From NCBI GenBank assembly GCA_963841435.1, contig CAWJCS010000003.1, positions 1,024,001 to 1,088,000 on the forward strand: a DNA stretch of 64,000 bases, read 5' to 3'. Source of the DNA: an uncultured delta proteobacterium. Its GTDB lineage: Bacteria > Myxococcota_A > Polyangia > Polyangiales > Polyangiaceae. Below are positions 1 through 64,000 of this stretch, piece after piece (positions within the stretch are counted from its first letter, which is position 1; every line of letters begins with the position of its first letter). A program made the position numbers and the translations under genes. The notes beneath the pieces are model-generated. The model did no database searches. It was not told where the DNA came from and worked only from the letters and a program-made list of their open reading frames with translations.

Positions 1-1
1 G

Positions 2-946
2 ACGCTCGAGCTTCGCGGCGAGCCGTTCGTGATGCCCGGCGGCGAGGCCGCGAAGAACGACCCGTCGCTCTTCGACGCGCTGAAGCGCGCGCTCGCCGAC
101 GCGCGGCTCGACCGCCACGCCACGGTCGTCGTCATCGGGGGCGGCGCCGTGCTCGACGCGGCTGGTTTCGCTGCTTCGATCACCCATCGCGGCCTTCGCT
201 GCCTACGCCTGCCGAGCACGGTGCTCGCCCAGTGCGACGGCGGCGTGGGCGTGAAGACGGGCGTCAACGCTTTCGGCGCGAAGAATCTGTTCGGCACCTT
301 TGCGCCGCCGTGGGCCGTGCTCGACGATTTCGACCTGCTCGCGACGCTGCCCCTGCGTGACGCGCGCGCCGGCATGGCCGAAGCCGTGAAAGTGGCGCTG
401 ATCCGCGATGCTGCGTTGTTCGCGTGGCTCGAGACGCACGCCGACGCGCTGTCGCGCGGCGAGCCGGACCCCGTCGAGGCGCTCGTGCGGCGCACGGCCG
501 TTTTGCACCTCGAGCACATCGCGCGTGGGGGCGATCCGTTCGAGTCGGGCAGCGCGCGGCCGCTCGACTACGGGCACTGGGCTGCCCACCGGCTCGAGAT
601 CCTGAGCGGTCACGAGCTCAGGCACGGCGAGGCCGTTGCGATTGGTATGCTGCTCGACGCCCGCTACGCCGAGCGAAAGGGCCTGCTCGCCGGCGCCGAC
701 CTCGAGCGGCTCGCCCGCTTGCTCGAACGCCTAGGGCTGCCGCTCGGTCACGCGGCGCTCGGGGCGCGCACAGGGAGAAAGCTCGACCTTTTGCGCGGCC
801 TCGAGGATTTTCGCGAGCACCTCGGCGGCGAGCTCAGCGTGACGCTGCTCACGGCCATCGGTCGCTCCGAGGAGGTCCACGCCATGGACCCCGCGCTCGT
901 CGAGGAGGCGATCGCCTGGCTCGGGGAGCGAGCGGGGTCGCCGTGA
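2..946 (+). CDS. eboD: 3-dehydroquinate synthase-like sugar phosphate cyclase (EboD), 5'-truncated by the window edge
   Basis: GGGAVLD, KTGVN-GAKN, GH...HRLE and HGEAVAIG motifs of the DHQS family; GTGA overlap with eboE. Confidence 0.85.
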   Translation, partial: TLELRGEPFVMPGGEAAKNDPSLFDALKRALADARLDRHATVVVIGGGAVLDAAGFAASITHRGLRCLRLPSTVLAQCDGGVGVKTGVNAFGAKNLFGTFAPPWAVLDDFDLLATLPLRDARAGMAEAVKVALIRDAALFAWLETHADALSRGEPDPVEALVRRTAVLHLEHIARGGDPFESGSARPLDYGHWAAHRLEILSGHELRHGEAVAIGMLLDARYAERKGLLAGADLERLARLLERLGLPLGHAALGARTGRKLDLLRGLEDFREHLGGELSVTLLTAIGRSEEVHAMDPALVEEAIAWLGERAGSP

Positions 947-2148
947 GGCTCGAGAGCGCCGAGGAGCGCCACCTCACCTATTGCACCAACATCCACCCGG
1001 GCGAAACCTGGGCGGACGTCGCGCGGGTGCTCGAGAGATTCGTGCCCGACGTGAAGCGGCGCGTCGCGCCCACGGCTCCGTTCGGCGTGGGGCTGCGCCT
1101 CTCGGGTCGCGCGGCCGCCGAGCTCGAAGCCCCCGCAACGCTCGAACGTGCCCGCGACGCGCTCGACGCGAGCGGTCTCTACGTCTTTTCGCTCAACGGC
1201 TTCCCGTTCGGCGCCTTTCACGGCACACGCGTCAAAGAGCGCGTGTACCAGCCCGACTGGCTCTCGGAGGCGCGCCTCCTCTACACGGCGTCGCTCGCCC
1301 GCGTCCTCGCCGCGCTCCTTCCGGAGGGCATGCTCGGCAGCATCAGCACCGTGCCGGGCTGCTTTGCCCCCGATGGCATCGGTGCGACGGAGCGCGCGCG
1401 CATCGCGCGAAATCTCGCGGAGAGCGCCGCTTCGCTCGTCGCCCTCGAGCGCGACACGGGAAAGCGCATCGTGCTCGCGCTCGAGCCGGAGCCCGCCTGC
1501 CTACTCGAGAGAAGCGACCAGGCGCTCGCGCTGTTCGAGGGCGAGCTCGCGAGCGCCGGCGTGCTCGACCACTTTGCAAAGCTCGCCGGCCTCGCGCGAA
1601 AGGAAGCCGAAGCAACGCTGCGCCGGCACCTCGGCGTGTGCCTCGACACCTGCCATGCGTCGGTGGAGTTCGAGGCACCGCGCGCCGTGCTCGCGAAGCT
1701 CACGGCCGCGGGCATCGAGGTGCCGAAGATCCAGCTGAGCGCGGGGCTCCGGCTCTCGCGACCGGATGCCGAGGCACGGCGCGCGCTCGCCGCGTTCGAC
1801 GACGAGGTGTACCTGCACCAGACCGTGGTAAAAAAGGCCGAGGACGGCACGCTCGTCCGCTTCGTCGATCTCGACCGCGCCCTGTCCGAGGCTCCCGCGC
1901 TCGGCGAGAACGCCGAGTGGCGCGTGCACTACCACGTGCCGATCTTCGAGCGCGAGCTGCCGCCCTTCACGAGCACGCGCGACGATCTCGCCGATTTGCT
2001 CGCAAATGCCCCGTCGCTCGCGCCGCACCTCGAGGTCGAGACCTACACGTTCGGCATCTTGCCGGCGCGCTACCGCACGCTCGACGTGACCGAGGCCATC
2101 GCGCGCGAGCTCGACTGGGCGCTCGCCGCGCTGGGCGCGCGTCGATGA
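943..2148 (+). CDS. eboE: Metabolite traffic protein EboE (xylose-isomerase-like TIM barrel)
   Basis: HLTYCTNIHPGETW, VKERVYQPDW, EPEP, WRVHYHVP and HLEVETYT motifs; GTG start overlaps the upstream stop (the ORF track start at 424 is too early). Confidence 0.9.
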   Translation: MRLESAEERHLTYCTNIHPGETWADVARVLERFVPDVKRRVAPTAPFGVGLRLSGRAAAELEAPATLERARDALDASGLYVFSLNGFPFGAFHGTRVKERVYQPDWLSEARLLYTASLARVLAALLPEGMLGSISTVPGCFAPDGIGATERARIARNLAESAASLVALERDTGKRIVLALEPEPACLLERSDQALALFEGELASAGVLDHFAKLAGLARKEAEATLRRHLGVCLDTCHASVEFEAPRAVLAKLTAAGIEVPKIQLSAGLRLSRPDAEARRALAAFDDEVYLHQTVVKKAEDGTLVRFVDLDRALSEAPALGENAEWRVHYHVPIFERELPPFTSTRDDLADLLANAPSLAPHLEVETYTFGILPARYRTLDVTEAIARELDWALAALGARR

Positions 2149-3011
2149 CGGGCAAGACGTTGCTCCAGCTCGGCCGGGTGTCGAACCTGCCGACGGTCGT
2201 CTCGAACGTGCTCTGTGGCGCCGCGCTCGCTGGAGCCCCGCTGCGCGTCGGCGCGTTGCTCGCGGCCGTGGTCGCCGGCTGCCTGTTTTACGTCGGCGGC
2301 ATGGTGCTAAACGACGCCTTCGACGCCGACATCGACGCACGCGAGCGACCCGAACGACCCATCCCGTCGGGTCGCGCCACGCGGAGCGCGGTGTTCCGCC
2401 TGGGTTTTGGCTTGCTCTTCGCGGCGCTCGCATTGCTCGCCGCGGTTGCCGCAACGGGGCTCTCGCCCGCGGGAGCGGAGCTGCTCGGTGCCGGCGCGTT
2501 CACGGCGCTCGCCATCGTCGTGTACGACCGTCATCACAAGGGCGTCGCGTGGTCGCCGCTCGTCATGGGGCTCTGCCGCGCCGGGCTCTACTTCGTCGGC
2601 GCCTTGAGCGTGACGGCGGAACCGGAGCCCAGGCTCTTCGTCGGCGCGCTGTTGCTCACTCTATACGTCTTCGGGCTCACGCACGTGGCGCGCTTCGAGA
2701 ACGCTTCGCGCGTGGGCCGACTCTGGCCGGCGCTGCTCGTGCTCCTGCCGCTGCCGTGGGCGCTCGTGCAGGGGCCGCGCGAGGGCCTCGCGCTCGCGGG
2801 CGCCCTATTCGCGGGCTGGGCGCTGTACAGCCTGTCGCTCGCCGCGCGGGGCGGCAGGAACATCGGTCGCGCCGTCGTCTCGCTCATCGCCGGCATCTCG
2901 CTGCTCGATGTCGTGCTCGCCGGCTCGACGGGCGCCTGGGGTATCGCCGCCCTGGCGATCGCCGCGTGGACCGTCACGCTCGCCGGGCAGCGCTGGGTGT
3001 TGGGGACATAG
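2145..3011 (+). CDS. eboC: UbiA-family prenyltransferase EboC
   Basis: RVSNLPTV, NDAFDADID..ERPERPIPSG and MGLCR motifs; multiple TM segments; ATGA overlap. Confidence 0.88.
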   Translation: MTGKTLLQLGRVSNLPTVVSNVLCGAALAGAPLRVGALLAAVVAGCLFYVGGMVLNDAFDADIDARERPERPIPSGRATRSAVFRLGFGLLFAALALLAAVAATGLSPAGAELLGAGAFTALAIVVYDRHHKGVAWSPLVMGLCRAGLYFVGALSVTAEPEPRLFVGALLLTLYVFGLTHVARFENASRVGRLWPALLVLLPLPWALVQGPREGLALAGALFAGWALYSLSLAARGGRNIGRAVVSLIAGISLLDVVLAGSTGAWGIAALAIAAWTVTLAGQRWVLGT

Positions 3012-3119
3012 GCAACACTTTTGTTCGCCACCCGAAAATTGTCGGCGCCGAGGCTGAATTCGCGCAGGCGACCGCGAAGACTGCCGGGTCCGCCTGCCCC
3101 GCGGGTACGTTGCTGAGAG

Positions 3120-4376
3120 ATGAAGACCAAGACCGGCTCTCCGGGTCGACCCACGACGGGAGCCGCGAGGTCCCTCCGGCGGAGCGCAGCCATGCTCGGC
3201 CTGGGGGCGGCGCTCCTCGCGTCCGCCTGCGCCGACAACCCGTCGGGCGCTGCCAAGGCCGGCGCCGGCACGTCCGGCTCCGCAGGCACGGGCGGCGGCT
3301 CGGCAACGGGCGGCGTCGGCGGGACCGCCGGCACGGCACCCGGAGGAAACGCCGGGGGCGGCGCCATGGGTGGGACGGGCGGCTCCGCGGGCAGCGGCGG
3401 CGCTAGCGGCGCGGCGACGGGCGGCGCTAGCGGCTCGGGTGGCTCGAGCGGCTCGAGCGCGGCGGCCGGCTCGGGTGGCTCGGGTGGCTCGGACGCCGCA
3501 GGCGCCGGCAGCGCGAACGGAGGAAGCTCCGGCAGCAGCGACGCCGGCACGACGTCGAGCGGCGGCGACGCGGGCTCGAGCGTGTCGGGCGCGGGCGGCA
3601 GCGCCGGTGGCGGCGGCAGCTCGGGCGCAGCCGGCGCTACGCCGAGCGATGGTTGCGGCATGACGGCGCCCGAGAGCAAGCGTTACACGATCGACGTGAG
3701 CGGCACGTCGCGCGAGTACATCTTGAAGCTGCCGGCCGGTTACGATCCAACCCGCCCCTACCCCATCATCTTCGGCTGGCACGGGCGCATGTACTCGGCC
3801 GACTGGGTCGCAAACGGCGACCCGCCGCAGACCGGACCCTGGTTCGGCATCGAAGAGGAAGCGAACGGCAACGCCATCTTGGTCGCACCACAAGCGCTCG
3901 ACACCGGCTGGTCCAATCAGAACGGGCGAGACATCGCGTTCTTGGACACGATGCTCGCGGGGTTCGAGGGCGAGCTCTGCATCGACGAGAGCCGTGTATT
4001 TTCTGCCGGATTCAGCTTCGGCGCCATGATGACGATCGCGCTCGGCTGCGCCGAGGCGGACGTGTTCCGCGCCGTGGCCGCGATGTCGGGGTCACTGCAG
4101 GTCGGCTGCGCGGCGGGGACGCATCCCATCGCGTACTGGGGCTCGCACGGCGACATGGATCCGACGGTTCCCATCGCGAGCGGCGAGGCGGCGCGCGACG
4201 AGTTCATCGCGCGCAACCACTGCACGATGCAAACCATGCCGACGACGCCGACGGGCTGCGTCGCGTACCAGGGTTGCGACCAGGGCTACCCCGTCAACTG
4301 GTGCGTGTTCAGCGGCGTGCACGAGCCGCCCACGTTCTCGGGCCCCGGCATCTGGGCGTTCTTCTCGCAATTCTGA
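3120..4376 (+). CDS. Lipoprotein with Gly/Ser-rich tether and alpha/beta-hydrolase (feruloyl/carbohydrate esterase, PHB-depolymerase-like) domain
   Basis: Lipobox LASAC; long G/S/A/T linker; GFSFG nucleophile, HGDMD and terminal His; true start may be the ATG at 3192. Confidence 0.75.
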   Translation: MKTKTGSPGRPTTGAARSLRRSAAMLGLGAALLASACADNPSGAAKAGAGTSGSAGTGGGSATGGVGGTAGTAPGGNAGGGAMGGTGGSAGSGGASGAATGGASGSGGSSGSSAAAGSGGSGGSDAAGAGSANGGSSGSSDAGTTSSGGDAGSSVSGAGGSAGGGGSSGAAGATPSDGCGMTAPESKRYTIDVSGTSREYILKLPAGYDPTRPYPIIFGWHGRMYSADWVANGDPPQTGPWFGIEEEANGNAILVAPQALDTGWSNQNGRDIAFLDTMLAGFEGELCIDESRVFSAGFSFGAMMTIALGCAEADVFRAVAAMSGSLQVGCAAGTHPIAYWGSHGDMDPTVPIASGEAARDEFIARNHCTMQTMPTTPTGCVAYQGCDQGYPVNWCVFSGVHEPPTFSGPGIWAFFSQF

Positions 4377-4416
4377 GCCGAGCGACCGCGACGTTACCGC
4401 GCTCGGACGGCGGGGC

Positions 4417-5796
4417 TCAGTCGAACAGATGGCGTAGCAAGAGCTTCTTCACGCTCGTCGCATCGACGGCGCCTTCGGGAAGCAGCCGCGGCTCGGACGA
4501 CATGAAGAGCGGGCCGTCCTCGGCGCGGTCCGTCACGCGACCGTGCGACCCGCGGACGAGCCGCGCGTCGAGCGGGATCACGTCGAGCAGCGTGCGAAAC
4601 CCCAGCTTTCGCGCCAAAAGCTTGCGCCCGACCGTGAGCATGGGCACGGCGAGCGCCGGATCGAGGAAGAGCTCCACCGGGTCGTAACCGGGCTTCAGGT
4701 GGATATCGACGGTGCGCGCGTAGTCGGGAGCGCGATCCTCGTCGAGGAAGAAGTAGTAGGAAAACCAGCGATCGGCCTCCGCAATGGCGACGAGCTCTCC
4801 CGAGCGTTCGTGATTGAGGCCGAGCGCGCGTTGCTCCTCGCGGTCGAGGACGCGCTCGATGCCGTCGAGCCTCTCGACGAGGCGCCGCACCTCGTTCACG
4901 CGCGACGGGTCCTTCACGTACACGTGGGCAATCTGGTGGTCGGCGACGGCGAACGCATCGCTCGCGCCTGCGTCGAGCTGCTCGCGCCCGAGCTCTTCGC
5001 GCACGCGAAGCAGCTCGGCCTCGCGCAGCGCGCGGTTGAGGTGAACGGCGTCGTCAACGGCGGTCATGCCGTACTCCGAGAGAACGACGACGCGCAGCGA
5101 GCGCCGGCGTGCTAGCTCGAACAGCTCGCCACAGAGCGCGTCAACCTCGCCGAGCGCCTTATGAATGCGCGGATCGCCTGGGCCGAAGCGCTGCAGGTCA
5201 TAGTCGAGGTGCGGCAGGTACGTGAGCGTGAGCGTCGGCGCGTGCTCCTCGATGACGCGCGCCGTCGCCCGTGCAATCCAGCGCGACGACGCGATCCCAG
5301 CGCGCGGCCCCCAGAATTCGAACAGCGGGAAGCGACCGAGCTCCTCCGACAGCTTCTTCCCGAGCTCGGGCGGCTCGCCGTACACGTCGGGGATCTTGCG
5401 GCCATCGGCCGTGTACATCGGCCGCGGCGTCAACGAGAGGTCCGCCGTCGAGTACATGTTGTACCACCAGAAGAGCTTGGCGACGGTGAAGCTCGGGTCG
5501 CGACGTCGCGCGGCGTCCCAGATCTTTTCGCCGTGCACGAGGTGGTTCGACTGCCGCCAGAGCCACACCTGACCGAGATCACGAAAGTACCAGCCGTTGC
5601 CGACGATGCCGTGCTCGCGCGGCATGAGCCCCGTCACGAAGGTCGACTGCACCGAGCAGGTCACGGCCGGCGTGATCGTCGAGAGCGGCCGCCACGCGTT
5701 CTGATCGCGAAAGCGCAGAAGCTCGGGTGTGTGCGGACCGACGAGGCTCGGCGTCAGGCCGACCACGTCGAGGACGAGCGTGGGCGTCATCGTCAC
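4417..5796 (-). CDS. eboF: Alkaline phosphatase / nucleotide pyrophosphatase family protein EboF
   Basis: LDVVGLT, PAVTCSVQST, LPHLDYDLQRFG, DIHLKPGYDPVELF and GSHG motifs. Confidence 0.88.
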   Translation of the reverse strand: MTMTPTLVLDVVGLTPSLVGPHTPELLRFRDQNAWRPLSTITPAVTCSVQSTFVTGLMPREHGIVGNGWYFRDLGQVWLWRQSNHLVHGEKIWDAARRRDPSFTVAKLFWWYNMYSTADLSLTPRPMYTADGRKIPDVYGEPPELGKKLSEELGRFPLFEFWGPRAGIASSRWIARATARVIEEHAPTLTLTYLPHLDYDLQRFGPGDPRIHKALGEVDALCGELFELARRRSLRVVVLSEYGMTAVDDAVHLNRALREAELLRVREELGREQLDAGASDAFAVADHQIAHVYVKDPSRVNEVRRLVERLDGIERVLDREEQRALGLNHERSGELVAIAEADRWFSYYFFLDEDRAPDYARTVDIHLKPGYDPVELFLDPALAVPMLTVGRKLLARKLGFRTLLDVIPLDARLVRGSHGRVTDRAEDGPLFMSSEPRLLPEGAVDATSVKKLLLRHLFD

Positions 5797-5947
5797 GGCC
5801 CGGCCACCTTAGCCGAGCGGCGCCGGGCGCGGGGGAGCGCGCGGCCCCGGCACCCGCGCGCGGCTCGGAGCCTCGGCGGCGAGGCACCTCCGTGGCGGTC
5901 CCGGAGAGCCGATGGGGCGCCCGCGGCCTGGCAGGGTCCGAGGGCCA

Positions 5948-5971
5948 TGCTACTCTGTGGGACCGGTTCCA
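5948..5971 (+). promoter_or_regulatory. Extended -10 (TGcTACTCT) followed by a LacI/CelR-like palindromic operator TGGGACCGGTTCCA
   Basis: Near-perfect 14-bp palindrome at 5958-5971 resembling the CelR site TGGGAGCGCTCCCA, upstream of a GH12 gene. Confidence 0.55.
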
Positions 5972-6012
5972 GATCCCGGCGTGCGCCGCGTTTTCGCCGA
6001 AAGGATTCGCCC

Positions 6013-6918
6013 ATGAGGTTCGGTCTCCTCGCCATTCCCACGTTGCTCGTCGCCTCGCTGTCCGTCTTGCCCGCGTGCGGTTCGGGCGGCGACGCGCAAC
6101 AGACTTACCCCGGCCAGGCCGGCACGGGCGGCTCCGGCGGCTCCGGCACGGGCGGCAGCGGCGGCAGCGGCGGCACGAGCGGCACGAGCCCCGACTCGGA
6201 GCTCGGCACGGGCACGATGTCCGGCTCCGGCTCTTCTGCCGAGCGCTACCACACCGCGCAAGTCTCGCGCGACGGCGTGCCTTACCTCTTCATCACCAAT
6301 GGCTGGGGCCCCGGCTTCGTGAGCCACAACATCTCGTGGGAAGGAACGTCGTTCGTCGTCGAAAGCATGACGGGCGACCCGGGAACGGCCGGGCAGCCCG
6401 CCTCCTACCCCAGCCTTTTCTGCGGCAAGTACTCCATCATGGAGGTGCCGAATTGCGGCCTCCCAGCGGCGATCGATGCGCTCTCCTCGCTCCGTACCGG
6501 CTGGCGCTGGGCGGCGAACGGCAACATGGGCATCTACAACGCCGCCTACGACATCTGGCTCGGCGACGGCACGAAGCTCCAGGGGTATCTGATGGTGTGG
6601 CTCCGCGATCCGCCGGGCGCGCAGCCTGCGGGCACCTACAACGGCCAATACTCGAGCATCGCGGTCGCGAACGTGCCGGGCGTCTGGAACGTCTGGAACG
6701 GCACGGTCAACGGCCTGCCCATCGTGAACTACGTGCGCGCCGAAAACAGCGACAGCTCGGAGATCGAGTTCGACGTGATGGATGTGCTCCGCGACGCCGA
6801 GGCGCGCGGGCTCAGCGTGCCGGGCACGCACGTCAACGCCGTGGCGGTGGGCTTCGAGATCTGGAAAGGTCCCGTCACCGATCTGACAACCGAAGATTTC
6901 TACGTGAAGGTCGAGTAG
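6013..6918 (+). CDS. Glycoside hydrolase family 12-like (endoglucanase) lipoprotein
   Basis: Lipobox LPAC, Gly/Ser linker, NGWG, SYPS, NAAYDIW, LMVW and GFEIW motifs of GH12. Confidence 0.78.
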   Translation: MRFGLLAIPTLLVASLSVLPACGSGGDAQQTYPGQAGTGGSGGSGTGGSGGSGGTSGTSPDSELGTGTMSGSGSSAERYHTAQVSRDGVPYLFITNGWGPGFVSHNISWEGTSFVVESMTGDPGTAGQPASYPSLFCGKYSIMEVPNCGLPAAIDALSSLRTGWRWAANGNMGIYNAAYDIWLGDGTKLQGYLMVWLRDPPGAQPAGTYNGQYSSIAVANVPGVWNVWNGTVNGLPIVNYVRAENSDSSEIEFDVMDVLRDAEARGLSVPGTHVNAVAVGFEIWKGPVTDLTTEDFYVKVE

Positions 6919-6921
6919 GGG

Positions 6922-7806
6922 TCAGCGATCCTTGCGCGGCGTCTGGCCGCGCAGCACGGAGTTGCCCTCGAACAGCTCACTCTGGTCAACGGCGGCGTCC
7001 GCTTCGAGCTCTGCGGGCTCGAAGCGTCCGCTCTGGGCGAAGAAGGCGATTGGGTTCTTCCAGCACACGGTCTCGATCGTCGCCTCGGGGATGCCCGCCT
7101 CGCGGAAAGCCTGCGCGGTCTTCGGCACCTTGAGTGGATCGCTCACGCCCCAGTCGGCGGCGGAATTGACGAGTATCCGCTCGGCCCCATAGCGCTTCAC
7201 GAGCGCCACCATGCGCGGCTCGTCCATCTTGGTTTTGGGGTAGATGGAGTGGCCCGCCCAGCACCCCGAGTCGAGCACGGAGGGAAGCGTTTCCTCGTTG
7301 TTGTGATCGACGAGCGTGCGCTCGGGCGAAAACCCCGACTCGCGCACGAGCGCGAGAGTGCGCTCGGTGCCTTGCTTCTTGTCGCGATGCGGCGTGTGGA
7401 TGAGGATCGGCAGTTCGGCCTGCTTGGCGAGCTCGATCTGGCGGGCGAAACAGCGTTCCTCGGCCGGCGTCACGTCGTCGAAGCCGATTTCCCCGACGGC
7501 CACGACGCCTTCCTTCTCGAGGTAGAGCGGTATCAGCGCGAGCACGCCGGCCGCGACGCGCTCCGTGTTCGCCTCCTTCGGGTTCAGGCCGATGGTCGCG
7601 AAGTGTCGGATCCCGAATTGGCTCGCGCGAAAGCGCTCCCAGCCGAGCAGCGACAGGAAATAGTCCTCGAACGTGCCGACGTGGGTGCGCGGCTGTCCGA
7701 CCCAGAACGCGGGCTCGACGATGGCGCGAATGCCCGCATCGGCCATGGCCTGGTAGTCGTCGGTGGTCCGACTCGTCATGTGGATGTGCGGATCGAAAAG
7801 CTTCAT
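6922..7806 (-). CDS. eboB: TatD-family metal-dependent hydrolase EboB
   Basis: DPHIHMTSRTTDDY, VGEIG, HTPHRDKK, DHNNEET and NSAADWGVSDPL motifs. Confidence 0.9.
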   Translation of the reverse strand: MKLFDPHIHMTSRTTDDYQAMADAGIRAIVEPAFWVGQPRTHVGTFEDYFLSLLGWERFRASQFGIRHFATIGLNPKEANTERVAAGVLALIPLYLEKEGVVAVGEIGFDDVTPAEERCFARQIELAKQAELPILIHTPHRDKKQGTERTLALVRESGFSPERTLVDHNNEETLPSVLDSGCWAGHSIYPKTKMDEPRMVALVKRYGAERILVNSAADWGVSDPLKVPKTAQAFREAGIPEATIETVCWKNPIAFFAQSGRFEPAELEADAAVDQSELFEGNSVLRGQTPRKDR

Positions 7807-8462
7807 GGCATCCGTCCTTCCAGAATGTGGCCCACGTCCTCGGGCACGGGCCGCCCGGCGGCGCGCCGTTCGCTCGCGTAGTCCTCGAGCATCCGCAAAA
7901 GCTCCGCGCCCCGACGTGCCCCGAGACCCTCGATGCCGGCCACGGGCACGCCCATGAAGATCGCCTTCATCACGAGCTGATTGAAGCCTCGCTCGGGAAA
8001 GTGAGCGGCCGGATAGGCGTTATGGCAGGCGATGGCCTCGAACACCCGACCGGCGTTCGCGCGGGCACCGAGCAAGCCCGTCTCGACGAAGCGCGCCGGG
8101 CCGGGCAAAAGCCCGAGGATCCTCAGCAAGCTCTCCTGCTCGCCAATCTCCCCGCTCTCGAACAGCGCGAGCACCTCGCGCGGCTGCGCGTCGGGCGCGA
8201 CCCGGGCGAGAGAGGTGAGCAGCAACGCGGCACGGGCCAAGTCGAGCCCGGTTTGGCCCCCCCCTGGCGGGAGGGGGAAAAGGTCGGGCCGGGGGGACGG
8301 GCGCTCGCGGGCGCCCGGGCCGAGCTTGCGAGCCGCCGCCGCGAAGGCGGTGCGGAAGCCGACGCTCGACGGCGCCTCCGGCCCGTCGAGCACGCGGCCG
8401 AGCCAGGCGCGCGCCGAACCCGAAAGAGCGATGGCTTCGAGCAAGCGCTCAGGTTCCGCCAT
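7803..8462 (-). CDS. eboA: EboA domain protein
   Basis: AIACHNAYPAAHF...FNQLVMKAIF...ERRAAGRPVP C-terminus; coupled to eboB. Confidence 0.85.
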   Translation of the reverse strand: MAEPERLLEAIALSGSARAWLGRVLDGPEAPSSVGFRTAFAAAARKLGPGARERPSPRPDLFPLPPGGGQTGLDLARAALLLTSLARVAPDAQPREVLALFESGEIGEQESLLRILGLLPGPARFVETGLLGARANAGRVFEAIACHNAYPAAHFPERGFNQLVMKAIFMGVPVAGIEGLGARRGAELLRMLEDYASERRAAGRPVPEDVGHILEGRMP

Positions 8463-8482
8463 GACAGACGAGGCGTACTAGC

Positions 8483-9463
8483 ATGGCGGGGTTGCCCTCG
8501 CTCGCCGAGTTCCCGCCGTCGTTCCTGCTCGCCGTCGCGGTCGCTCTCGGGCTCGTGCTCGGTAGCTTCCTGAACGTCGTCATCCATCGCTTGCCGCGTG
8601 GCGAGAGCATTGCCTTCCCAGGGTCTCATTGCCCGGGCTGCGGCAAGCCCATCGCACCGCGCGACAACGTCCCCGTCCTAAGCTACCTGGTCTTGCGCGG
8701 GCGCGCTCGTTGTTGTGGCACGCGCATCTCACCGCGCTACCCGCTCGTGGAGGCGATCGGCGGTCTGCTCGCCTGGGCCATCATGAGCACGATCGTGCTC
8801 GACTTGCCGCTCGACACGTCGCTCGGTCGGGCCGCGGGGCTCTTCGCCGTCAATCTGGCGCTCGGGCTCGGCCTCGTCGCGGCGGCGTTCATCGATCTCG
8901 ATCACATGCTCTTGCCCGACGAGATCACGCTCGGCGGGCTCGTGCTCGGCATCGCGAGCGTCCCCTTGCGCCCGGGGGCAACGTTTCTCGAGTCGCTCAT
9001 CGGCGCGGCCGTGGGCTTCTTCATCGTGTGGCTGCCGTTCGGCCTCTTGTACAGGCTCGTCAGGGGCCGACACGGCATGGGTCTCGGTGACGCGAAGCTC
9101 GTCGCGCTCGCGGGGGCGTGGTTCGGGTGGCCCGGCGCCGCGTTCGCGCTGCTCGCGGGCGCCGTGCAAGCCACCGCCACCCTGCTCGTGGTCTTTTCGC
9201 TCGGCAAGAAGCTCGACGAGCCAGCGTCCGTCGTCGAGGAGCGCCGGGCGCTCCGCGCCGCCATCGAAGCCGCCGAAGGCCCGGAACGCGACGCCCTCGA
9301 GCGCGAGCTCGCCGAGGATCCGCTGGGCACCGAGCCCGACCCGGGGATCGGCGCGATGCGGCTGCCGTTCGGGCCGTTCATCGTGCTCGCCATCGTCGAA
9401 TACCTGCTCTTCGGCCCACTCATCCGCGCCGAGCTCTTCGGCGGTCTCGCCGACCTGCCGTGA
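8483..9463 (+). CDS. pilD: Prepilin peptidase / N-methyltransferase (A24)
   Basis: GSFLNVVIHRLP, SHCPGC, RYPLVE, FIDLD, MGLGDAKL and PFGPF motifs. Confidence 0.93.
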   Translation: MAGLPSLAEFPPSFLLAVAVALGLVLGSFLNVVIHRLPRGESIAFPGSHCPGCGKPIAPRDNVPVLSYLVLRGRARCCGTRISPRYPLVEAIGGLLAWAIMSTIVLDLPLDTSLGRAAGLFAVNLALGLGLVAAAFIDLDHMLLPDEITLGGLVLGIASVPLRPGATFLESLIGAAVGFFIVWLPFGLLYRLVRGRHGMGLGDAKLVALAGAWFGWPGAAFALLAGAVQATATLLVVFSLGKKLDEPASVVEERRALRAAIEAAEGPERDALERELAEDPLGTEPDPGIGAMRLPFGPFIVLAIVEYLLFGPLIRAELFGGLADLP

Positions 9464-9603
9464 GAGCGAGCCAGAGGGCGCCGGACAGGCGTCCGGCCTC
9501 GGACGAACGCGCTGTCCCCATCGAGCGAGGCGTGCGGCGAAGCGCGGGGAGACAAGCGACGAAAGAGCGGGAAATGGGCGGCAGTCGCCGCTCTCTGCGA
9601 GCC

Positions 9604-9619
9604 CGGCACGCCGCCTGCG
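9604..9619 (+). promoter_or_regulatory. Putative sigma-54 promoter
   Basis: CGGCACGCCGCCTGCG has GG-N10-GC spacing; SD-like GAGAGG precedes the ATG at 9646. Confidence 0.5.
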
Positions 9620-9645
9620 AGGCGAAGGGACTCGAGAGGTCAATC

Positions 9646-10056
9646 ATGGACATTCGAATCTTCCCCAAGAACGAGCTCCCCATCGCGCTCGGCACCGTGC
9701 GAGCCACCGACTCCCTGCCGACGCGCGACCAGGACCGCTTCCTCCGCGCGCTGTCTCGGCTACACGGGCAGGACATCGATCCGCGCACGCTGCCGGCGCC
9801 GAGCACCCCCGAGGTCGCCCTCGCCATCCAGAATCCACACCGGCGCAAGCGGCTCGTGGAGCTCGCCATCGTGATGAGCATGATCGGGCGCTTCCCGGCG
9901 GTCGCGGAGCGCTACCGCGCACTCGGCTCGCTGCCTCGAGGCAGCTTCGGGCGCGCCTATTACGAGCACTGTCGCTCGCGCAACTTCCCATTTCCGGGCG
10001 AGGCGAGCGGGATCCCCATCCCGCCGCTCGGATCGCCCGGCCAGCGCGCGGCGTGA
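9646..10056 (+). pseudogene. Short, probably deleted/truncated remnant of a Coq4-like protein
   Basis: RYRALGSLPRGSFGRAYYEH...FPGE resembles the Coq4-like LP.GTLG..Y segment, but the ORF ends before an HDxxH motif. Confidence 0.45.
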
Positions 10057-10148
10057 AGGACCGGGCGCCTCCGATCGGGCCGCGCTCACCCGGGCTTTCG
10101 GGTCGCTCGACGCCGTTGCTTGCCCTCGCCTATTGTCCGCCTTCCGCC

Positions 10149-10544
10149 ATGCCGCGCGCGTTTTTGCTCGGGCTCCTCGCGGTGCTCGCCTGCAGCCCGA
10201 TCACACGCCTGCCGCCGCGTGGTCCGCATCCCGCGCACGTGCAGGAGTTTTTGTCCGTGCCGTATCCGCCGCCACCTGCCGAGGTGGAGGAGATGAGCTA
10301 CCGGCACGACGACGACGACTGCGTGTGGATCGACGGCTACTACGCCTGGAACGGTCGCTGGGTGTGGCAGCGTGGAAAGTGGGTGCTGCCGCCCGCCGAT
10401 TGCTACTACGCGCCGTCCGTCGTCGCGTGGTCGAGGACCGCGGAGCCACGGCTCTACTTCACGCCGCCGCGCTGGTTCAAGAACGACGCCATCGCGCTGA
10501 GCGAAAGCCAGGCGGTGTGCCCCGCGCCCAAGGCATGCCGGTAG
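10149..10544 (+). CDS. Small lipoprotein with YXWGXW-like repeats
   Basis: Lipobox VLAC; PPPAEVE and VWIDGYYAWNGRWVWQRGKWV. Confidence 0.7.
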   Translation: MPRAFLLGLLAVLACSPITRLPPRGPHPAHVQEFLSVPYPPPPAEVEEMSYRHDDDDCVWIDGYYAWNGRWVWQRGKWVLPPADCYYAPSVVAWSRTAEPRLYFTPPRWFKNDAIALSESQAVCPAPKACR

Positions 10545-10672
10545 AGATCGATTCGCTGAGCTCCGTCGGGCGGCAGGCGCCAGGCGCACGCGAACCGACG
10601 AGCCGTGGCCGTTCGCGGGCTTGGCGCGAGCAGCGGCGAGCGCGCGCGTGCTCTGCTAAGGTCCGGCCCTCC

Positions 10673-12058
10673 ATGACTTTCGTATCCCACGTCTTTCGCG
10701 AGTACGACGTGCGCGGCGTGGCGGACCGTGACCTCACCGACGCGTTCGCCGAACGCATGGGTCGCGGCCTCGCCGAGCTGCTTCGACCGGACGGCGCGAC
10801 TCGCCCTCCACGCATCGCCGTCGGGCGCGATTGCCGCCTCTCTGGGCCTCGCCTGTTCGAGGCGCTCGCACGCGGCCTGATCGCGGGCGGCGCGAACGTC
10901 GTCAACGTGGGGGTGGGCCCCACGCCCAAGCTCTACTTCTCCGTCCATCACCTCGACGCCGACGGCGGCATCATGATCACGGGCAGCCACAACCCGGCCG
11001 AGGACAACGGCTTCAAGATCATGCGCGGCAAGGCGAGCTTCTTCGGCGACGCCATCCAGAAGCTCAGGACCCTGGTCGAAGGCCCGGCGCAGCCCACCGT
11101 TCCCGGCGGCTCGCTCGGCACCGAGGACATCGACGACGCGTACGTCGCGAGGCTCGTCTCCGACATCGCGCCCGGCCCGCGCGATTTCGAGATCGTCGTC
11201 AACGCCGGCAACGGCGCCGGTGGGCCGCTCGGGATCCGCGCGCTTCGCGCAGCAGGATTTTCGCCCGTTGCGCTCTTCTGCGACATGGATGGTCGCTTCC
11301 CGAACCACCATCCAGATCCGACGGTGCCGAAGAATCTGGAGACGCTCATTGCGCGCGTGCGCTCCGAGGGTGCGCGCGTCGGCATCGCGTGGGACGGCGA
11401 CGCGGACCGCCTGGGCGTCGTCGACGCGACGGGAGAAATCGTCTGGGGCGATCGGCTGCTCGCGCTGTTCGCGCGCGGCATCCTCGCGAAGAGTCCGGGA
11501 AGGGCCGTGATTGCCGACGTTAAGTGCTCGCAGGCGCTGTTCGACGACGTCGCGAAGCACGGCGGGCGCCCCATCATGTGGAAGACGGGACACTCGCTGA
11601 TCAAGACCAAGATGAAGGAGGAGCACGCGGCCGTCGCGGGCGAGATGAGCGGTCATTTCTTCTTCGCAGACCGCTATTTCGGCTACGACGACGCGCTCTA
11701 CGCCACGTTGCGGCTGCTCGAGCAGCTCGCGAGCAGCGGCCTCACCGTGCTCGAGGAGCTCGCCGACCTGCCGCCGTCGTTCTCGACGCCGGAGCTTCGC
11801 GTCGACTGCCCGGATGCGCTCAAGTTCGAGGTCGTCGAGCGCGTGCGCACGGCACTCGCCGACCGCGGGGAAACCAACACGCTCGACGGTGTGCGCGTGA
11901 AGTATCCGGACGGCGCCTGGTCGCTCGTGCGCGCCTCGAATACCGGTCCCGTGATCGTGCTGCGCTTCGAGGCGCCGAGCGAGGCCCGGCTCGCGGCGAT
12001 CCGGAACAACGTCGAGAGCGTCGTCGAAAAGGCGCGCGCGGCCAGCGGAGCGAAGTGA
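10673..12058 (+). CDS. algC: Phosphomannomutase/phosphoglucomutase
   Basis: FREYDVRG, TGSHNP, DGDADR, GEMSGH and RASNT motifs. Confidence 0.93.
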   Translation: MTFVSHVFREYDVRGVADRDLTDAFAERMGRGLAELLRPDGATRPPRIAVGRDCRLSGPRLFEALARGLIAGGANVVNVGVGPTPKLYFSVHHLDADGGIMITGSHNPAEDNGFKIMRGKASFFGDAIQKLRTLVEGPAQPTVPGGSLGTEDIDDAYVARLVSDIAPGPRDFEIVVNAGNGAGGPLGIRALRAAGFSPVALFCDMDGRFPNHHPDPTVPKNLETLIARVRSEGARVGIAWDGDADRLGVVDATGEIVWGDRLLALFARGILAKSPGRAVIADVKCSQALFDDVAKHGGRPIMWKTGHSLIKTKMKEEHAAVAGEMSGHFFFADRYFGYDDALYATLRLLEQLASSGLTVLEELADLPPSFSTPELRVDCPDALKFEVVERVRTALADRGETNTLDGVRVKYPDGAWSLVRASNTGPVIVLRFEAPSEARLAAIRNNVESVVEKARAASGAK

Positions 12059-12915
12059 GCGACCCCTGGACGATCGGCCGCGTGTTGCGCTGGGCCGCGG
12101 AGGACTTCGGCAAGCGCGGTAGCCCGAGCCCGCGGCTCGACGCCGAGCTGCTCCTCGCGCACGCGCTCGGAACCGACCGCGTGCGGCTCGTGATCGATGC
12201 CGACCGCGAGCTCGATACCCCGGAGCTCACGGCATATCGCGAGCTCATCGCGCGGCGGCGCAGCGGCGAGCCCGTGGCGTACATCCGGGGCACGCGCGAA
12301 TTCTTCGGGCTCGAGCTGGTCGTCGATCCGCGCGCGCTCGTGCCGCGACCCGACACCGAGACGCTCGTCGAGGTCGCGCTCGAGCGGACACGGCAACGCT
12401 CCGAATACGGCCGGGCACTCGATCTATGCACGGGCAGCGGCTGCGTCGCCATCGCCTTCGCGAAGACGCGGCCCACCTGGCGCGTCACCGCGACCGACGT
12501 GTCGGCCGAGGCCGTCGCGCTCGCCTGGGAAAACGCGCGCCGCCAGGGCGTCGCCTTCTCGCTCGCCACGCGAGTGGGCGACCTGTTCGCACCCGTCGAG
12601 GGCTCACGCTTCGAGCTCGTCGTCGCCAACCCGCCGTACATCCCGAGCCGTGCCATCGGGGGCCTCAACGTCGACGTGCGCGACTTCGAGCCGCGCGCGG
12701 CGCTCGACGGCGGCGACGACGGCCTCGAGCTGGTACGCGCCGTGGTCGAGCGCGCGCCGCGTCACCTCGAGCCCGGCGGCGTGCTCGCCATCGAGGTCGG
12801 CCACGACCAGGCGGTGCGCGCCGAAGCGCTGTTCCACGCCGCGGGCTTTTCGGCCATCGAGCGGCGGCGCGACTACGGCGGGCACGAGCGTGTCGTGAGC
12901 GGCCGTCTCGACTGA
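12055..12915 (+). CDS. prmC: Peptide chain release factor N(5)-glutamine methyltransferase
   Basis: PRPDTE, DLCTGSG, ANPPYI and ALDGG motifs. Confidence 0.95.
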   Translation: MSDPWTIGRVLRWAAEDFGKRGSPSPRLDAELLLAHALGTDRVRLVIDADRELDTPELTAYRELIARRRSGEPVAYIRGTREFFGLELVVDPRALVPRPDTETLVEVALERTRQRSEYGRALDLCTGSGCVAIAFAKTRPTWRVTATDVSAEAVALAWENARRQGVAFSLATRVGDLFAPVEGSRFELVVANPPYIPSRAIGGLNVDVRDFEPRAALDGGDDGLELVRAVVERAPRHLEPGGVLAIEVGHDQAVRAEALFHAAGFSAIERRRDYGGHERVVSGRLD

Positions 12916-13054
12916 CGGCGAGCGTCCCGCGCCCGGTCGAGGAATCTGGCCCGCGATGCTCAGCGGCGCCCTGGCGGCCGTGAGCGAATCTTCGACCGAC
13001 GAGGCGCGCGGAAACTTGGCCCGGCCTCGAGCCCCATGACAGGCCGGAACGACC

Positions 13055-14416
13055 ATGGACGCGGTTTTTTCTCACCGCCACCTGGTCGCCGTCGTGGTGC
13101 TTGCTCTCGGCGCGACCGCTTGCGCCAACGCGAACAAGGACGGCATCTCTCTGTCCAAGCAGGCAACGGCCGAGATCCCGAAGGTGCCCGTGCCCTCGGA
13201 GAACGGCCCGCACCTCGCCTCCGTCGCCGACCGCACGCCGGTCTTCGATCGCCCCGGCGCCGGCGCGCACGAGCTCGGCTACCTGCACGCAGGCGGGCGC
13301 GTCGCGCGGGCCCAGGAGCCTTTCTCGAAGGACGGCTGCGCTGAAGGGTGGTTCCCCGTGCGACCCGCAGGCTTCGTCTGCGCGGGTGGCAGCGCAACGA
13401 CCGATCTCCGGCACCCGACGCTCGCCGCGATGGCGATCCAGCCGCTCTTCGATCAGCCCCTTCCCTACACCTACGCGCGCACCATCGCGGACACGCCGCT
13501 GTACGAGCGACGCGCGGGCGAGCAAGGGCGCGTGCAGGAGGTCGGCAAGCTCAAGAGCCGCGCGGGAATGGCCGTGGTCGGGAGCTGGAGCGCCCAGGTG
13601 CCCGAGGGTGGCACGGAGCGCCTCGCGCTGCTCACGAGCGGCAAGTTCGTCAAGGCCTCGGACCTCGAAGCCGCGTCGCCTTCCGATTTCGCGGGCATCG
13701 AGCTCAGCGAGAAGAAAGAGCTCCCGGTCGCCTTCGTCGTCAAGCGCGGCGTGCGCACGTTCACGCTCAATCGTGACGTCGCCAAGCAGGCAGCCGAGCT
13801 CGACGTGCATCAGAAGATCGATCTGACGGGGCGCTACCGCACCGTGCACGGCGAAAAGCTCTGGGCGCTCTCGAACGACCAGTGGGTGCGCTATCGCAAC
13901 GTCACCGTCGTGCTCGCTCGCAGCACGTTCCCCGACTTCGCGACGGACGGCCAGAAATGGCTCGACGTGAGCCTCGTCATGGGAACGCTCGTCGCCTACG
14001 AAGGCAAGCGGCCGTTCTTCGTGACCCTCGTGAGCGTGGGTCGCACGGCGCCGGGGGCCGAGAACGCGGGGGGCGATGCGCCCATCACGGGCGCGCCCTC
14101 GGCCGCATGGGGGCTCGGCACGTTCGAGGTGAAGCGCAAGGAAGTGACGCTGGTGGGCGCCGACCCGTTCATGGCGCGTGAGGGCTACGAGCTTTACGAC
14201 CTTCCCTGGGCCTTCGAGCTTTCGTCGGGACGCATGGGCTACGCCGCGTACTGGCACGAGCGCTTCGGCGTCGAGCACGGCCCGGGCAGCCTCGAGCTCT
14301 CTCCCGCGGACGCCGTGCGCCTCTGGCAGTGGATGACGCCGAACGTCCCCGAAGGCTGGCACGGCAAGACCCTCGCCGAAAAAGAGCCGAAGACGCTCGT
14401 CGTCTTGCGCAAGTAG
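13055..14416 (+). CDS. L,D-transpeptidase (YkuD)-like lipoprotein, catalytic residues apparently degenerate
   Basis: Lipobox ATAC; WLDVSL...LVAYEGKRPFFVTLVSVG and AAYWHERFG...LSPADA typical of myxobacterial LDTs. Confidence 0.75.
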   Translation: MDAVFSHRHLVAVVVLALGATACANANKDGISLSKQATAEIPKVPVPSENGPHLASVADRTPVFDRPGAGAHELGYLHAGGRVARAQEPFSKDGCAEGWFPVRPAGFVCAGGSATTDLRHPTLAAMAIQPLFDQPLPYTYARTIADTPLYERRAGEQGRVQEVGKLKSRAGMAVVGSWSAQVPEGGTERLALLTSGKFVKASDLEAASPSDFAGIELSEKKELPVAFVVKRGVRTFTLNRDVAKQAAELDVHQKIDLTGRYRTVHGEKLWALSNDQWVRYRNVTVVLARSTFPDFATDGQKWLDVSLVMGTLVAYEGKRPFFVTLVSVGRTAPGAENAGGDAPITGAPSAAWGLGTFEVKRKEVTLVGADPFMAREGYELYDLPWAFELSSGRMGYAAYWHERFGVEHGPGSLELSPADAVRLWQWMTPNVPEGWHGKTLAEKEPKTLVVLRK

Positions 14417-14445
14417 CTCCCCCGCTCGAGTCGGCCGCGACGCTG

Positions 14446-15615
14446 CTAGGGAATGCTCTTGGCCGCGAGCGCGCTCATCCACGCGTCGGCCACCATGCCG
14501 CTGCCGGCCGCGTTCGGGTGCACGCCGTCCCCCGTGAGCGCGGAGCTCGGCACGTAGGCGCTCGCGTTGCCAATCGACCCGTAGATGTCGACGACGTAGA
14601 TGGGCGACGCGCCGGTCGAAAGCCCCGTGGCCCAGCCCGGAATCGCGGCATTGAGCTCCTGGACCCGCGAGTCCGGGCAACCGCTCGCGCTGCCCATACA
14701 GCCATCGGGATGCATGGGCAGGATCTGCGCCGCGAAGATGATGGCGCTCGGGTTCGCGCCGCGGATGGCGGTCACGATCTTGGTGAGGGCACCCGTGATC
14801 GTGGCGATGGGGATGTCGCTCGTCCACGCATCGTTGGTGCCGAGATGCATGAGCACGACGTCGGGCTTGGGGCTCGCCGCCATCCACGTCGTAAGCTCGC
14901 TCGGCGAGCCCTTGCCGCTGCAGCTCGAGGCCGCGCGGTCGCCGGTGATGCACGTCGCGAGGTACCCGCCGTGACCCTCGCTCTTGACGTTCGGCGCGTT
15001 GGTGATCGCGCCGTCGGTGCAGCTCTGGTTGTTCGTGACGGTGCCGACGAACGCGAACGTCGTCTTGCCGGCATTCTTGAGCTTTTGCGAGAGAAGCTGC
15101 GGGTAGCAAGTCGTGCCCGTGATCGAGTCGCCGAGCGGCATGATGTTCCAGGTGCCCGTGTGCGAGCTACCGCCCGTACCGCCGCCGCCCGTGCCGGCGC
15201 CGCCCGCACCCGAGCTGCCGCTCGTGCCACCCTGACCCGCACCCGACGCACCACCGCTGCCGGCACCTCCCGCGCCGACGCCCCCGCCGCTCGTTCCACC
15301 TGCGCCCGCACCGGACACGCCGCCCGCGCCGCTTCCCGCACTGCCGCCCACGGCCCCGCCAGAGCCGCCCCCCGCGAGCCCCGTGCCCGCGTTGCCACCT
15401 TGGAGCGCTCCGGCGCTCCCACCGGTCCCGCTGGACCCACCCGAAGCAGACCCGCCCGCGGCCGCTCCGCCCACGCCAGCCGCCGCACCAGCCGCCTGGC
15501 CCGCGCTGCCGCCGCTCGCCCCGACTCCCTGGTTCGAGGAGGGATCTTGAGAGTTACTGCACGCGTAGGCGAGGAGCGCGCAGAGCGCGAGCGAAGAAGA
15601 AGCGTTCGGATGCAT
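14446..15615 (-). CDS. SGNH/GDSL esterase (CE3-like) lipoprotein with Gly/Ser tether
   Basis: Lipobox AYAC; IMPLGDSIT, EGHGG, HLGTND and DGVHPN blocks. Confidence 0.85.
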   Translation of the reverse strand: MHPNASSSLALCALLAYACSNSQDPSSNQGVGASGGSAGQAAGAAAGVGGAAAGGSASGGSSGTGGSAGALQGGNAGTGLAGGGSGGAVGGSAGSGAGGVSGAGAGGTSGGGVGAGGAGSGGASGAGQGGTSGSSGAGGAGTGGGGTGGSSHTGTWNIMPLGDSITGTTCYPQLLSQKLKNAGKTTFAFVGTVTNNQSCTDGAITNAPNVKSEGHGGYLATCITGDRAASSCSGKGSPSELTTWMAASPKPDVVLMHLGTNDAWTSDIPIATITGALTKIVTAIRGANPSAIIFAAQILPMHPDGCMGSASGCPDSRVQELNAAIPGWATGLSTGASPIYVVDIYGSIGNASAYVPSSALTGDGVHPNAAGSGMVADAWMSALAAKSIP

Positions 15616-15755
15616 CGGCGAAAGCGCGCTCAGCGTGCCACGGATCGCGCCCCGCAGGTAGGCGCTCGACTGCCGGGCTCGTACCCGGCTTGCGCGTGTC
15701 TTGCGCGTGTCCGCGCGGCAGCCCTGCCGTCACCGCCGACGTGGTCGGTAACCGC

Positions 15756-16619
15756 TCACTCTTTTCTGAGGCGGTCCAAGATGTGTCGCGACGCGAGCGA
15801 GCGATTCAAAGTGTAAAAGTGCACACCGGGGGCACCGCCCGCGACGAGCCCACGGCACTGCTCGGTGGCGTGCTCGACTCCAATCGCGCGGACCGCCTCG
15901 GGGTCGACGGCGGCCGCCTCGAGCCGCGTGAGCAAGCCAGCGGGGATGCGCGCCGCCGAGAGGCTCGTGATGCGCTTGATTTGCGCCAGATTGGTGATCG
16001 GCATGATGCCCGCGATGATGGGCACCGCAATGCCGACTTTGCGCGCCCGCTCGACGAAACGAAAGTAGTCCGCGTTATCGTAAAATAGCTGCGTGATCAG
16101 AAAGTCGACGCCCGCGTCAACCTTGGCCTTGAGGTGCCGAAGGTCGGTTTCCAGATCGGACGCCTCCTGGTGCTTTTCGGGATAGCAGGCCGCGGCGAGG
16201 CAAAAATCATAGCGGGCCCGGATGAAGGCCACGAGCTCCGACGCGCTCCCGAATCCTCCTTCGTGACGGACGAAGCTCGTCGCGCCGCGCGGCGGATCAC
16301 CGCGGAGCGCGATCACGTTCTCGATGCCGGAGGCCGCGAGCTCGTCGAGCACGCTCGCGATCTCCTCGCGCGTCGCGCCCACGCACGTGAGGTGCGCCAT
16401 CGCCTCGATGCCCGCCTCGCGCTTGATGCGGCGGACGAGATCCACCGTGAGTCGCCGCGTGCTGCCCCCCGCGCCGTAGGTCACGGAAACGTAGGCGGGC
16501 GCATAGCCGCGAAGCTCCGCGATGGTCTCGAAAAGGCGCTCGACCCCCTCCGCGTCCTTCGGCGGAAAGAACTCGAAGGAGAAGAGCGGCTCTCCGCCCA
16601 GGCGCTCGGCGATTCTCAT
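15756..16619 (-). CDS. metF: Methylenetetrahydrofolate reductase
   Basis: FSFEFFPPK, VSVTYGAGGST, AHLTC, ALRGD, ITQLFYD and HFYTLN. Confidence 0.97.
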   Translation of the reverse strand: MRIAERLGGEPLFSFEFFPPKDAEGVERLFETIAELRGYAPAYVSVTYGAGGSTRRLTVDLVRRIKREAGIEAMAHLTCVGATREEIASVLDELAASGIENVIALRGDPPRGATSFVRHEGGFGSASELVAFIRARYDFCLAAACYPEKHQEASDLETDLRHLKAKVDAGVDFLITQLFYDNADYFRFVERARKVGIAVPIIAGIMPITNLAQIKRITSLSAARIPAGLLTRLEAAAVDPEAVRAIGVEHATEQCRGLVAGGAPGVHFYTLNRSLASRHILDRLRKE

Positions 16620-16698
16620 GCAACCGCGAAGCTAGCAGCCCCCTCGGGTCGCGGCCAAATGGGCGCGCGCCCGTGCTAAGTTCCACTCGCTCCGAGCC

Positions 16699-18171
16699 AT
16701 GCACATTCACGTCGTTGCGGTCGCGGGAACGGGCATGGGGGCACTCGCGGGCCTGTTGCGCGAGCTCGGCCACGACGTCTCGGGCAGTGACGTGGCGTTC
16801 GATCCGCCCATGGGGCCCGCGCTCGAAGCCTGGGGCATCCGCTGCCTCACGGGCTTTCGACCGGAGCACCTCGAGCCTCGGCCGGATCTCGTGATCATCG
16901 GCAACGTGTGCCGCGCGGACAATCCCGAAGCGCGCGCGGCGATCGACGGCGGCCTTCCCTACACGCACATCGCGGGCGCTCTCGGGCGCTTCGCGCTTGC
17001 TCAGGCCTCGCCGCTCGTCGTCGCCGGAACCCATGGCAAGACGACCACGACGGCGCTCGCGGCCTGGCTGCTCGATCGCACGGGCTTCGAACCGGGCTTC
17101 TTGATCGGCGGGCTTCCAAAGGGCTTCGATCGCAGCTTTCGGGCCGCGAAGACCACGCGCCGCCTCGCGTCGGCGGGGCGACCCGAGCGTCGCGCCCCGT
17201 TCGTCATCGAGGGTGACGAGTACGACACGGCGTTCTTCGAGAAGAGCGCCAAGTTTCTGCACTACGCGCCCGAGGTCGCCATCATCACGTCCATCGAACA
17301 CGACCACGTCGACATCTACCCGACGCTCGCGTCGTATCTCGACGCCTTCGAACGCTTCGTCGAGCTCGTGCCCGAGCACGGCCTCGTCATCGCCAACGCA
17401 GCAGACGAAGCCGTGGTGCGCATCGTCGAACGGCACGCCCGGGCCGAGGTCGCGTGGTTCGCGCTCGCCGGCGAGCCCACGCACGGCGTCCCACCCCATT
17501 GGCTCGCCGCGCCCGCGGGCTCCGACGAGCGCGCGCAGGCCTTCGATCTTTATGCGGGCGGCGTCGCATGCGGCCGGCTCGCGTTGCCGCTCTCCGGACG
17601 ACACAACCTCAAGAACGCGCTCGCGGCGCTCGCGGCCGCGGCGCAGGGCTTCGGCGCGCGGCTCGCCGACCTCGGCCCCGCCCTCGCGTCGTTTCAAGGC
17701 GTTCGACGCCGCCAGGATCTCATCGGCAGCCCGAACGGCGTGCTCGTCTACGACGACTTCGCCCACCACCCGACGGCCGTGCGCGAAACGCTCGCGGCGC
17801 TCAGAAGCCGGCATCCGAGCGGCCGCCTGCTCGTCGCCTTCGAGGCCCGCAGCGCCACGGCGTGTCGCCGCATGCACCAAGAGGAGTACGCAGAGAGCTT
17901 CGACGCCGCCGATGAAGTGCTGTTCCCACCGCTCGGCCGCCAGAACCTGCCGCCGGACCAAGCGCTCGATCTCGATCGCCTCGTCGCGGACCTCGCGGAC
18001 AAAGGAAAGCGCGCCCTCAGGCTGGGCTCGGTCGACGCGCTCGTGGCGCACGTCGCGGCCACCGCCCGGCCGGGTGACGTCGTGGCGCTCCTTTCGAACG
18101 GTGCGTTCGGCGGCGCTCACCAGAAGCTGCTGAGCGCGCTCGGCCGCCCCGCATCCACGACCTCGACGTGA
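16699..18171 (+). CDS. mpl: UDP-MurNAc:L-Ala-gamma-D-Glu-mDAP ligase (murein peptide ligase)
   Basis: GTGMGALA, GTHGKTTT, EGDEYDTAFFEK, DDFAHHPTA and SNGAFGG. Confidence 0.9.
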   Translation: MHIHVVAVAGTGMGALAGLLRELGHDVSGSDVAFDPPMGPALEAWGIRCLTGFRPEHLEPRPDLVIIGNVCRADNPEARAAIDGGLPYTHIAGALGRFALAQASPLVVAGTHGKTTTTALAAWLLDRTGFEPGFLIGGLPKGFDRSFRAAKTTRRLASAGRPERRAPFVIEGDEYDTAFFEKSAKFLHYAPEVAIITSIEHDHVDIYPTLASYLDAFERFVELVPEHGLVIANAADEAVVRIVERHARAEVAWFALAGEPTHGVPPHWLAAPAGSDERAQAFDLYAGGVACGRLALPLSGRHNLKNALAALAAAAQGFGARLADLGPALASFQGVRRRQDLIGSPNGVLVYDDFAHHPTAVRETLAALRSRHPSGRLLVAFEARSATACRRMHQEEYAESFDAADEVLFPPLGRQNLPPDQALDLDRLVADLADKGKRALRLGSVDALVAHVAATARPGDVVALLSNGAFGGAHQKLLSALGRPASTTST

Positions 18172-18354
18172 GAGCTCGGGGAGGGAAGGATTTTTTTGGG
18201 TTTGGCGACCGCCGTCCGAAGAGGGCCGACGCCGGCGGGGCGCACCGTTCCACGCCCGCGGAGCTCGCGCCGCACGGCGTCATTTCGGCGCCGCTGACGA
18301 GCGTTCTGCCGACACTTGCCAAGGACGGCGAGAGTGGTGTTAGACGCGGGGACC

Positions 18355-18846
18355 ATGACCTGCCCGTGCGGCAAAGGCGAGACGCTCGAAACCTGCTGCG
18401 GCCCCTACCTCGCGGGCACCGCCGCTCCGGAAACGGCCGAAGCGCTCATGCGCGCCCGCTACACGGCGTACGCCACCGGCAACGTCGACTACGTCGTCGA
18501 GTCGCACGACCCCGATCGCCGTTCGGACGTCGATCGCAAGAACACCGAGCTCTGGTCCAAGAGCTCGGAATGGATGGGCCTCGAGATCCTCTCCACCGAG
18601 AAGGGGCAGCCCGGCGACGACACGGGCATCGTGGAGTTCATCGCGCGCTACAAGGTCAAGGGCACCAAGATCGAGCACCGCGAGCGCGCGCTCTTCCGCA
18701 AGCACGGCAGCCGCTGGGTGTTCGTCGATGGCATCGAGATCAAGGGGCCGCCCGTCGTGAACACCGAGCCCCGCGTGGGCAGAAACGACCCCTGCCCCTG
18801 TGGCAGCGGCAAGAAATACAAGAAGTGTCACGGAGCGGCGGCCTGA
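18355..18846 (+). CDS. ychJ: YchJ family protein with SEC-C motifs
   Basis: [26 protein letters not shown] and [17 protein letters not shown]. Confidence 0.9.
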
Positions 18847-18863
18847 GCCATACTGCGCGGAGC

Positions 18864-19289
18864 ATGGCCGAGGTGAGCCTCTATCAGGAGCTCGGCGGCG
18901 AGCCGGCGCTACGGCGCGTGATCGAGCGCTTCGTGGACCGCGTCTTCGACGACACGATGATCGGTTACCTGTTTCGCAACGCCGACCGCACGCGGGTAAA
19001 GCAGAAGGAATTCGAGCACGCCGCCGAGCACCTCGGCGCAGGCATCGTTTACACGGGGCGGCCGATCGAGAGCGTGCACCGCCCCCACCAGATCCGTGGA
19101 GGCCAGTTCATGCGGCGCCTCAAGATCCTCGAGGAGACGCTCGACGAGCTCGGCACGCCACCGCGCGTGCGCGACCACTTTCTGTCCCACACCCTCTCGC
19201 TCCAGAGCCTCGTCACGGCCGATGAAGGCGGCGTGTGCGATCCCACGCTGGGGGCGCCCGGGCCCGGACGCCCGGCAGGGGCGGGATGA
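18864..19289 (+). CDS. Group 1 truncated hemoglobin
   Basis: SLYQELGGE...FVDRVFDD.MIGYLF...LGAGIVYTGRPIESVH. Confidence 0.8.
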   Translation: MAEVSLYQELGGEPALRRVIERFVDRVFDDTMIGYLFRNADRTRVKQKEFEHAAEHLGAGIVYTGRPIESVHRPHQIRGGQFMRRLKILEETLDELGTPPRVRDHFLSHTLSLQSLVTADEGGVCDPTLGAPGPGRPAGAG

Positions 19290-20140
19290 GCGTGCGCGCG
19301 TTTGGCCTTGGCCCGGCGCCGAAGCTCGCGCTGGCGCTCACACTGGGGGCCGCAGCCTGTTCGACCGCCGGCACGCGCTGGATGGAGGAGCCGCTCACGG
19401 CCGACGACGCGCCTCTGGTCGGTCCGCCCCGACAGGCCGCGCCGAGCGAGCCGGGAGGCGCGGCGCGGCGCCCACCGCCCCGGAGCGTGACGCTCGGCAG
19501 CGGCGCCGAAGAGCGCGAGGCGGCCGAGCGAGCACGAGCGGGCGAGACGATTCCGGGCGGGGGCCGCTCGCTCGGAACCTTCCGCAACACCTATTACGAC
19601 TTCCCGAGCGAGCGCGACTTCAGCGGCGAGACGGTGACGCTCTGGAATCGTGACTGCCAGGCGATCAGTAGCGTGCCGAAGGGCTTCTACGAGGCGGTGT
19701 GCGTCCAGGGCAGCGGCATGCTGCGCCGCGGCGCCACCGTGAGCTTCGCGCGGCGCGACTGCACGTGCGCCGAGACCTGTCCGCGTACGGGCCAGAAGAT
19801 CTGCTTCGACGAGCTCGATCAGCGGCAATTTCCGTGGGGCCGCGGCGCCATGGGGCAAGCCATCACGCCGCTCGTCACCGTGGCGGTCGATCCGGCCGTC
19901 ATCCCGCTCGGCACCGCGCTTTACGTGCCGGAGCTCGACGGGCTGCCGCGCGACCCCGCCGGCACGTCCGCGCACGACGGATGCTTCGTGGCGCAGGACA
20001 AGGGCCTCAAGGTCCAGGGCAAGCACCTCGACGTGTTCACGGGCGACCACTCCGTCACGACGCTCTGGAACCGCCGCGTTCCGAGCAACGCCGGCGTCAC
20101 CGTGATCGTCGATAGCCCACGCTGCTCGCGCGCGCCCTGA
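19286..20140 (+). CDS. 3D (Asp-Asp-Asp) domain lipoprotein, MltA-like
   Basis: Lipobox AAAC; TVAVDPAVIPLGT, AQDKG and HLDVF. Confidence 0.82.
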   Translation: MSVRAFGLGPAPKLALALTLGAAACSTAGTRWMEEPLTADDAPLVGPPRQAAPSEPGGAARRPPPRSVTLGSGAEEREAAERARAGETIPGGGRSLGTFRNTYYDFPSERDFSGETVTLWNRDCQAISSVPKGFYEAVCVQGSGMLRRGATVSFARRDCTCAETCPRTGQKICFDELDQRQFPWGRGAMGQAITPLVTVAVDPAVIPLGTALYVPELDGLPRDPAGTSAHDGCFVAQDKGLKVQGKHLDVFTGDHSVTTLWNRRVPSNAGVTVIVDSPRCSRAP

Positions 20141-20146
20141 CTCGCG

Positions 20147-21217
20147 TCAGCCCGAACGCGACGCGAGCCCCAAGCGCCCGAGGAGCTCGAACACCCGGTC
20201 GAACGCCGATGCGCGCCCGAGCTGCAGGAGGTGCGAGCCCGGGAGTGACACGAGCGGCGCACGGAAATGCGTGGCGAGGCGCCGCGCGTGGGAAAATGGC
20301 GTGATGCGATCGGCGCGCGCGCCGAGCACGAGCACGCGCTCGCTCGAGCCGATGAGCGGCCGATGCACCGGGCTCACGAGGCGGTACGCCGACTCGATGA
20401 GATGGTACTCGCGAGCGCGCGGCTCGGGAGCCTCGGGAAGCTCGCCCTGCTCGAGCGCGAAGTCGGCGAGCGACGCGAGCGGCACCATCGGCACGACGAA
20501 ATCGAGCTTTGCTTCGACGGTCGCGCTGAGCGCCGCCGTGTAGCCGCCCAGGCTCGTCCCCATGATGCCCACGGCGGGATGGCCACGACGCCTGAGAAAC
20601 CCCGCGAGCTCGCGCACGTCGGTGACGGCCTGTCGAAAGCCTTCGTTGCCGAACGCCGGATCGCGCCCCGGGAACTCGGGGCGCCCGCTGCGTCGCGCAT
20701 CCGCGCGCCGGCCGTGAAACGGCAGCACCATGAACGCGCTGTCGAGCCCGAGCGCGTCGAGCTTTTGGACCGGCCAGAGCCGCTCCTCGAGCGAGAGCTG
20801 GCCGAGCAGGTAGCCGTGCAGGAAGATGGCCACGGGGCGAGGCGTCGGGCGTGCGAGCAGCCGGCCAACGACGCTCCGGTTCTCGACGGTGCGAAAGAAA
20901 CTCGCCTGGAGCTCCGGCAAGAAGCTCTCTTCGAGGCTCGGCCAGGCCAGATCGAAGCGCGTGAGCTCGCCCATGCGGCCGTGCTCGCTGGTCAGCGGGT
21001 CGATCGCCCGCGGAGCGGGAAAGAAGCGCGTCGTGTCGAGCGCGGCGTAGCGATCGAGCAGCATGCTCATGAGACGCAGGCGCGTTTCGTGCGGCAGCGC
21101 TGCCGCGTCGTCTTCCGCTCCGGCGGAGCTCGCGCGCACGGCGAGCGTGACGGCGCGATCGAGCCCGGCGGCCGCGCGCGCCGCGAGCCGCGTGGCAAGG
21201 CTCGGCCGGCCTCTCAA
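20147..21217 (-). CDS. Alpha/beta hydrolase family protein
   Basis: LHGY, GTSLGG, ADRIT and GSH triad. Confidence 0.8.
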   Translation of the reverse strand: MRGRPSLATRLAARAAAGLDRAVTLAVRASSAGAEDDAAALPHETRLRLMSMLLDRYAALDTTRFFPAPRAIDPLTSEHGRMGELTRFDLAWPSLEESFLPELQASFFRTVENRSVVGRLLARPTPRPVAIFLHGYLLGQLSLEERLWPVQKLDALGLDSAFMVLPFHGRRADARRSGRPEFPGRDPAFGNEGFRQAVTDVRELAGFLRRRGHPAVGIMGTSLGGYTAALSATVEAKLDFVVPMVPLASLADFALEQGELPEAPEPRAREYHLIESAYRLVSPVHRPLIGSSERVLVLGARADRITPFSHARRLATHFRAPLVSLPGSHLLQLGRASAFDRVFELLGRLGLASRSG

Positions 21218-22122
21218 GCGCCGCCCCGTATGACCCGCGGCGCGTGCGGCAACAGATTCGCATAGTCGAACAAAAGCTCGAGACTGCCGGCTTCGCGGAG
21301 CCAGCGCTGGTCGTGCGGGCCGGGCGTCACGCGGAGCCGCGCGTCGATGCCCTTCTTCTGGAGGCGCGACGCCAGCCGTTCGCTCGCCGGGCGTCCCTTG
21401 TCCCAGCCCGACGTCGCGACACGCACGGGTCTCGGCCCAACCCGCGCGAAGGCGCGCTCGAAGCGCGCGCCGTACGCGTCGGCGAGCGCCGTGCCGAATG
21501 CTCCCTGGGTGCTGCCCACCGCGTCGAACGCCTCGGGCCGGCGCAGGAAGACCTCGAGCGACACGTAGCCTCCGAGCGACACGCCGTCGATCGCCGTCGG
21601 CGGCCGGTCACCGGCGAAGCCGAGCTCGCGCTGGATCGCGGGCAGGACGCCGTCGGCAAGCCACGCGGCGTAGTGATCGAGCGCGGCGGGCGTCGAGGGC
21701 TGGCGAAATACGTTGGGCGTGAAAGGGCACGCCACGACGAGCCCCTCGTACGGGTGGCGTGCGAGTGCCTCGTTGAGGTCGCGCAGACGCTCGTCGGTGA
21801 GGTACACGGCGTCCTTCAGCGTGCGCACGACAGGCGGCCGTCGAAGCCGCGCGTGAGCCGAGACGAGCCCGTAGCGGTCGGCCCAGGCCCGGATGCCCAC
21901 CGCCTCGCTGTGGGTTTCGCCGAGCCCGTGGCAGAGCACGAGCAACCGGTCCCGGCCCGCCGGAGCCTTGGGCACGAGGAGCAGGCAGCGCCGCGAAAGC
22001 CGCTCGCCCGGCACCTCGAGCTCTCGCTCCTCGAGCTCGATTTTGCTCTCCGCCGCATGGCCCAGGCGGCTCGCGAGCAAGGCTCCCGCGCCGGAAAGCA
22101 GCTGCCGCCTGTGGAGCCGCAT
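21214..22122 (-). CDS. Tat-exported esterase (alpha/beta hydrolase)
   Basis: Twin-arginine signal MRLHRRQLL; HGLGE, GVSLGG and GPHD. Confidence 0.75.
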   Translation of the reverse strand: MRLHRRQLLSGAGALLASRLGHAAESKIELEERELEVPGERLSRRCLLLVPKAPAGRDRLLVLCHGLGETHSEAVGIRAWADRYGLVSAHARLRRPPVVRTLKDAVYLTDERLRDLNEALARHPYEGLVVACPFTPNVFRQPSTPAALDHYAAWLADGVLPAIQRELGFAGDRPPTAIDGVSLGGYVSLEVFLRRPEAFDAVGSTQGAFGTALADAYGARFERAFARVGPRPVRVATSGWDKGRPASERLASRLQKKGIDARLRVTPGPHDQRWLREAGSLELLFDYANLLPHAPRVIRGGA

Positions 22123-22222
22123 CTGTCGAAGTATAGCCCCGCGGTCTCCGATGGTTTGTCCGCCCGGCTGGACCACGGTATGAAACCGAGCAAGAAGGCC
22201 GTGTGCCTTCTGCCCGGGAGCC

Positions 22223-23002
22223 ATGAAGCAAAGTCTCGTTTTCGCCTGTGTGCTGCCGTTTTTCACCGCTTGCTCGAGTGACGAGCCGGGGCCCGGCGCC
22301 GCGGGGAGCCGTTTGCGCACCGAGGGCGGATTTTGTACGGAGTGGGCGCGCGTCGCCTGCAATCCGGCCGTCGTCAACGCCTGCGAGTCGGACAGCGACG
22401 GCTGCCAGGGGCGCCAGGCGGCCTTCTGCGAGGACCTCGTGCCGACGGGCTACAACGCGAAGAACGCCGAGGACTGCATCGCCGCCGTCAAGACGGCCTA
22501 CTCCGACGCCACCCTCACCGCGAAGGAGGCAGCGATCGTCCTACACCTCGCCGCCGATTGCTCCAAGCTCGTGGTCGGCGGCCGCCACGCGGGCGAGTCG
22601 TGTGCCGATTCGTTCGAGTGTGACACCGTGCACGACTACGAATGCGTCATCAAGCCGGGCGCGAGCACGGGGACGTGCCAGGTGCCCGAAGTCGCAGCCG
22701 GCGGCCAGCGCTGCGACGAGCCGCAGATCGTGTGCGAGGACGGCAACTACTGCGACCCGGACGCCGGTCGCTGCTTCGAGATCGCGTCCGAGGGCGACGA
22801 CTGCCAGAACGACGCCATGTGCGGACCCGACGCGCTCTGCACGATTGCCGCGGACACGCCGGCGGGCACCTGCGGCCCGAAGCTCCAACCCCGCGACCCC
22901 TGCGCGAGCGATCAGCAGTGCGAGTCGGGGTTCTGCGTGAACCAGACCTGCCGCACGAGCGTCGATCTTTCGCTCGATACGCCTCTTTGCAACGACCTCT
23001 GA
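22223..23002 (+). CDS. Cysteine-rich lipoprotein
   Basis: Lipobox FTAC; repeated G..C..D..C....C modules. Confidence 0.75.
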   Translation: MKQSLVFACVLPFFTACSSDEPGPGAAGSRLRTEGGFCTEWARVACNPAVVNACESDSDGCQGRQAAFCEDLVPTGYNAKNAEDCIAAVKTAYSDATLTAKEAAIVLHLAADCSKLVVGGRHAGESCADSFECDTVHDYECVIKPGASTGTCQVPEVAAGGQRCDEPQIVCEDGNYCDPDAGRCFEIASEGDDCQNDAMCGPDALCTIAADTPAGTCGPKLQPRDPCASDQQCESGFCVNQTCRTSVDLSLDTPLCNDL

Positions 23003-23013
23003 CGGGACCGAAC

Positions 23014-23769
23014 GTGTCGTCGCCTCGCGCCATCGCCCTTCTCTGCCTCGTCGCGCTCGCGGCGTGCGAGGACAAGCCGGCTCCCGCGCCCACAGAGAGT
23101 GCCACGGCAGCGCCCGAGCCGCCGCCTCCGCCCGCAAAGCCGACGCTGCCCCCGACGATCGCCATCGACACCGGCGGCGTGCTCGTCGGCGGCAATCGCG
23201 TCACGCTCGAGGGAGCCGGTGTGGCGGCGCGCCTGAAGGGCGAGCTCGAGGGGCATCAAGCGTTCCTGCAGAACCAGGAGGTGCGCATCTCGGCCGAGCG
23301 CAAGGTAAGCCCCGCGTTCGTCGCGCGGGTGCTCGAGGGGCTCGGCGACGCCGGCGCGAGCCGCGTGCTCGTTCGCACGTCGACGCGGGCCGACTTCCCG
23401 ACGGAGGTCGGGTTCCTGCCGCCCGAAAAGGCGCGCAGCGCGCCGCGTTGCAGCGTGGTGTCGATGATCCTCGCCGATCGCAGCACGGCGACGTGGCAGC
23501 TCGGCGGCGGCGTCGCCGGCAAACGCAGCAAGGGCATGGCAGGCCCCGACCTCACGCTGACGGGCGAGACGATCGCGGAGCGTGCGAAGCGCTGCAAGGA
23601 GTCGCAGGTCGTCTTCGTGACGGGCGCGGAGGGCGTCGAGTGGGGGCTGGTCTACGACCTTGCCGCCTCGACGAAGACGCTGGGCCAAGCCTATTTCTCG
23701 GATGCCGCGCTCGTCGCCGGGGGCGACCAGGTACCGGTTCCGGGTCGGCCGGTCGAGCTCGGGCGCTGA
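23014..23769 (+). CDS. Lipoprotein with ExbD/TolR-like domain
   Basis: Lipobox LAAC, Pro linker, and VRISAERKVSPAFVARVLEGLGDAG resembling the ExbD periplasmic fold. Confidence 0.55.
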   Translation: MSSPRAIALLCLVALAACEDKPAPAPTESATAAPEPPPPPAKPTLPPTIAIDTGGVLVGGNRVTLEGAGVAARLKGELEGHQAFLQNQEVRISAERKVSPAFVARVLEGLGDAGASRVLVRTSTRADFPTEVGFLPPEKARSAPRCSVVSMILADRSTATWQLGGGVAGKRSKGMAGPDLTLTGETIAERAKRCKESQVVFVTGAEGVEWGLVYDLAASTKTLGQAYFSDAALVAGGDQVPVPGRPVELGR

Positions 23770-23785
23770 GCCGCGGCGCGAAGAC

Positions 23786-24229
23786 CTAGCCCACGAGCCG
23801 CAGAACTTCTTCAACGTCGGCGACGGTGAAGGGCTTCTCGAGCTGTGCCCCCGAATAGCGGGCGAGAAAATCTTCCGCCCAGCTCGAGCAGGCACCGCCC
23901 GTCATGAGCACGAAGCGCGCCAGGAGCGACGGGTGCTTCTCGGTGAGCACCTCGTGCACCGCGCGGCCGTTGACACCGGGCATGTCGAGGTCACAGAGCA
24001 CGAGGTCGAACCGCGGATCGCGCGTGAGCCTCTCGAGCGCATCCGCGCCGCCCGCCGCCACGACGACGTTGTGGTTCTCCTCGAGCATGAAGCTCAACGT
24101 CTGACAGAGCAGCGGCTCGTCATCCACGACGAGAATGCGCGCACGCCCGGTCCACGCCCCCGTGCGGTGGAGCCCGCTGTCCTCGGCTCTCGAAACGTCG
24201 ACGGCCCTTTGCTCGTTGCCGGTCCTCAT
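23786..24229 (-). CDS. Single-domain response regulator
   Basis: [21 protein letters not shown] and EKPF; start could be 24259. Confidence 0.85.
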
Positions 24230-24395
24230 GCACGACCCCTCGGCTGTAGACAGATTCATAGCACGACCGGCCTGGCTCACAAAAACCGTGCTTTGCGGAG
24301 CCGGATTCGGCTTCGACGGCCCGTTGGGGCCGCCGAATGGCACCCGCGGGGCAAACCGCACCCGACCAATGCTAAGCCATGCCTCGGACGGCAGC

Positions 24396-25595
24396 ATGAC
24401 TCGCAAGGCGACCAAACCAAGGGCTCGACGCGAAGGGCCCGCGCCAGCGGGAGCTAGCGACGCGGCGTTCGGCGACGACGAGCTCGGTGACGGGCCCGGC
24501 GTCGAGGGCGAGCTCGACGGCGAAGGCGAGCTGTCGGGCGAAGGCGAGCTGTCGGGCGAAGGCGAGCTGTCGGGCGACGCCGAGCTGTCGGGCGAAGGCG
24601 AGCTGTCGGGCGACGCCGAGCTGTCGGGCGACGCCGAGCTGTCGGACGACGCCGAGCTGTCGGACGACGCCGAGCCGTCGGACGACGCCGAGCCGTCGAG
24701 CAACGACGGCGCGCCTGGTGACACCGACGAGTCACCGCGCTCGATCGCGCGCTACGACGCGATGCAGGCGTACATGAGCGAGATCCGGCGGCACCCGCTG
24801 CTTTCGCCCGACGACGAGCACAGGCTCGCCGTCGAATACTCGAAGACGGGCGACGTTGACGTTGCCGCGCGCCTCGTGACCGCGAATCTCAGGCTCGTCG
24901 TGAAGCTCGCGTACGAGTACCGCCGCGCCTACAAGAACATGATGGACCTCGTGCAGGAGGGAAACATCGGCCTCATGCAGGCAGTGAAGCGCTACGACCC
25001 CTATCGCGGGGTCAAGCTCTCGAGCTACGCGGCCTGGTGGATCCGCGCCTACATGCTGAGGTTCATCCTCAACAACTGGCGCCTCGTGAAGCTCGGCACG
25101 ACGCAGGCGCAGCGCAAGCTCTTCTTCAACCTGAACAAGGAGCGCCAGCGTCTGACGGCACTCGGGATCGAGCCAACGAGCGCCGAAATCGCCAAGCGCC
25201 TCGACGTCCAGGAATCCGAGGTCGTGGAGATGGATCGCCGCCTCGCGCGCGCGGACGCGTCGCTCGACAGCCCCGTCACGGAAGGTGACGGTCGCACGAC
25301 GACGCGCCTCGAGCTCTTGCCCGGCGACGGCGAGTCGCCCGAGAACGTCGCCGAGAGCGCCGAGCTCGAGAGGCTCCTCCACGAGCAGCTCGCGGAGTTC
25401 CGCCGCACGCTCACCGGCAAGGAGGTGCTCATCTTCGAGAAACGGCTCGTGGCAGACGAGCCGCTGACACTCCAGCAGCTCGGCGACCAGTTCGGCGTGT
25501 CGCGAGAGCGGGTGCGCCAGCTCGAGGCGCGCCTCGCGGGGCGCCTGCGCGAGCACCTCAAGAAGACGCTGGGCGACGCCGTCGGCGTCGGCTGA
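24396..25595 (+). CDS. RNA polymerase sigma factor, sigma-32/RpoH-like, with acidic repeat N-terminus
   Basis: [22 protein letters not shown], RpoH box [11 protein letters not shown] and [11 protein letters not shown]. Confidence 0.92.
24510..24698 (+). repeat. 18-bp tandem repeat (about 10.5 copies, GAGCTGTCGGGCGA[AGG/CGC]C) encoding [24 protein letters not shown]
   Basis: Directly visible direct repeats inside the sigma factor gene. Confidence 0.95.
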
Positions 25596-25603
25596 GCGCG
25601 ACC

Positions 25604-26440
25604 GTGCCGACGCTCTTCGTCGTCGCCACGCCGATCGGCAACCTGGGCGACCTCGGCGCCCGGGCCGCCGAGGTGCTGCGAAGCGCGGAGCGCGTCTTCG
25701 CCGAGGACACGCGGCGCACCCGAGCGCTGCTCGCGCACCTCGGTGCCGGCAGAAAAGCCGTGCTGCGCGTCGACGCCCACGCCGATCCGTCGCACATCGG
25801 GCGCCTGCTCGACGACCTGCCGCCCGACGCGAACGTCGCGCTCGTGACGGACGCCGGCATGCCCGGCGTGAGCGACCCCGGCGCCGAGCTCGTCCGACAG
25901 GCGGCCGCGCGCGACGTGCGCATCCTCGCGATCCCGGGGCCCAGCGCGCTCACGGCGGCTGTCGCGGTGTCCGGGCTCGTCGAGGGGCCCTTCGTCTTTC
26001 TCGGCTTCCTGCCGCGGCACGGCAAGAAGCGGCGCGCGGCACTCTCGCGCATCGCGGCGAGCACGGATCCGGTCGTCTTGTTCGAGGCGCCCGCGCGCAT
26101 CTCGGACACTTTGCGCGAGCTTGCCGCCGAGAGCCCGACGCGACCCGCGGCCGTTTGTCGCGAGCTCACGAAGTTGTTCGAGGAAACGCTGCGCGGCTCG
26201 CTCGCGGAGCTAGCCGCCATCGAGCGCGAATGGCTGGGCGAGGTCACGCTCGTCATCGGGGGCGGCGAACCGCGGGCGGCCGTCGCGCCCGAGGACGACG
26301 GAGCGGTGGACGAGGAGATCGCGCGGCGCCTCGCCAAGGGCGAGCACCCACGCGGACTTTCCGTCGAGCTCGCGGGGCGACTCGGCGTGCCACGCCGGCT
26401 CGCCTACGCGCGCGTGCTCGCCGTCCGGGAACGCGGCTGA
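25604..26440 (+). CDS. rsmI: 16S rRNA (cytidine1402-2'-O)-methyltransferase
   Basis: VATPIGNLGD, AEDTR, DAGMPGVSDPG, GFLP and CRELTK.FEE. Confidence 0.95.
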   Translation: MPTLFVVATPIGNLGDLGARAAEVLRSAERVFAEDTRRTRALLAHLGAGRKAVLRVDAHADPSHIGRLLDDLPPDANVALVTDAGMPGVSDPGAELVRQAAARDVRILAIPGPSALTAAVAVSGLVEGPFVFLGFLPRHGKKRRAALSRIAASTDPVVLFEAPARISDTLRELAAESPTRPAAVCRELTKLFEETLRGSLAELAAIEREWLGEVTLVIGGGEPRAAVAPEDDGAVDEEIARRLAKGEHPRGLSVELAGRLGVPRRLAYARVLAVRERG

Positions 26441-27406
26441 TGCGCGCGGCCGCCGCTTTGCTGTTCGCCTCGCTGGTGCTCGTCGCGGGCAAGAGCCACG
26501 CCACGTATTCGGTCGCCGCCGTCGATTCTCGCGCGCCGCGAGGTCGGCGGCGCGGGCACGTCGTGCCTGAGCGGCAGCGACGTCATCATCATCTACGGCT
26601 CGGTGCCCGGCACGGGCGTCGTCCACGCCCAAGCGCGCTTCAACCAGGCCGCGCGCGACCAGGCCGTCGCGCTGCTCGCCGGCGGAACGGCCCCCGCGGA
26701 GGTGATCGCGGCGATCACGTCGGCGGAGTTCGACGCGGACGCCGCGACGCGCCAGTACGGCGTCGTTGACCTTGCCGGTCGCGTGGCCGGCTACACGGGC
26801 TCGGGCACGACGGCGTACGCTGGGGATCGTCAGGGCAGCGCCGGGAGTTACGTGTACTCCGTGCAGGGGAACATCCTCACGAGCGCGCGCGTCGTTGACC
26901 AGGCGGCGGCTGCGTTCGAATCGGGCGGCTGCGATCTCGCGGCGCGCTTGCTCGCCGCACTCCGCGCCGGGGCGGAAGGCGGCGAGGGGGACAGCCGCTG
27001 CACCGAGAGCCGGGGCATTCCCTCCGACTCCGCATTTCTCGAAGTCGATCGGGAGGGCGAGCCTGCGGGCACGTACGCCGCCTTGCGCGTCCCGACCTCG
27101 GGCGACGCCGATCCGCTCGTTTCGCTCGCCGCGGCGTACGATACGTTTCGAGAGGCCCACCCCTGCCCCTCGAACGGAGCGGCCGGGAGCGCCGGCAACG
27201 CGGGGAGCTCGGGGAATGAAGCGGGCGGCTCGGGCGTTGGCAGCGGCTCGAAGGGCGCTCCGCCGAGCGCAGAACCGGCGGGGGGCTGCGGGTGCCGCAC
27301 GGCGGTAACCCCCCGTCCGACGGGCAGAGCCGCCGCGTGGCTCGCCTGCGTGGCGTTGGCTCTTCGAGCGCGGCGTCGGTGGAACCGCCACGCCCTTCGG
27401 TGCTAA
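26440..27406 (+). CDS. DUF1028 (Ntn-hydrolase-like) exported protein with MYXO-CTERM tail; +1 frameshift near 26535
   Basis: Signal peptide plus ATYSVAAVD in one frame, continuing as EVGGAGTSC...RQYGVVD...VQGNIL...EGDSRC in the next; C-terminal GGCGC-hydrophobic-RRR. Confidence 0.75.
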
Positions 27407-27416
27407 AAGCCCCGCG

Positions 27417-29006
27417 GTGTTCGAGGCGCTGACCAAGGGATTTCGCGAGGCACAGAACCGCCTCGCGGGGCTGACGGAGCTCAACGAGAAGAACGTCCAA
27501 GTGGCGCTCGCCGAGGTGCGCACCTCGCTGCTCGAGGCCGACGTCGAGCTCGGGGTCGTGAAGCGATTTCTGGCGGACGTCGAAGCGAAGGCGCTCGGCA
27601 CCACGGTGCAGACGCGCGTGAAGCACGGCGGAGAAACCCACAAGGTGGGCGCCGGCGAGCAGTTCGTGAAGATCTGCCACGAAGAGCTCGTCGAGATGAT
27701 GAGCTTCGAGGGCGACCCGATCCGCTTCGACTCGCCACCCCCCACGGGCGTGATGATGGTCGGCCTGCAGGGCTCGGGCAAGACGACGACGGCCGCGAAG
27801 GTCGCGCGCTGGCTCACGGAGCAGGGCAAGGCGCCGCTGCTCGTCGCCGCCGACATGCAGCGGCCCGCGGCGGTCGAGCAGCTGCAGATCCTGGGCCAGC
27901 AAATCGACGTCCCGGTCTTCAACCTGGCCAACGAGTCGCCGCTCGAGATCTGCCGCGCGGCGCCGGCGGAAGCGGCGCGCCTCGGCCGCGACGTGATCGT
28001 GTACGACACGGCGGGCCGCCTCGCGGTGGACGAGCCGCTCATGCAGGAGCTCTCCGCCATCAAGCGCGCGGTCGAGCCGAGCAACGTGTTGCTCGTCGTC
28101 GACGCGATGATCGGCCAGGACGCCGTCAAAACGGCCAAAAGCTTCCACGAAAGGCTCGGCCTGAGCGGCGTCGTGCTCACCAAGCTCGATGGCGACGCCC
28201 GCGGCGGCGCAGCCCTCAGCGTGAAGGCCGTCACCGGCGCCCCCGTCGTCCTCACGGGCACGGGCGAGACACTCGACAAGCTCGAGCCGTTCAGGGCCGA
28301 GGGCATGGCGAGCCGCGTGCTCGGCATGGGCGACGTCGTGGGCCTGATTCAGGACTTCGAGAAGGTCGTCGATCAGAAGAAGGCCGAGGTCGACGCGCAG
28401 CGCATGATGCGCGGAGACTTCACGCTCGATGATTTCTTGAACCAGGTGCGCATGCTGCAGAAGATGGGCTCGCTCTCGGAGCTCGTCGACAAGATCCCGG
28501 GCCTTTCGGGCATGGTGCCGCCGGGCGCCGCACAGAGCCTCGATGATCGCGAGCTCGTGCGCATCGAAGCCATGATTCAATCGATGACGCTCGTCGAGCG
28601 CGACGACCCGCAGGTGCTGGTGCGCGAGCCCTCGCGCGTGAAGCGCATCGCCCGGGGCTCGGGCCAGCCCGCCGAGGGCGTGGGCGAGCTCGTTCAGAAA
28701 TTCTTGTTCATGCGCCAGATGATGGGCGGGCTCGGGCAGAACATGGGCCTGATGGGCAACATCCCGGGACTGCGCAACGTCGCGATGGCCAACCAGGCGC
28801 GAAAAGCCATGAAAGGGGGCCTGCCGGGCATGGGTATGCCCGGGATGGGGTTCCCGGGGATGGGCTTTCCGGGTATGGGCATGCCCGGATTCCCGTCAGC
28901 CGAGGAGGCGCCCCGCATGCGCGCGCTGTCGAAGGCCGAGCGAAACGCGAGGAAGAACCAGCGCAAGCGCGAGCGCGACGCACGCAAGAAAGGCAAGAAG
29001 CGATGA
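27417..29006 (+). CDS. ffh: Signal recognition particle protein
   Basis: GLQGSGKTTT, DTAGR, TKLDGDARGG and RVLGMGD; Met-rich M domain. Confidence 0.97.
   Translation: MFEALTKGFREAQNRLAGLTELNEKNVQVALAEVRTSLLEADVELGVVKRFLADVEAKALGTTVQTRVKHGGETHKVGAGEQFVKICHEELVEMMSFEGDPIRFDSPPPTGVMMVGLQGSGKTTTAAKVARWLTEQGKAPLLVAADMQRPAAVEQLQILGQQIDVPVFNLANESPLEICRAAPAEAARLGRDVIVYDTAGRLAVDEPLMQELSAIKRAVEPSNVLLVVDAMIGQDAVKTAKSFHERLGLSGVVLTKLDGDARGGAALSVKAVTGAPVVLTGTGETLDKLEPFRAEGMASRVLGMGDVVGLIQDFEKVVDQKKAEVDAQRMMRGDFTLDDFLNQVRMLQKMGSLSELVDKIPGLSGMVPPGAAQSLDDRELVRIEAMIQSMTLVERDDPQVLVREPSRVKRIARGSGQPAEGVGELVQKFLFMRQMMGGLGQNMGLMGNIPGLRNVAMANQARKAMKGGLPGMGMPGMGFPGMGFPGMGMPGFPSAEEAPRMRALSKAERNARKNQRKRERDARKKGKKR
28824..28895 (+). 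repeat. 15-bp degenerate repeat encoding (PGMG[M/F])n in the Ffh tail
   Basis: PGMGMPGMGFPGMGFPGMGMPGFP. Confidence 0.8.
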
Positions 29007-29779
29007 CACGCATCACCTGGAGCGCCGCCCTTTTGCTGCCGCTCGCCATCGGCTGCGCGACGCGCTCGGAGCCGAGCGGTGAGGGCACCTCCACCAGCGG
29101 CGTCCTGTCGAGCATGCCCGCCGAGGTCGGCACGCGCACCCGCGTGGACTTCGGGGGCACGCTCGAGCTGCTCGGCTGGGACCTGAGCGCCACGACGGCC
29201 GAGCCCGGCGCGACCCTGCACCTCAGCTCGTACTTCCGCGTGACGCGGCCGCTCGCTCCCGGCTACAGCGTGGTCACCGAGCTCGTGCCGCTCGGCCCGC
29301 TCGCCAAACCGCCCGCCGAGGACGACGACGAGAAGCCCGAGGCAGACGCCGCACCGGACGAAAAACAGGCCCCCGAGGTGACCGCGCTCGCAAAGCCCTG
29401 GCCCGACGGGACGCCCACCTTCGCGATCGTGGTTGACGAGCGCGACATCGAGGTGCCAAAAGACGTGACGGCGCCGTCCCTCTCGCTCGCGCTCAGCATC
29501 GCGCACGACCCCGTGCAGGTCGAAGGCGCGGAGATCGAAGGGCTCTCGGCGCTCCGGCTGCCCATCCTCAGCGGCCTGTCGGACGGCGACGGGCGTGCTC
29601 TCGTCGCGCGGCTCGCGACGGGCGTCGTGCCGGGCCAGGCGCGCGCCCAGAAAGGTCAGCGACGCAAGCTCGATCGGCGGCGGCGTCCCCCCGGCAATCG
29701 GGCACCTCGGCCCGCGCTGAGCGCTCTGCGCCGCGCCTTTCCGCTCCACCCCCCGGTGGTCCCCAAGGAGAATCCATGA
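29003..29779 (+). CDS. Hypothetical lipoprotein
   Basis: Lipobox AIGC; ATGA overlaps at both ends. Confidence 0.7.
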   Translation: MTRITWSAALLLPLAIGCATRSEPSGEGTSTSGVLSSMPAEVGTRTRVDFGGTLELLGWDLSATTAEPGATLHLSSYFRVTRPLAPGYSVVTELVPLGPLAKPPAEDDDEKPEADAAPDEKQAPEVTALAKPWPDGTPTFAIVVDERDIEVPKDVTAPSLSLALSIAHDPVQVEGAEIEGLSALRLPILSGLSDGDGRALVARLATGVVPGQARAQKGQRRKLDRRRRPPGNRAPRPALSALRRAFPLHPPVVPKENP

Positions 29780-31170
29780 AGACGCGTGCCCTCATTGCCT
29801 TGCTCGCGCTGGCGCTCGCCGCGGGCTGTTCGAAAAAGACGACTCCGAGCGAGGGCGGGTCGAAGCTCAAGGCGTACGTGCTCAACACCGCACCCGCGCT
29901 GGACCACCCTCTCGACGTCGACTTCGACGGTAAGGTCGAGCTCATCGGGTACAAGGCCCCCTCCTCCACCATCAAGCCGAACCAGAAGGTGAAGCTGACG
30001 CTCTACTGGAGGGTCAAGCAGAAGGTGAGCGGCGACTGGCGCTTGTTCACGCACGTGCTCGACGGCTCCGGCGATCGCGTCCTGAACCTCGACCACCACA
30101 GCGCGATCCGCGCGGGAAAGAGCAAGCCCGCACTGCCACCCTCGGTCTGGATTCCCGGCAAAGTGTACGTTGACGAGCTCACCTTCAAGGTGCCGAAGCG
30201 CGTGAAGACGGACCGCATCCGCGTCGTCGCGGGACTGATGAGCGGCGACATCCGCATGCCGATCGTCAAGGGCCAGAAGGACAGCGAGCACCGCGCCATC
30301 GTGGCCGATCTCAAGTTTCAGCCCTCGATCAAGCGCAGCAGCGCCGTGCCGGACGTTTTCATCGAGAAGCTCGACTCCTCCGTCAAGATCAAGATCGACG
30401 GCAAGCTCGACGAGGACGCCTGGTCGAAGGCGCTCGTGCTCGGCCCGTTCGTCGACGTGAAGACGGGCGACCCGAACAAGACCTTCCCCGTCAACGGCAA
30501 GGGCCGTCTGCTCTGGAACGATCAGGCGCTCTACGTCGGGGTCGAGGTCGAGGAGAAGAACGTCGTCGGCGGCTTCCGCGCGGACGAAAAGGATCCCCAC
30601 CTCTGGACCAAGGATACGATCGAGATCATGATCGATCCCGACTGGGATCGCAAAAACACCGACTATTACGAGATCCAGATCAATCCACAGAACCTCGTGT
30701 TCGACACGCAGTGGGACGACTACAATGCCCCCAAGCCGACGCCGAACGGGCCGTTCGGACACGAGGACTGGTCCGCGGAGCTGAAGAGCGCCGTCGTCGT
30801 CGACGGGACGATCGACAAGAGCGACGACACAGACAAGGGCTACACCGTCGAGGCGATGCTCCCCTGGAAGAGCTTCAGCAAGGCGAAGCAGACGCCGCCA
30901 GCGCTGGGCGACGCGTGGCGCATCAACCTCTACGCCATGCGGGAGAACTCCGGCGTCGCGTGGTCGCCGATCCTCGGCCGCGGCAACTTCCACCGCTCGG
31001 CTCGCTTCGGGCGCGTGCACTTCGTGAAGAAGGGATTCGTCCCGCCGGGCGCGAGCGCGTCGGCGGCCGCGTCGGCTTCGGCGGCGCCGAGCAGCGCACC
31101 ACCGCGCGCGAGCGCCAAGCTGCCCGCGCCAACCGCTCCGAAGCCCGCAAGCTCCGGCGCCATGAAGTAG
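29776..31170 (+). CDS. Lipoprotein with carbohydrate-binding family 9 (DOMON-like) domain
   Basis: Lipobox AAGC; IDGKLDEDAW, LWNDQALYV, DTIEIMIDP, YYEIQINP and WRINLY; SD AAGGAG. Confidence 0.8.
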   Translation: MKTRALIALLALALAAGCSKKTTPSEGGSKLKAYVLNTAPALDHPLDVDFDGKVELIGYKAPSSTIKPNQKVKLTLYWRVKQKVSGDWRLFTHVLDGSGDRVLNLDHHSAIRAGKSKPALPPSVWIPGKVYVDELTFKVPKRVKTDRIRVVAGLMSGDIRMPIVKGQKDSEHRAIVADLKFQPSIKRSSAVPDVFIEKLDSSVKIKIDGKLDEDAWSKALVLGPFVDVKTGDPNKTFPVNGKGRLLWNDQALYVGVEVEEKNVVGGFRADEKDPHLWTKDTIEIMIDPDWDRKNTDYYEIQINPQNLVFDTQWDDYNAPKPTPNGPFGHEDWSAELKSAVVVDGTIDKSDDTDKGYTVEAMLPWKSFSKAKQTPPALGDAWRINLYAMRENSGVAWSPILGRGNFHRSARFGRVHFVKKGFVPPGASASAAASASAAPSSAPPRASAKLPAPTAPKPASSGAMK

Positions 31171-31230
31171 CGGAGCAGCGGGTCGGGCCAGAACCGGGGG
31201 CACGAAGGGCCCGCCGGGCGCGAAACTCGC

Positions 31231-31656
31231 TCAGCGAAGCTCGTACTTTCGCACCATCTCGCCCTCGACGGTCGTACAGCGCTCGGTGAGCGCGCGCGCC
31301 CGCTCGAGGTCGTCGCTCGCGGCCCTGAGCTTCACGGCCGCGGGCTCCGCGCCGCCGTCGGCGACGATCCGCCGCGCTGCGGAGAGCCCCTCGAGGGCCC
31401 TCACGTGCAGCTCGTAGGCCGAGAGGCAGGTTGCCCGCACGGCACACACGTCCTCGTTCTGGCAGCGCGCATCACGCAGCGATTCGAGTCGCGCGGCCTT
31501 GGCCGGATTGTCGGCGTCGCGCAGGGCGTTGACGGCCCGGCTCACGAGCGCCGCCTCGGAGCGAGCCGCGCCCTCGTGATCGCGGCAGCCCGCGAGCAGA
31601 AGAGCCAAAAAGAGCCCGAGCGGCCAGGGGCCGGATCGAACAGCCGCGCGAGCCAC
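31231..31656 (-). CDS. Hypothetical helical lipoprotein
   Basis: Lipobox LAGC; fills the gap below the upstream minus-strand gene. Confidence 0.6.
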   Translation of the reverse strand: MARAAVRSGPWPLGLFLALLLAGCRDHEGAARSEAALVSRAVNALRDADNPAKAARLESLRDARCQNEDVCAVRATCLSAYELHVRALEGLSAARRIVADGGAEPAAVKLRAASDDLERARALTERCTTVEGEMVRKYELR

Positions 31657-31670
31657 GACGGCGCTTGGGA

Positions 31671-32210
31671 TCAGTCCGAGGCCTTGGGAGGCGGACCCAT
31701 CTGGACGCGCTCGCCCATGTATGCACCGATCAGCGTGAAGAGCACGCCCAGCGCCGAGAGCAGGACGTACATGAACGCGGGCATCGTCTTCACCGTCTGA
31801 CCCGAATAGAGGATCAGGGCCGTCGGGATCGCGACCAAGAAGACCGCGATCATCGGCTCGATGAACGTGCGCCCGGGCGACACGAGCCCGATCAGCATGC
31901 CGCCGAAGAACCAGACTGGAATCGAGACCAGCATCCCCGCCGAGCCTTCGAAGTCGAGCGCCGGAACGACCATGGGCAGCCCCATGACGAACGCCGCGGT
32001 CGTGACCGTCATGATCGCGATCGACACCATGAACCAGGTGAGACTGAAGCTCTCCTGCTGGTAACGCCGCTCGAGCTCCTCCTGCCGCGACAGCTGGCGC
32101 TTGACCTCCTCGACCTTCGCACCGCAGGAGACGCAGCGGTTGTTCGCGAGCGGGGGAGTGTTTGCAAAGCCGCAGGAAGGGCAGAGGATCTTCTTCGTGG
32201 GTGAGGCCAT
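31671..32210 (-). CDS. Zinc-ribbon membrane protein
   Basis: CPSC...CVSC followed by about four TM helices. Confidence 0.75.
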   Translation of the reverse strand: MASPTKKILCPSCGFANTPPLANNRCVSCGAKVEEVKRQLSRQEELERRYQQESFSLTWFMVSIAIMTVTTAAFVMGLPMVVPALDFEGSAGMLVSIPVWFFGGMLIGLVSPGRTFIEPMIAVFLVAIPTALILYSGQTVKTMPAFMYVLLSALGVLFTLIGAYMGERVQMGPPPKASD

Positions 32211-32310
32211 GCTCGACGCCTTCCGATGCTAACAACCCTTCCTGTAAAAGTCCCGTGATATGGTCCCCTGGCCGCGAAACACGCGGCCCCTGGCCGTTGT
32301 CGGACCGGAC

Positions 32311-33024
32311 ATGGAGCTAGAGCCGCCTACATCGTCCCCCCCTACCGAGTCCGTGCCCCCGGGCGCGCCAAAAGAGCGCGTCGAAGCCTCGAGACCCCGG
32401 GGCCCCGACCACGAGCTCGTCGGCCTGCCGGCCCCGCGTCGGCCCTGGCGCCGGGCCACCCTCGTCACGCTTTCGGCGGGAGCCCTCGCGTCGCTCGCGC
32501 TCGCCGCCGCGGTGCTGCCCGACGTTCGCTACTCGCTCGGGGCGGGGTCGGCCCGCGACATCGGCGACCTCGCGCATGCGTCGCTCGGGCCCGACCTTCG
32601 CGACGCTTGGGTCCGCGCCGAAGGCTCGCTCTCGGCAACCCAGGCGATTCGCTATAGCCGTCCGCTCGAGCGCGACTCCTACCGATTGGCGCAGGCGGGC
32701 GACAACCCCCGCGTGTGGGTCCAGATCCGCGTGCCCGCCGGAGAGGAAGATCCACGCTTCGTGCCACCCGATTCGTTCGTCGGGCGCCTTTTGCCCGTCG
32801 GGGAGCTCGGTCTGCGCCAGCGCGGGCTCGCCGAAGCCGTGGCAAGCACGGGGCTCGACCCGTTGCCGAACGACGCCTGGCTCTTGCTCGACGGTGAATC
32901 GCCCGCCGCGACGCGCTGGGTGCTCGGCCTGCTCGGCCTGCTGCTCGGCTTCGCGGCGTTCAACGTCGCGGGCCTGGTTCGGCTGCTGCGTCCGATTCCG
33001 AACGTGCCCGGACCGAGCCCGTGA
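32311..33024 (+). CDS. Hypothetical membrane protein
   Basis: Two TM segments flanking a soluble domain; GTGA overlap with thiO; start could be 32260. Confidence 0.65.
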   Translation: MELEPPTSSPPTESVPPGAPKERVEASRPRGPDHELVGLPAPRRPWRRATLVTLSAGALASLALAAAVLPDVRYSLGAGSARDIGDLAHASLGPDLRDAWVRAEGSLSATQAIRYSRPLERDSYRLAQAGDNPRVWVQIRVPAGEEDPRFVPPDSFVGRLLPVGELGLRQRGLAEAVASTGLDPLPNDAWLLLDGESPAATRWVLGLLGLLLGFAAFNVAGLVRLLRPIPNVPGPSP

Positions 33025-34157
33025 CAGCGACGATCGTGATCGTCGGGGGCGGGGTGATGGGGTGCGCTTGCGCCTGGGAGCTCGCGAGGCAGGGCAAGCG
33101 CGTCGTCGTGCTCGAGCGCAGCGTGCCCGGCGCCGAGGCGTCGAGCGCGGCAGCCGGCATCCTCGGGGCGTCGGTCGAGATGCACGCCGACGGTCCGCTC
33201 GCGCGGCTCGCGCGCACGAGCCGCGCCCTTTACCCGCGCTGGGCGCGCGCGCTCGCGCGCGAGACGGACATCGACGTTGAGTTGCGCCCGTGCGGCGTCG
33301 TGCGTGTCGCGACGACCGAGCGCGAGCTAGCGCGCGTGGCACGCGCCGCAGCCTGGCAGTCGCCGCGCCCGAAGCTGCTCGACCGGCGCGCCCTCTCGCG
33401 GCGCGAGCCCCAGCTCGACCGGCGGCTGGCCGGGGGTGTCTTGTTCGCGGACGATGCGCGCATCGAGCCGCGCGCGCTGCTCGCCGCACTGCGCATCGCG
33501 GCGTCGCGCGCGGGCGCGACGTTCCGCTCGGGTGCCTACGTGCGCCGCGTGATCACGACGCGAGGACGAGCCAGCGGCGTCGCGCTCGACGACGGCAGCG
33601 TGGTGAGCGGCGAGCACGTCGTCGTCGCGGCCGGCAGCTGGACGACGCTAATAGACGGTGCGGGCTTGCCGCCCGGCAGCGTGGTGCCCGCGCGCGGGCA
33701 GATCGTCGTCGTCAAGGCCACCGAGCCGCCGCTCGCGGGCGTGGTCTTCGGACCACGGGCGTATCTCGTGCCGCGGGACGACGGCCGTGTTCTCGTCGGG
33801 TTGACGCTCGAGTTCGTGGGTTACCGGCGTGACGTCACGGCGGGCGCCGTGCGCGATCTGCTCGTCGCCGCCATCGAGCTCGTCCCGGCGCTCTCCGCCG
33901 CCAGCTTCTCCGACAGCTGGTCGAGCTTCCGCCCCTACACGAAAGACGAGCTACCCATCATCGGTGCGGCGTCCGTCGAGGGACTCTGGCTTGCCACCGG
34001 ACACCACCGCAACGGAATCCTCCTCGCGCCGGTGACCGCGGCGATCGTGTCGGCGCTGATTCGAGGTCGGCGACCGCCGCTGCCCATCGGACCGTTCGCG
34101 CCGCTCCGCGCGGCGCCCGCTCGACGCACACGCGCCCCCCGAAGTCCGCGGCAGTAG
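33021..34157 (+). CDS. thiO: Glycine oxidase ThiO / DAO-family oxidoreductase
   Basis: GGGVMG, ASSAAAGIL, RGQ, YLVPR and ATGHHRNGILLAP. Confidence 0.85.
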   Translation: MTATIVIVGGGVMGCACAWELARQGKRVVVLERSVPGAEASSAAAGILGASVEMHADGPLARLARTSRALYPRWARALARETDIDVELRPCGVVRVATTERELARVARAAAWQSPRPKLLDRRALSRREPQLDRRLAGGVLFADDARIEPRALLAALRIAASRAGATFRSGAYVRRVITTRGRASGVALDDGSVVSGEHVVVAAGSWTTLIDGAGLPPGSVVPARGQIVVVKATEPPLAGVVFGPRAYLVPRDDGRVLVGLTLEFVGYRRDVTAGAVRDLLVAAIELVPALSAASFSDSWSSFRPYTKDELPIIGAASVEGLWLATGHHRNGILLAPVTAAIVSALIRGRRPPLPIGPFAPLRAAPARRTRAPRSPRQ

Positions 34158-34207
34158 CGTCGCGCCCGGCGGGAGCAGGGCGACGAGCCATGCTATGAAG
34201 ACGGGCG

Positions 34208-34819
34208 ATGCCCCTCGAGCTCGGCGTCCTGGTGTCGGGGAACGGCACCAATCTCCAGGCGATCCTCGACGCCGTGGAGCGCGGCGCGCTCGACGCGCGC
34301 GTGCGCTGCGTGATCTCGAACCGCACCGGCGCTCAGGCGCTCGAGCGCGCCGCGCGCGCCGGCGTGCCCGCCCTCGCCATCCCGCACACGAGCTTCGACA
34401 CGCGTGAGGCGTTCGATCGCGCGGTCGTGGCCGCGCTGCGCGAGCATTCCGTCGAGTGGGTGGCGCTCGCGGGCTTCATGCGCGTGCTCACGCCCGAGCT
34501 CTTGCGGGCGTTCCCTGGACGCATCATCAACATTCACCCCGCGTTGCTGCCCTCGTTCCGCGGCACGCACGCCATCCGGCAGGCCCTCGAGCACGGCGTG
34601 ACGATCACCGGCTGCACCGTGCACTTCGTCGACGAGGGCGTCGACACGGGCCCCATCATCGCGCAGCGCGCCGTGCCGGTCTTGCCCGGCGACGACGAGG
34701 CAAGCCTCACCGAGCGAATGCACGAGGCCGAGCACGAGCTCTACGTGAAGGTCCTTTCCGACCTGTCGCGCGGCGCGATTGCTCCGCGCGCGCTGGGGGC
34801 TCGCCGGGGCACTTCGTGA
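34208..34819 (+). CDS. purN: Phosphoribosylglycinamide formyltransferase
   Basis: SGNGTNLQA, LAGFMR, NIHPALLP and TVHFVDEGVDTGPII. Confidence 0.97.
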   Translation: MPLELGVLVSGNGTNLQAILDAVERGALDARVRCVISNRTGAQALERAARAGVPALAIPHTSFDTREAFDRAVVAALREHSVEWVALAGFMRVLTPELLRAFPGRIINIHPALLPSFRGTHAIRQALEHGVTITGCTVHFVDEGVDTGPIIAQRAVPVLPGDDEASLTERMHEAEHELYVKVLSDLSRGAIAPRALGARRGTS

Positions 34820-36382
34820 GCACGCGCTACTACGACGCCATCGTGCTCGGCCGTTCGCTCGGCAGCCTCGCGACGGCTGCGCTGCTCGCCCGCCGCGATT
34901 TCCGCGTGCTCTTGCTCGGCAACGGGCAGCGACCCTCGAGCTACCGTTTCGACGGCCGCTGGCTCGGACGGCGCACGTTCTCGTTGCTCTTCGGCGCGTC
35001 GCCGGTCTGGCGGCGCATCCTCCACGAGCTGGCGCAGAGCCCGCAATTTCGCCGGCGCGTCACGCCGCTCGATCCCATGTTCGCCGTGCTCGCAGGCGAG
35101 CACCGGATCGAGCTGCCGCCCGACGTTCGAGCGCTTCGGTCGCGAGATCGATCGCGAATTCCCCGAGGTGCGCCAGGTGGTGGACGAGCTCTACCGCACG
35201 ATCGCCGACGTCAACGGCGCGACGGACGCTGCGTTCGAGCGCGATGCCGTCTGGCCCCCCGGCACGCTGTGGGAGCGCCTCGAGACGAGCCAGGCGGCGG
35301 CGGCGCTGCCCTTCGAGCGCGGCGAGCGCGCCCCCGAGCTTTTCGCCAAGTTCCCGAGCGGCCACCCCTTCCGAGAGATCGTCGCGATTCCGGCGCAGTT
35401 CGGCAGCCACCTCGCGGCGAGCCTGTCCGAGCTGCCCGCGCTGTCCCTCGCGCGCCTGCACGGCGCGTGGGCGCGTGGCGTGGTCGCGCTCAAGGGCGGC
35501 GAGCAAGAGCTTTCGGCGTTCCTCATCGAGCGCATCGAGGCGCACGGCGGGGTCTGCCTGCTCGATCGAAGGGCCCAGTCGCTCGTCGTGCGCAACGGTT
35601 CCGCCGCCGGCGTCGTGCTCGACGGCGACGACGAGGTCACGGGAGCGAGCGCCGTCATCACCGATCAGTGGGGCGAATCGCTCGCGGAGCTTTCGGGCGG
35701 CGACGGTGTGACGCGCGCCGCTCAGCGCGAATGGCCGCGCCTGACGCCGGAAACGGGACGGTTCATCGTGACGATGGTGGTGCGGCGCGAAGCCCTGCCC
35801 GAGCCGCTACCCGAGGAAGTGTTCATCGCGCCACCAGGCTCGCCGCGCGACCCGCGGCGCCCCGTGCTCCACCTGCAGAGCGTTCTCCCCGCACCGCGCG
35901 CCGACGGTGCTCCCGACGAGAACGAAGCACTGCTCGTCGCCGAGTGCCTCGTGCCCACGCGAGGCGCACTCACGCTGCTCGAGGCGCGGCGCGCCGTCGT
36001 CGAGGTGCTAAAGAGCGAGCTCGTGTTTCTCGACGACCATTTGCTGGTCCTGGACTCGCCGCACGACGGGCTGCCACTCGAAGATCGGACGACGGGCACG
36101 GTCCGGGAGATCGACCGGTTGCACCTCGTGGGAGCCGCGCCGGGGGCGGAGCCGATGGAGCGACAGTACGCCGTTGACCCGCCGGGCTATCGCGGCCTGT
36201 CGGGCGAGCCCCTCCGGGGCCCGATTCCCGGGACGTTCCTGGTCGGGCCGACGGTCTTGCCCGCGCTCGGTCAGGAAGGCGAGCTCATGGCAGCCTGGAG
36301 CGTCGCGCGTCTCATCACGCGACGTGACCGCACCCGTCAGCGCATGCGGCAAAAGCTCTGGTCCAAGCTCGAGACCACGTGA
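34816..36382 (+). CDS. Phytoene-dehydrogenase-like FAD-dependent oxidoreductase; +1 frameshift near 35128
   Basis: YDAIVLG...ATAALLAR N-terminus in one frame joins ERFGREIDREFPEVRQ in the 35168 frame; GTGA overlaps at both ends. Confidence 0.7.
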
Positions 36383-36951
36383 GCACCTCGCCGCGCGTGA
36401 TCGCCGGCCGCTTCCACGGACGCCCGCTGCGCGTTCCGCGCGGTCTTGCCACTCGTCCCACCGCCGCCCGCGTTCGAAAATCGCTGTTCGACATCCTCGG
36501 CAACCTCGAGGGGGCGCGCGTGCTCGACCTGTACGCCGGTTCGGGAGCGCTCGCGATCGAAGCGCTGTCACACGGCGCGTCGTTCGCGGCCCTCGTCGAG
36601 CGCGACCGGCGAGCGCTCGAATGCATCACGCAGAACCTCTCGCTCGTCGGCGCCACCGCGATGACACGCGTGCTCGGCGTCCCCGCGGAGCGCGCCGTCG
36701 AGCGCCTGCGAGGCGGTGCCCCGTTCGACGTGGTGCTCTCCGACCCGCCCTGGGACGCCGTCGAGGCGGCCCTCGAGGTGGTCGGCGGGCTCGTGGCCGC
36801 AGGGCTCCTCGCCGAGCGTGGCGTCGTAACGCTCGAGCACCGGAAGGACGCTCGGCCGCTTGCCCCTCCGGGGCTCGCCGCGTACGATCGACGGACGTTC
36901 GGGGACGCGGGCATCACCTTCTTCAGGCTCGTCTCGCACCCCGACGAGTGA
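36379..36951 (+). CDS. rsmD: 16S rRNA (guanine966-N2)-methyltransferase
   Basis: RVIAG, TRPT, LDLYAGSGALAIEALS and DPPW. Confidence 0.92.
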   Translation: MSTSPRVIAGRFHGRPLRVPRGLATRPTAARVRKSLFDILGNLEGARVLDLYAGSGALAIEALSHGASFAALVERDRRALECITQNLSLVGATAMTRVLGVPAERAVERLRGGAPFDVVLSDPPWDAVEAALEVVGGLVAAGLLAERGVVTLEHRKDARPLAPPGLAAYDRRTFGDAGITFFRLVSHPDE

Positions 36952-37043
36952 CGCCCCCATCCGGCCCACTGTCCGGGACGCCGCCGTGTTAGCGCTTCCG
37001 GCGGCAGCGCCACCACCGGTATATTCTTTCACGCTCGCGAGCC

Positions 37044-37628
37044 ATGACCACGTCCCTCCCCCCTCCGAAGTCAGGTAGCAGCAAGCCGTTCGCGATCGCC
37101 GCCCTGCTGATGCTGTTGCTGATGGGCGGGCTCGTCTACGTGAAGCTTTCCGGCTCAGACGAACCGAAGCCTGAGCCGGCGCCGCCGCGTTCCGCACCGA
37201 AGCCGGTCATTGACCAGGTGATCCCACCGCCCCCGCCACCTCCGGAGCCCCCGCCTTCCGCATCGGCGTCGGCACCGGTGAAGAAGTCGGCGCCGAAGAA
37301 CGATACGGGCTGCTCCACGTGCGGCAACTGCCAGGGCACCGAAGCAGGCGGCTTCCGCGGCGCGATCGCCGGACGCGCGGCACTTGCCCAGCGCTGCTAC
37401 GAGAAGGCGCTCGGGCAGCAGGAGCAGCTCACGGGCAAGCTCACCGTGGGGGTCTGCGTCGGCGTGGGAGGCCAGGTCTGCTCGGCCCGCATCGAGAAAG
37501 ACTCGCTCGGCAGCCCCCTGGTTGCCCAGTGCGTGCTGAACCTCTACCGGTCCGTGACGTTCCCCTCCCCGAAAAACGGTTGCGTTCAGGCTGCCGTTCC
37601 GCTGAACTTCATCCCACAGAAGCTATGA
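37044..37628 (+). CDS. Single-pass protein with Pro linker and AgmX/PglI (TonB-C-like) domain
   Basis: TM helix, poly-Pro, then CYEKAL...LTGKL...VAQCV...FPSP...VPLNF. Confidence 0.72.
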   Translation: MTTSLPPPKSGSSKPFAIAALLMLLLMGGLVYVKLSGSDEPKPEPAPPRSAPKPVIDQVIPPPPPPPEPPPSASASAPVKKSAPKNDTGCSTCGNCQGTEAGGFRGAIAGRAALAQRCYEKALGQQEQLTGKLTVGVCVGVGGQVCSARIEKDSLGSPLVAQCVLNLYRSVTFPSPKNGCVQAAVPLNFIPQKL

Positions 37629-37861
37629 GCGCCTCCCACCGCGTTCAGACCAGGTTGGTCCTGTCGCTCTGCCTCATCGGCTCGGGGAGCCTGTTGTTTT
37701 CGGCTTGCGGCGAGGACGGCGAGTCGCCGCTCTGCCCCGAGGTCCGCCGCTACGACGTTGCGAAGGCGGGCGAGCGCAACAGCCCGGAGGCCGCCGAGGA
37801 TCGCGCGGCCGCCATCGACGCGGGCTGCATGACCGCGCTCATGGACGCGAGCACCGACTGA
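37625..37861 (+). CDS. Small hypothetical lipoprotein
   Basis: Lipobox FSAC; ATGA overlap. Confidence 0.6.
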   Translation: MSASHRVQTRLVLSLCLIGSGSLLFSACGEDGESPLCPEVRRYDVAKAGERNSPEAAEDRAAAIDAGCMTALMDASTD

Positions 37862-37886
37862 GCGCCCCACGGAGCGCGGGAGCCGG

Positions 37887-38714
37887 GTGACGCCCGACGA
37901 AGCAACAGGCGCGGCATCCCACGGCGTATTGCTCACCGTGGCTTACGACGGCGCGAGCCTCGCCGGGTTCGCGCGTCAACCCAACGTGCGGACCGTCGCC
38001 GGCGAGCTCGACGGCGCCGTGCACAGCGTGGCGCCGCGCGCCAGCCTGGTGCGGGGCGCGAGTCGTACCGATGCGGGCGTGCACGCACGCGCACAGCGCG
38101 TGGCATTCGACGTCGACCAGCTCATCCCGACGCGTGGCTGGGTGAAGGCGCTCAACGCTGCACTGCCCCAGGAGATCGCGGTCACTCGGGCGGCGCGCGT
38201 CGAGCCGGGCTACGAGCCGCGCTTCAGAGCCATCGCCAAGGTGTACCGCTATCGGATCTTGGAGAGCCACGTGCCCGATCCGTTTTTGCGCGGCCGGGCC
38301 TGGCGCATCGGCGAGAGGTTGAACCACGAGGCGATGCGCGAAGCGGCGGCACCACTGGTCGGTGAGCACGATTTCCGGGCCTTTCGCGCCGCGGGCGACG
38401 AACGCACGGACACGGTGCGTCGCATCGTTCGCATCGAGCTCGCACGGTCGCAAACCGCCGATCCTCCACGCTGCGAGGTGGTCGTCGAAGGCAACCGCTT
38501 CCTCTACCGAATGGTCCGCATCATCGTCGGATCGCTGGTCGATGTCGGTCTCGGTCGCCTCGACGCGTCCCGGCTCACGCTCGCGCTCGCAGCGGGCGAT
38601 CGCGCGCTCCTCGGGCGCACCGCGCCTCCCGACGGGCTTTGCCTCGACCGGATCACGCTCGACGACGACGGCAGCGACCCGTGGCCGATTGACGAAGCAC
38701 CGTCCCTCGCGTAG
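37887..38714 (+). CDS. truA: tRNA pseudouridine(38-40) synthase
   Basis: VAYDG, GASRTDAGVHA, GEHDFRAF, FLYRMVR and TAPPDGL. Confidence 0.95.
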   Translation: MTPDEATGAASHGVLLTVAYDGASLAGFARQPNVRTVAGELDGAVHSVAPRASLVRGASRTDAGVHARAQRVAFDVDQLIPTRGWVKALNAALPQEIAVTRAARVEPGYEPRFRAIAKVYRYRILESHVPDPFLRGRAWRIGERLNHEAMREAAAPLVGEHDFRAFRAAGDERTDTVRRIVRIELARSQTADPPRCEVVVEGNRFLYRMVRIIVGSLVDVGLGRLDASRLTLALAAGDRALLGRTAPPDGLCLDRITLDDDGSDPWPIDEAPSLA

Positions 38715-38728
38715 CGTCCCGGCCACTC

Positions 38729-40273
38729 GTGGGCTTCCGCCAGCGAATTCTCGAACGAAGTCGGAAAGCGTTGCTTGGGCCCGCCGTCATGCGGTGGGTC
38801 TCCGACGATCGCGTGATGCGTGCGGCCGAAGGCCTGCTCGACGCGCGAACGCGCGTGCAGGCCGCCTGGACGGTGCTGAAGAACGGCCACGCCCTGCCGA
38901 ACATCGACCCCGCGCTCGACGAGACGATCGGCGAGCCCGGACCCGAGAAACCCGCGCCGGAAGTCGCGAAGGCACGCGCCAACGGCAACGGCGCCGCCCA
39001 CCCGACCCGCGGCTCCGACGACATGCACGAGTCGCTCAAGGAGCGCAACACGCTCGCGAGCATCGGGGGCAAGGACATCTTCGAGAAGTGCCGCAAGTTC
39101 ATGGCGGCGGACAACGCGCGCAAGATGGGGATCTACCCCTTCTTCCGCCCGCTCGATCTCAACGACGGGCCCGAGGCCGTGATCGACGGCCGGCGCGTGG
39201 TCATGCTCGGCTCGAACAACTACCTCGGCCTGACGACGCACCCCAAGGTGCGTGAAGCCGCCAAGCTCGCGATCGATCGCTTCGGGACGAGCATGACCGG
39301 CTCGCGCCTCGTCAACGGCTCGATGAAGCTGCACGAGGAGTTCGAGGCCAAGCTCGCCGCGTGGCTTGGCAAGGAATCGGCGCTCGTGTTCACCACGGGC
39401 TACCAGGTGAACCTCGCCACCTGCTCGGCGTTGCTCAGCAACAAAGCGAGCGTCGCCGTCATCGATCGCAACGTCCACGCCTCGCTCTACGACGGCGCTC
39501 GGCTGGGCCAGGCCGCCGGCGCACGGCTCGTTCGCTACCGCCACAACGACCCAGAGTCACTCGATAAGACGCTCGAGAAGCTCGAGGCCGAGGAAGGTGC
39601 GCTCGTCATCACGGACGGCGTGTTCAGCGCGGAAGGCGAGATCGCCAAGGTCGACGAGATCGTTCGCGTCGTGAAGGCGCACGGCGCGCGGTTGCTCGTC
39701 GATGACGCGCACGCGCTCGGAGTGATCGGCCCCGGCGGCCGCGGCACTTCGCACAGCTTCGGGGTCTCCGATCAGGTCGACCTCATCGGCGGCACATTCT
39801 CGAAGTCGCTCGCCAGTATCGGCGGCTGGCTCGTCGGCGAGCGCAAGGTGCTCGACTACATCCGTCACTTCGCGCCTTCGTTCATGTTCGCGGCCGCCGC
39901 AGCGCCGCCCTGCGTGGCCGCCGCGATGGCCGCCTTCGAGACCATGCAGGAGGAGCCCTGGCGCATCGAGAAGCTCCGGGAAAACTTCACTTACATGCGC
40001 GACGAGCTCAAGAAGCTGGGCTTCGAGCTCGGCCACACGCAAACCGCCGTGATCCCGATCTACGTTCGCCAGGATCTTCGCACGATCATGATGTGGCGCG
40101 ACCTGCTCGAGGAGCACGGCATCTACACGAACCCCTTCATCTCGCCCGGCGTGCCGCCGAAGAGCGCGATGCTGCGCACTAGCTACATGGCGACGCACGA
40201 GCGTCCGCAGCTCGATCGCGCCCTCGAGGCGTTTCGCGTGGTCGGCAAGAAGTACGGTGTGATTTCGGGCTGA
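38729..40273 (+). CDS. spt: Serine palmitoyltransferase (alpha-oxoamine synthase) with N-terminal extension
   Basis: YPFFRP, GSNNYLGL, HASL, DDAHALG and GTFSKSL; bCerS-like and CerR-like genes lie downstream. Confidence 0.78.
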   Translation: MGFRQRILERSRKALLGPAVMRWVSDDRVMRAAEGLLDARTRVQAAWTVLKNGHALPNIDPALDETIGEPGPEKPAPEVAKARANGNGAAHPTRGSDDMHESLKERNTLASIGGKDIFEKCRKFMAADNARKMGIYPFFRPLDLNDGPEAVIDGRRVVMLGSNNYLGLTTHPKVREAAKLAIDRFGTSMTGSRLVNGSMKLHEEFEAKLAAWLGKESALVFTTGYQVNLATCSALLSNKASVAVIDRNVHASLYDGARLGQAAGARLVRYRHNDPESLDKTLEKLEAEEGALVITDGVFSAEGEIAKVDEIVRVVKAHGARLLVDDAHALGVIGPGGRGTSHSFGVSDQVDLIGGTFSKSLASIGGWLVGERKVLDYIRHFAPSFMFAAAAAPPCVAAAMAAFETMQEEPWRIEKLRENFTYMRDELKKLGFELGHTQTAVIPIYVRQDLRTIMMWRDLLEEHGIYTNPFISPGVPPKSAMLRTSYMATHERPQLDRALEAFRVVGKKYGVISG

Positions 40274-40295
40274 GCCTCGGAGTCGGAGGGAGACC

Positions 40296-41030
40296 ATGGT
40301 GCGCGGCGCGCTGGTCGGGCTGTTGGGTGCGGCGCTCCTCGCCGGCTGCCAAGCGACGCTGCCGAGCTGCGACGCCGAGGTCGAGGCACCCCACGTCGAT
40401 TACGCGCTCGTCGAGTACCGCCTGAACGAGGAGACGGGCGCGCGGTGTACGAGCTCGAGCGCGAAAAGAGCCTTTCCACCTACGTCGCTGCCAAGGAGCT
40501 CGGAGCCGAAGTCGTGTTCGTCTTCAACCACCTCGAGACGGCGAACGTCACGGCAGGCTCGAGCAAGCTCGCGACCAGCAAGGTCTACCAGTCGGACGAG
40601 CACGGAGCGCGCGGCGCGCCACTTTCGCTCGACGACCAAACCCGCTCCGCATTCGTCGCGTCCACGCGCGAGGCCGCCGCCAAGTCCGTCGAGCCCGGGC
40701 GCGTCGTCGCCTTGAGCGCGGTGCTCGACTGTACGGCGATCGCCACGAGCACGGGCGAGAGCATCTGGTTTTACCGACGAACCGTCGCGAGACCGACCGA
40801 GGCGAAGCAGGGCCTGCGGCTGCTCTTCGGACGAAAGCCGGGCGGCGACTGGACACCCGCGGCGCCGGTCGAGCCCGCCGCCATCGACCAGACGGCGCCG
40901 CCCGAGGGCACGTTCGACTCCGAGCCCCGGCGACGCCTACGCCGAGGAACGGCTCGAGCTCGTTCGCAAGGGGGCGGAGCACTTCGTCGGCGCGTTCCGG
41001 AGCGGAGCGCTCCAGGAGGAGGGAGGGTGA
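40296..41030 (+). CDS. Hypothetical lipoprotein with two apparent compensating frameshifts (about 40445 and 40925)
   Basis: SD GGAGGGAG and lipobox LAGC; plausible coding moves to YELEREKSL... and returns to the original frame, ending ...QEEGG* over the next GTG. Confidence 0.55.
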
Positions 41031-41809
41031 CCCGCGTCGCTGCCGTCGCGGCCGCGGCATGCCTCGCCGCCATGATGACGGGCGCGCCTGCCCATGCGCA
41101 GAGCGCACCGGCACCGGGTGCAGAGCTGCCGCCACTGCCACCGCCTCCGCCTCCGCCTCCGCCTCCGCCGCCCCCCGCCGCCGAGAGCCCCGGCGATTCG
41201 CCGCCGCCCGCCGCTCTGCCCAATGCCGGGCTCCAGGCTACGCCCGCTCCCCCCGTCGACGGCGCCGCTTTCCCGGTGACGCTGTCGCCGTCGGCCCCCG
41301 ACCTTGCCTGGTACCTGCCTCCCGAAGGCGAGCGCTTCGTGCCACCCCAGGCCCCCGAGCGCCGCTGGCTGGCTCACTTCGTCGCCGCCGCGCGCTTTCG
41401 CGCCATGTACATGCTCGACGCGCAGCAAGTGGAGGTCGAAGCATCGGCACGCGCCGGCATCGAGGCGATCGCCGGCGTGCTCGGCGTGGTCACGGTCGAC
41501 GGCGATCCGGTGCCGCTCGCTGGCATCGAGGCACTCGGCTACTTCGGCGTCGACGCGTTCGACGAGAACGGCTTTTTGGGTCAGGTGCTCTTGCCGAGCA
41601 TCGAGCTTTCGCTCGCTTTCGATCGCCGCTGGGTCATGCGCGCAGGCAGCGGCATCTCCGGTTTCCGTCTCACGAAGTGCCTGGGGTCGATGAGCCTGGT
41701 CGGGCAGCTGCGTATCCCGATTATCGACGTCTGGGCCGTGCCCGATAGGGACTTTCGCGACCCCCTGGTGTCGCTCGGCACGATGCTCGAGCTCGGCATG
41801 GCGCTCTGA
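41027..41809 (+). CDS. Exported protein with poly-Pro linker and beta-strand-rich C-terminus
   Basis: Signal peptide ending AHA-Q, (CCGCCT)n poly-Pro tract, C-terminal SLGTMLELGMAL. Confidence 0.65.
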   Translation: MTRVAAVAAAACLAAMMTGAPAHAQSAPAPGAELPPLPPPPPPPPPPPPPAAESPGDSPPPAALPNAGLQATPAPPVDGAAFPVTLSPSAPDLAWYLPPEGERFVPPQAPERRWLAHFVAAARFRAMYMLDAQQVEVEASARAGIEAIAGVLGVVTVDGDPVPLAGIEALGYFGVDAFDENGFLGQVLLPSIELSLAFDRRWVMRAGSGISGFRLTKCLGSMSLVGQLRIPIIDVWAVPDRDFRDPLVSLGTMLELGMAL

Positions 41810-41934
41810 CGCCGCCTCCTCGGCGTCTTTGCGCGAACCCTCGTGCGAAAGAGCCCACGCACGACCGACGATCGAGCGCACGGCGCGTCCGCTCGATTGA
41901 CGCGGCCCTGGCCAGGGACTACGCCCCGGGCCTC

Positions 41935-43062
41935 ATGCCCATCGAAATCCGCGAGATCCCCATCGGCGGACGCGTCGAAGGCTTCCTCGACCTGGTGGAC
42001 TACGTGTACCGGGACGACCCCTGTTACGTGCGCCCCCTCGATCTGGACATGAAGCAGCGCCTCGGCAAAAAGCACCCGTTCTTCGACCACGCCGAAGGCA
42101 CGCTATTCACCGCGCACCGCAACGGCTGGTGCGTCGGCCGCGCGAGCGCGCAGATCGACCGTGAGCACCTTGCCCTCCACAAGGACGACGCCGGATTCTT
42201 CGGCTTCTTCGACACGATCGACGACGAAGAAGTCGCAACTGGCCTCCTCGACGCCGCGGCGCGCTGGCTCAAGGCGCGCGGTATGAAGCGCATGCGCGGC
42301 CCGTTCTCGTTTTCGATCAACGAAGAGCTCGGCTGCCTCGTGGAGGGTTTCGACACCCCACCCATGATCATGATGCAGCACCACCGACCCTACCAGGGCG
42401 GGCTCATCGAGGGCGCCGGCCTGAAGCGGCTCAAGGATTTCTACGCCTGGCGTTACACCGTCGGCAAGGTGCCGCCTCGCGCCCAGAAAGCCCACGACGA
42501 AATCGAGGCGATGCCAAACGTGACATCGCGTCACATCGACATGAAGAACCTCGATGCCGACGTCCACACGGTGATGGACATCTTCAACGACGCCTGGCAG
42601 GACAACTGGAGCTTCGTCCCGTTCACCGAAAGCGAGCTGCAAAAGCTCGCGGCCGATCTACGCATGATCGCGATTCCGGCGCTCAGCTACATCACACAAG
42701 TGGATGGCGAGCCGGCCGCGGTGGCCGTGGCGCTGCCGAACCTCAACGAGCTCATCAAGGACCTGCACGGCAGCCTGTTCCCGGTCGGGCTTCCCAAGCT
42801 GCTCTGGCGACTGAAGGTCGTCGGGCCGAAGACCGCGCGCCTGATCATCCTCGGTATCAAGCGAAAGTTCCGCAGCCAGCGAAAGTACGCCGGGCTCAGC
42901 ACGTACCTCTACACGAAGATGAACCACACCGGTCGTGACCTCGGCTTCGAGTGGGGCGAGCTTTCCTGGACCGACGAGGACAACGGCCCCGTGAACGTGG
43001 CGATCAAGTTCATGGGCGGCAAGATCTACAAGCGGTACCGTGTCTACGAGCGCGAGCTCTGA
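41935..43062 (+). CDS. bcerS: GNAT-fold N-acyltransferase, probable bacterial ceramide synthase
   Basis: HPFF, VGRASAQID, GFFGFFD, MRGPFSFSINEELG.LVEGFDTPP, LPNLNE and ELSWTDEDN. Confidence 0.78.
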   Translation: MPIEIREIPIGGRVEGFLDLVDYVYRDDPCYVRPLDLDMKQRLGKKHPFFDHAEGTLFTAHRNGWCVGRASAQIDREHLALHKDDAGFFGFFDTIDDEEVATGLLDAAARWLKARGMKRMRGPFSFSINEELGCLVEGFDTPPMIMMQHHRPYQGGLIEGAGLKRLKDFYAWRYTVGKVPPRAQKAHDEIEAMPNVTSRHIDMKNLDADVHTVMDIFNDAWQDNWSFVPFTESELQKLAADLRMIAIPALSYITQVDGEPAAVAVALPNLNELIKDLHGSLFPVGLPKLLWRLKVVGPKTARLIILGIKRKFRSQRKYAGLSTYLYTKMNHTGRDLGFEWGELSWTDEDNGPVNVAIKFMGGKIYKRYRVYEREL

Positions 43063-44043
43063 ATGACGGTCCTCGTTACGGGTGCCACGGGCTTTCTGGG
43101 CTCGCACGTCGTGGAGCAGCTCGCGCGCTCCGGGCGCGCGGTTCGAGCGCTCGCGCGAAAGACGAGCGATACGCGGTTTCTGGTCTCGCTGGGCGTGGAG
43201 ATCGCCGAGGGCGCCATCGAGGATCGTGACGCCGTGGCGCGCGCCGCCCGCGGCGTCACCGGCATCGTGCACGCGGCGGGCCTCGTCAAGGCGAGGTCAC
43301 CCGAAGAGTTCATGCGGACCAACCACGGCGGCACGCAAAACCTGCTCGAAGCCGCGCTCGAGGAGCCGGCGCTCGAGCGTTTCGTGCTGGTCTCGAGCCT
43401 ATCCGCGCTGCGCCCGAGCGACGGCAGCGGCACCCCCATCCCCGAAGATGCCGAGCCCCACCCCGTCACCGAGTACGGCAAGAGTAAGCTCGCGGCGGAG
43501 CACGCCGCGCGCGCGCTCGAAGGCCGCATCCCGATCACGATCGTGCGACCGCCCGCGATCTACGGCCCGCGCGACCGCGAGATCCTCGCGTTCTTCAAAT
43601 CGATGAAGCTCGGCATTTTGCCGCTGCTCGGCTCGACCCAGAACAAGCTCAGCATGATCTACGGCAGCGACTGCGCCGCGGCTTGCATCGCAGCGCTCGC
43701 AGCGCGACTACCGAGCGGAACGGCGCTGCACGTCGACGACGGCCAGGTGCACACCATGCAGGAGCTCATCGAGCGAGCGGAAGCCGCCATGGGCTCGCGC
43801 GCGCGCTTGAGATTCCATCTACCGCGCCGGCTCGTCGAAACGGCGGCGCTCGGCGCCGAGCTCTACGGGCGTGCGACGAACCGCGCCGTCATGCTCACTC
43901 GCGACAAATGCAACGAGCTCTTCGAGCAGTGGGTCTGTGACGGCGCGCGAGCCAGGGGGCTGCTCGGCTGGCAACCCGAAGTTCGCTTCGCGGACGGCAT
44001 CGAGCGGACCGTGCGCTGGTACCGAGAAGCGGGCTGGCTGTAG
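43063..44043 (+). CDS. cerR: NAD-dependent epimerase/dehydratase (extended SDR), probable ceramide reductase
   Basis: VTGATGFLG, HAAGLVKA, VSSLSA, YGKSKL and RPPAIYGPRD; abuts bcerS. Confidence 0.7.
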   Translation: MTVLVTGATGFLGSHVVEQLARSGRAVRALARKTSDTRFLVSLGVEIAEGAIEDRDAVARAARGVTGIVHAAGLVKARSPEEFMRTNHGGTQNLLEAALEEPALERFVLVSSLSALRPSDGSGTPIPEDAEPHPVTEYGKSKLAAEHAARALEGRIPITIVRPPAIYGPRDREILAFFKSMKLGILPLLGSTQNKLSMIYGSDCAAACIAALAARLPSGTALHVDDGQVHTMQELIERAEAAMGSRARLRFHLPRRLVETAALGAELYGRATNRAVMLTRDKCNELFEQWVCDGARARGLLGWQPEVRFADGIERTVRWYREAGWL

Positions 44044-44145
44044 CGCCCGACCGGCCCCGCAGCCGCGTTCCACCGTTGCTGGACCGCGAATGCCAAACGA
44101 GAAACGTTTGACTCTGAAGGATCCCCGGGGGAGCTACTTTCGCAT

Positions 44146-44183
44146 CCGTCACCAGCTCGTCACGCGTCCGTCACGCATTGACG
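44146..44183 (+). promoter_or_regulatory. Pho-box-like site: three CGTCAC direct repeats with 11-bp period, then TTGACG
   Basis: GTCAC at 44148, 44159 and 44170, immediately upstream of phoU-pstSCABB. Confidence 0.75.
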
Positions 44184-44216
44184 GTGGAAGTAAGCGAAAA
44201 GGACCGCTGCGCCGCC

Positions 44217-45308
44217 ATGACACACTTCGAAGAGACCCTCGAGCGTGACGCGGCGCGCATTCGGCGCAAGATGCAGGAGATGGCCGGCCTGTGCGGCATG
44301 GCGCTCGAAGGCTGCCTGAAGGCGCTCGCGGAGAAAAATCGCCAGCTTGCCTACTCGGTCATCATGCGCGACCAGCGCATCGACGAGCTGGAAAAGGAAA
44401 TCGACAGGCTTTGCCTCGAGTTCATCGTGCGCCAACAACCGGTCGCCGGCACGCTGCGTTTCGTGTACGCAACGATCAAGGTGAACTCGGAGCTCGAGCG
44501 CGTCGGCGACTACGCCGAAAGCATGGCCCGGCAAATCCTCTTGCTCTCGGAGCTCGACGTGCGGGTTCCCATCGAGCGCTTCCGGGAGATTGCGGGGCTC
44601 GCGATCCCCATGTTCCACGGCGCCGTCGAAGCGTTCCTCGCCCAAGACCCCGATCGGGCTCGTCGCACGATGGAGAGCGAGGAACCGGTCGATCGACTGC
44701 GCCATGACCTGAGCAGCGATCTCATCCAGATGCGCCAGGACCAGGAAATTCCGCTCGAGGCGCTCGCGCCGCTGATGGCAATCGTCAACCGCTTCGAGCG
44801 GGTCGCCGATCAGGCGAAGAGCATCTGTCAGGAAGCAATCTACGTGAGCACGGGGGAGTACCTGAAGCACTCGGGTAGCGAGGTCTTTCGTGTGCTGTTC
44901 GTCGACGAGCACAATGCCTGTCGCAGTCAAATGGCGGAGGCCGTCGGTATCGCGCTCGGGCAGCCGAAGTTCGTGTTCACGAGCGCAGGGCTCGACCGCG
45001 AGCCAGTCGACCCCGGCACCATCAGGATCCTCACGGAACACGGCATCGACGTTTCACATCTCACGGCGAAAACCGTCGCCCAGGTGCCGCACCTCGACCA
45101 CTACCAAATCATCGTGGCGCTCGCAAAAGAGGCCCGACGCGTGTTTCCGCCGCCTCCGACCAAGGCCGTGTGCCTCGACTGGAGTATGCCGGATCCCTCC
45201 AAGTTGGGGGGCACGCCCGAGCAGGTTCGCGAAGCCTACGACCGAACGTACAAGGCCCTGGAAGGCTATGTCCGAGACCTCGTGGAGGCCGTCCTCGGCG
45301 ACGGCTAG
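44217..45308 (+). CDS. phoU: Phosphate signalling protein PhoU fused to a C-terminal LMW-PTP/ArsC-fold domain
   Basis: DQRIDELE, QQPVA, ELERVGDYA and ERVADQA (PhoU); VLFVDEHNACRSQMAEA, SAG and WSMPDPS (LMWPc). Confidence 0.9.
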   Translation: MTHFEETLERDAARIRRKMQEMAGLCGMALEGCLKALAEKNRQLAYSVIMRDQRIDELEKEIDRLCLEFIVRQQPVAGTLRFVYATIKVNSELERVGDYAESMARQILLLSELDVRVPIERFREIAGLAIPMFHGAVEAFLAQDPDRARRTMESEEPVDRLRHDLSSDLIQMRQDQEIPLEALAPLMAIVNRFERVADQAKSICQEAIYVSTGEYLKHSGSEVFRVLFVDEHNACRSQMAEAVGIALGQPKFVFTSAGLDREPVDPGTIRILTEHGIDVSHLTAKTVAQVPHLDHYQIIVALAKEARRVFPPPPTKAVCLDWSMPDPSKLGGTPEQVREAYDRTYKALEGYVRDLVEAVLGDG

Positions 45309-45321
45309 TGAAGGAAGAACC

Positions 45322-46269
45322 ATGACTAAGCAAACTTGGATTCTTGCCGCCTCGCGCGGCCTGCCGCTGGCGCGCCGCGCCGTCACCCTGGGCATCGTGG
45401 CGTTGTTGGCGGGCGGAGCCTGCAAGAAGAAGGCGGACACTTCTCAGGAAAGCGCTGGGGCGACCCCGGACAAGCTCTCGGTCCAGAACATCGGGTCCGA
45501 CACCATGGTGAATCTCGCCCAGGCCTGGGCGGAGGAGTACGCGAAGGTGGAGCCGAACGTCTCCGTCGAGGTCTCCGGTGGCGGCTCCGGCGTCGGGATC
45601 GCTGCGCTCATCAACAAGACAGCCGACATTGCCAATGCGAGCCGCAAGATGGAGCCCGAAGAGATGGAGAAGGCCAAGGCGAACGTCGGGGCGATGCCGA
45701 CGGAATTCTTGGTGGGCTACGACGGGCTCGCGGTCTACGTGAACAAGGACAACCCGCTCGATAGCATCAGCATCGAGGAGCTCGGCGGCATCTATCGTGA
45801 GGGCGGCACGATTTCACACTGGGCGCAGGTCGGCGTCGCAGGCATCCCCGGCTCGAAAAGCGACGACATCATCCGCATCAGCCGCCAGAACAACTCGGGC
45901 ACGTATGCGTATTTTCGCGAAACCGTCGTCGGCAAGGGGCATGACTACAAGCCTGGGTCTCTCGACATGAACGGCTCGAAGGACGTCGTCGAGCAGGTGG
46001 CGAAGACCCCCGGCGCCATCGGCTACGCCGGTCTCGGCTATGCGACGCACGAGGTGAAAATCCTCAAGGTTTCCGCGAAGAAAGGCGAACCCGGCGTGCT
46101 GCCGAGCATCGCCACCGTGCACGACAAGAGCTATCCGATCTCCCGACCGATGTTCATGTACACGCCGGGGGCACCCGCGCCACACGTCAGGAAGTACATC
46201 GAGTGGACCATGTCACCCGCTGGTCAGAAGATCGTGGAGGAGACGGGGTACGTCCCGCTGCTGCGGTAG
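45322..46269 (+). CDS. pstS: Phosphate ABC transporter substrate-binding lipoprotein
   Basis: GSDTM, GGGSGVG, DIANASR, RQNNSGTY and YPISRP. Confidence 0.95.
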   Translation: MTKQTWILAASRGLPLARRAVTLGIVALLAGGACKKKADTSQESAGATPDKLSVQNIGSDTMVNLAQAWAEEYAKVEPNVSVEVSGGGSGVGIAALINKTADIANASRKMEPEEMEKAKANVGAMPTEFLVGYDGLAVYVNKDNPLDSISIEELGGIYREGGTISHWAQVGVAGIPGSKSDDIIRISRQNNSGTYAYFRETVVGKGHDYKPGSLDMNGSKDVVEQVAKTPGAIGYAGLGYATHEVKILKVSAKKGEPGVLPSIATVHDKSYPISRPMFMYTPGAPAPHVRKYIEWTMSPAGQKIVEETGYVPLLR

Positions 46270-46275
46270 GCCACC

Positions 46276-47244
46276 ATGGAGGAACGCGTCGTGGATGTGT
46301 CCCCTCAGTCGGCCCCGGGTGCTAGCTCGGTAGCCGTGCGCCCGCGCCCCCACGTGCGGCGACGGCCGTGGGAGCAGCCACTCGAGATCGGCCTCGAGTG
46401 GCTGATTCGCGTGTGCGGCGTCAGCGCCATCCTCTTCGTCTTCAGCATCTTCTTCTTCGTCTTCCGTGAAGGCGTCGGCATGCTGTTCGGCGGGCTCGAC
46501 CTCACGCAGTTCTTCTTCTCCACCGAGTGGTACCCGACGTCGGTGAGGCACGTCCGCTACGGCGCGCTCGCTCTGATCGTCGGAACCTTCAGCGTTACGT
46601 CGCTCGCGATGTTCATCGCCGTGCCGTTCGGGCTCGGCGGAGCCGTGTTCGTCTCCGAGTTCTGCGGCCCGCGCCTGCGCGAGACACTGAAGATCGTCAT
46701 CGAGCTCCTCGCCGCCATTCCCTCGGTGGTCTGGGGCTTCATCGGGCTCTCGGTCATGAATCCCCTGATTCAGGAGCTCTTCCACGTACCCGTGGGGCTC
46801 AACGTGCTGAACGGTGCGCTCCTGCTCGCTCTGATGAGCGTTCCCATCATGGTGAGCATCGGCGAGGACGCGCTCAAGGCCGTGCCCGATTCGTATCGCG
46901 AGGCTGCGCTCGCGATGGGCGCCACGCGCTGGCAGGCCGTCTACCGCGTGCTCCTGCCAGCGGCGCGCAATGGCCTGCTCGCCGCCGTCCTGCTCGGCGT
47001 CGGGCGCGCCGTCGGCGAGACCATGGCCGTCCTGATGGCGACCGGGCACGCCATCAACATCCCGAAGAGCATCTTCGATCCGGTCCGGACCCTCACCGCC
47101 ACCATCGCCGCCGAGCTCGGCGAGGCGTCCGTGGGCTCCGCACACTACCAGGTGCTGTTCGTCATCGGCATCCTGCTTTTCACCATCACTTTCGTCGTGA
47201 ATCTCGTCGCCGACCTCGTGGTCAAGGGCACGGGCAAGGAATAG
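46276..47244 (+). CDS. pstC: Phosphate ABC transporter permease
   Basis: ELLAAIPSVVWG, EAALAMGATRW and GRAVGETMAV. Confidence 0.95.
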   Translation: MEERVVDVSPQSAPGASSVAVRPRPHVRRRPWEQPLEIGLEWLIRVCGVSAILFVFSIFFFVFREGVGMLFGGLDLTQFFFSTEWYPTSVRHVRYGALALIVGTFSVTSLAMFIAVPFGLGGAVFVSEFCGPRLRETLKIVIELLAAIPSVVWGFIGLSVMNPLIQELFHVPVGLNVLNGALLLALMSVPIMVSIGEDALKAVPDSYREAALAMGATRWQAVYRVLLPAARNGLLAAVLLGVGRAVGETMAVLMATGHAINIPKSIFDPVRTLTATIAAELGEASVGSAHYQVLFVIGILLFTITFVVNLVADLVVKGTGKE

Positions 47245-47247
47245 CGC

Positions 47248-48132
47248 GTGTTCACCGAGACTCCCCACATCAAGAGGAAACGCCGCGAGGAGCGGCTGAT
47301 GCACGTCATCCTCGGCCTGATGGCGGGCGCCATGGTCGTGCCGCTCGTGGTCATCGTCACCTACCTCCTCGTGCAGGCGTGGCCGCTCCTGTCGCTCGAT
47401 TTTCTGCTGACGAACCCGGCGGGAGGCATGCGCCGAGGCGGCATCTGGTCCGCGCTGCTCGGCACCTTCTACCTGGTGACGACGTCGCTCTTGATCGCGG
47501 CGCCCATCGGCGTGCTCGCTGCCGTCTACCTGAACGAGTACGCGAAGAAGAACGTCTTCACGCGCATCATCAACCTCGCCGTCGTGAACCTCGCGGGGGT
47601 GCCCAGTATCGTTCACGCCCTGTTCGGGCTCGGCGCGTTCGTGCTCTTCGCGGGCATCGGCCGCTCGATCCTCGCGGCCTCGCTCACGCTGGCGATCATG
47701 ACGTTGCCCGTGATCATCGCCAGCACGAAGGAGGCGCTTTCCTCCGTCCCCATGTCGTTCCGTGAGGCCTGCTGGAACGTGGGGGCGACGCGCTGGCAGA
47801 CGATCCGCGGCATCGTCCTGCCGAATTCGATCAGCGGGATCCTCACGGGCGTCATCCTGCAGGTGTCGCGCACGGCAGGTGAAACGGCTCCCATCATGTT
47901 CACCGGCGCCGTTTTCTTCAAGAAGATCCCGGAGGGTGACCTCTTTGCCTACAACCTGACGGATCAGTGCATGGCCCTCTCCATGCATTTGTTCACGATC
48001 ACGACCCAGGTCACGGAGGCGCCCCACGCGCTTCCCTATGCCACCGCCGTCGTGCTGCTCGGCGCCGTGTTGCTCGTCAACGCCGCGGCCATCTTGGTGC
48101 GAGTCAAGCTGCGCGCGAGGAAGAAGTGGTAG
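47248..48132 (+). CDS. pstA: Phosphate ABC transporter permease
   Basis: YLNEYA, LAGVPSIV and AGETAPI. Confidence 0.95.
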   Translation: MFTETPHIKRKRREERLMHVILGLMAGAMVVPLVVIVTYLLVQAWPLLSLDFLLTNPAGGMRRGGIWSALLGTFYLVTTSLLIAAPIGVLAAVYLNEYAKKNVFTRIINLAVVNLAGVPSIVHALFGLGAFVLFAGIGRSILAASLTLAIMTLPVIIASTKEALSSVPMSFREACWNVGATRWQTIRGIVLPNSISGILTGVILQVSRTAGETAPIMFTGAVFFKKIPEGDLFAYNLTDQCMALSMHLFTITTQVTEAPHALPYATAVVLLGAVLLVNAAAILVRVKLRARKKW

Positions 48133-48905
48133 AAGCCGCCCCCGCTCACGGGCGCGCGAAGATCGCGGTGAGCGATCTTCGCCTGAGATACGGGGACCGA
48201 GAGGTGATTCACGGCATCTCGTTCGACGTCGAACCGAACGAGATTTTCGCCGTCATTGGACCCGCCCAATCCGGCAAGAGCTCGCTTTTGCGGTGCTTGA
48301 ATCGGACCATCGAGTTCGAGCCCGAGGCGCGGGCCTCGGGCTCGATCCGCATCGACGGTCTCGACGTCTCCATGGTGAAGAACGTCTACGAGCTCCGGCG
48401 CCGCGTGGGCATGGTGGCTCCGCTGCCCGTCGGCTTGCCCCTCAGCATTTACGAGAACGTCGCGTTCGCGCCGAGGGCCTCCGGCCTACGCGACAAAGCC
48501 GAGCTCGACGCCCTGGTCGAACGCTGCCTCAGGCAGGCCGCGCTGTGGGACGAGGTGAAGGATCGACTGCATTCGCTCGGTACCAAGCTCTCCGGTGGGC
48601 AGCAGCAGCGGCTCACGATCGCGCGCGCGCTGTCGCACGAGCCCGAGATCCTGTGTCTCGACGAGTTCTCGATTGCCATCGATCCCGTGACCACGATGCG
48701 CATCGAAGAGGTCCTGAAAAAGCTCAAGCAGCAGATGACGATCGTGCTCGTCACCAATCTGGTCCAGCAGGCTCGCCGGCTCGCGAGCCACACCATGTTC
48801 CTGTGGAACGGCGAAATCATCGAGGTGGGGACGACCGATCTGTTGTTCTCGGACAAGCCGAAGGACCAGAGAACCTACGACTACGTGAACGGCATCTTCG
48901 GATGA
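48126..48905 (+). CDS. pstB: Phosphate ABC transporter ATP-binding protein, copy 1 (degenerate Walker A, Q-loop and H-switch)
   Basis: GPAQSGKS, ALWDEVKDRL, LSGGQQQR, LDEFSIAID and VTNL. Confidence 0.88.
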   Translation: MVEAAPAHGRAKIAVSDLRLRYGDREVIHGISFDVEPNEIFAVIGPAQSGKSSLLRCLNRTIEFEPEARASGSIRIDGLDVSMVKNVYELRRRVGMVAPLPVGLPLSIYENVAFAPRASGLRDKAELDALVERCLRQAALWDEVKDRLHSLGTKLSGGQQQRLTIARALSHEPEILCLDEFSIAIDPVTTMRIEEVLKKLKQQMTIVLVTNLVQQARRLASHTMFLWNGEIIEVGTTDLLFSDKPKDQRTYDYVNGIFG

Positions 48906-49712
48906 TGGCGGCGCTACGTTCCACCGCGCCGCCGCCGGAGACGCTCGAGGGCGGCGGGATCGAGACCCGAGAGCTGTCGCTGTGGTACGCCGACTTTCAG
49001 GCGCTCCACGCCGTGACGCTCAGCATGAAGCGCGGCCTCATCACCTCGCTGATTGGTCCGTCGGGCTGCGGCAAGACCACGCTTCTACGCTGCTTCAACC
49101 GCGTCAACGAGCGCTACGGCTACGTGCGCACGACCGGCGAGATTCGCATCCTCGACAAGAATATCTACGACCCGGACGTTTCACTCGTCGAGCTCAGAAA
49201 GTCCGTGGGCATGGTGTTTCAGCGCCCGAACCCGTTGCCCATTTCCGTGTACGAGAACGTGGCGTTCGGGCTGCGCATCCACCATCCGCGCTCGGAGCTC
49301 AAGAAATCGCACGTCGACGAGGCCGTGGCCAAGGCGCTCACCGAGGTCGGTCTGTTCGACGACCTCAAGGACCGCCTGTCCAGCCGTGCCACCGACCTAC
49401 AGCTCGAACAGCAGCAGAAGCTCTGCATCGCGCGCCTCTTGCCGGTCCAGCCGAAAATCATCCTCATGGACGAGCCGTGCTCGGCGCTCGAACGTCGAGG
49501 GGACGCGCGCCATCGAGGAGCTGATGTGGACGTTGCGAGGCCGCTACACGATCGTCATCGTGACGCACAACATGGCCCAGGCGCGGCGCGCCAGCGACGA
49601 ATGCATCTTCATGTTGCTCGGCGAAATCATCGAGCACCGGCGCACCGAGGATCTGTTCCTGACGCCCTCGGACCCGCGCACGGCGGAGTACGTCGAAGGG
49701 CGCTACGGCTGA
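48902..49712 (+). CDS. pstB: Phosphate ABC transporter ATP-binding protein, copy 2 (degenerate signature); +1 frameshift near 49491
   Basis: GPSGCGKT, MVFQRPNP, LQLEQQQK and MDEPCSAL, then VTHNMAQA...YVEGRYG in the next frame. Confidence 0.88.
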
Positions 49713-49746
49713 GCCGCTCGCGAAGCCGGCCGCAACGCCTCGATGC

Positions 49747-50172
49747 TCACTCTCGACCTGGAAGTTCCAGCGCCGCGCGACCCAGACGGGCGCGCAGCGC
49801 GTTGACGATACGAAGCACGCGGGGACGCGCGATGAGCCGGCGCTCGAGGCGCCGCTTGCCCGGAAAATCGAGCAGCACGATGCCGAGGACGATGGTGAGG
49901 ATCCCCTGCCCCGGCAGGATCAACATCAGAACCCCCGCGACGACGAGCACCGCTCCGAGCACGTTTTTCAGCACGCGCCGCGCCATCCCGAGCGGGCTCG
50001 CCGCGTCCGCCCGGGGCTCCTCGCGCACGAGGTAATTCGCGGGCAGCCGGGCGACAACGAGTGGCACGACGAGCGCGCCGAGCAAGAACGCCAGCCCCGA
50101 TAGCACGGCCAGGCCCTCGAGCCTCCCCGGGGTGAGGACGCTCCGAACGGCGACCAGGAGACGCTCGGGCAA
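49747..50172 (-). CDS. Small membrane protein (PGPGW-like)
   Basis: GVLMLILPGQGILTI...LDFPGKRRLE. Confidence 0.7.
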   Translation of the reverse strand: MPERLLVAVRSVLTPGRLEGLAVLSGLAFLLGALVVPLVVARLPANYLVREEPRADAASPLGMARRVLKNVLGAVLVVAGVLMLILPGQGILTIVLGIVLLDFPGKRRLERRLIARPRVLRIVNALRARLGRAALELPGRE

Positions 50173-51549
50173 TCAGCTTCGGCTGCCGCGGTGGGCTTTG
50201 GCGGCGGAAATGGCGGCGAGCGCCGCGCGAGCCTTGTTCCAAGTCTCCTTCGCCTCGAGCTCCGGACGACTGTCGGCGACGATGCCGGCCCCGGCGGTGA
50301 CCTCGAAGCGATCGTCGGCAATGACCACCGTGCGGATCGCGATGGCGAGGTCGAGATCGCTGCTGCGCGTCACGTAGCCGATGGCGCCTCCGTAAACGCC
50401 GCGTGGTCGGGTTTCGAGCTCGCGGATGATCTGCATGGCGCGCACCTTGGGCGCGCCGGTGAGCGTCCCCGCGGGGAAGGTGGCGCGGATGACGTCCCAG
50501 GCGCCGAGGTGCGGTGCGAGCTCGCCGCGCACCTCGCTCACGATGTGCATGACGTGACTGTAGCGCTCCACGAGCAGGCGCTCGGGCGTCGTGACGGTGC
50601 CCGCTTTGGCGACGCGGCCGACGTCGTTGCGGGCGAGGTCGATGAGCATGACGTGCTCGGCGCGCTCCTTCGGATCGGACAGCATTTCCTCGGCGAGGCG
50701 CGTGTCTTCGTCCGCCGTGCGACCGCGGCGCCGCGTGCCGGCAATCGGGCGAAGCGTGACCCCGCCGTGCTCCGAGCGCACCAGCGTTTCCGGGCTCGCG
50801 CCGGCGACGGCCACGGCCGGCGCGCCGGCGTGAGCCGGCAGCTCGAGCAGATACATGTACGGAGCGGGCGAGAGGACGCGCAACGCGCGATACACCTGGA
50901 AGGGGTCGGCGCCGCCCGTGGGGACCGAGAAGGTGCGCGCAGGAACGATCTGGAACGCGTCACCCGCGCGGATGTACTCCTTCGCTCGCTCGACGGCGAC
51001 ACCGTACTCCTGGTCGCTCATCGTGACGTCGATGCCCGCCGGCATGGCCGTCGGGTCCGGCGGCGCCACCAGATCGAGCCCGGGCGCCGACACGAGGTCG
51101 TGCTCCGCCCGCTCGAGATCGGCCTGATCCGGCGCGGCGATCACGGCCGTGTGCTCGAGGTTGTCGAACACCACCACGGTGAAGTCCCGCATCAAGCGCG
51201 CCACGGGGCGACGATCGGAATCCGGCCAGGGCTCGACCTTCGTCGCATAGTGGACGATGTCGTACGGGATCATGCCGACGGCGGCGCGCGCGAAGCGGGT
51301 CGCGACGTCCGCGTCGGGCGGCTCACCCGTCGTGAACGCCTCGGACAGCCGCGTGAAGGGATCCACGCCCCGCTCGCCGTAGTGGGTGATGAGGGCGCGC
51401 GGCCGATACCCGAGAATCGAGTAGCGGCCCCAGCGCTCGCCGGGCACGACGCTCTCCAGCAAGAAAGAGCCGGCGTCGGAACGATTGCGAAGCCCCTGGT
51501 AGGCACCTACCGGGGTAAGCCCGTCGACGACCAGGGTCTTCTTGTGCAT
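50173..51549 (-). CDS. trpE: Anthranilate synthase component I
   Basis: FLLES, GRYS, GDAFQIV, ASPE, IAGTR, AEHVMLIDLARND and GAPKVRAM. Confidence 0.9.
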   Translation of the reverse strand: MHKKTLVVDGLTPVGAYQGLRNRSDAGSFLLESVVPGERWGRYSILGYRPRALITHYGERGVDPFTRLSEAFTTGEPPDADVATRFARAAVGMIPYDIVHYATKVEPWPDSDRRPVARLMRDFTVVVFDNLEHTAVIAAPDQADLERAEHDLVSAPGLDLVAPPDPTAMPAGIDVTMSDQEYGVAVERAKEYIRAGDAFQIVPARTFSVPTGGADPFQVYRALRVLSPAPYMYLLELPAHAGAPAVAVAGASPETLVRSEHGGVTLRPIAGTRRRGRTADEDTRLAEEMLSDPKERAEHVMLIDLARNDVGRVAKAGTVTTPERLLVERYSHVMHIVSEVRGELAPHLGAWDVIRATFPAGTLTGAPKVRAMQIIRELETRPRGVYGGAIGYVTRSSDLDLAIAIRTVVIADDRFEVTAGAGIVADSRPELEAKETWNKARAALAAISAAKAHRGSRS

Positions 51550-51691
51550 CGGCCCCGGCAATCCTTATGCGCCGCGCGCGAGCTGTCCACTGTCGTAGCG
51601 GCCGGCGGCAAGCCGGCTCGGCGGAAAGTCGAGCCCCTGCGAGTCTCCTGTTCCCTGCTGGCACTGGCGGCTCTAGCCTGCGAGTTCCATC

Positions 51692-53077
51692 ATGAAGGAA
51701 AGCTCGCTGACTTCCAGTGCGGCGCTCGCGGCGTTCTCCGAGCAATTCGTCGAAGGCCGCCGTGCGCTCGTCTTCGGCAGCTCGCTGTCCGCGGTACCTC
51801 GGCTGCTCATAGAACGGGGCGCGCGCATCGTGCAGGTCTGCGACCCGGTGCCCTCGCGCGTCGAGGAGGCGACGACACGCCTCGCCGCTCCTGGGCTCGC
51901 CTTCGCCACCTTCGCCGACGAGCTCTTGCAGTCGCGCGAGGGCGGTTTCGACTTCGTGCTCGTGGAGCACCTCGGTGCGTTCGACGCGCGCACGGTGGTG
52001 ACGCGCGCGAAGCGCCTGCTCGCGGCCCGCGGGGTCGCGCTGTTCGCCACGCCGAACCGCGAGTGCACGGCGCCCCTCTTGCCCGCGCCCGAGCCCGGCG
52101 CCGCCCCGCTCGACTACTACGCGCTCTACGATCTCGTGGCCTCCGAGTTCGAGCACGTGCGCATGCTGGGCCAGGCACCGTTCGTCGGGTATGCCGTCGT
52201 GGACTTCGCGCCCGAGGGCAACCCCGACCCGGTCATCGACAGCGAGCTCGTGCCGCGCGGCAGTGAGGAGCCCGAGCTCTTCGTCGCTGTCGCGAGCCGT
52301 CATCGGGCGAGCGTGATGGGCTACACGGTGATTCAGCTTCCCATGCACCGTGTGCTATCGCGCCAGGCTTCGACGCAAAAAGCCGGGCCGCCCGCGCCCG
52401 TGCGCGAGCTGCGCGCGCCGGCCGAGGTCGATGCGCGGCTCGCGCGTCAGGAAGCCTGGATCCGCGAGCTCGAATCCCGTGCCGAGACAGCGGACGCACG
52501 TGCCGATGCGGCCGAGGAGCGCGCCGAAGAGATCGAGCGCGAGCTCGAGGCGGCGCGCAGCGACACGCGGGCCGGCGGCGAGGCCCAGCGCGCGCTCGCG
52601 CAGGCCAACGCGCGTATTGCCGAGCTGGCGCGAAAGCCCGACGAGCGTCCCGCGCTCGCGGCACGCATCGCCGAGCTCGAGGCGCTCCTCGTGGAGCGCG
52701 AGGCCACGCTGCGCAAGCGCGACGTTGCCGTCGCCGATCGCGACCGCGCGATCACCGAGCGCGACCAGCGCATCACCGAGCTCGAAATCAGCGCGACTCC
52801 GGACTCGGTCGACGACCTTGCGCGGCACGAAGAGCAGCTCGTCGAGCGCGGGGTGGCGCTGCGTCGTCTCGAGCGTGAGCTCGCCGAGGCCGAACGCGTG
52901 GGCCGCGAGCTGGTCGCCGAGCTCGAGCGCGCGCGCCGGCCCGACCGAGCGACGGCATCGGCGCTTTCCGAGCTCGGCGCGCGGCTCGCGCGGAGCGAAG
53001 CCGACCGGCAGGCGCTCAGCTGGTTTTCAGGCTTGCCGGGGCACGGCGGCGGGCAGCCCGGGCCGCCGACGGGGTGA
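51692..53077 (+). CDS. Methyltransferase-like N-terminal domain plus long coiled coil
   Basis: Rossmann-like FDFVLV...ATPN segment followed by E/R/A-rich heptads. Confidence 0.6.
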   Translation: MKESSLTSSAALAAFSEQFVEGRRALVFGSSLSAVPRLLIERGARIVQVCDPVPSRVEEATTRLAAPGLAFATFADELLQSREGGFDFVLVEHLGAFDARTVVTRAKRLLAARGVALFATPNRECTAPLLPAPEPGAAPLDYYALYDLVASEFEHVRMLGQAPFVGYAVVDFAPEGNPDPVIDSELVPRGSEEPELFVAVASRHRASVMGYTVIQLPMHRVLSRQASTQKAGPPAPVRELRAPAEVDARLARQEAWIRELESRAETADARADAAEERAEEIERELEAARSDTRAGGEAQRALAQANARIAELARKPDERPALAARIAELEALLVEREATLRKRDVAVADRDRAITERDQRITELEISATPDSVDDLARHEEQLVERGVALRRLERELAEAERVGRELVAELERARRPDRATASALSELGARLARSEADRQALSWFSGLPGHGGGQPGPPTG

Positions 53078-53137
53078 GCCGGCCCTCGACCACGCCTCGG
53101 CCAAAAGGCCGGCCGTGCCGGCTGGCGCTCGCTCGCG

Positions 53138-53165
53138 TTGACAGCGCGAAAGGAAGTCTTACCTT
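53138..53165 (+). promoter_or_regulatory. Sigma-70-type promoter upstream of dnaJ
   Basis: TTGACA-N16-TACCTT. Confidence 0.6.
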
Positions 53166-53195
53166 GGCCGGCGGCGTGTGCCGAGCCCAGCAAAC

Positions 53196-54287
53196 ATGAG
53201 CCAGAAGCGGGACTATTACGAGGTGCTCTGCGTCGCCCGAGAGGCCTCGGCCGACGAAATCAAGCGGGCATACCGGCAGGCCGCGCTCAAGCACCACCCC
53301 GACCGCAACCCCGGGGACACCGCGGCCGAAAGCCGTTTCAAGGAGGCCACCGAGGCGTACACGGTGCTTTCCGACACCACGAAGCGGGGCCAGTACGACC
53401 GTTTCGGCCACCAGGGAGTGCAGGGCGGGTTCGATTTCGAGGGAGCCGGCGTCGGCGACATCCTGAGCCAATTCCAGGAGATGTTCGCCGATTTCTTCGG
53501 CGGGTTCGGGGGCGGCTTCGGGGGACAGCAGCGCCGACGCACCGCGCGCGGCCAGGACGTGCGCGTCCACGCAAGCCTCACGCTCGCGGACACAATGGTC
53601 GGCGGCAAGCACGAGGTCGCGATTCGAGGCCAGGCCCCCTGCGAGACATGCGCGGGCTCCGGCGCGAGCCCCGGGACGACCCCAGAGACGTGCTCGGCCT
53701 GCCGGGGCACGGGACAGGTGACGGCGCAGCGCGGCTTCATCATGTTCTCGAGCACGTGCGCGCGCTGCCGCGGCAGTGGTCGCGTCGTCGCGAGCCCCTG
53801 CGAAACCTGCTCGGGCCGAGGCAACGTCGAGCGCCAGCGCAAGGTGCTCGTGAGCTTCCCGCCGGGCATCGACACGGGGCATCGCTTGCGCGTTCCGGGT
53901 CAAGGCATGCCGGGCCCCGCGGGCGCGCCCCCTGGGGATCTTTACGTCAACGTCGAGATGGAGGCACACGAGCGCTTCGAGCGTCACGGGGACGATCTCG
54001 CCGTGCGCGTGGACCTGTCCTTTTCCGAGGCGGCGCTCGGAACGAAGGTCGAGCTGACGCTGCCGGACGACGCCGTGGTGACGGCGTCGATTCCGGGTGG
54101 CACTCAGCCGAACTCCATCGTCACCGTGAAGGGCAAGGGCGTGCCGCTCCTGCACGAATCGGGTCGCGGCGACTTGCACGTCGTGGTCGCCGTTTCGGTC
54201 CCAACGCGGCTCAGCAAGCGCGCCAAGAAGCTGCTCGAGGAGCTCGACGTAGAGCTACGCGGCGATAGCCAGCGGGCCTCCGGCTAG
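53196..54287 (+). CDS. dnaJ: Chaperone DnaJ
   Basis: KRDYYEVL, HPDRN, G/F region and four CxxCxGxG repeats. Confidence 0.97.
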   Translation: MSQKRDYYEVLCVAREASADEIKRAYRQAALKHHPDRNPGDTAAESRFKEATEAYTVLSDTTKRGQYDRFGHQGVQGGFDFEGAGVGDILSQFQEMFADFFGGFGGGFGGQQRRRTARGQDVRVHASLTLADTMVGGKHEVAIRGQAPCETCAGSGASPGTTPETCSACRGTGQVTAQRGFIMFSSTCARCRGSGRVVASPCETCSGRGNVERQRKVLVSFPPGIDTGHRLRVPGQGMPGPAGAPPGDLYVNVEMEAHERFERHGDDLAVRVDLSFSEAALGTKVELTLPDDAVVTASIPGGTQPNSIVTVKGKGVPLLHESGRGDLHVVVAVSVPTRLSKRAKKLLEELDVELRGDSQRASG

Positions 54288-54335
54288 AGCCCGCGGCGCG
54301 GCTTCGACGAGCCGTTGGCGGACCCCGGGCACCGC

Positions 54336-55655
54336 TCAGTCGAGCGTCCGCGCAAAGCGCTTTTCGAGCTCGAGCAGGCTCGCCAGCGTCGCGTCGAAGG
54401 GCGAGCTTTCCCCGGGCGCCTGCGCGAGGAAACGCTCGAGCGCGGGCATGGCGGCTATCGCGAGATCGAGCCGCGCGTCGCTGCCCGATGCGTAGGCGCC
54501 GAGCGTCACGAGGTCGCGTTTGTCCTCGAACGTGCCGAGCAGCGTGCGAAGGCGGCGCGCGGCTCGCCGATGCTCCGGCGTCACGACCCGGTCCGCCACG
54601 CGCGACACCGAGCGCGTCACGTCGATGGCGGGGTAGCGGCCGCGCGCGGCCACGGCGCGGTCGAGCACGACGTGCCCGTCGAGGATGCCGCGCACCTCGT
54701 CGGCGATGGGCTCGTCCATGTCGTCGCCTTCGACGAGCACGGTGTAAATGGCCGTGATCGCGCCGCTCGGGCCTTGCCCCGTGCGCTCGAGCAGTCGCGG
54801 GAGCATGGCGAACACGCTCGGCGGATAGCCGCGACGCGCAGGTGGCTCACCCGCGGCGAGCCCGATCTCGCGTTGCGCACGCGCGATGCGCGTCACCGAA
54901 TCGAGCAAGAAGAGCACGTTCTGCCCGGCGTCGCGGAACGACTCGGCGATGGCCGTCGCGACGTGCGCAGCGCGCAGACGCTCGACGGGCGGCGCGTCGC
55001 TCGTCGCGGCCACGACGACGGCACGGCTCCTGCCCGCCTCGCCGAGCGACTGCTCGAGGAACTCGGAGACCTCGCGCCCACGCTCTCCGATGAGCGCGAC
55101 CACGATGACGTCGGCGACCGCGGCGCGCGCGATCGAGCCGAGCAGGGTGCTCTTGCCGACACCCGAGCCCGCGAAGAGCCCCACGCGCTGGCCGATGCCG
55201 AGCGTGAGCAGCGCGTCGATGGCGCGGACGCCGGTCGCGAACGGCTCGCTCACGGGGCGTCGGCCGAGCGCTCGCGGGGGCTCCCGGTCCACGGGCGCGG
55301 CCCGGAGGCCACGCGGCAGCGGCTGGCCGTCGAGCGGGCGCCCGAGGCCGTCCAGAACGCGGCCGACCAGGCCCGGCCCGACCCCAACCTCGAGCCCGCC
55401 ACCAAGCGCCTCGACCGAGTCGTCCGGGCCGATCCCCGAGAGCTCCCCGAGCGGCAGGGCCATGGCCTCCCCTTCGGCGAAGCTCACCACTTCGGCGGGC
55501 AGGGCGCCGCCCCGCCCGCGCACGACGACCAGATCTCCGATCTTGGCGCCAGGCACCCGTACGCGAACGAGGAGCCCGGTGACCCCTACGACCCGCCCCG
55601 TAGGGCGCAGCGTCGGAGTCGACGCAAGCCGCGCGCGGAGCGCGTCGAGGTCCAC
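54336..55655 (-). CDS. FliI/YscN (SctN) family type III export ATPase
   Basis: GQRVGLFAGSGVGKSTLLG, LIGERGREV, LDSVTR, GEPPARRGYPPSVF and GILDGH. Confidence 0.9.
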   Translation of the reverse strand: MDLDALRARLASTPTLRPTGRVVGVTGLLVRVRVPGAKIGDLVVVRGRGGALPAEVVSFAEGEAMALPLGELSGIGPDDSVEALGGGLEVGVGPGLVGRVLDGLGRPLDGQPLPRGLRAAPVDREPPRALGRRPVSEPFATGVRAIDALLTLGIGQRVGLFAGSGVGKSTLLGSIARAAVADVIVVALIGERGREVSEFLEQSLGEAGRSRAVVVAATSDAPPVERLRAAHVATAIAESFRDAGQNVLFLLDSVTRIARAQREIGLAAGEPPARRGYPPSVFAMLPRLLERTGQGPSGAITAIYTVLVEGDDMDEPIADEVRGILDGHVVLDRAVAARGRYPAIDVTRSVSRVADRVVTPEHRRAARRLRTLLGTFEDKRDLVTLGAYASGSDARLDLAIAAMPALERFLAQAPGESSPFDATLASLLELEKRFARTLD

Positions 55656-55733
55656 GGCCCGAGGGTACCAGCCGCCCCCGAAATCGCGCAGACAGATTTG
55701 CCCACGCTCGACCGGAGGTGCCACGCTGTCGGC

Positions 55734-56399
55734 GTGCGCATCCCAAGCACCCTCGCGCTCCTTTTCGTCTGCGCCTGCCAGGCGTCCGTGCAGGGCAACG
55801 CCAATGTGAGCACCCAGGCCGGTGGCGACGCCGATCTCGAGGCCCAGATCCAGTCGGAGCGGGCGACGGGACCGGGCGGTTCATCGGCGGACGGCGGGAC
55901 GATCCCCGAGGCGGGAACGGCGTTGCTCGGCGCGCGGCGCGACCTCACGCTTGCGAGCGGGCAGGGCTCGACCAAGTGCTCGTGCCTCAGGGTGGCGTTG
56001 GGCGGGGTCGGCTCGGACGCTTTCCGATGGAAGGCGGCCGCGCCGGCCGTCGACCCGAAAACCCAGCTCGTCATCGGGCTGAGCTCGGAAGGCGCCGGCT
56101 GCCCCAACGACAAGGGAAGCGCCGGGGCCTCCTACTGGGGCTACAAGCGCTCGGGAGACAATATTTTAGTGTACGTGGAAAATGCCATCAAGGACCGCCC
56201 CATCGTGGCGGGCGGCATCATTCCGAAGCCGTTTGGCGCAGGCCAGGTCTTCCTCGGGCCCATCAAGGGCTCGCCTTACGGCAAGACTTCCGACGGCAAG
56301 GGAAACTGCAAGGTCGGCAACCCGGGAGCGGCGAGAACGTCACCCGTGAGCCCTTCGGAGGACGGCGAGAGCCCCGAAGAGGCGCCCACAGACGGCTGA
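55734..56399 (+). CDS. Hypothetical lipoprotein
   Basis: Lipobox VCAC; coding-like composition. Confidence 0.65.
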   Translation: MRIPSTLALLFVCACQASVQGNANVSTQAGGDADLEAQIQSERATGPGGSSADGGTIPEAGTALLGARRDLTLASGQGSTKCSCLRVALGGVGSDAFRWKAAAPAVDPKTQLVIGLSSEGAGCPNDKGSAGASYWGYKRSGDNILVYVENAIKDRPIVAGGIIPKPFGAGQVFLGPIKGSPYGKTSDGKGNCKVGNPGAARTSPVSPSEDGESPEEAPTDG

Positions 56400-56492
56400 T
56401 CGCGAGCCGAAACGCCCCGCTCGCGGGCACTATTGGGCACTCGGCCCCCAATCTCGAAACATCCTCCAGGATCTTGTCGTAGACTATGGATA

Positions 56493-56549
56493 GGCGCGGC
56501 CGAGTTGAGCACCACCCCCCTCCCCCCACCAAGTGCCCTCGGTCGCGCC
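56493..56549. other. Intergenic stem-loop with a C-rich loop (candidate sRNA or terminator)
   Basis: GGCGCGGCCGAG pairs with CTCGGTCGCGCC and GCAC with GTGC, around the loop CACCCCCCTCCCCCCACCAA. Confidence 0.5.
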
Positions 56550-56601
56550 GCTAACGTTGCGGCGGGGTGAGTGACGGCGGTGTGTCGCGGCATGGCATTG
56601 C

Positions 56602-57576
56602 TCACCAGGCGAAGGCCTCGGGCGACGTCTTGTACGGTGGGAAGATCTCGTCGAGCCTCGTGAGCGTCGCTGCGTCGAGCTCGACCTCGAGCGCGCGCAC
56701 CGAGCTTTCGAGCTGCTCCATCGTTCGCGGACCGACGATCGGCGCACTCACCTGAGGGCGCGACGCGACCCAGGCGAGCGCTATGTCCGCCGGCTCGCGC
56801 CCGAGCTCGCGACAGAGCCCTTCGTAGCGCTCGAGCGTGGGGCCGTGCTTGCCGAGCTCCCGCTTCGCGTACTCGCTCTCGCGCCGGGGGTTCTGCGCCT
56901 CCCCGCGGCGCCCGGAGCGTGAGAGTAGACCCCCTGCGAGTGGGCTGTAGGGAACGAGCCCGATGCCGTAGTGCTGAGCGGCGGGGACGACCTCCATCTC
57001 GACCTGCCGCGTGAGGAGATTGTACTTGCACTGCTCGGAGACGAGCCCCAAAAACGAGCGCCGTCGCGCGCTCTCGGAGGCTGCGGCGAGGTGCCAACCG
57101 GCGTGGTTCGACGAGCCCACGTAGAGCACCTTGCCCTGCTGCACGAGCACCTCCATCGCCTGCCAGATCTCGTCCCAGGGTGTCACGCGATCGACGTGAT
57201 GCATCTGGTAGAGGTCGATGAAGTCGGTATTCAGCCGCCTCAGGCTGTCCTCGCATGCGCGCCGGATCGAGAGGGCCGAAAGCCGACTCTGGTTCGGCCA
57301 CTTTCCCATTTCTCCGTAAACCTTGGTCGCGAGCACGACCTTCTCGCGACGCCCGCCGCCCTGCAGAAAGTAGCGTCCGATGATGCGCTCGGTGATCCCC
57401 TCGCCGATCTTCCAACCGTAGACGTTCGCGGTATCGAAGAAATTCAGCCCGAGCTCGAGCGCCCTATCCATGATCGCGAACGAGTCGGACTCGCTCGTGT
57501 GGGGCCCGAAATTCATCGTGCCGAGGCAAAGGCGGCTCACTTTCAAGCCTGTACGACCGAGCTGCGTCAGTTCCAT
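56602..57576 (-). CDS. Aldo/keto reductase
   Basis: LCLGTMNFG, DTANVYG, IDLYQMH, YVGSSN and YSPLAGG; SD AAGGAGG. Confidence 0.95.
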   Translation of the reverse strand: MELTQLGRTGLKVSRLCLGTMNFGPHTSESDSFAIMDRALELGLNFFDTANVYGWKIGEGITERIIGRYFLQGGGRREKVVLATKVYGEMGKWPNQSRLSALSIRRACEDSLRRLNTDFIDLYQMHHVDRVTPWDEIWQAMEVLVQQGKVLYVGSSNHAGWHLAAASESARRRSFLGLVSEQCKYNLLTRQVEMEVVPAAQHYGIGLVPYSPLAGGLLSRSGRRGEAQNPRRESEYAKRELGKHGPTLERYEGLCRELGREPADIALAWVASRPQVSAPIVGPRTMEQLESSVRALEVELDAATLTRLDEIFPPYKTSPEAFAW

Positions 57577-57639
57577 GTGGCGCTCCTCCTTCGGGGAACT
57601 GTTGGATCGTTCGCGACCGCCGCGCCAGAGAAAATCGCG

Positions 57640-58716
57640 TCAGCGGCGGTGCGCCCGGAACAGCCGAAAATCGTGACCCTCGGCGGCCCCCCCGTCGGAC
57701 ACGAAGACGAGGTCGCAGAGATCGCGCGAGAAGCTCGGATCGCTCTCACTCGATTCGTCGCTCGTTTGGTTGACGTCGCCGAGCGGGGCGGCCGGCGTGA
57801 GTGGCCGACCCGTGCTCGCGTCGAGCGCCACGGCGTAGAGATCGGTGGCGGCGCCATCGACGGGCAGGCAGCCGGAATCGAGCGCCGGCGCGCGCAGCAG
57901 CATCAAGTTGCCGCTCGGCGTGACCCAGGGCGTCGCGTCGTCGCCCGTGCGGGGGCAAGTCGTCGTGCCGTCGCGCGCGAGAAGCGTCACGTCGAGGACA
58001 TCGTCGTTGCCGCTGCCGAAGGTGCCGGTCCTGAGTGACGGCCCGCCGTCACGCGTGCTCATCCAATAGGCGCGCCGCGTGCTCGAAGCGACCGCCACGC
58101 TGTAGGTGTCGAACCCGCCGGGGCTCAGCGGGGAGCTCAGCGACGCAACGTTACCGAGCGTGCTGCCGTCCCAGCTTGCCGAGCGTACGACGAGCTGCGC
58201 GTCGGTCGCCTCGCCGAACACTGCGTCGAACGAAAGGCTCCCGGGATTGTCGAGGTAGAGCAACGCGAGGCGCGACGGGTCCTGCGCGTCGCCGATCGGA
58301 GCGCTCGCCTGTCCAAGAACGTCCGCCGAGTACCAGAGCTCGGAGCGCTGCGCGGTCGCGACGGTGTAAAAAAGCGATGCAGCGGGTCCGCCCTGGCGAG
58401 GGAAGCGGAGGTCGGCCGAGGGGTGATCCAAGAACATCTGGGGCGCGTCGAACTGAATGCTCGAGAGGTCCGAGCAGTCCCGACAGCTGCCGCCGCGGCA
58501 GTACTGGCCGACCGCGCACGAGCACGACGGCGCGCCCGCCCCGCCGGAGCCCGCCCCGCCTGCACCCGCCCCGGCGCTTCCGCCGCCTCCGAGCCCGCCA
58601 CCCGAGGTCCCCGAGCTCCCCGAGCCGCCCCCGTCCGACGCGGCGCCGAAGCGGCTGGTGCCGCAACCTAGCGCGCCGAGGAGCGCGAGGAGCGCGGACG
58701 CCACGCCGGGTCGCAT
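57640..58716 (-). CDS. Lipoprotein with Gly/Ser tether and possible TolB/PD40-like propeller
   Basis: Lipobox ALGC; DATPWVTPSG and ESDPSFSRDLCDLVFVSD. Confidence 0.6.
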   Translation of the reverse strand: MRPGVASALLALLGALGCGTSRFGAASDGGGSGSSGTSGGGLGGGGSAGAGAGGAGSGGAGAPSCSCAVGQYCRGGSCRDCSDLSSIQFDAPQMFLDHPSADLRFPRQGGPAASLFYTVATAQRSELWYSADVLGQASAPIGDAQDPSRLALLYLDNPGSLSFDAVFGEATDAQLVVRSASWDGSTLGNVASLSSPLSPGGFDTYSVAVASSTRRAYWMSTRDGGPSLRTGTFGSGNDDVLDVTLLARDGTTTCPRTGDDATPWVTPSGNLMLLRAPALDSGCLPVDGAATDLYAVALDASTGRPLTPAAPLGDVNQTSDESSESDPSFSRDLCDLVFVSDGGAAEGHDFRLFRAHRR

Positions 58717-58774
58717 CCCACCAAGTGTCCGGGAATCCGAGCGGGGAGGCAATGAGGAAGGCCTGCTCGGCCGT

Positions 58775-59959
58775 ATGCTCGAGGCACGGCGCTTGACCTT
58801 CGATGTGCTCTTTGCTTGGCTCTCGCGCCGGGAGAAGGCACTGTTGGTGATCGGTTCCGACCAAACATCGGGAGGCGGTTCGGAAGGATCGCCCCCACCC
58901 CAGGCACCGCTGCCTGCGCCAATCCCGAGCGAACCTCCCGCGGCGCCCGCGCCCGCGCTTGCGAAACGACCGGGGGCAGTGCGACGGACCTGGGAGTGGT
59001 TCTGGCGGGGACGGGCGATGGCCGAGGTCAAGGCGCAGCGAGGGCTCGGGACCGCGCGCGCCGCGGAGCTTTTGCGGCGCGGTTGGTCGGCGCTCGAGGT
59101 TGCCAAGCGGACGCTCGATCCGCCGGTCCGCTTCACGGACGGCCCGGCTGACGCCGTCGCTTGGGAGGTCGCGCGTCAGGCCGTGTATTGGGGGCTGCGC
59201 GCAGCGCTCCTTTCGCGAACCGGCGAGGACGATGCTGTCTCGCCGAACGACCTGCCGAAGCTCTTCGCTCAGTCACGCGAGCGGTGCCTAGCGGCCGCGG
59301 GCGACGACGCCGAGCTCGCCGCGATCGAAGCGATGCTGTCGGGTCATAGCTACGCCGACTTCGGTGATTTGCCGCCGGAAGAGCAGGGCCGGAGCTCGCG
59401 CAAGCTCACCGCCTTCGCGAGCGCGCTGCTCAAGGGCATCGAGGCGCCACGCGTACGGCTCGATCGCTTCTGGTTCCAGCGCCTGACGCGCATGAGCCTC
59501 GTCGTCGCGCTCGTGGGTGGCATCGTGGGCGGTGTCGTCTGGACGCGCAGCTTACAAGAGAGGCGTCGTGACATCGCGCGCGGCAAGGAATGGCGTGCGA
59601 GCTCGGCGTTTCCGGGCATCACGCCGTGCGCGTCGCCCGCGCAGGAGTGCACCGAGAGCCCGTTCTTCTTTTTCCACACGCTCGACGAAGACAAACCCTG
59701 GATCGAGATCGACCTCGGTAGCAAGCAGCGCTTCACGGGCACGCGCATCGTCAATCGCGAGGACTGCTGCGCCGATCGCGCGGTGCCGCTCGCGGTCGAG
59801 GTGAGCAGCGATCACAAGAGCTGGCGCGAGGTGGCTCGCCGCACCGAGGTGTTCGGCGACTGGAAGGCATCGTTCAACCCGGTCAGCGCGCGCTGGGTGC
59901 GCGTGCGCACGCTCAAGCGCGCCACGCTGCACCTGCACCGCGTGATGATCCTGCGCTAG
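58775..59959 (+). CDS. Membrane protein with C-terminal discoidin (F5/8 type C)-like domain
   Basis: TM helix then ASS, FHT..EDKPWIEIDLG, NREDCC, VEVSSD and ARWVRV; start uncertain. Confidence 0.75.
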   Translation: MLEARRLTFDVLFAWLSRREKALLVIGSDQTSGGGSEGSPPPQAPLPAPIPSEPPAAPAPALAKRPGAVRRTWEWFWRGRAMAEVKAQRGLGTARAAELLRRGWSALEVAKRTLDPPVRFTDGPADAVAWEVARQAVYWGLRAALLSRTGEDDAVSPNDLPKLFAQSRERCLAAAGDDAELAAIEAMLSGHSYADFGDLPPEEQGRSSRKLTAFASALLKGIEAPRVRLDRFWFQRLTRMSLVVALVGGIVGGVVWTRSLQERRRDIARGKEWRASSAFPGITPCASPAQECTESPFFFFHTLDEDKPWIEIDLGSKQRFTGTRIVNREDCCADRAVPLAVEVSSDHKSWREVARRTEVFGDWKASFNPVSARWVRVRTLKRATLHLHRVMILR

Positions 59960-60022
59960 CGCGACCCCGCCGCCCTGCGGCGAAACCCACGCTAGGACGT
60001 GAGTTAGCGACGTGCCACGCGC

Positions 60023-61021
60023 TCAGCCGTCCGTTTCGGGGCCGCTGCGGCGTTCGAGCGCGCTCCGGCCGGGCAGTGGCGGCAGGTTCAGCTCGCGCGC
60101 GGCGACGTAGAGCGGTCGCCGCTTGATCTCCTCGTAGATCCTGCCGATGTACTCGCCGAGTATGCCCGTCATGACGAGCTGGGCCGAGAAGCCGAACGTG
60201 ACGGCGACCATGATGCCGGTCCAGCCGGGAACGGCGCCGCGCGCGAAGAACTTCACGTAAAACAGCCAGATGCCGACGCCCACGGCGACGACGCCCGCGA
60301 ACAGTCCGAGCCAGGTCGCCAGGCGCAGCGGCAGCACCGAGAACGAGGTGATGCCGTCGACGGCGAAGCGCAGCATCTTGCGGAACGGGTACTTGGTCTC
60401 GCCCGCGAACCGCGCGTCGCGATCGTACAACACCGCCGTCTGCCGGAATCCCACCCAGGCCACCATGCCGCGCACGAAGCGATGTTGCTCCCTGAGCGCG
60501 CGCAGGGTGAGCACGACGGGGCGTGCCATCAGCCGAAAGTCTCCAGCGTCGCGCGGAATGTCAACCTGCGTCATCCCGCGAATGAAGCGATAAAAGAGCG
60601 CAGCCGTGCCGCGCTTGAAGATCGTCTCCGCACGGCGCTTGCGCCGCACGGCGTAGACCACCTGAAACCCCGCGGCCGCCTGCTCGAGCATGCGTTCGAC
60701 CACCTCGGGGGGATCCTGCAGGTCGGCGTCCATGACGACCACGTAGTCTCCTTCGGCGCGGTCGAGCCCCGCGGTGATGGCGATCTGGTGCCCGAAATTG
60801 CGGGAGAACCCGATGAGCTTGTAGCGGGGCTCGCTCGCCGCAAGACCCGCCAGAAAATCACCCGAACCGTCGCGCGAGCCGTCGTCGATGAAGACCACCT
60901 CCCAGGCATCGCCGACACTGACGAGCTTCTCGAGCAGGCCCCGGAGGCGCCGATCGAGCTCGGGCAGCGACTCCATCTCGTTGAACACGGGCACGACGAG
61001 CGAGAGCTTGGGCCGCGACAT
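60023..61021 (-). CDS. GT2 polyprenyl-phosphate glycosyltransferase (GtrB/ArnC-like)
   Basis: VVPVFNE, DDGSRD, SRNFGHQ, MDADLQDPP, GDFRL and two C-terminal TMs. Confidence 0.92.
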   Translation of the reverse strand: MSRPKLSLVVPVFNEMESLPELDRRLRGLLEKLVSVGDAWEVVFIDDGSRDGSGDFLAGLAASEPRYKLIGFSRNFGHQIAITAGLDRAEGDYVVVMDADLQDPPEVVERMLEQAAAGFQVVYAVRRKRRAETIFKRGTAALFYRFIRGMTQVDIPRDAGDFRLMARPVVLTLRALREQHRFVRGMVAWVGFRQTAVLYDRDARFAGETKYPFRKMLRFAVDGITSFSVLPLRLATWLGLFAGVVAVGVGIWLFYVKFFARGAVPGWTGIMVAVTFGFSAQLVMTGILGEYIGRIYEEIKRRPLYVAARELNLPPLPGRSALERRSGPETDG

Positions 61022-61069
61022 GTGTGCGGGTGAGCCTAGCACAGGCCCTCGCGCGCCCTAGCGTGCCAG

Positions 61070-63043
61070 TCACAGTCCGATGATCTGTTTGCCCTGATCG
61101 TTCCTGCTCCGATCGCCGCCGCGCTTCCAGAGCGCGAAGTTGCCCCGGCGGCCGACGTACCCGTACTTGCCCGTAGCGATGGCGGTCGCGAGGATCTGGT
61201 GGGTGGTGCCACTGCGTGCCTCGTCGAGGTTCATGAGGAGGTAATCGGCATCGTCGTAGGTGAAGCGCAGCGTGAAGCAGTAGCGGCGACTCGAGACGTG
61301 CGGCGCTTCCATCTCCGTGGCGGCGACCGAAGCGCTCTTCGGGATCTGCTTGACGAGCTCGTACAGATCCTTGTGCCGCTTCTGGTCTTCGCGCGAGATC
61401 TTGAACTGGATCTGACGGAAGCCTCCCACGAAGCTCGCGCGCTGGAGGATCGCCCCTTGGCTGTAGCTGAAGATGGTCGCCGTCGCGAGGATGGCGAGCA
61501 CGGCTGCGGGTACCCTGAACGTTCGCTGACCGAGCAGCGCGTCCCGCTCGCGCCAGTACGACATCACGATGACCGCAGAAAAAAAGATGTAAGCGGTGTA
61601 GTTCGACGTGTACTGAAAGAAGGTCTGGTAGAGCGGCTTGTAGCCCCACGAAAGGAGCGTGAACATCGCCGGAGGGATGAACAGAATCCACGTGCGCGGG
61701 TGCCGGAACGGCAAGAGCAGCACGGGGCCCATCATCTTCACGATGTAGGTGAGCTTGTCTTGCTCGAGCAGCGAGTTGAACGTGAAGATCGGGTTCGACC
61801 CCATCGTGCGCAGCACGCCCTTGAAGCCGGTTTCCCCGGGTGGAATCAGACCCTGGAACATCCAGGTGAAGCTGTTGGCATCCGACCAGGTTCGGTGGAG
61901 CGGCATGACCACGAATTTTACGACCACGAAATAGATCGCCGACAGGATGCCGCCGACGAGCGCCCAGCGCGTGCGCTTGCCCGTCGCGAGATAGAAGAGG
62001 CCGCCCGCCGCCAGCACGGCGCTCGTGTCCTCGCGCAGGAGCAGCGCGCAGAGCCACGCCGCAATCAGCCAACCCTTCTTCTCGGCCTCGAAGAAGTAGA
62101 TCACCCAGGCGATCCAGAACGGCGCGAGCGTCGCGAAGTGAAAATCGTAGAAAACGGGCCCGTGGAGCGGGGCGTGGACGAGGTACGCGTAAGCGATCAC
62201 GAGCGCGCCCCAGGCACTGCCGATGCGACGCTTCGCGATCAGGTAGATGGGGATGGCGGCCGCCGAAACCGTCACGCCCTGAATCACGAGCAGCGTTTGG
62301 GCGTGCTGGTAGAGCGCGTAGATGGGGCCGTAGAGATAGGCGAGGAAGGTGGCGTGAAACTGGATGTGGGAGCCCGTACGGCCCAGATCCGGACTGGCCG
62401 CGAACCAGCTGCCGCGGATCAGGTTCCACATGATGTTGTCGAAAATAGCGAGGTCCCAGCTGGCCGTGCCGAGCCGGTAGTGGTTCATCATCGTGAAGTA
62501 CGAGAGGTACCAACCGACGAACGAGGCCATGCCCACGAGCAGAAGCGGCGGCGCCCACGCATGCAGGCGGGGGTAGCGACGCACGCTGCGCGCGTACCAG
62601 CCCGCGATGCCCGTCCAGTCGATCGACCCGAACGACAGCCTGAGCGTGCGCTCGAGCCCTAGGCCGAAAAGGACGGCCGCGAGCACGAAGGTCCACTCGT
62701 TGCGCTGCGTCCAGCGATAGTCGAAAAGGACGGGCACAGGGAACAGCACGAGCAGCGGGGAGACGATGCGCCCCGCGCGCAATAGCGCCGTGAGAGCCGC
62801 ATCCGAGAAGCGCCGTACGGCGAGGTAGATGGCGCCCGCGACGACGAGCCCCGCGCCCGCGACGAGCATCGAAACGAGCAGCACGTCGCGTGACGCCCTG
62901 TCCATGGCGTTCGACGTGACGTGATCGAGCACGCGGTCGTACTCGAGCAGGTACGCGCAGCTCGCCACCGAGGCGCCGACCCCGAAGAGCAGTATCGCAC
63001 TGGCGACGAGGCGCGACTCCGCGGGGGTGCGTTCGACGTGCAT
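61070..63043 (-). CDS. DUF2079 multi-TM protein (GT-C-like)
   Basis: WDLAIFDN, FYDFH and LLREDT motifs; many TM helices. Confidence 0.75.
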   Translation of the reverse strand: MHVERTPAESRLVASAILLFGVGASVASCAYLLEYDRVLDHVTSNAMDRASRDVLLVSMLVAGAGLVVAGAIYLAVRRFSDAALTALLRAGRIVSPLLVLFPVPVLFDYRWTQRNEWTFVLAAVLFGLGLERTLRLSFGSIDWTGIAGWYARSVRRYPRLHAWAPPLLLVGMASFVGWYLSYFTMMNHYRLGTASWDLAIFDNIMWNLIRGSWFAASPDLGRTGSHIQFHATFLAYLYGPIYALYQHAQTLLVIQGVTVSAAAIPIYLIAKRRIGSAWGALVIAYAYLVHAPLHGPVFYDFHFATLAPFWIAWVIYFFEAEKKGWLIAAWLCALLLREDTSAVLAAGGLFYLATGKRTRWALVGGILSAIYFVVVKFVVMPLHRTWSDANSFTWMFQGLIPPGETGFKGVLRTMGSNPIFTFNSLLEQDKLTYIVKMMGPVLLLPFRHPRTWILFIPPAMFTLLSWGYKPLYQTFFQYTSNYTAYIFFSAVIVMSYWRERDALLGQRTFRVPAAVLAILATATIFSYSQGAILQRASFVGGFRQIQFKISREDQKRHKDLYELVKQIPKSASVAATEMEAPHVSSRRYCFTLRFTYDDADYLLMNLDEARSGTTHQILATAIATGKYGYVGRRGNFALWKRGGDRSRNDQGKQIIGL

Positions 63044-63193
63044 GGGCGAGCGACGGAAGCCGTCTGTTAGTAGCGCGACGCGCCGGGACCAGGCAAGTCG
63101 CTTTCCGGTATGGAAAACACGTTCTCGGCGCCGCCCGCCGGACTACCCGGGGGATTGCGACGGGCTACGATCCGTATCAGGCTTCGACGCACG

Positions 63194-64000
63194 ATGCCGG
63201 ACAAGAAGCCCCGGGTGGTGATTTTCGTCGTCGCCTACCACGCCGAAAGCACGCTCGAAGCGGTCCTTTCTCGCATCCCCGCGTCGCTGTTTTCGGACTA
63301 CGACTGCTCGATTCTCGTGGTCGACGACGCCTCGAAGGACCACACGGTCGAGGTGGGCCAGAGCTACCAGCGTATGCATCCGGAGGTGCCGCTAACCGTG
63401 CTCCGGAACGAGTACAATCAGGGTTACGGCGGCAACCAGAAGGTGGGCTACACCCACGCCATTGCCGAAGGCGCCGACGCCGTCGCGCTCCTGCACGGCG
63501 ACGCCCAGTACGCGCCCGAGGAGCTACCGAAGCTGCTCGGGCCCGTCTGCCGCGGCGAGGCGGACGCCGTTTTCGGTAGCCGCATGATGGAGCGCTTTGG
63601 CGCGCTCCGTGGCGGCATGCCGCTCTACAAATACGTCGGCAACAAAGTACTGACGACGGTGCAGAACCGGCTGCTCGGCACGCGCCTTTCGGAGTTTCAC
63701 AGCGGCTACCGCGTCTACTCCGTACCGTTCCTCGAGAAGATTCACTTCAAGCTCAACTCCAACGATTTCCACTTCGACAGCGAGATCATCATCCAGATCC
63801 TGAACGCGGGGGGCCGCATCCTCGAGCTGCCGATTCCCACCTACTACGGCGACGAGATCTGCCGCGTGAACGGGATGAAGTACGCGAGGGACGTCGTGCG
63901 CGTCACGCTGCAGAACGTGGCCCATCGCGCGGGCCTTCTGCACCAGCGCCGCTTCGACCCCGTGGGCGGCGCCAACACCCACTACGACCTCAAGCTCGGC
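63194..64000 (+). CDS. GT2 glycosyltransferase (DPM-synthase-like), 3'-truncated by the window edge
   Basis: Read manually (absent from the ORF track): VVAYHAE, VVDDASKD, NQGYGGNQK, LHGDAQY and FHSGYR. Confidence 0.9.
   Translation, partial: MPDKKPRVVIFVVAYHAESTLEAVLSRIPASLFSDYDCSILVVDDASKDHTVEVGQSYQRMHPEVPLTVLRNEYNQGYGGNQKVGYTHAIAEGADAVALLHGDAQYAPEELPKLLGPVCRGEADAVFGSRMMERFGALRGGMPLYKYVGNKVLTTVQNRLLGTRLSEFHSGYRVYSVPFLEKIHFKLNSNDFHFDSEIIIQILNAGGRILELPIPTYYGDEICRVNGMKYARDVVRVTLQNVAHRAGLLHQRRFDPVGGANTHYDLKLG

Follow-up and report, generated by a model that had tools for sequence, protein, structure and literature searches.

The phoU-psiArsC gene and its operon

All features described here lie on the + strand of the window, by which we mean the whole stretch of DNA analysed (64,000 nucleotides). 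The phoU-psiArsC gene occupies 44217..45308, with the ATG at 44217 and the stop codon (45306-45308) included, and encodes a protein of 363 amino acids. Its PhoU domain (residues 1-212, 44217..44852) consists of two PhoU repeats in a helical bundle and is recognized by both Pfam and NCBIfam. The linker (residues 213-223, 44853..44885) is followed by a domain with the LMW-PTP/ArsC fold that lacks the catalytic cysteines (residues 224-363, 44886..45305), hereafter psiArsC. In the Pfam search, PhoU (PF01895) was found twice (E-value 1.9e-36, 124.7 bits against a cut-off of 23.5) and LMWPc (PF01451) was found at residues 226-352 (E-value 4.5e-12, 46.8 bits against 23.2). An earlier note on this DNA had claimed an in-frame PhoU and LMWPc fusion, and this is confirmed by the single ORF in which both domains exceed their cut-offs. 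The PhoU part also exceeds the equivalog cut-off of the NCBIfam model TIGR02135 phoU_full (153.1 bits against 130.25). The NCBIfam ArsC equivalogs, in contrast, score only about one third of their respective cut-offs (TIGR02691, 64.5 against 174.3; TIGR02689, 55.7 against 157.6). By sequence, psiArsC matches Synechocystis ArsC in the PDB (2l17, E-value 5.1e-15).

The AF2 model of the fused protein (pLDDT 92.8, pTM 0.62) is one of two predicted well-folded domains joined by a flexible linker. The pLDDT is above 90 in the PhoU domain and mostly above 85 in psiArsC; it falls below 50 at residues 218-220 in the linker, where model confidence is low, and no docking between the two domains is fixed in this single model. 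Foldseek assigned the PhoU six-helix-bundle fold to the PhoU part (TM-score by target 0.95 to 1t72_A, rmsd 1.6 over 215 columns) and the ArsC/LMW-PTP fold to psiArsC (TM-score 0.87 to both 8p6m_B and 1jl3_A). PhoU proteins bind metals, and the E/D-x-x-x-D motif of PhoU has a role in metal binding. The fused protein possesses one such motif per repeat (E94-R-V-G-D98 and E194-R-V-A-D198). Among 141 sequences, E94, R95, G97, D98 and R195 are invariant and E194 and D198 are present in at least 90%; A240 and W322 of psiArsC are also invariant. G213, K217 and H218 of the linker are conserved (G213 is invariant; the weighted frequency of H218 is 0.94).

The operon order is phoU-psiArsC, pstS, pstC, pstA, pstB1, pstB2. 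The pstS gene (45322..46269) encodes a PBP_like_2 protein (TIGR02136, 251 bits against a cut-off of 206.6), and pstC (46276..47244; TIGR02138, 291.9 bits against 196.45) and pstA (47248..48132; TIGR00974, 252.7 bits against 193.45) follow. The pstB1 gene (48127..48905, with an inferred GTG start at 48127) encodes a divergent PstB (TIGR00972, 278 bits, under the cut-off of 343.2). The second PstB gene, pstB2 (48902..49712), has a frame broken near 49490 in the assembly; an otherwise identical contig differs by one gap in this stretch. The two PstB proteins are degenerate at different motifs. PstB1 possesses a Walker A motif (GPAQSGK) and an intact signature (LSGGQQQ), and its H-loop His is replaced (VTNL); all 17 sequences compared have the same motifs. 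In PstB2, the Walker A motif (GPSGCGKT) and the H-loop are canonical and the signature is degenerate (LQLEQQQ). Across phyla, the mean column identity is 82% for PstB1 and likewise for PstB2, and their degenerate motifs are complementary. Because PstB1 lacks the H-loop His and PstB2 carries LQLEQ in its signature, one degenerate ATP site is predicted.

This arrangement recurs in related genomes. The fused gene lies directly before pstS in all 24 related loci, and PstB1 and PstB2 are both present in the 16 of 16 unfragmented loci of sufficient reach. The linkage of two PstB proteins to the fused PhoU is not exclusive: one genome of the same phylum (L068) has pstS-pstC-pstA-pstB1-pstB2 without phoU in the fetched 7.8 kb, and only pstA-pstB1-pstB2 was recognized in four other genomes of the phylum. 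A complex prediction of psiArsC (residues 222-363) with PstB1 and PstB2, which was run without controls, returned "no answer" (score 0.00; the mark was 0.32).

On contig C5, the genome also encodes a phoR-like kinase, two phoB-like regulators and a pstC-pstA-pstB set, the PstB of which scores 361.8 bits against the cut-off of 343.2, and it has an orphan short PhoU of 228 amino acids. The phoU-psiArsC operon is the second Pst system of the genome (Pst2). The earlier note had proposed a route beyond the canonical PstSCAB-PhoU-PhoR model; this is not supported as stated, since the fused PhoU is the PhoU of the second Pst operon and not an alternative to PstSCAB-PhoU.

A Pho-box-like element composed of three GTCAC units spaced 11 bp apart lies at 44148..44174, 43-69 nt upstream of the ATG. 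The repeat pattern matches once in the window, with 0.01 matches expected. In the 7.78-Mb genome, GTCACN6GTCAC occurs 26 times (2 for the reversed control), and 6 of the 26 occurrences are at three Pho loci: two overlapping ones at the fused phoU, one at the orphan phoU and three at the phoB/phoR locus. Similar repeats are found upstream of the fused phoU in five related loci (L011-L014 and L017). From this pattern we infer that the GTCAC repeat may be a PhoB site. As for expression, a search of sequencing runs listed no RNA run matching the gene, and a small share (0.14) of its sequence words was present in a single DNA run, from a soil metagenome.

Loss of the active site and distribution of the fusion

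The P-loop of psiArsC reads D230-E-H-N-A-C-R-S237 (44904..44927). When it is aligned with that of Synechocystis ArsC (2l17), FVCKRNSCRSQMAE stands opposite FVDEHNACRSQMAE, and Asp occupies the position of the nucleophile; the catalytic Cys of C-X5-R-S/T is therefore absent. The stretch of the former resolving cysteines, IVALAKEARRVFP (residues 299-311, 45111..45149), corresponds to V[IV]T[LV]C......CP in the stand-alone relatives and has lost both Cys residues. The replacement of the nucleophile and the loss of the resolving-Cys region had been read in this way in the earlier note, which was also correct in that the N/R/S residues (N233, R236 and S237) and the DP motif (D326-P327, 45192..45197) are kept in the fused protein. 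Because the nucleophile Cys is replaced by Asp and both resolving Cys are gone, arsenate reduction via the known thiol cascade is ruled out. The sequence supports the view that psiArsC would be catalytically dead both as an ArsC and as an LMW-PTP, as had been claimed before. The fold is retained, an essential catalytic residue is lost and the domain is conserved among relatives; psiArsC thus has the features by which a pseudoenzyme is recognized.

A homology search gave 763 homologues at E ≤ 1e-3. Among the best 120 of these 763, both Pfam domains are present in 120 of 120; in place of the nucleophile, 117 have D, 3 have G and none has C. Fused forms with the nucleophile Cys are rare: P0219 possesses the full catalytic set, and P0228 has the Cys without the Arg. 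Both are early branches in the PhoU tree, although the support is only 85-92 and P0219 is on a long branch. When the PhoU parts of 75 fused proteins were compared with six short PhoUs, the fused ones grouped as a single clade (SH-aLRT 100); three rows first taken as canonical PhoU (L054, L056 and L059), which are wrong-frame ORFs with branch lengths of 5-10, were left out.

The two parts are in one frame at 24 of 24 related genome loci, which come from Myxococcota, Verrucomicrobiota and Acidobacteriota, and psiArsC is not truncated in any of them. The seeds with which these 24 loci were collected include FVDEHNAC and bias the set towards that motif. Together with the 120 of 120 two-domain homologues (among the best 120 of 763), these loci rule out a sequencing or assembly artefact, and the fusion is real. 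A short-read contig identical to the window spans the P-loop codons; it is possibly from the source sample and hence not independent. Within the genus, the fused form is present in 12 of 47 genomes (11 of 46 when the unpublished genome G341 is left out). A count of one fusion among 301 genomes of a phylum sample was rejected as a threshold artefact (E ≤ 1e-15 with the domain of this clade); divergent forms that it had missed were later found through PstB1. Our literature searches found no paper on a PhoU-ArsC/LMWPc fusion, and PhoU is not mentioned in the available part of the Methylacidiphilum V4 genome paper. The PhoU-psiArsC fusion is widespread but, as far as these searches go, unstudied. 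Because databases label the fused proteins simply as "PhoU", the variant is invisible in annotation.

Decay of the former pocket and the role of psiArsC

Real enzymes of the LMW-PTP/ArsC fold have an invariant Arg in the P-loop. Among the best 120 of the 763 homologues, the close clusters keep N233 in 114, R236 in 108 (the Arg is replaced in 12), S237 in 119 and DP in 120; E231 is kept in 107, H232 in 105 and C235 in 118. For more distant forms, we used the representatives of clusters at the 50% level, 31 of which are fused and full-length, with identity down to about 31%. Only 7 of these 31 still have the Arg, which is replaced in 24; DP is kept in 14, E in 8, H in 7 and C in 13, and the P-loop is net negative in 24. 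In five divergent fused forms of the same phylum, which were found via PstB1, the Arg is kept in none and DP is also absent. On the 75-row tree, the Arg/non-Arg state changes at least 17 times. The orthologue of L013, with a P-loop of the DESNACVS type, is one natural form that lacks the Arg. Within the domain, E231 ranks 81st, R236 92nd and H232 104th of 148 in conservation. As judged from these alignments, the former oxyanion pocket is apparently not the conserved part of psiArsC. The earlier note had taken the retained N/R/S pocket to be the purpose of the domain and had called it a built-in phosphate sensor. Because the old active-site pocket is too poorly kept among relatives (Arg in 7 of 31 distant and 0 of 5 divergent forms; R236 only 92nd of 148), this label is not supported. 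Within the close clade, the conservation of N, R, S, DP, E231 and H232 fits a retained or new local function, which the reading of psiArsC as a non-catalytic module (see below) does not explain.

In a narrower form, the dead P-loop would bind Pi, arsenate or a phospho-ligand, signal to the PhoU part and gate Pst2, at least in the DEHNxCRS clade. We regard this as doubtful, although several points speak for it: N, R, S and DP persist in the close clusters, DEHNACRS recurs in loci of three phyla (which were, however, collected with seeds including FVDEHNAC and are biased towards that motif), and the fold is that of the oxyanion-binding ArsC, one Foldseek match of which was crystallized with arsenate (8p5n). 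Moreover, arsenate enters cells via Pst systems, so that it would be biologically plausible for a Pst regulator to carry a sensor derived from ArsC. A Cys-to-Asp mutant of PTP1B has reportedly been studied structurally (Romsicki 2003). Within its own DEHNxCRS clade, the protein may still bind an oxyanion. However, the Arg is replaced in close, distant and divergent forms alike and has changed repeatedly on the tree, and Asp230 and Glu231 place two negative charges in the loop, which should disfavor anions at neutral pH. Another idea, that a new site for a metal or some other ligand has evolved from Asp230, Glu231, His232 and Cys235, seems quite improbable. In its favor, the close clade keeps E231, H232 and C235, although real enzymes of this fold vary at positions +1 and +2 of the P-loop (E231 and H232 here), but most distant fused forms lack each of the three residues and the conservation ranks of E231 and H232 are low.

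Residual catalysis, in which Asp230 would act as a nucleophile or water activator of a slow, oxidation-proof phosphatase, is highly improbable. In favor of the idea, the fused protein retains R, S and N as well as DP, the general acid, and a PTP1B Cys-to-Asp mutant reportedly has low remaining activity. Against it, Arg and DP are gone in most distant relatives, and the thiol cascade that arsenate reduction requires is absent here. It is also improbable that psiArsC is a neutral remnant of an ancestral PhoU-ArsC fusion, inactivated and carried along with no role other than to leave PhoU undisturbed. The former active site does decay in the distant and divergent fused forms, the early-branching Cys-keeping P0219 and P0228 (with support of 85-92) fit decay from an active ancestor, and psiArsC evolves faster than the PhoU part, with 37% identity to the query against 47% in 30 distant representatives. 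However, at least three phyla have the full-length domain, as do 31 clusters at the 50% level, with invariant core residues and a pLDDT mostly above 85. If a domain of 140 residues were useless, some lineages should have truncated it, and this was seen in none of the 24 loci.

Retention of the domain is also seen in its identity to the query, which averages 61% in psiArsC and 67% in the PhoU part. Because psiArsC appears to be retained under purifying selection while its oxyanion pocket is not conserved, we favor, with some reserve, the reading that phoU-psiArsC encodes the dedicated PhoU of the accessory Pst2 system and that psiArsC is a non-catalytic structural or regulatory module, likely a protein contact in the Pst2 complex. 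According to this proposal, PhoB probably switches on the Pst2 operon via the GTCAC-repeat Pho box. The N-terminal 212 residues form an intact PhoU, which, by analogy with PhoU from E. coli and Salmonella, may bind the PstB ATPases and restrain transport, signaling or both. The psiArsC domain would have descended from an LMW-PTP-type arsenate reductase and now be a pseudoenzyme, whose fold is maintained by purifying selection; most probably it contacts a protein within the Pst2 complex, in which the PstB1/PstB2 pair would combine a consensus ATP site with a degenerate one. At the N-terminus of helix 1, the conserved Asp probably stands in for the negative charge of the thiolate and may stabilize the loop.

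A bolder reading, which we consider rather unlikely, is that the PhoU-psiArsC protein and the asymmetric PstB1/PstB2 pair define a distinct class of phosphate importer, in which psiArsC, as a cytoplasmic receptor, would sense Pi or arsenate (in the DEHNxCRS clade) or would dock at the degenerate ATP site. If this is true, uptake would be directly trans-inhibited, and the transporter would have an intrinsic, PhoR-independent cytoplasmic checkpoint for Pi or arsenate.

The coupling of the Pst transporter to phosphate signaling by PhoU and the sensing of cytoplasmic Pi are long-standing questions. Here we have a natural PhoU variant, widespread in phyla of soil and freshwater, which combines a pseudoenzyme domain with a PstB heterodimer predicted to have one degenerate ATP site. 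It offers a separable handle on the transporter-specific function of PhoU, through deletion of the domain, natural Arg-less variants, and the comparison of Pst1 with Pst2 in one genome. It would also be a clean bacterial example of an arsenate reductase recruited as a non-catalytic module.

Comparison with known systems

As described in the available parts of two reports, PhoU bridges PstSCAB and PhoR and represses PhoR via the PAS domain (PMC13577022, PMC9239213). The fused protein resembles canonical PhoU proteins (1t72 from Aquifex, 4q25 from Pseudomonas and 2i0m from S. pneumoniae) in its two repeats, helical bundle, E/D-x-x-x-D motifs and linkage to pst genes. It differs from them in its extra ArsC-fold domain of 140 residues and in its coupling to two unequal PstB subunits. 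Canonical phoU is the last gene of its operon; in contrast, the fused gene is the first, or lies between pstS and pstC in divergent relatives. Furthermore, the fused PhoUs form a clade apart from six short PhoUs of the same order, and the genome has a separate short PhoU.

In fold and sequence, psiArsC is similar to the LMW-PTP-type ArsC proteins (2l17; 1jl3 from B. subtilis; 1ljl, pI258 ArsC from S. aureus; 8p6m, ArsC2 from Deinococcus indicus), with which it shares the P-loop frame xxxNxCRS, the SAG motif, the W-x-x-DP motif and the MAE helix start. The resolving cysteines of pI258 ArsC are Cys82 and Cys89, and the Grx-coupled type has equivalents. In contrast to these enzymes, psiArsC lacks the catalytic Cys and both resolving Cys, scores far under the family cut-offs, is fused to PhoU and is encoded outside an ars operon.

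Pseudophosphatases include STYX and the membrane-distal D2 domains of receptor PTPs, some of which have Asp in place of the catalytic Cys. Members of the LMW-PTP family in Drosophila have been classed as pseudophosphatases as well, according to the available part of that report (PMC7772506). Like these proteins, psiArsC is a phosphatase fold without the nucleophile that may serve as a regulatory or binding module beside an active partner. Unlike them, it is bacterial, derived from ArsC and fused to a transporter regulator, and its phosphate-binding Arg is decaying.

Pst systems with two PstB proteins are found in B. subtilis (pstBA/pstBB) and in streptococci (pstB1/pstB2). The Pst2 operon shares with them the tandem PstB paralogues that follow pstC and pstA. 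However, its PstB1/PstB2 pair is asymmetric and travels with a fused PhoU.

A PhoU protein with a degenerate arsenate reductase-like domain

The gene phoU-psiArsC is located on the + strand at 44217-45308 and encodes a protein of 363 amino acids. An in-frame PhoU and LMWPc fusion had been described in the earlier note, and both parts were matched by Pfam: two PhoU repeats were detected (E 1.9e-36) and the LMWPc domain was assigned to residues 226-352 (E 4.5e-12; 46.8 bits versus a gathering score of 23.2). In NCBIfam, the whole protein passed the phoU_full equivalog cut-off (153.1 versus 130.25), and two models of LMW-PTP-type ArsC gave about one-third of their cut-offs (64.5 versus 174.3 and 55.7 versus 157.6).

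LMW-PTP-type ArsC works by a thiol cascade. The solved sequence nearest to psiArsC, the C-terminal domain, is Synechocystis arsenate reductase 2l17 (E 5.1e-15). In the alignment of the two, FVCKRNSCRSQMAE is opposite FVDEHNACRSQMAE, and this pairing shows that the nucleophilic Cys is replaced by Asp230, as had been read from the P-loop. Furthermore, the studied protein has IVALAKEARRVFP at the site of V[IV]T[LV]C......CP in stand-alone relatives. Thus, both resolving cysteines are lost, and the degeneration of this region noted previously was confirmed. N233, R236, S237 and D326-P327 are all kept, again as first reported. Judged from the loss of the nucleophilic and both resolving cysteines, psiArsC is a dead enzyme, in line with the earlier proposal.

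The AlphaFold2 model, calculated from a 141-sequence alignment, had a mean pLDDT of 92.8 and a pTM of 0.62; for residues 218-220, the pLDDT was less than 50. These values point to two well-folded domains joined by a flexible linker, with a mutual orientation that is not confidently fixed. In Foldseek comparisons, the PhoU part matched Aquifex PhoU (1t72) with a TM of 0.95 and the C-terminal part matched Deinococcus indicus ArsC2 (8p6m) and B. subtilis ArsC (1jl3) with a TM of about 0.87. The linker (44853-44885; residues 213-223) has very low model confidence but G213 is invariant. K217 and H218 are strongly conserved in the close clade, and TGE..K.PK is found at the equivalent spot in divergent forms. 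The linker could serve as a functional hinge or represent a short motif.

Distribution of the fusion

A search with residues 215-363, limited to proteins of 199-636 amino acids, gave 763 matches at E<=1e-3. PF01895 and PF01451 were both present in all 120 of the matches listed. Named homologues are labelled "phosphate signaling complex protein PhoU" or "phosphate transport system protein", and therefore the extra domain cannot be seen from the annotation. When 50%-identity representatives were searched exhaustively with the C-terminal domain by HMMER, 150 proteins were listed, among which 57 also had a PhoU N-terminal match and 31 were full-length fusions.

A scan of species genomes gave 24 loci from Myxococcota (Polyangiaceae and others), Haliangiales, Verrucomicrobiota (Akkermansiaceae, Opitutaceae and Methylacidiphilum) and Acidobacteriota (Holophagae and Thermoanaerobaculaceae); because the scan was seeded partly with FVDEHNAC, its loci give biased motif counts, which were not used. 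PhoU and psiArsC are in a single frame, immediately 5′ of pstS, in 24/24 loci. Together with the 120 two-domain homologues, this rules out an artefactual fusion. Within the genus, the fused form was found in 12 of 47 genomes (5 of 16 high-quality genomes; 11 of 46 without one unpublished genome, G341). Thus, the gene is accessory and patchy in the genus. No description of a PhoU-ArsC/LMWPc fusion was found in our literature search, which covered openly accessible papers without their supplements.

The Pst2 operon and other Pho genes

The operon order is phoU-psiArsC, pstS, pstC, pstA and two pstB paralogues. PstS is above the TIGR02136 cut-off, and PstC and PstA are each above their equivalog cut-offs; both PstBs are under theirs (278 and 217 versus 343.2). 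Across three phyla, the mean column identity is 82% for each PstB. PstB1 possesses an atypical Walker A (GPAQSGK), an intact signature (LSGGQQQ) and VTNL instead of the H-loop His, and in PstB2 the Walker A, Walker B and H-loop are canonical and the signature is LQLEQQQ. These degenerate motifs (48127-49712) are complementary and invariant across the three phyla. From established ABC architecture, a PstB1/PstB2 dimer is predicted to be an asymmetric ATPase in which one ATP site is consensus and the other degenerate. All 16 loci that extend far enough and are unfragmented have the two PstBs; of the other loci, three from long reads contain fragments of both and five end earlier. In the assembly, the reading frame of pstB2 (48902-49712) is broken: after "...MDEPCSAL" (about 49490), the coding sequence shifts to the +1 frame, which stays open until the stop at 49712. 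In another fetched locus (L012), the orthologue is uninterrupted at the equivalent place, and a 236-nt short-read contig, otherwise identical to the window, has one gap difference in its alignment with 49425-49661. These findings point to an assembly indel and not to a pseudogene. Upstream of the operon, a 375-amino-acid ORF without a Pfam match (41935-43062, +) lies directly 5′ of a gene for an NAD-dependent epimerase (43063-44043).

Three GTCAC units with an 11-bp period are present at 44148-44174, 43-69 nt 5′ of the ATG (1 match versus 0.01 expected). GTCACN6GTCAC occurs 26 times in the 7.78-Mb genome (GC content 69%) versus 2 times for the control, the reversed motif. Three Pho loci account for six of the 26: two overlapping at Pst2, one 5′ of an orphan phoU and three at regulator genes on contig C5. 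GTCAC/GTAAC repeats are found at the equivalent position in related Polyangiaceae-type loci. The repeat is likely a Pho box, and the motif suggests control by PhoB.

The same genome possesses a canonical set (C5:579754-585334) with two OmpR-type regulators in tandem, followed by a PAS-HisKA kinase, pstC, pstA and a pstB whose product is above the equivalog cut-off (361.8 bits). Therefore, the Pst system to which the fused PhoU belongs is a second one. Each regulator gene has the GTCAC-N6-GTCAC motif closely upstream, and a TonB-dependent receptor gene adjoins the locus. Neither pstS nor phoU was recognised at this C5 locus. The orphan canonical PhoU (228 amino acids, 210 bits) is encoded at C3:1377267-1377953, with the motif about 215 nt upstream; its neighbours are methyltransferase and zinc-ribbon genes, with no adjoining pst genes. 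An additional PhoU match was found in four of five other carrier genomes; in the Methylacidiphilum MAG, which is possibly incomplete, no PhoU was found besides the fused one. Four more LMWPc-family matches in the genome (contigs C2 and C5; best E 1.4e-38) are presumably genuine LMW-PTP or ArsC enzymes.

Conservation of the old pocket and the possible role of psiArsC

The nucleophile is replaced by D in 117 of the 120 closest clusters and by G in 3, and no cluster has C. N is kept in 114, S in 119, DP in 120, E231 in 107 and H232 in 105, and the Arg position is R in 108, V in 5, G in 3, S in 2, L in 1 and K in 1. The loop is less well kept in the 31 full-length representatives: here the nucleophile position holds D in 21, S in 5, G in 2, C in 2 and Y in 1; Arg is present in 7 (Leu in 12), DP in 14, and the loop of 8 residues carries a net negative charge in 24. 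When a sample of 301 genomes from the phylum was searched for PstB1 orthologues (E<=1e-70), matches were obtained in 15 genomes, the window's own counted, and 10 of these regions were inspected. Five, from other families, contain a divergent fused gene between pstS and pstC instead of at the operon head; Asp occupies the nucleophile position in 5/5, and Arg and DP are each found in 0/5. In one region (L068), the order is pstS-pstC-pstA-pstB1-pstB2, with no phoU within the 7.8 kb fetched, and in four the recognised genes are pstA-pstB1-pstB2 only.

To our knowledge, the P-loop Arg is invariant in every real enzyme of this fold, which needs it to hold the oxyanion. In psiArsC, Asp at the nucleophile position is better conserved than Arg. 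When the 148 domain positions were ranked by sequence-weighted conservation in 141 fused proteins, R236 was 92nd, D230 28th and S237 21st, and the highest ranks belonged to the core residues A240, W322, A257, G258, F228 and L227. In a tree of the PhoU part, 75 fused rows (23 loci without the frameshifted L033, 30 representatives without P0169, the query and 21 close clusters) form one clade versus six short PhoUs (SH-aLRT 100). There were at least 17 Arg/non-Arg changes and 4 D/non-D changes; because 13 of the 21 close clusters were chosen for absent Arg, the Arg changes are real and the sample is not random. Cys is present in two fusions, both of which branch early: P0219, which has the full catalytic set and is a singleton from a Deltaproteobacteria MAG, and P0228, which lacks Arg. 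These branches fit descent from an active PhoU-ArsC fusion, with support of only 85-92 and P0219 on a long branch.

The earlier note had proposed that the kept N/R/S pocket is a phosphate sensor. Family-wide this is unsupported, because Arg belongs to the less conserved residues and was repeatedly lost while the domain was retained. In the DEHNxCRS clade that includes the studied protein, where the pocket residues are mostly kept, oxyanion binding by psiArsC is conceivable and, in our estimate, unlikely. Because the enzyme is dead and the oxyanion-binding Arg is often lost though the domain is kept, we slightly favor the idea that psiArsC serves the Pst2-specific PhoU as a non-catalytic module with a structural or regulatory role. 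The conservation of E231 and H232 in the DEHNxCRS clade is unaccounted for by such a module; a newly evolved D-E-H-C site in this clade would be an alternative, which we regard as very improbable.

The negative charge of the thiolate at the N-terminal end of helix 1 is probably replaced by that of Asp230, which would stabilize the loop. A Cys-to-Asp mutant of PTP1B has reportedly been the subject of a study. If psiArsC is a non-catalytic module, its most plausible partner would be the asymmetric PstB1/PstB2 pair, whose genes lie in the same mobile operon. The PhoU-psiArsC fusion is real, widespread and unstudied, and our mechanistic claim is modest. Arsenate enters cells via Pst. In the known system, PhoU links PstSCAB with PhoR and represses PhoR via its PAS domain (PMC13577022, PMC9239213).

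Follow-up and report, generated by a model that had tools for sequence, protein, structure and literature searches.

The window analyzed here comprises 64,000 nucleotides (positions 1,024,001 to 1,088,000, forward strand) of contig CAWJCS010000003.1 from an uncultured delta proteobacterium of the Polyangiaceae (assembly GCA_963841435.1). Bacteria take up phosphate with high affinity mainly through Pst, which is also the input of Pho signaling; in the window, two different PstB genes are encoded together with pstS, pstC, and pstA (Table 1). The operon opens with a fusion gene, the product of which matches the PhoU model TIGR02135 over residues 22–227 (152.9 bits, cut-off 130.25) and PF01451 (LMWPc) over residues 239–365, with Asp at the first Cys of the CX5R loop. 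For PstS, matching PstS ORFs are present in 28 of the 30 related loci of the window type. The pstA stop and the pstB1 start overlap by 7 bases, and pstB1 and pstB2 overlap by ATGA; both overlaps would fit a coupled translation.

Table 1. Features of the pst operon, given as positions within the window.
Feature	Position	Strand	Basis
phoU-LMWPc/ArsC-like fusion, 376 aa, operon gene 1	44178..45308	+	TIGR02135 and PF01451 matches
pstS, periplasmic phosphate-binding protein, 315 aa, start inferred	45322..46269	+	ORF
pstC, permease	46276..47244	+	ORF, locus comparison
pstA, permease	47248..48132	+	ORF, locus comparison
pstB1, predicted degenerate nucleotide-binding subunit, 259 aa, GTG start at 48126	48126..48905	+	Translation, profile match
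PstB1 Walker A GPAQSGKS, P-loop consensus kept	48258..48281	+	Translation, homologues
PstB1 Q-loop position MVAPLP, Ala versus Gln of canonical PstB	48411..48428	+	Translation, homologues, loci
PstB1 signature LSGGQQQR, intact	48588..48611	+	Translation, homologues
PstB1 Walker B and D-loop ILCLDEFSIAID, Asp-Glu kept, D-loop altered	48648..48683	+	Translation, homologues
PstB1 H-loop position, Asn211 for His	48756..48758	+	Translation, homologues
pstB2 N-terminal part, ATG at 48902, second ATG at 48905	48902..49489	+	Translation, profile match
PstB2 degenerate signature LQLEQQQK	49397..49420	+	Translation, homologues
pstB2 frameshift site, 4 bases versus one D-loop Asp codon in homologues	49490..49493	+	Alignment
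pstB2 C-terminal part in shifted frame, H-loop His at 49566–49568	49494..49712	+	Translation, profile match, homologues

All motifs that the initial annotation had listed for the two proteins were found again in the translations, and the complementary pattern of the tandem pair was thereby confirmed. PstB1 carries GPAQSGKS, MVAPLP, LSGGQQQR, ILCLDEFSIAID, and LVTN, while PstB2, with which it is approximately 39% identical, carries GPSGCGKT, MVFQRP, LQLEQQQK, IILMDEPCSAL, and IVTHNM. In PstB1, the Q-loop Gln is missing, the H-loop carries Asn in place of His, and the D-loop is altered, while LSGGQ, Walker A Lys, and Walker B Asp-Glu are kept; the sole exception to the canonical motifs in PstB2 is its signature. 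Two descriptions of PstB1 have to be narrowed. Its Walker A is altered in comparison with PstB but not broken, as GPAQSGKS still fits GxxxxGK[ST] with an invariant Lys51, and the alteration ascribed to DEFSIAID concerns the following stretch with the D-loop (SALD to IAID), but not the Walker B Asp-Glu, which is intact. Among 32 aligned homologues of PstB1, approximately 130 columns are invariant; the A-loop Tyr22 and the Walker A Lys51 do not vary, nor do D179 and E180 (32/32).

Conservation was followed over larger sets. For PstB1, the set consisted of the window protein and its 120 closest homologues with 76–87% identity. MVAPLPVGLP, [IV]LCLDEFSIAID, and the H-loop Asn were each present in 121 of 121 rows, LSGGQQQR in 120, and GPAQSGK[ST] in 116. 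In the 120 homologues of PstB2, the deviating signature LQLEQQQK was as constant as GPSGCGK[TS] and the Q-loop Gln (each 120/120), and the H-loop His was found in 119, the remaining row being truncated. A lack of conservation, which would have spoken against the proposed pair, was hence not observed: among the 120 closest homologues of either protein, the substitutions vary hardly or not at all.

To place the window among related systems, loci were collected with a PstB1 profile. As these are the best 80 of at least 599 matches, the following counts say nothing on prevalence, and with the loci chosen through PstB1, co-occurrence was tested one way only. Thirty of the 80 loci are of the window type (class I). 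The PstB2-type gene lies directly downstream of the PstB1 type in 28 of them, and in the remaining two (L012 and L027) the contig stops at or within 152 bases of the pstB1 end. The class I PstB2 signatures read L[QTS][LM]E[QKA]QQK or LLLEQQQK, with canonical Walker A, Q-loop, Walker B, and H-loop. A further 24 loci (class II) display a milder form of the same complementary split. Here, the first gene has its Q-loop Gln replaced, an H-loop Asn, and LSGGQQQR, and the second gene is canonical save for its signature (e.g., LSLEQ, LTLEQ, LSGEQ, LSDEQ, or LSEEM); both genes were found in 23 of the 24 loci, with locus L030 stopping 207 bases past the first gene. The gene order is B1 followed by B2 in all pair loci. 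Among the readable PstB ORFs, neither a broken LSGG core in a first-gene copy (the L045 fragment reads LSGGHQQR) nor a loss of Gln or His in a second-gene copy was found. One locus (L057) has a tandem PstB pair in which both copies are canonical.

The deviating residues span at least ten named phyla, and class I and class II together at least 15, with pair-bearing taxa among the Myxococcota, Verrucomicrobiota, Planctomycetota, Acidobacteriota, Poribacteria, Omnitrophota, clostridia, and others. A PstB1 search of 1.84 billion cluster representatives was also performed, and its best 150 were sorted by motif type: 23 were class I, 4 of the class II first-gene type, 21 had a deviating signature, 87 were canonical, and 15 partial, which gives no prevalence either because clustering at 50% collapses the family. 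The proposal of a distinct Pst subtype was borne out, as PstS, PstC, and PstA of class I likewise score apart from those of the other loci. However, the PhoU fusion does not mark this subtype as had been supposed. It occurs in 12 of the 22 window-type loci with enough upstream DNA, and in the other assessable loci an unfused PhoU lies downstream or no PhoU is visible.

With regards to family membership, TIGR00972 (NCBIfam equivalog, phosphate ABC transporter ATP-binding protein) was the best-scoring family for both proteins with a full-length match: PstB1 residues 13–259 correspond to model positions 2–248, and the two PstB2 parts to 2–175 and 179–248. The cut-off of 343.2 bits was reached neither by PstB1 (278.2) nor by the PstB2 parts (217.3 and 77.4), and an intact PstB2 homologue (P0124) scored 314.4. 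Class II second genes (350–380) and a canonical single PstB (358) pass, and class II first genes just fail (323–338). Both proteins are well above the cut-off of PF00005 (25 bits): PstB1 scores 86.2 bits and the N-terminal part of PstB2 scores 93.0 bits. Among the profile matches there was no NCBIfam model telling the PstB1 type from the PstB2 type, and in annotation both proteins are named alike, as phosphate ABC transporter ATP-binding protein.

In a maximum-likelihood tree of 135 rows, B1 of both classes formed one clade (SH-aLRT support 98) and B2 of both classes another (99), within which class I B1 and class I B2 were each separate (100 and 100). Removal of the five motif regions left the B2 clade (97), class I B2 (100), and class I B1 (88). 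The pairwise distances of B1 and B2 over 47 loci were correlated with r = 0.885. These mirrored separate clades point to one old duplication that was passed on as a pair, and by its sequences class II is the milder form across many phyla, of which the window carries a further derived form, class I. Fused proteins were also considered as proof of contact between the subunits and were rejected, as their joins look like frameshift read-throughs of overlapping genes. A search for longer relatives gave 120 proteins, 14 of them with two ATPase domains and four of these of the window type (P0244, P0245, P0246, and P0258); a further 15 were PstA-PstB1 fusions by best match, with joins inspected in 12. 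In the four B1-B2 and 12 PstA-B1 fusions, some 20–130 residues beside the join are unmatched, and the fused proteins are mostly single-member clusters (P0248 has six members).

An ABC site is built from motifs drawn from two subunits (PMC7756269, excerpts). PstB1 and PstB2 would accordingly be two different nucleotide-binding subunits of one PstSCA(B1)(B2) phosphate importer, arranged head to tail in such a way that the Walker A/B, Q-loop, and H-loop of one subunit meet the signature of the other. Site 1 would then be composed of Walker A, Q-loop Gln, Walker B, and H-loop His of PstB2 and the LSGGQ of PstB1, which makes it a consensus and presumably hydrolyzing site. Site 2 would combine the Walker side of PstB1, without Q-loop Gln and with Asn for His, with the LQLEQ of PstB2 and is predicted to be impaired. 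With the A-loop Tyr, Walker A Lys, and Walker B Asp-Glu all retained in PstB1, ATP binding at site 2 is still probable; turnover there may be slow or nil, and the bound ATP may keep the dimer together while site 1 powers transport. Judged by its motifs, a fully canonical composite site arises only in the PstB1-PstB2 heterodimer. We consider it likely that the two proteins form an obligate heterodimer in which one ATPase site is of the consensus type, and the other is impaired and probably binds ATP. The claim that all changes fall in one composite site holds for the Q-loop, the H-loop, and the partner signature, but the PstB1 D-loop does not fit. By the general ABC dimer architecture, this D-loop would face the partner's site and not the degenerate one. 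Of the marks of an asymmetric dimer, two different nucleotide-binding domains that are encoded and inherited together are present, while the loss of the catalytic Walker B Glu, named as the hallmark of degenerate sites (PMC7544095, excerpts), is not seen, as E180 of PstB1 is invariant.

The complex of a homologous B1-B2 pair (P0019 and P0125) was predicted with 2 ATP and 2 Mg. The score was 0.59, compared with 0.03 for the best of three controls, and lies in a range (up to 0.60) that holds just 18 of 157 solved complexes, yet both of the mismatched pairs that passed. In the underlying calibration, 116 of 157 solved complexes and 2 of 215 mismatched pairs attained the mark; our prediction differs from that calibration by its own alignments and the riding ligands. 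The runs agreed in at least 88% of the contacts, with a partner pLDDT of at least 87. The prediction lends the pair weak support and does not separate the heterodimer from homodimers, and as ABC dimers have been solved, the pass may reflect likeness to these.

Several other readings of the locus have to be weighed. The frame of pstB2 is kept up to 49489 and resumes in another frame at 49494, and a frame plot places the switch at about 49485. Across the join, all 25 homologues displayed read SALD-VEGTRAIEEL; because they have a single Asp codon there, bases 49490–49493 amount to one extra base. Programmed frameshifting was rejected, as there is no slippery or stop-codon context at 49487–49496 and the displayed homologues are in frame. 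If the frameshift were real in this genome, the pst system would be inactivated, with a PstB2 that lacks the D-loop Asp and the H-loop and reads on to 50035. The extra base is present in the sequence, and in the frame plot of the whole window this site is the only clear frameshift, next to two weak candidates near 29700 and 35100; therefore, the assembly is not riddled with indels. However, assemblies commonly retain one erroneous indel in a contig of this size (1.55 Mb), the break is seen in none of the 25 homologues, and the 72 residues behind it are 97% identical to the nearest intact homologue, compared with 91% before the break, without a sign of relaxed selection. A real frameshift is thus a serious explanation, but in our view the less probable one, and of the concern that the gene is decaying only the extra base stands: there is no decay behind the break, and the family is unaffected. 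That the deviating motifs as such reflect decay, with one or both genes being pseudogenes, has a practically negligible probability. Both proteins do fall below the TIGR00972 cut-off, but the deviating residues are invariant over 120 homologues each and across at least ten named phyla. Within class I, B1 proteins share 63% identity and B2 proteins 67% on pairwise average, so that PstB1 is conserved about as well as PstB2; decay is refuted at the family level, and by its conservation PstB1 is not a decaying gene.

The remaining alternatives concern the division of labor between the subunits. Both sites of a PstB1-PstB2 heterodimer might hydrolyze ATP, with the substitutions retuning rates or coupling. 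The catalytic Glu, Walker A Lys, and A-loop Tyr of PstB1 are indeed invariant, and in the active site of ABCC1, Asn or Gln for the H-loop His retained transport (PMC7756269, excerpts), so that a change of His to Asn alone need not kill hydrolysis. One active site is therefore, as we infer it, a statement about rate and not a certainty. However, three elements of one composite site (the Q-loop Gln, the H-loop His, and both glycines of the partner signature) deviate together, early, and in both classes, a pattern of known impaired sites such as that of Pdr5 with LNVEQ (PMC7756269, excerpts), and we give two hydrolyzing sites a small chance. Alternatively, a PstB2 homodimer could be the motor and PstB1 an accessory or signaling protein, e.g., a partner of PhoU or PhoR. 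According to the excerpts of PMC12096839, Enterococcus faecalis needs its PstB2, while its PstB1 is accessory and replaceable by extra PstB2, so a second subunit is not always obligatory; the gene order in the window is the same, with the catalytically complete copy second. In such a homodimer, however, LQLEQ would sit in both sites, and the retention of LSGGQQQR in 120 of 121 PstB1 rows would be left without a use. To our knowledge, the sole role of the LSGGQ signature is to complete the ATP site of the partner. Since both PstB proteins of E. faecalis carry canonical motifs (PMC12096839, excerpts), it represents a different case, and a PstB2 homodimer as the motor appears highly improbable to us.

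Going beyond the heterodimer with one impaired site, the whole lineage (class I and class II) might be an obligate heterodimer with a single hydrolytic site that spends one ATP per cycle and not two, in which the permanently nucleotide-loaded PstB1 site would be the point where PhoU controls transport and Pho signaling; PhoU is fused to a Cys-replaced LMWPc-like domain in 12 loci and in the window. We regard this extension as speculative and rather unlikely. If true, with a single hydrolytic site and PstB1 as a control point, it would mean that a type I importer dependent on a binding protein has a degenerate site that is conserved and regulatory. The subject also matters for how much energy phosphate uptake costs in oligotrophic environments.

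Pst is by default modeled on E. coli, in which the two PstB are identical and the two ATP sites equal, and functional asymmetry of ABC sites has been studied mostly in exporters. The pairs form a large conserved group of Pst systems for which this model would not hold, and they offer a natural test case for asymmetry in a type I importer, graded from canonical over class II to class I. The predicted impaired PstB1 site keeps a conserved catalytic Glu. In the Creative Commons literature of PMC and in bioRxiv, covered by titles, the starts of abstracts, and selected papers, no description of PstB pairs with complementary degenerate motifs was found.

In comparison with known systems, E. coli PstSCAB (PDB 9k3x, 9k3y, and 9k3s; PMC12976172) resembles the window in gene set and order (pstS, pstC, pstA, and pstB with phoU), and the whole of PstB1 can be aligned to E. 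coli PstB (E = 1.4e-64). There, according to the excerpts of PMC12976172, one PstB is located on PstA and the other on PstC, and two copies of one canonical PstB bind two ATP symmetrically, whereas the window encodes two differing subunits with complementary deviations. E. faecalis and other Firmicutes likewise have two adjacent pstB genes in a pst-phoU operon, of which the second copy is indispensable in E. faecalis; both copies of this species are canonical, and complementary degeneracy is not described in the excerpts of PMC12096839, in contrast to the degenerate pair of the window. In Bacillus subtilis, PstBA and PstBB were modeled together, with no mention of degeneracy (PMC11466899). The closest likeness in motifs is found in exporters. 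In the heterodimeric or pseudo-heterodimeric TM287/288, TmrAB, TAP, CFTR, ABCC1, and Pdr5, the deviations also lie within one composite site, on the Walker side of one domain and in the partner signature, the degenerate signature of Pdr5 (LNVEQ) resembles the LQLEQ of PstB2, and the degenerate site is assumed to retain ATP and to prevent the domains from separating (PMC7756269, excerpts). However, most of these exporters are without the Walker B Glu (same excerpts), while the window encodes a type I importer that has kept the Glu and lost Gln and His. Importers with one degenerate ATP site by sequence are also known with RbsA and NupO of B. subtilis (PMC11466899), but these are type II importers with fused domains and a lost Walker A Lys, whereas the pair in the window consists of separate subunits in which this Lys is kept.

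The phosphate-import genes of the window form a single operon on the + strand, from 44178 to 49712, in DNA with a G+C content of 69%. Few homologues bear names, and these come from metagenome bins of Polyangiaceae and Verrucomicrobia.

Features of the phosphate-import operon in the window and the adjoining open reading frame
Feature	Position	Strand	Remark
PhoU fused to low-molecular-weight phosphatase/ArsC-like domain	44178-45308	+	
pstS	about 45322-46269	+	
pstC	46276-47244	+	
pstA	47248-48132	+	
pstB1	48126-48905	+	GTG start overlaps pstA stop
pstB2	ATG 48902 or 48905, stop 49712	+	
141-residue ORF	49747-50172	-	converges on pstB2 end; high third-position G+C, hydrophobic stretches

All motifs that the initial annotation had claimed for the tandem ATPases were recovered in the translations. 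In PstB1, Walker A reads GPAQSGKS, the Q-loop Gln is missing because MVAPLP occupies the position of the usual MVFQxP, ILCLDEFSIAID stands in place of LLMDEPCSALD, and the H-loop position is Asn211, with an intact signature, LSGGQQQR. PstB2 carries GPSGCGKT, MVFQRP, IILMDEPCSAL and IVTHNM together with the signature LQLEQQQK. Two of the descriptions had to be narrowed: the "altered" Walker A of PstB1 does differ in sequence but still fits the consensus GxxxxGK[ST], and the change to DEFSIAID is located in the D-loop after Walker B, whose Asp-Glu is intact. Lys51, Asp179, Glu180 and the A-loop Tyr22 of PstB1 were invariant in 32 homologues. Within a set of the window PstB1 and its 120 closest homologues (76-87% identical), MVAPLPVGLP, [IV]LCLDEFSIAID and the H-loop Asn were found in 121/121, LSGGQQQR in 120/121 and GPAQSGK[ST] in 116/121. 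Likewise, LQLEQQQK, GPSGCGK[TS] and the Q-loop Gln were present in 120/120 of the closest PstB2 homologues, and the H-loop His in 119/120, the remaining row being truncated. The reading in the initial annotation depended on conserved changes, and in both proteins they are strikingly so; random decay of the motifs is therefore ruled out by 120 homologues each.

Related loci were collected with a profile of the 32 PstB1 homologues, taking one genome per species, and in the best 80 of at least 599 matches all PstB-like ORFs were read and five motifs extracted. Thirty of these best 80 loci are of the window's type (class I), with DEFSIA[IV]D, an H-loop Asn and no Q-loop Gln. Directly downstream, 28 of the 30 have a PstB2-type gene with a canonical Walker side and the signature L[QTS][LM]E[QKA]QQK or LLLEQQQK; in locus L003 it is set some 700 bases further downstream, and the exceptions without a second gene, L012 and L027, are contig ends. 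A milder form with the same division of labour (class II) was found in 24 of the best 80. Here, the first gene combines GPA[NKG]SGK, a replaced Q-loop Gln (mostly Ala) and an H-loop Asn with normal DEPCSGLD and LSGGQQQR, and the second is canonical except for its signature (e.g., LSLEQ, LTLEQ, LSGEQ, LSDEQ or LSEEM). Both genes were seen in 23 of the 24, L030 stopping at a contig edge. The other 26 loci hold canonical PstB only. Within the best 80, the PstB1-type gene (B1) always precedes the PstB2-type gene (B2), and none of the readable first- or second-gene PstB ORFs unites both kinds of deviation. Class I spans Verrucomicrobiota, Planctomycetota, Acidobacteriota, Poribacteria, Myxococcota, Bdellovibrionota, Gemmatimonadota, Fibrobacterota and Binatota, as well as a bin filed under Deferribacterota, and class II was found in Planctomycetota, Omnitrophota, Thermodesulfobacteriota, Bacillota (Eubacteriales), Nitrospirota, Pseudomonadota, Myxococcota and Firestonebacteria.

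Descent was followed in an unrooted maximum-likelihood tree of 135 PstB rows (quick search, LG+G4, SH-aLRT support), a sample biased through the way of choosing loci. All B1 proteins of both classes formed one clade (support 98), as did all B2 proteins (99); class I B1 and class I B2 each reached 100, and in this full tree each class I clade was placed within or beside class II rows of the same type. After removal of the five motif regions, B2 still held together as one clade (97), with class I B2 unchanged at 100; class I B1 fell to 88, and all B1 together required two changes, with no well-supported branch demanding more than one origin. Sister groupings recur in both halves of the tree (e.g., L035/L042, L031/L043, L050/L060, L061/L069, L022/L024, L023/L029 and L006/L011/L014), and B1 and B2 pairwise distances correlated with r = 0.885 (47 loci). 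Conservation of B1 comes close to that of B2 (mean pairwise identity in class I, 63% vs 67%); within one locus the two share 39% identity if it belongs to class I, against 49% for class II. The supported clades, mirrored groupings and correlated distances argue for one old duplication, after which the losses were complementary, the copies were inherited jointly and class I diverged further. As the window PstB1 clusters with rows from Verrucomicrobia, Acidobacteria and Fibrobacter, class I crossing phylum lines, the tree suggests transfer of the whole operon across phyla; the PstS, PstC and PstA that score nearest to those of the window also come from class I loci.

Two further arrangements were observed among these loci. 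Three Poribacteria loci (L006 8615-10938, L011 8664-11163, L014 8708-11043) encode a third PstB-like protein, placed after the B1-B2 pair and a weak PstA/PstC-like ORF and before PhoU. Both of its sides deviate (Q-loop MVFRKP, signature LSIGQQQL or LSTGQQQL, D-loop CGELD, H-loop Asn), and the three form their own clade (support 100), which adjoins the B1 clade. In the canonical group, a Gemmatimonadaceae locus (L057 5988-7708) has two tandem PstB genes, both canonical; the two branch in separate parts of the tree, a sign that tandem pstB arose independently here.

An ABC ATP site is described in PMC7756269 as Walker A, Walker B and the A-, Q- and H-loops of one domain plus the signature of the other. 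Pairing PstB1 with itself would leave both sites lacking Gln and His, and pairing PstB2 with itself would put LQLEQ in both; the sole pairing with one fully canonical site would be PstB1-PstB2, in which the PstB2 Walker side meets the LSGGQ of PstB1. We know of no use for LSGGQQQR in PstB1 besides completing a partner's site. For these two reasons, the pair is read as an obligate heterodimer with one consensus and one impaired site. Judging by general ABC architecture, PstB1 would presumably point its altered D-loop towards the active site, and this loop could couple both sites. The impaired site probably holds ATP, since PstB1 keeps the nucleotide-binding residues; the same is proposed for degenerate exporter sites, and the degenerate signature LNVEQ of Pdr5 is a close parallel to LQLEQ (PMC7756269 and work cited there).

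A heterodimer with two working sites is improbable, even though PstB1 keeps the catalytic Glu, whose loss is called the hallmark of degenerate sites in PMC7544095, and the ABCC1 active site tolerated Asn for the H-loop His (PMC7756269). On these two grounds, the PstB1 site may retain some turnover. The asymmetric heterodimer with one active site, as predicted in the initial annotation, is favored by complementary motifs, pairing and joint descent, comparative evidence by which its core appears well supported. A complex prediction with a homologous B1-B2 pair (P0019 and P0125, probably on one contig, the longest contig being 321,535 bases for both), 2 ATP and 2 Mg lent the pair weak support: it scored 0.59, the best of three controls reaching 0.03, with alignments and ligands that depart from the calibration. 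There, the mark was reached by 116/157 solved complexes and 2/215 mismatched pairs, and only 18 of the 157 as well as both passing mismatches did so with a score of 0.60 or under. The runs shared at least 88% of contacts with a partner pLDDT of at least 87; solved ABC dimers may be the cause of this pass, and the prediction is blind to hetero- vs homodimer. Predicted B1-B2 and PstA-B1 fusion proteins appear to be frameshift artefacts and were set aside as evidence.

The frameshift in pstB2 is indeed present in the sequence: one frame runs to DEPCSAL at 49489, and a second resumes with VEGTRAIEEL at 49494. Across the join, 25/25 homologues compared read SAL-D-VEGTRAIEEL, so that the window has four bases (49490-49493) in place of a single Asp codon. 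Behind the break, 72 residues are 97% identical to P0124, the nearest intact PstB2 homologue, vs 91% before it, and by this measure there is no decay. Either an indel left over from assembly or a very recent mutation accounts for the break; if the break is real, the transporter's only consensus site would be lost in this organism. A frame plot of the whole window contained no other clear frameshift. Weak same-strand phase switches appear at about 29700, where ORFs 29006-29779 and 29437-31170 overlap, and at about 35100, the latter probably composition noise, as it falls inside one long ORF (34820-36382).

While its observation was confirmed, the initial annotation linked the PstB pair to the PhoU fusion with partial success. 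Among the best 80, 12 class I loci (L001-L005, L007, L008, L010, L013, L015, L016, L022) carry PhoU and LMWPc (PF01451) as a single ORF upstream of pstS. The fusion is missing from ten more class I loci with sufficient upstream DNA, where PhoU is plain and downstream or not in view; eight are too short for an assessment, and the fusion occurs in 0/24 class II and 0/26 canonical loci of the same 80. Hence, it is a feature of part of class I and not a defining companion of the pair. In the fused LMWPc domain of the window (FVDEHNACRS), the CX5R phosphatase loop has its first Cys replaced; in the related fusions aligned (all except L022), the residue at this position is Asp in 10/11 and Gly in 1/11, and the Arg is kept in some, not all. 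These residues make the domain look non-catalytic, with phosphate binding as a possible role. In L049 (1341-2445, Omnitrophota) and L059 (3352-4489, Planctomycetales), which have a single canonical PstB, a separate LMWPc gene with the Cys kept (FVC[IV]ENSCRS) lies between pstB and phoU, so the PhoU-LMWPc link recurs outside the fusion. P0294 (641 aa, a single-member cluster) is a predicted chain of canonical PstB, PhoU and LMWPc domain.

Scores against the NCBIfam PstB model TIGR00972 (cut-off 343.2 bits) descend in steps from canonical single PstB (358 bits) and class II second genes (350-380 bits) through class II first genes (323-338 bits) and class I second genes (314-321 bits) to class I first genes (277-278 bits); NCBIfam has no model for either the PstB1 or the PstB2 type. 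No description of PstB pairs with complementary degenerate motifs turned up in literature searches, mainly by title and abstract, of open-licence PMC papers and bioRxiv. The E. coli PstSCAB differs in using the same PstB twice, with one copy each on PstA and PstC (PMC12976172; PDB 9k3x and relatives). Tandem pstB genes are known in Firmicutes and were termed a "unique and unstudied feature" in 2025 (PMC12096839). According to the same source, PstB1 of E. faecalis is replaceable by extra PstB2; however, that pair is canonical in all motifs in both copies, so this replaceability does not transfer directly. A B. subtilis survey modelled PstBA with PstBB, and its excerpted text notes degenerate sites for RbsA and NupO only (PMC11466899). 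Asymmetric ABC ATPase pairs are already known, and their occurrence in the main phosphate importer, across many phyla, would be a new setting.
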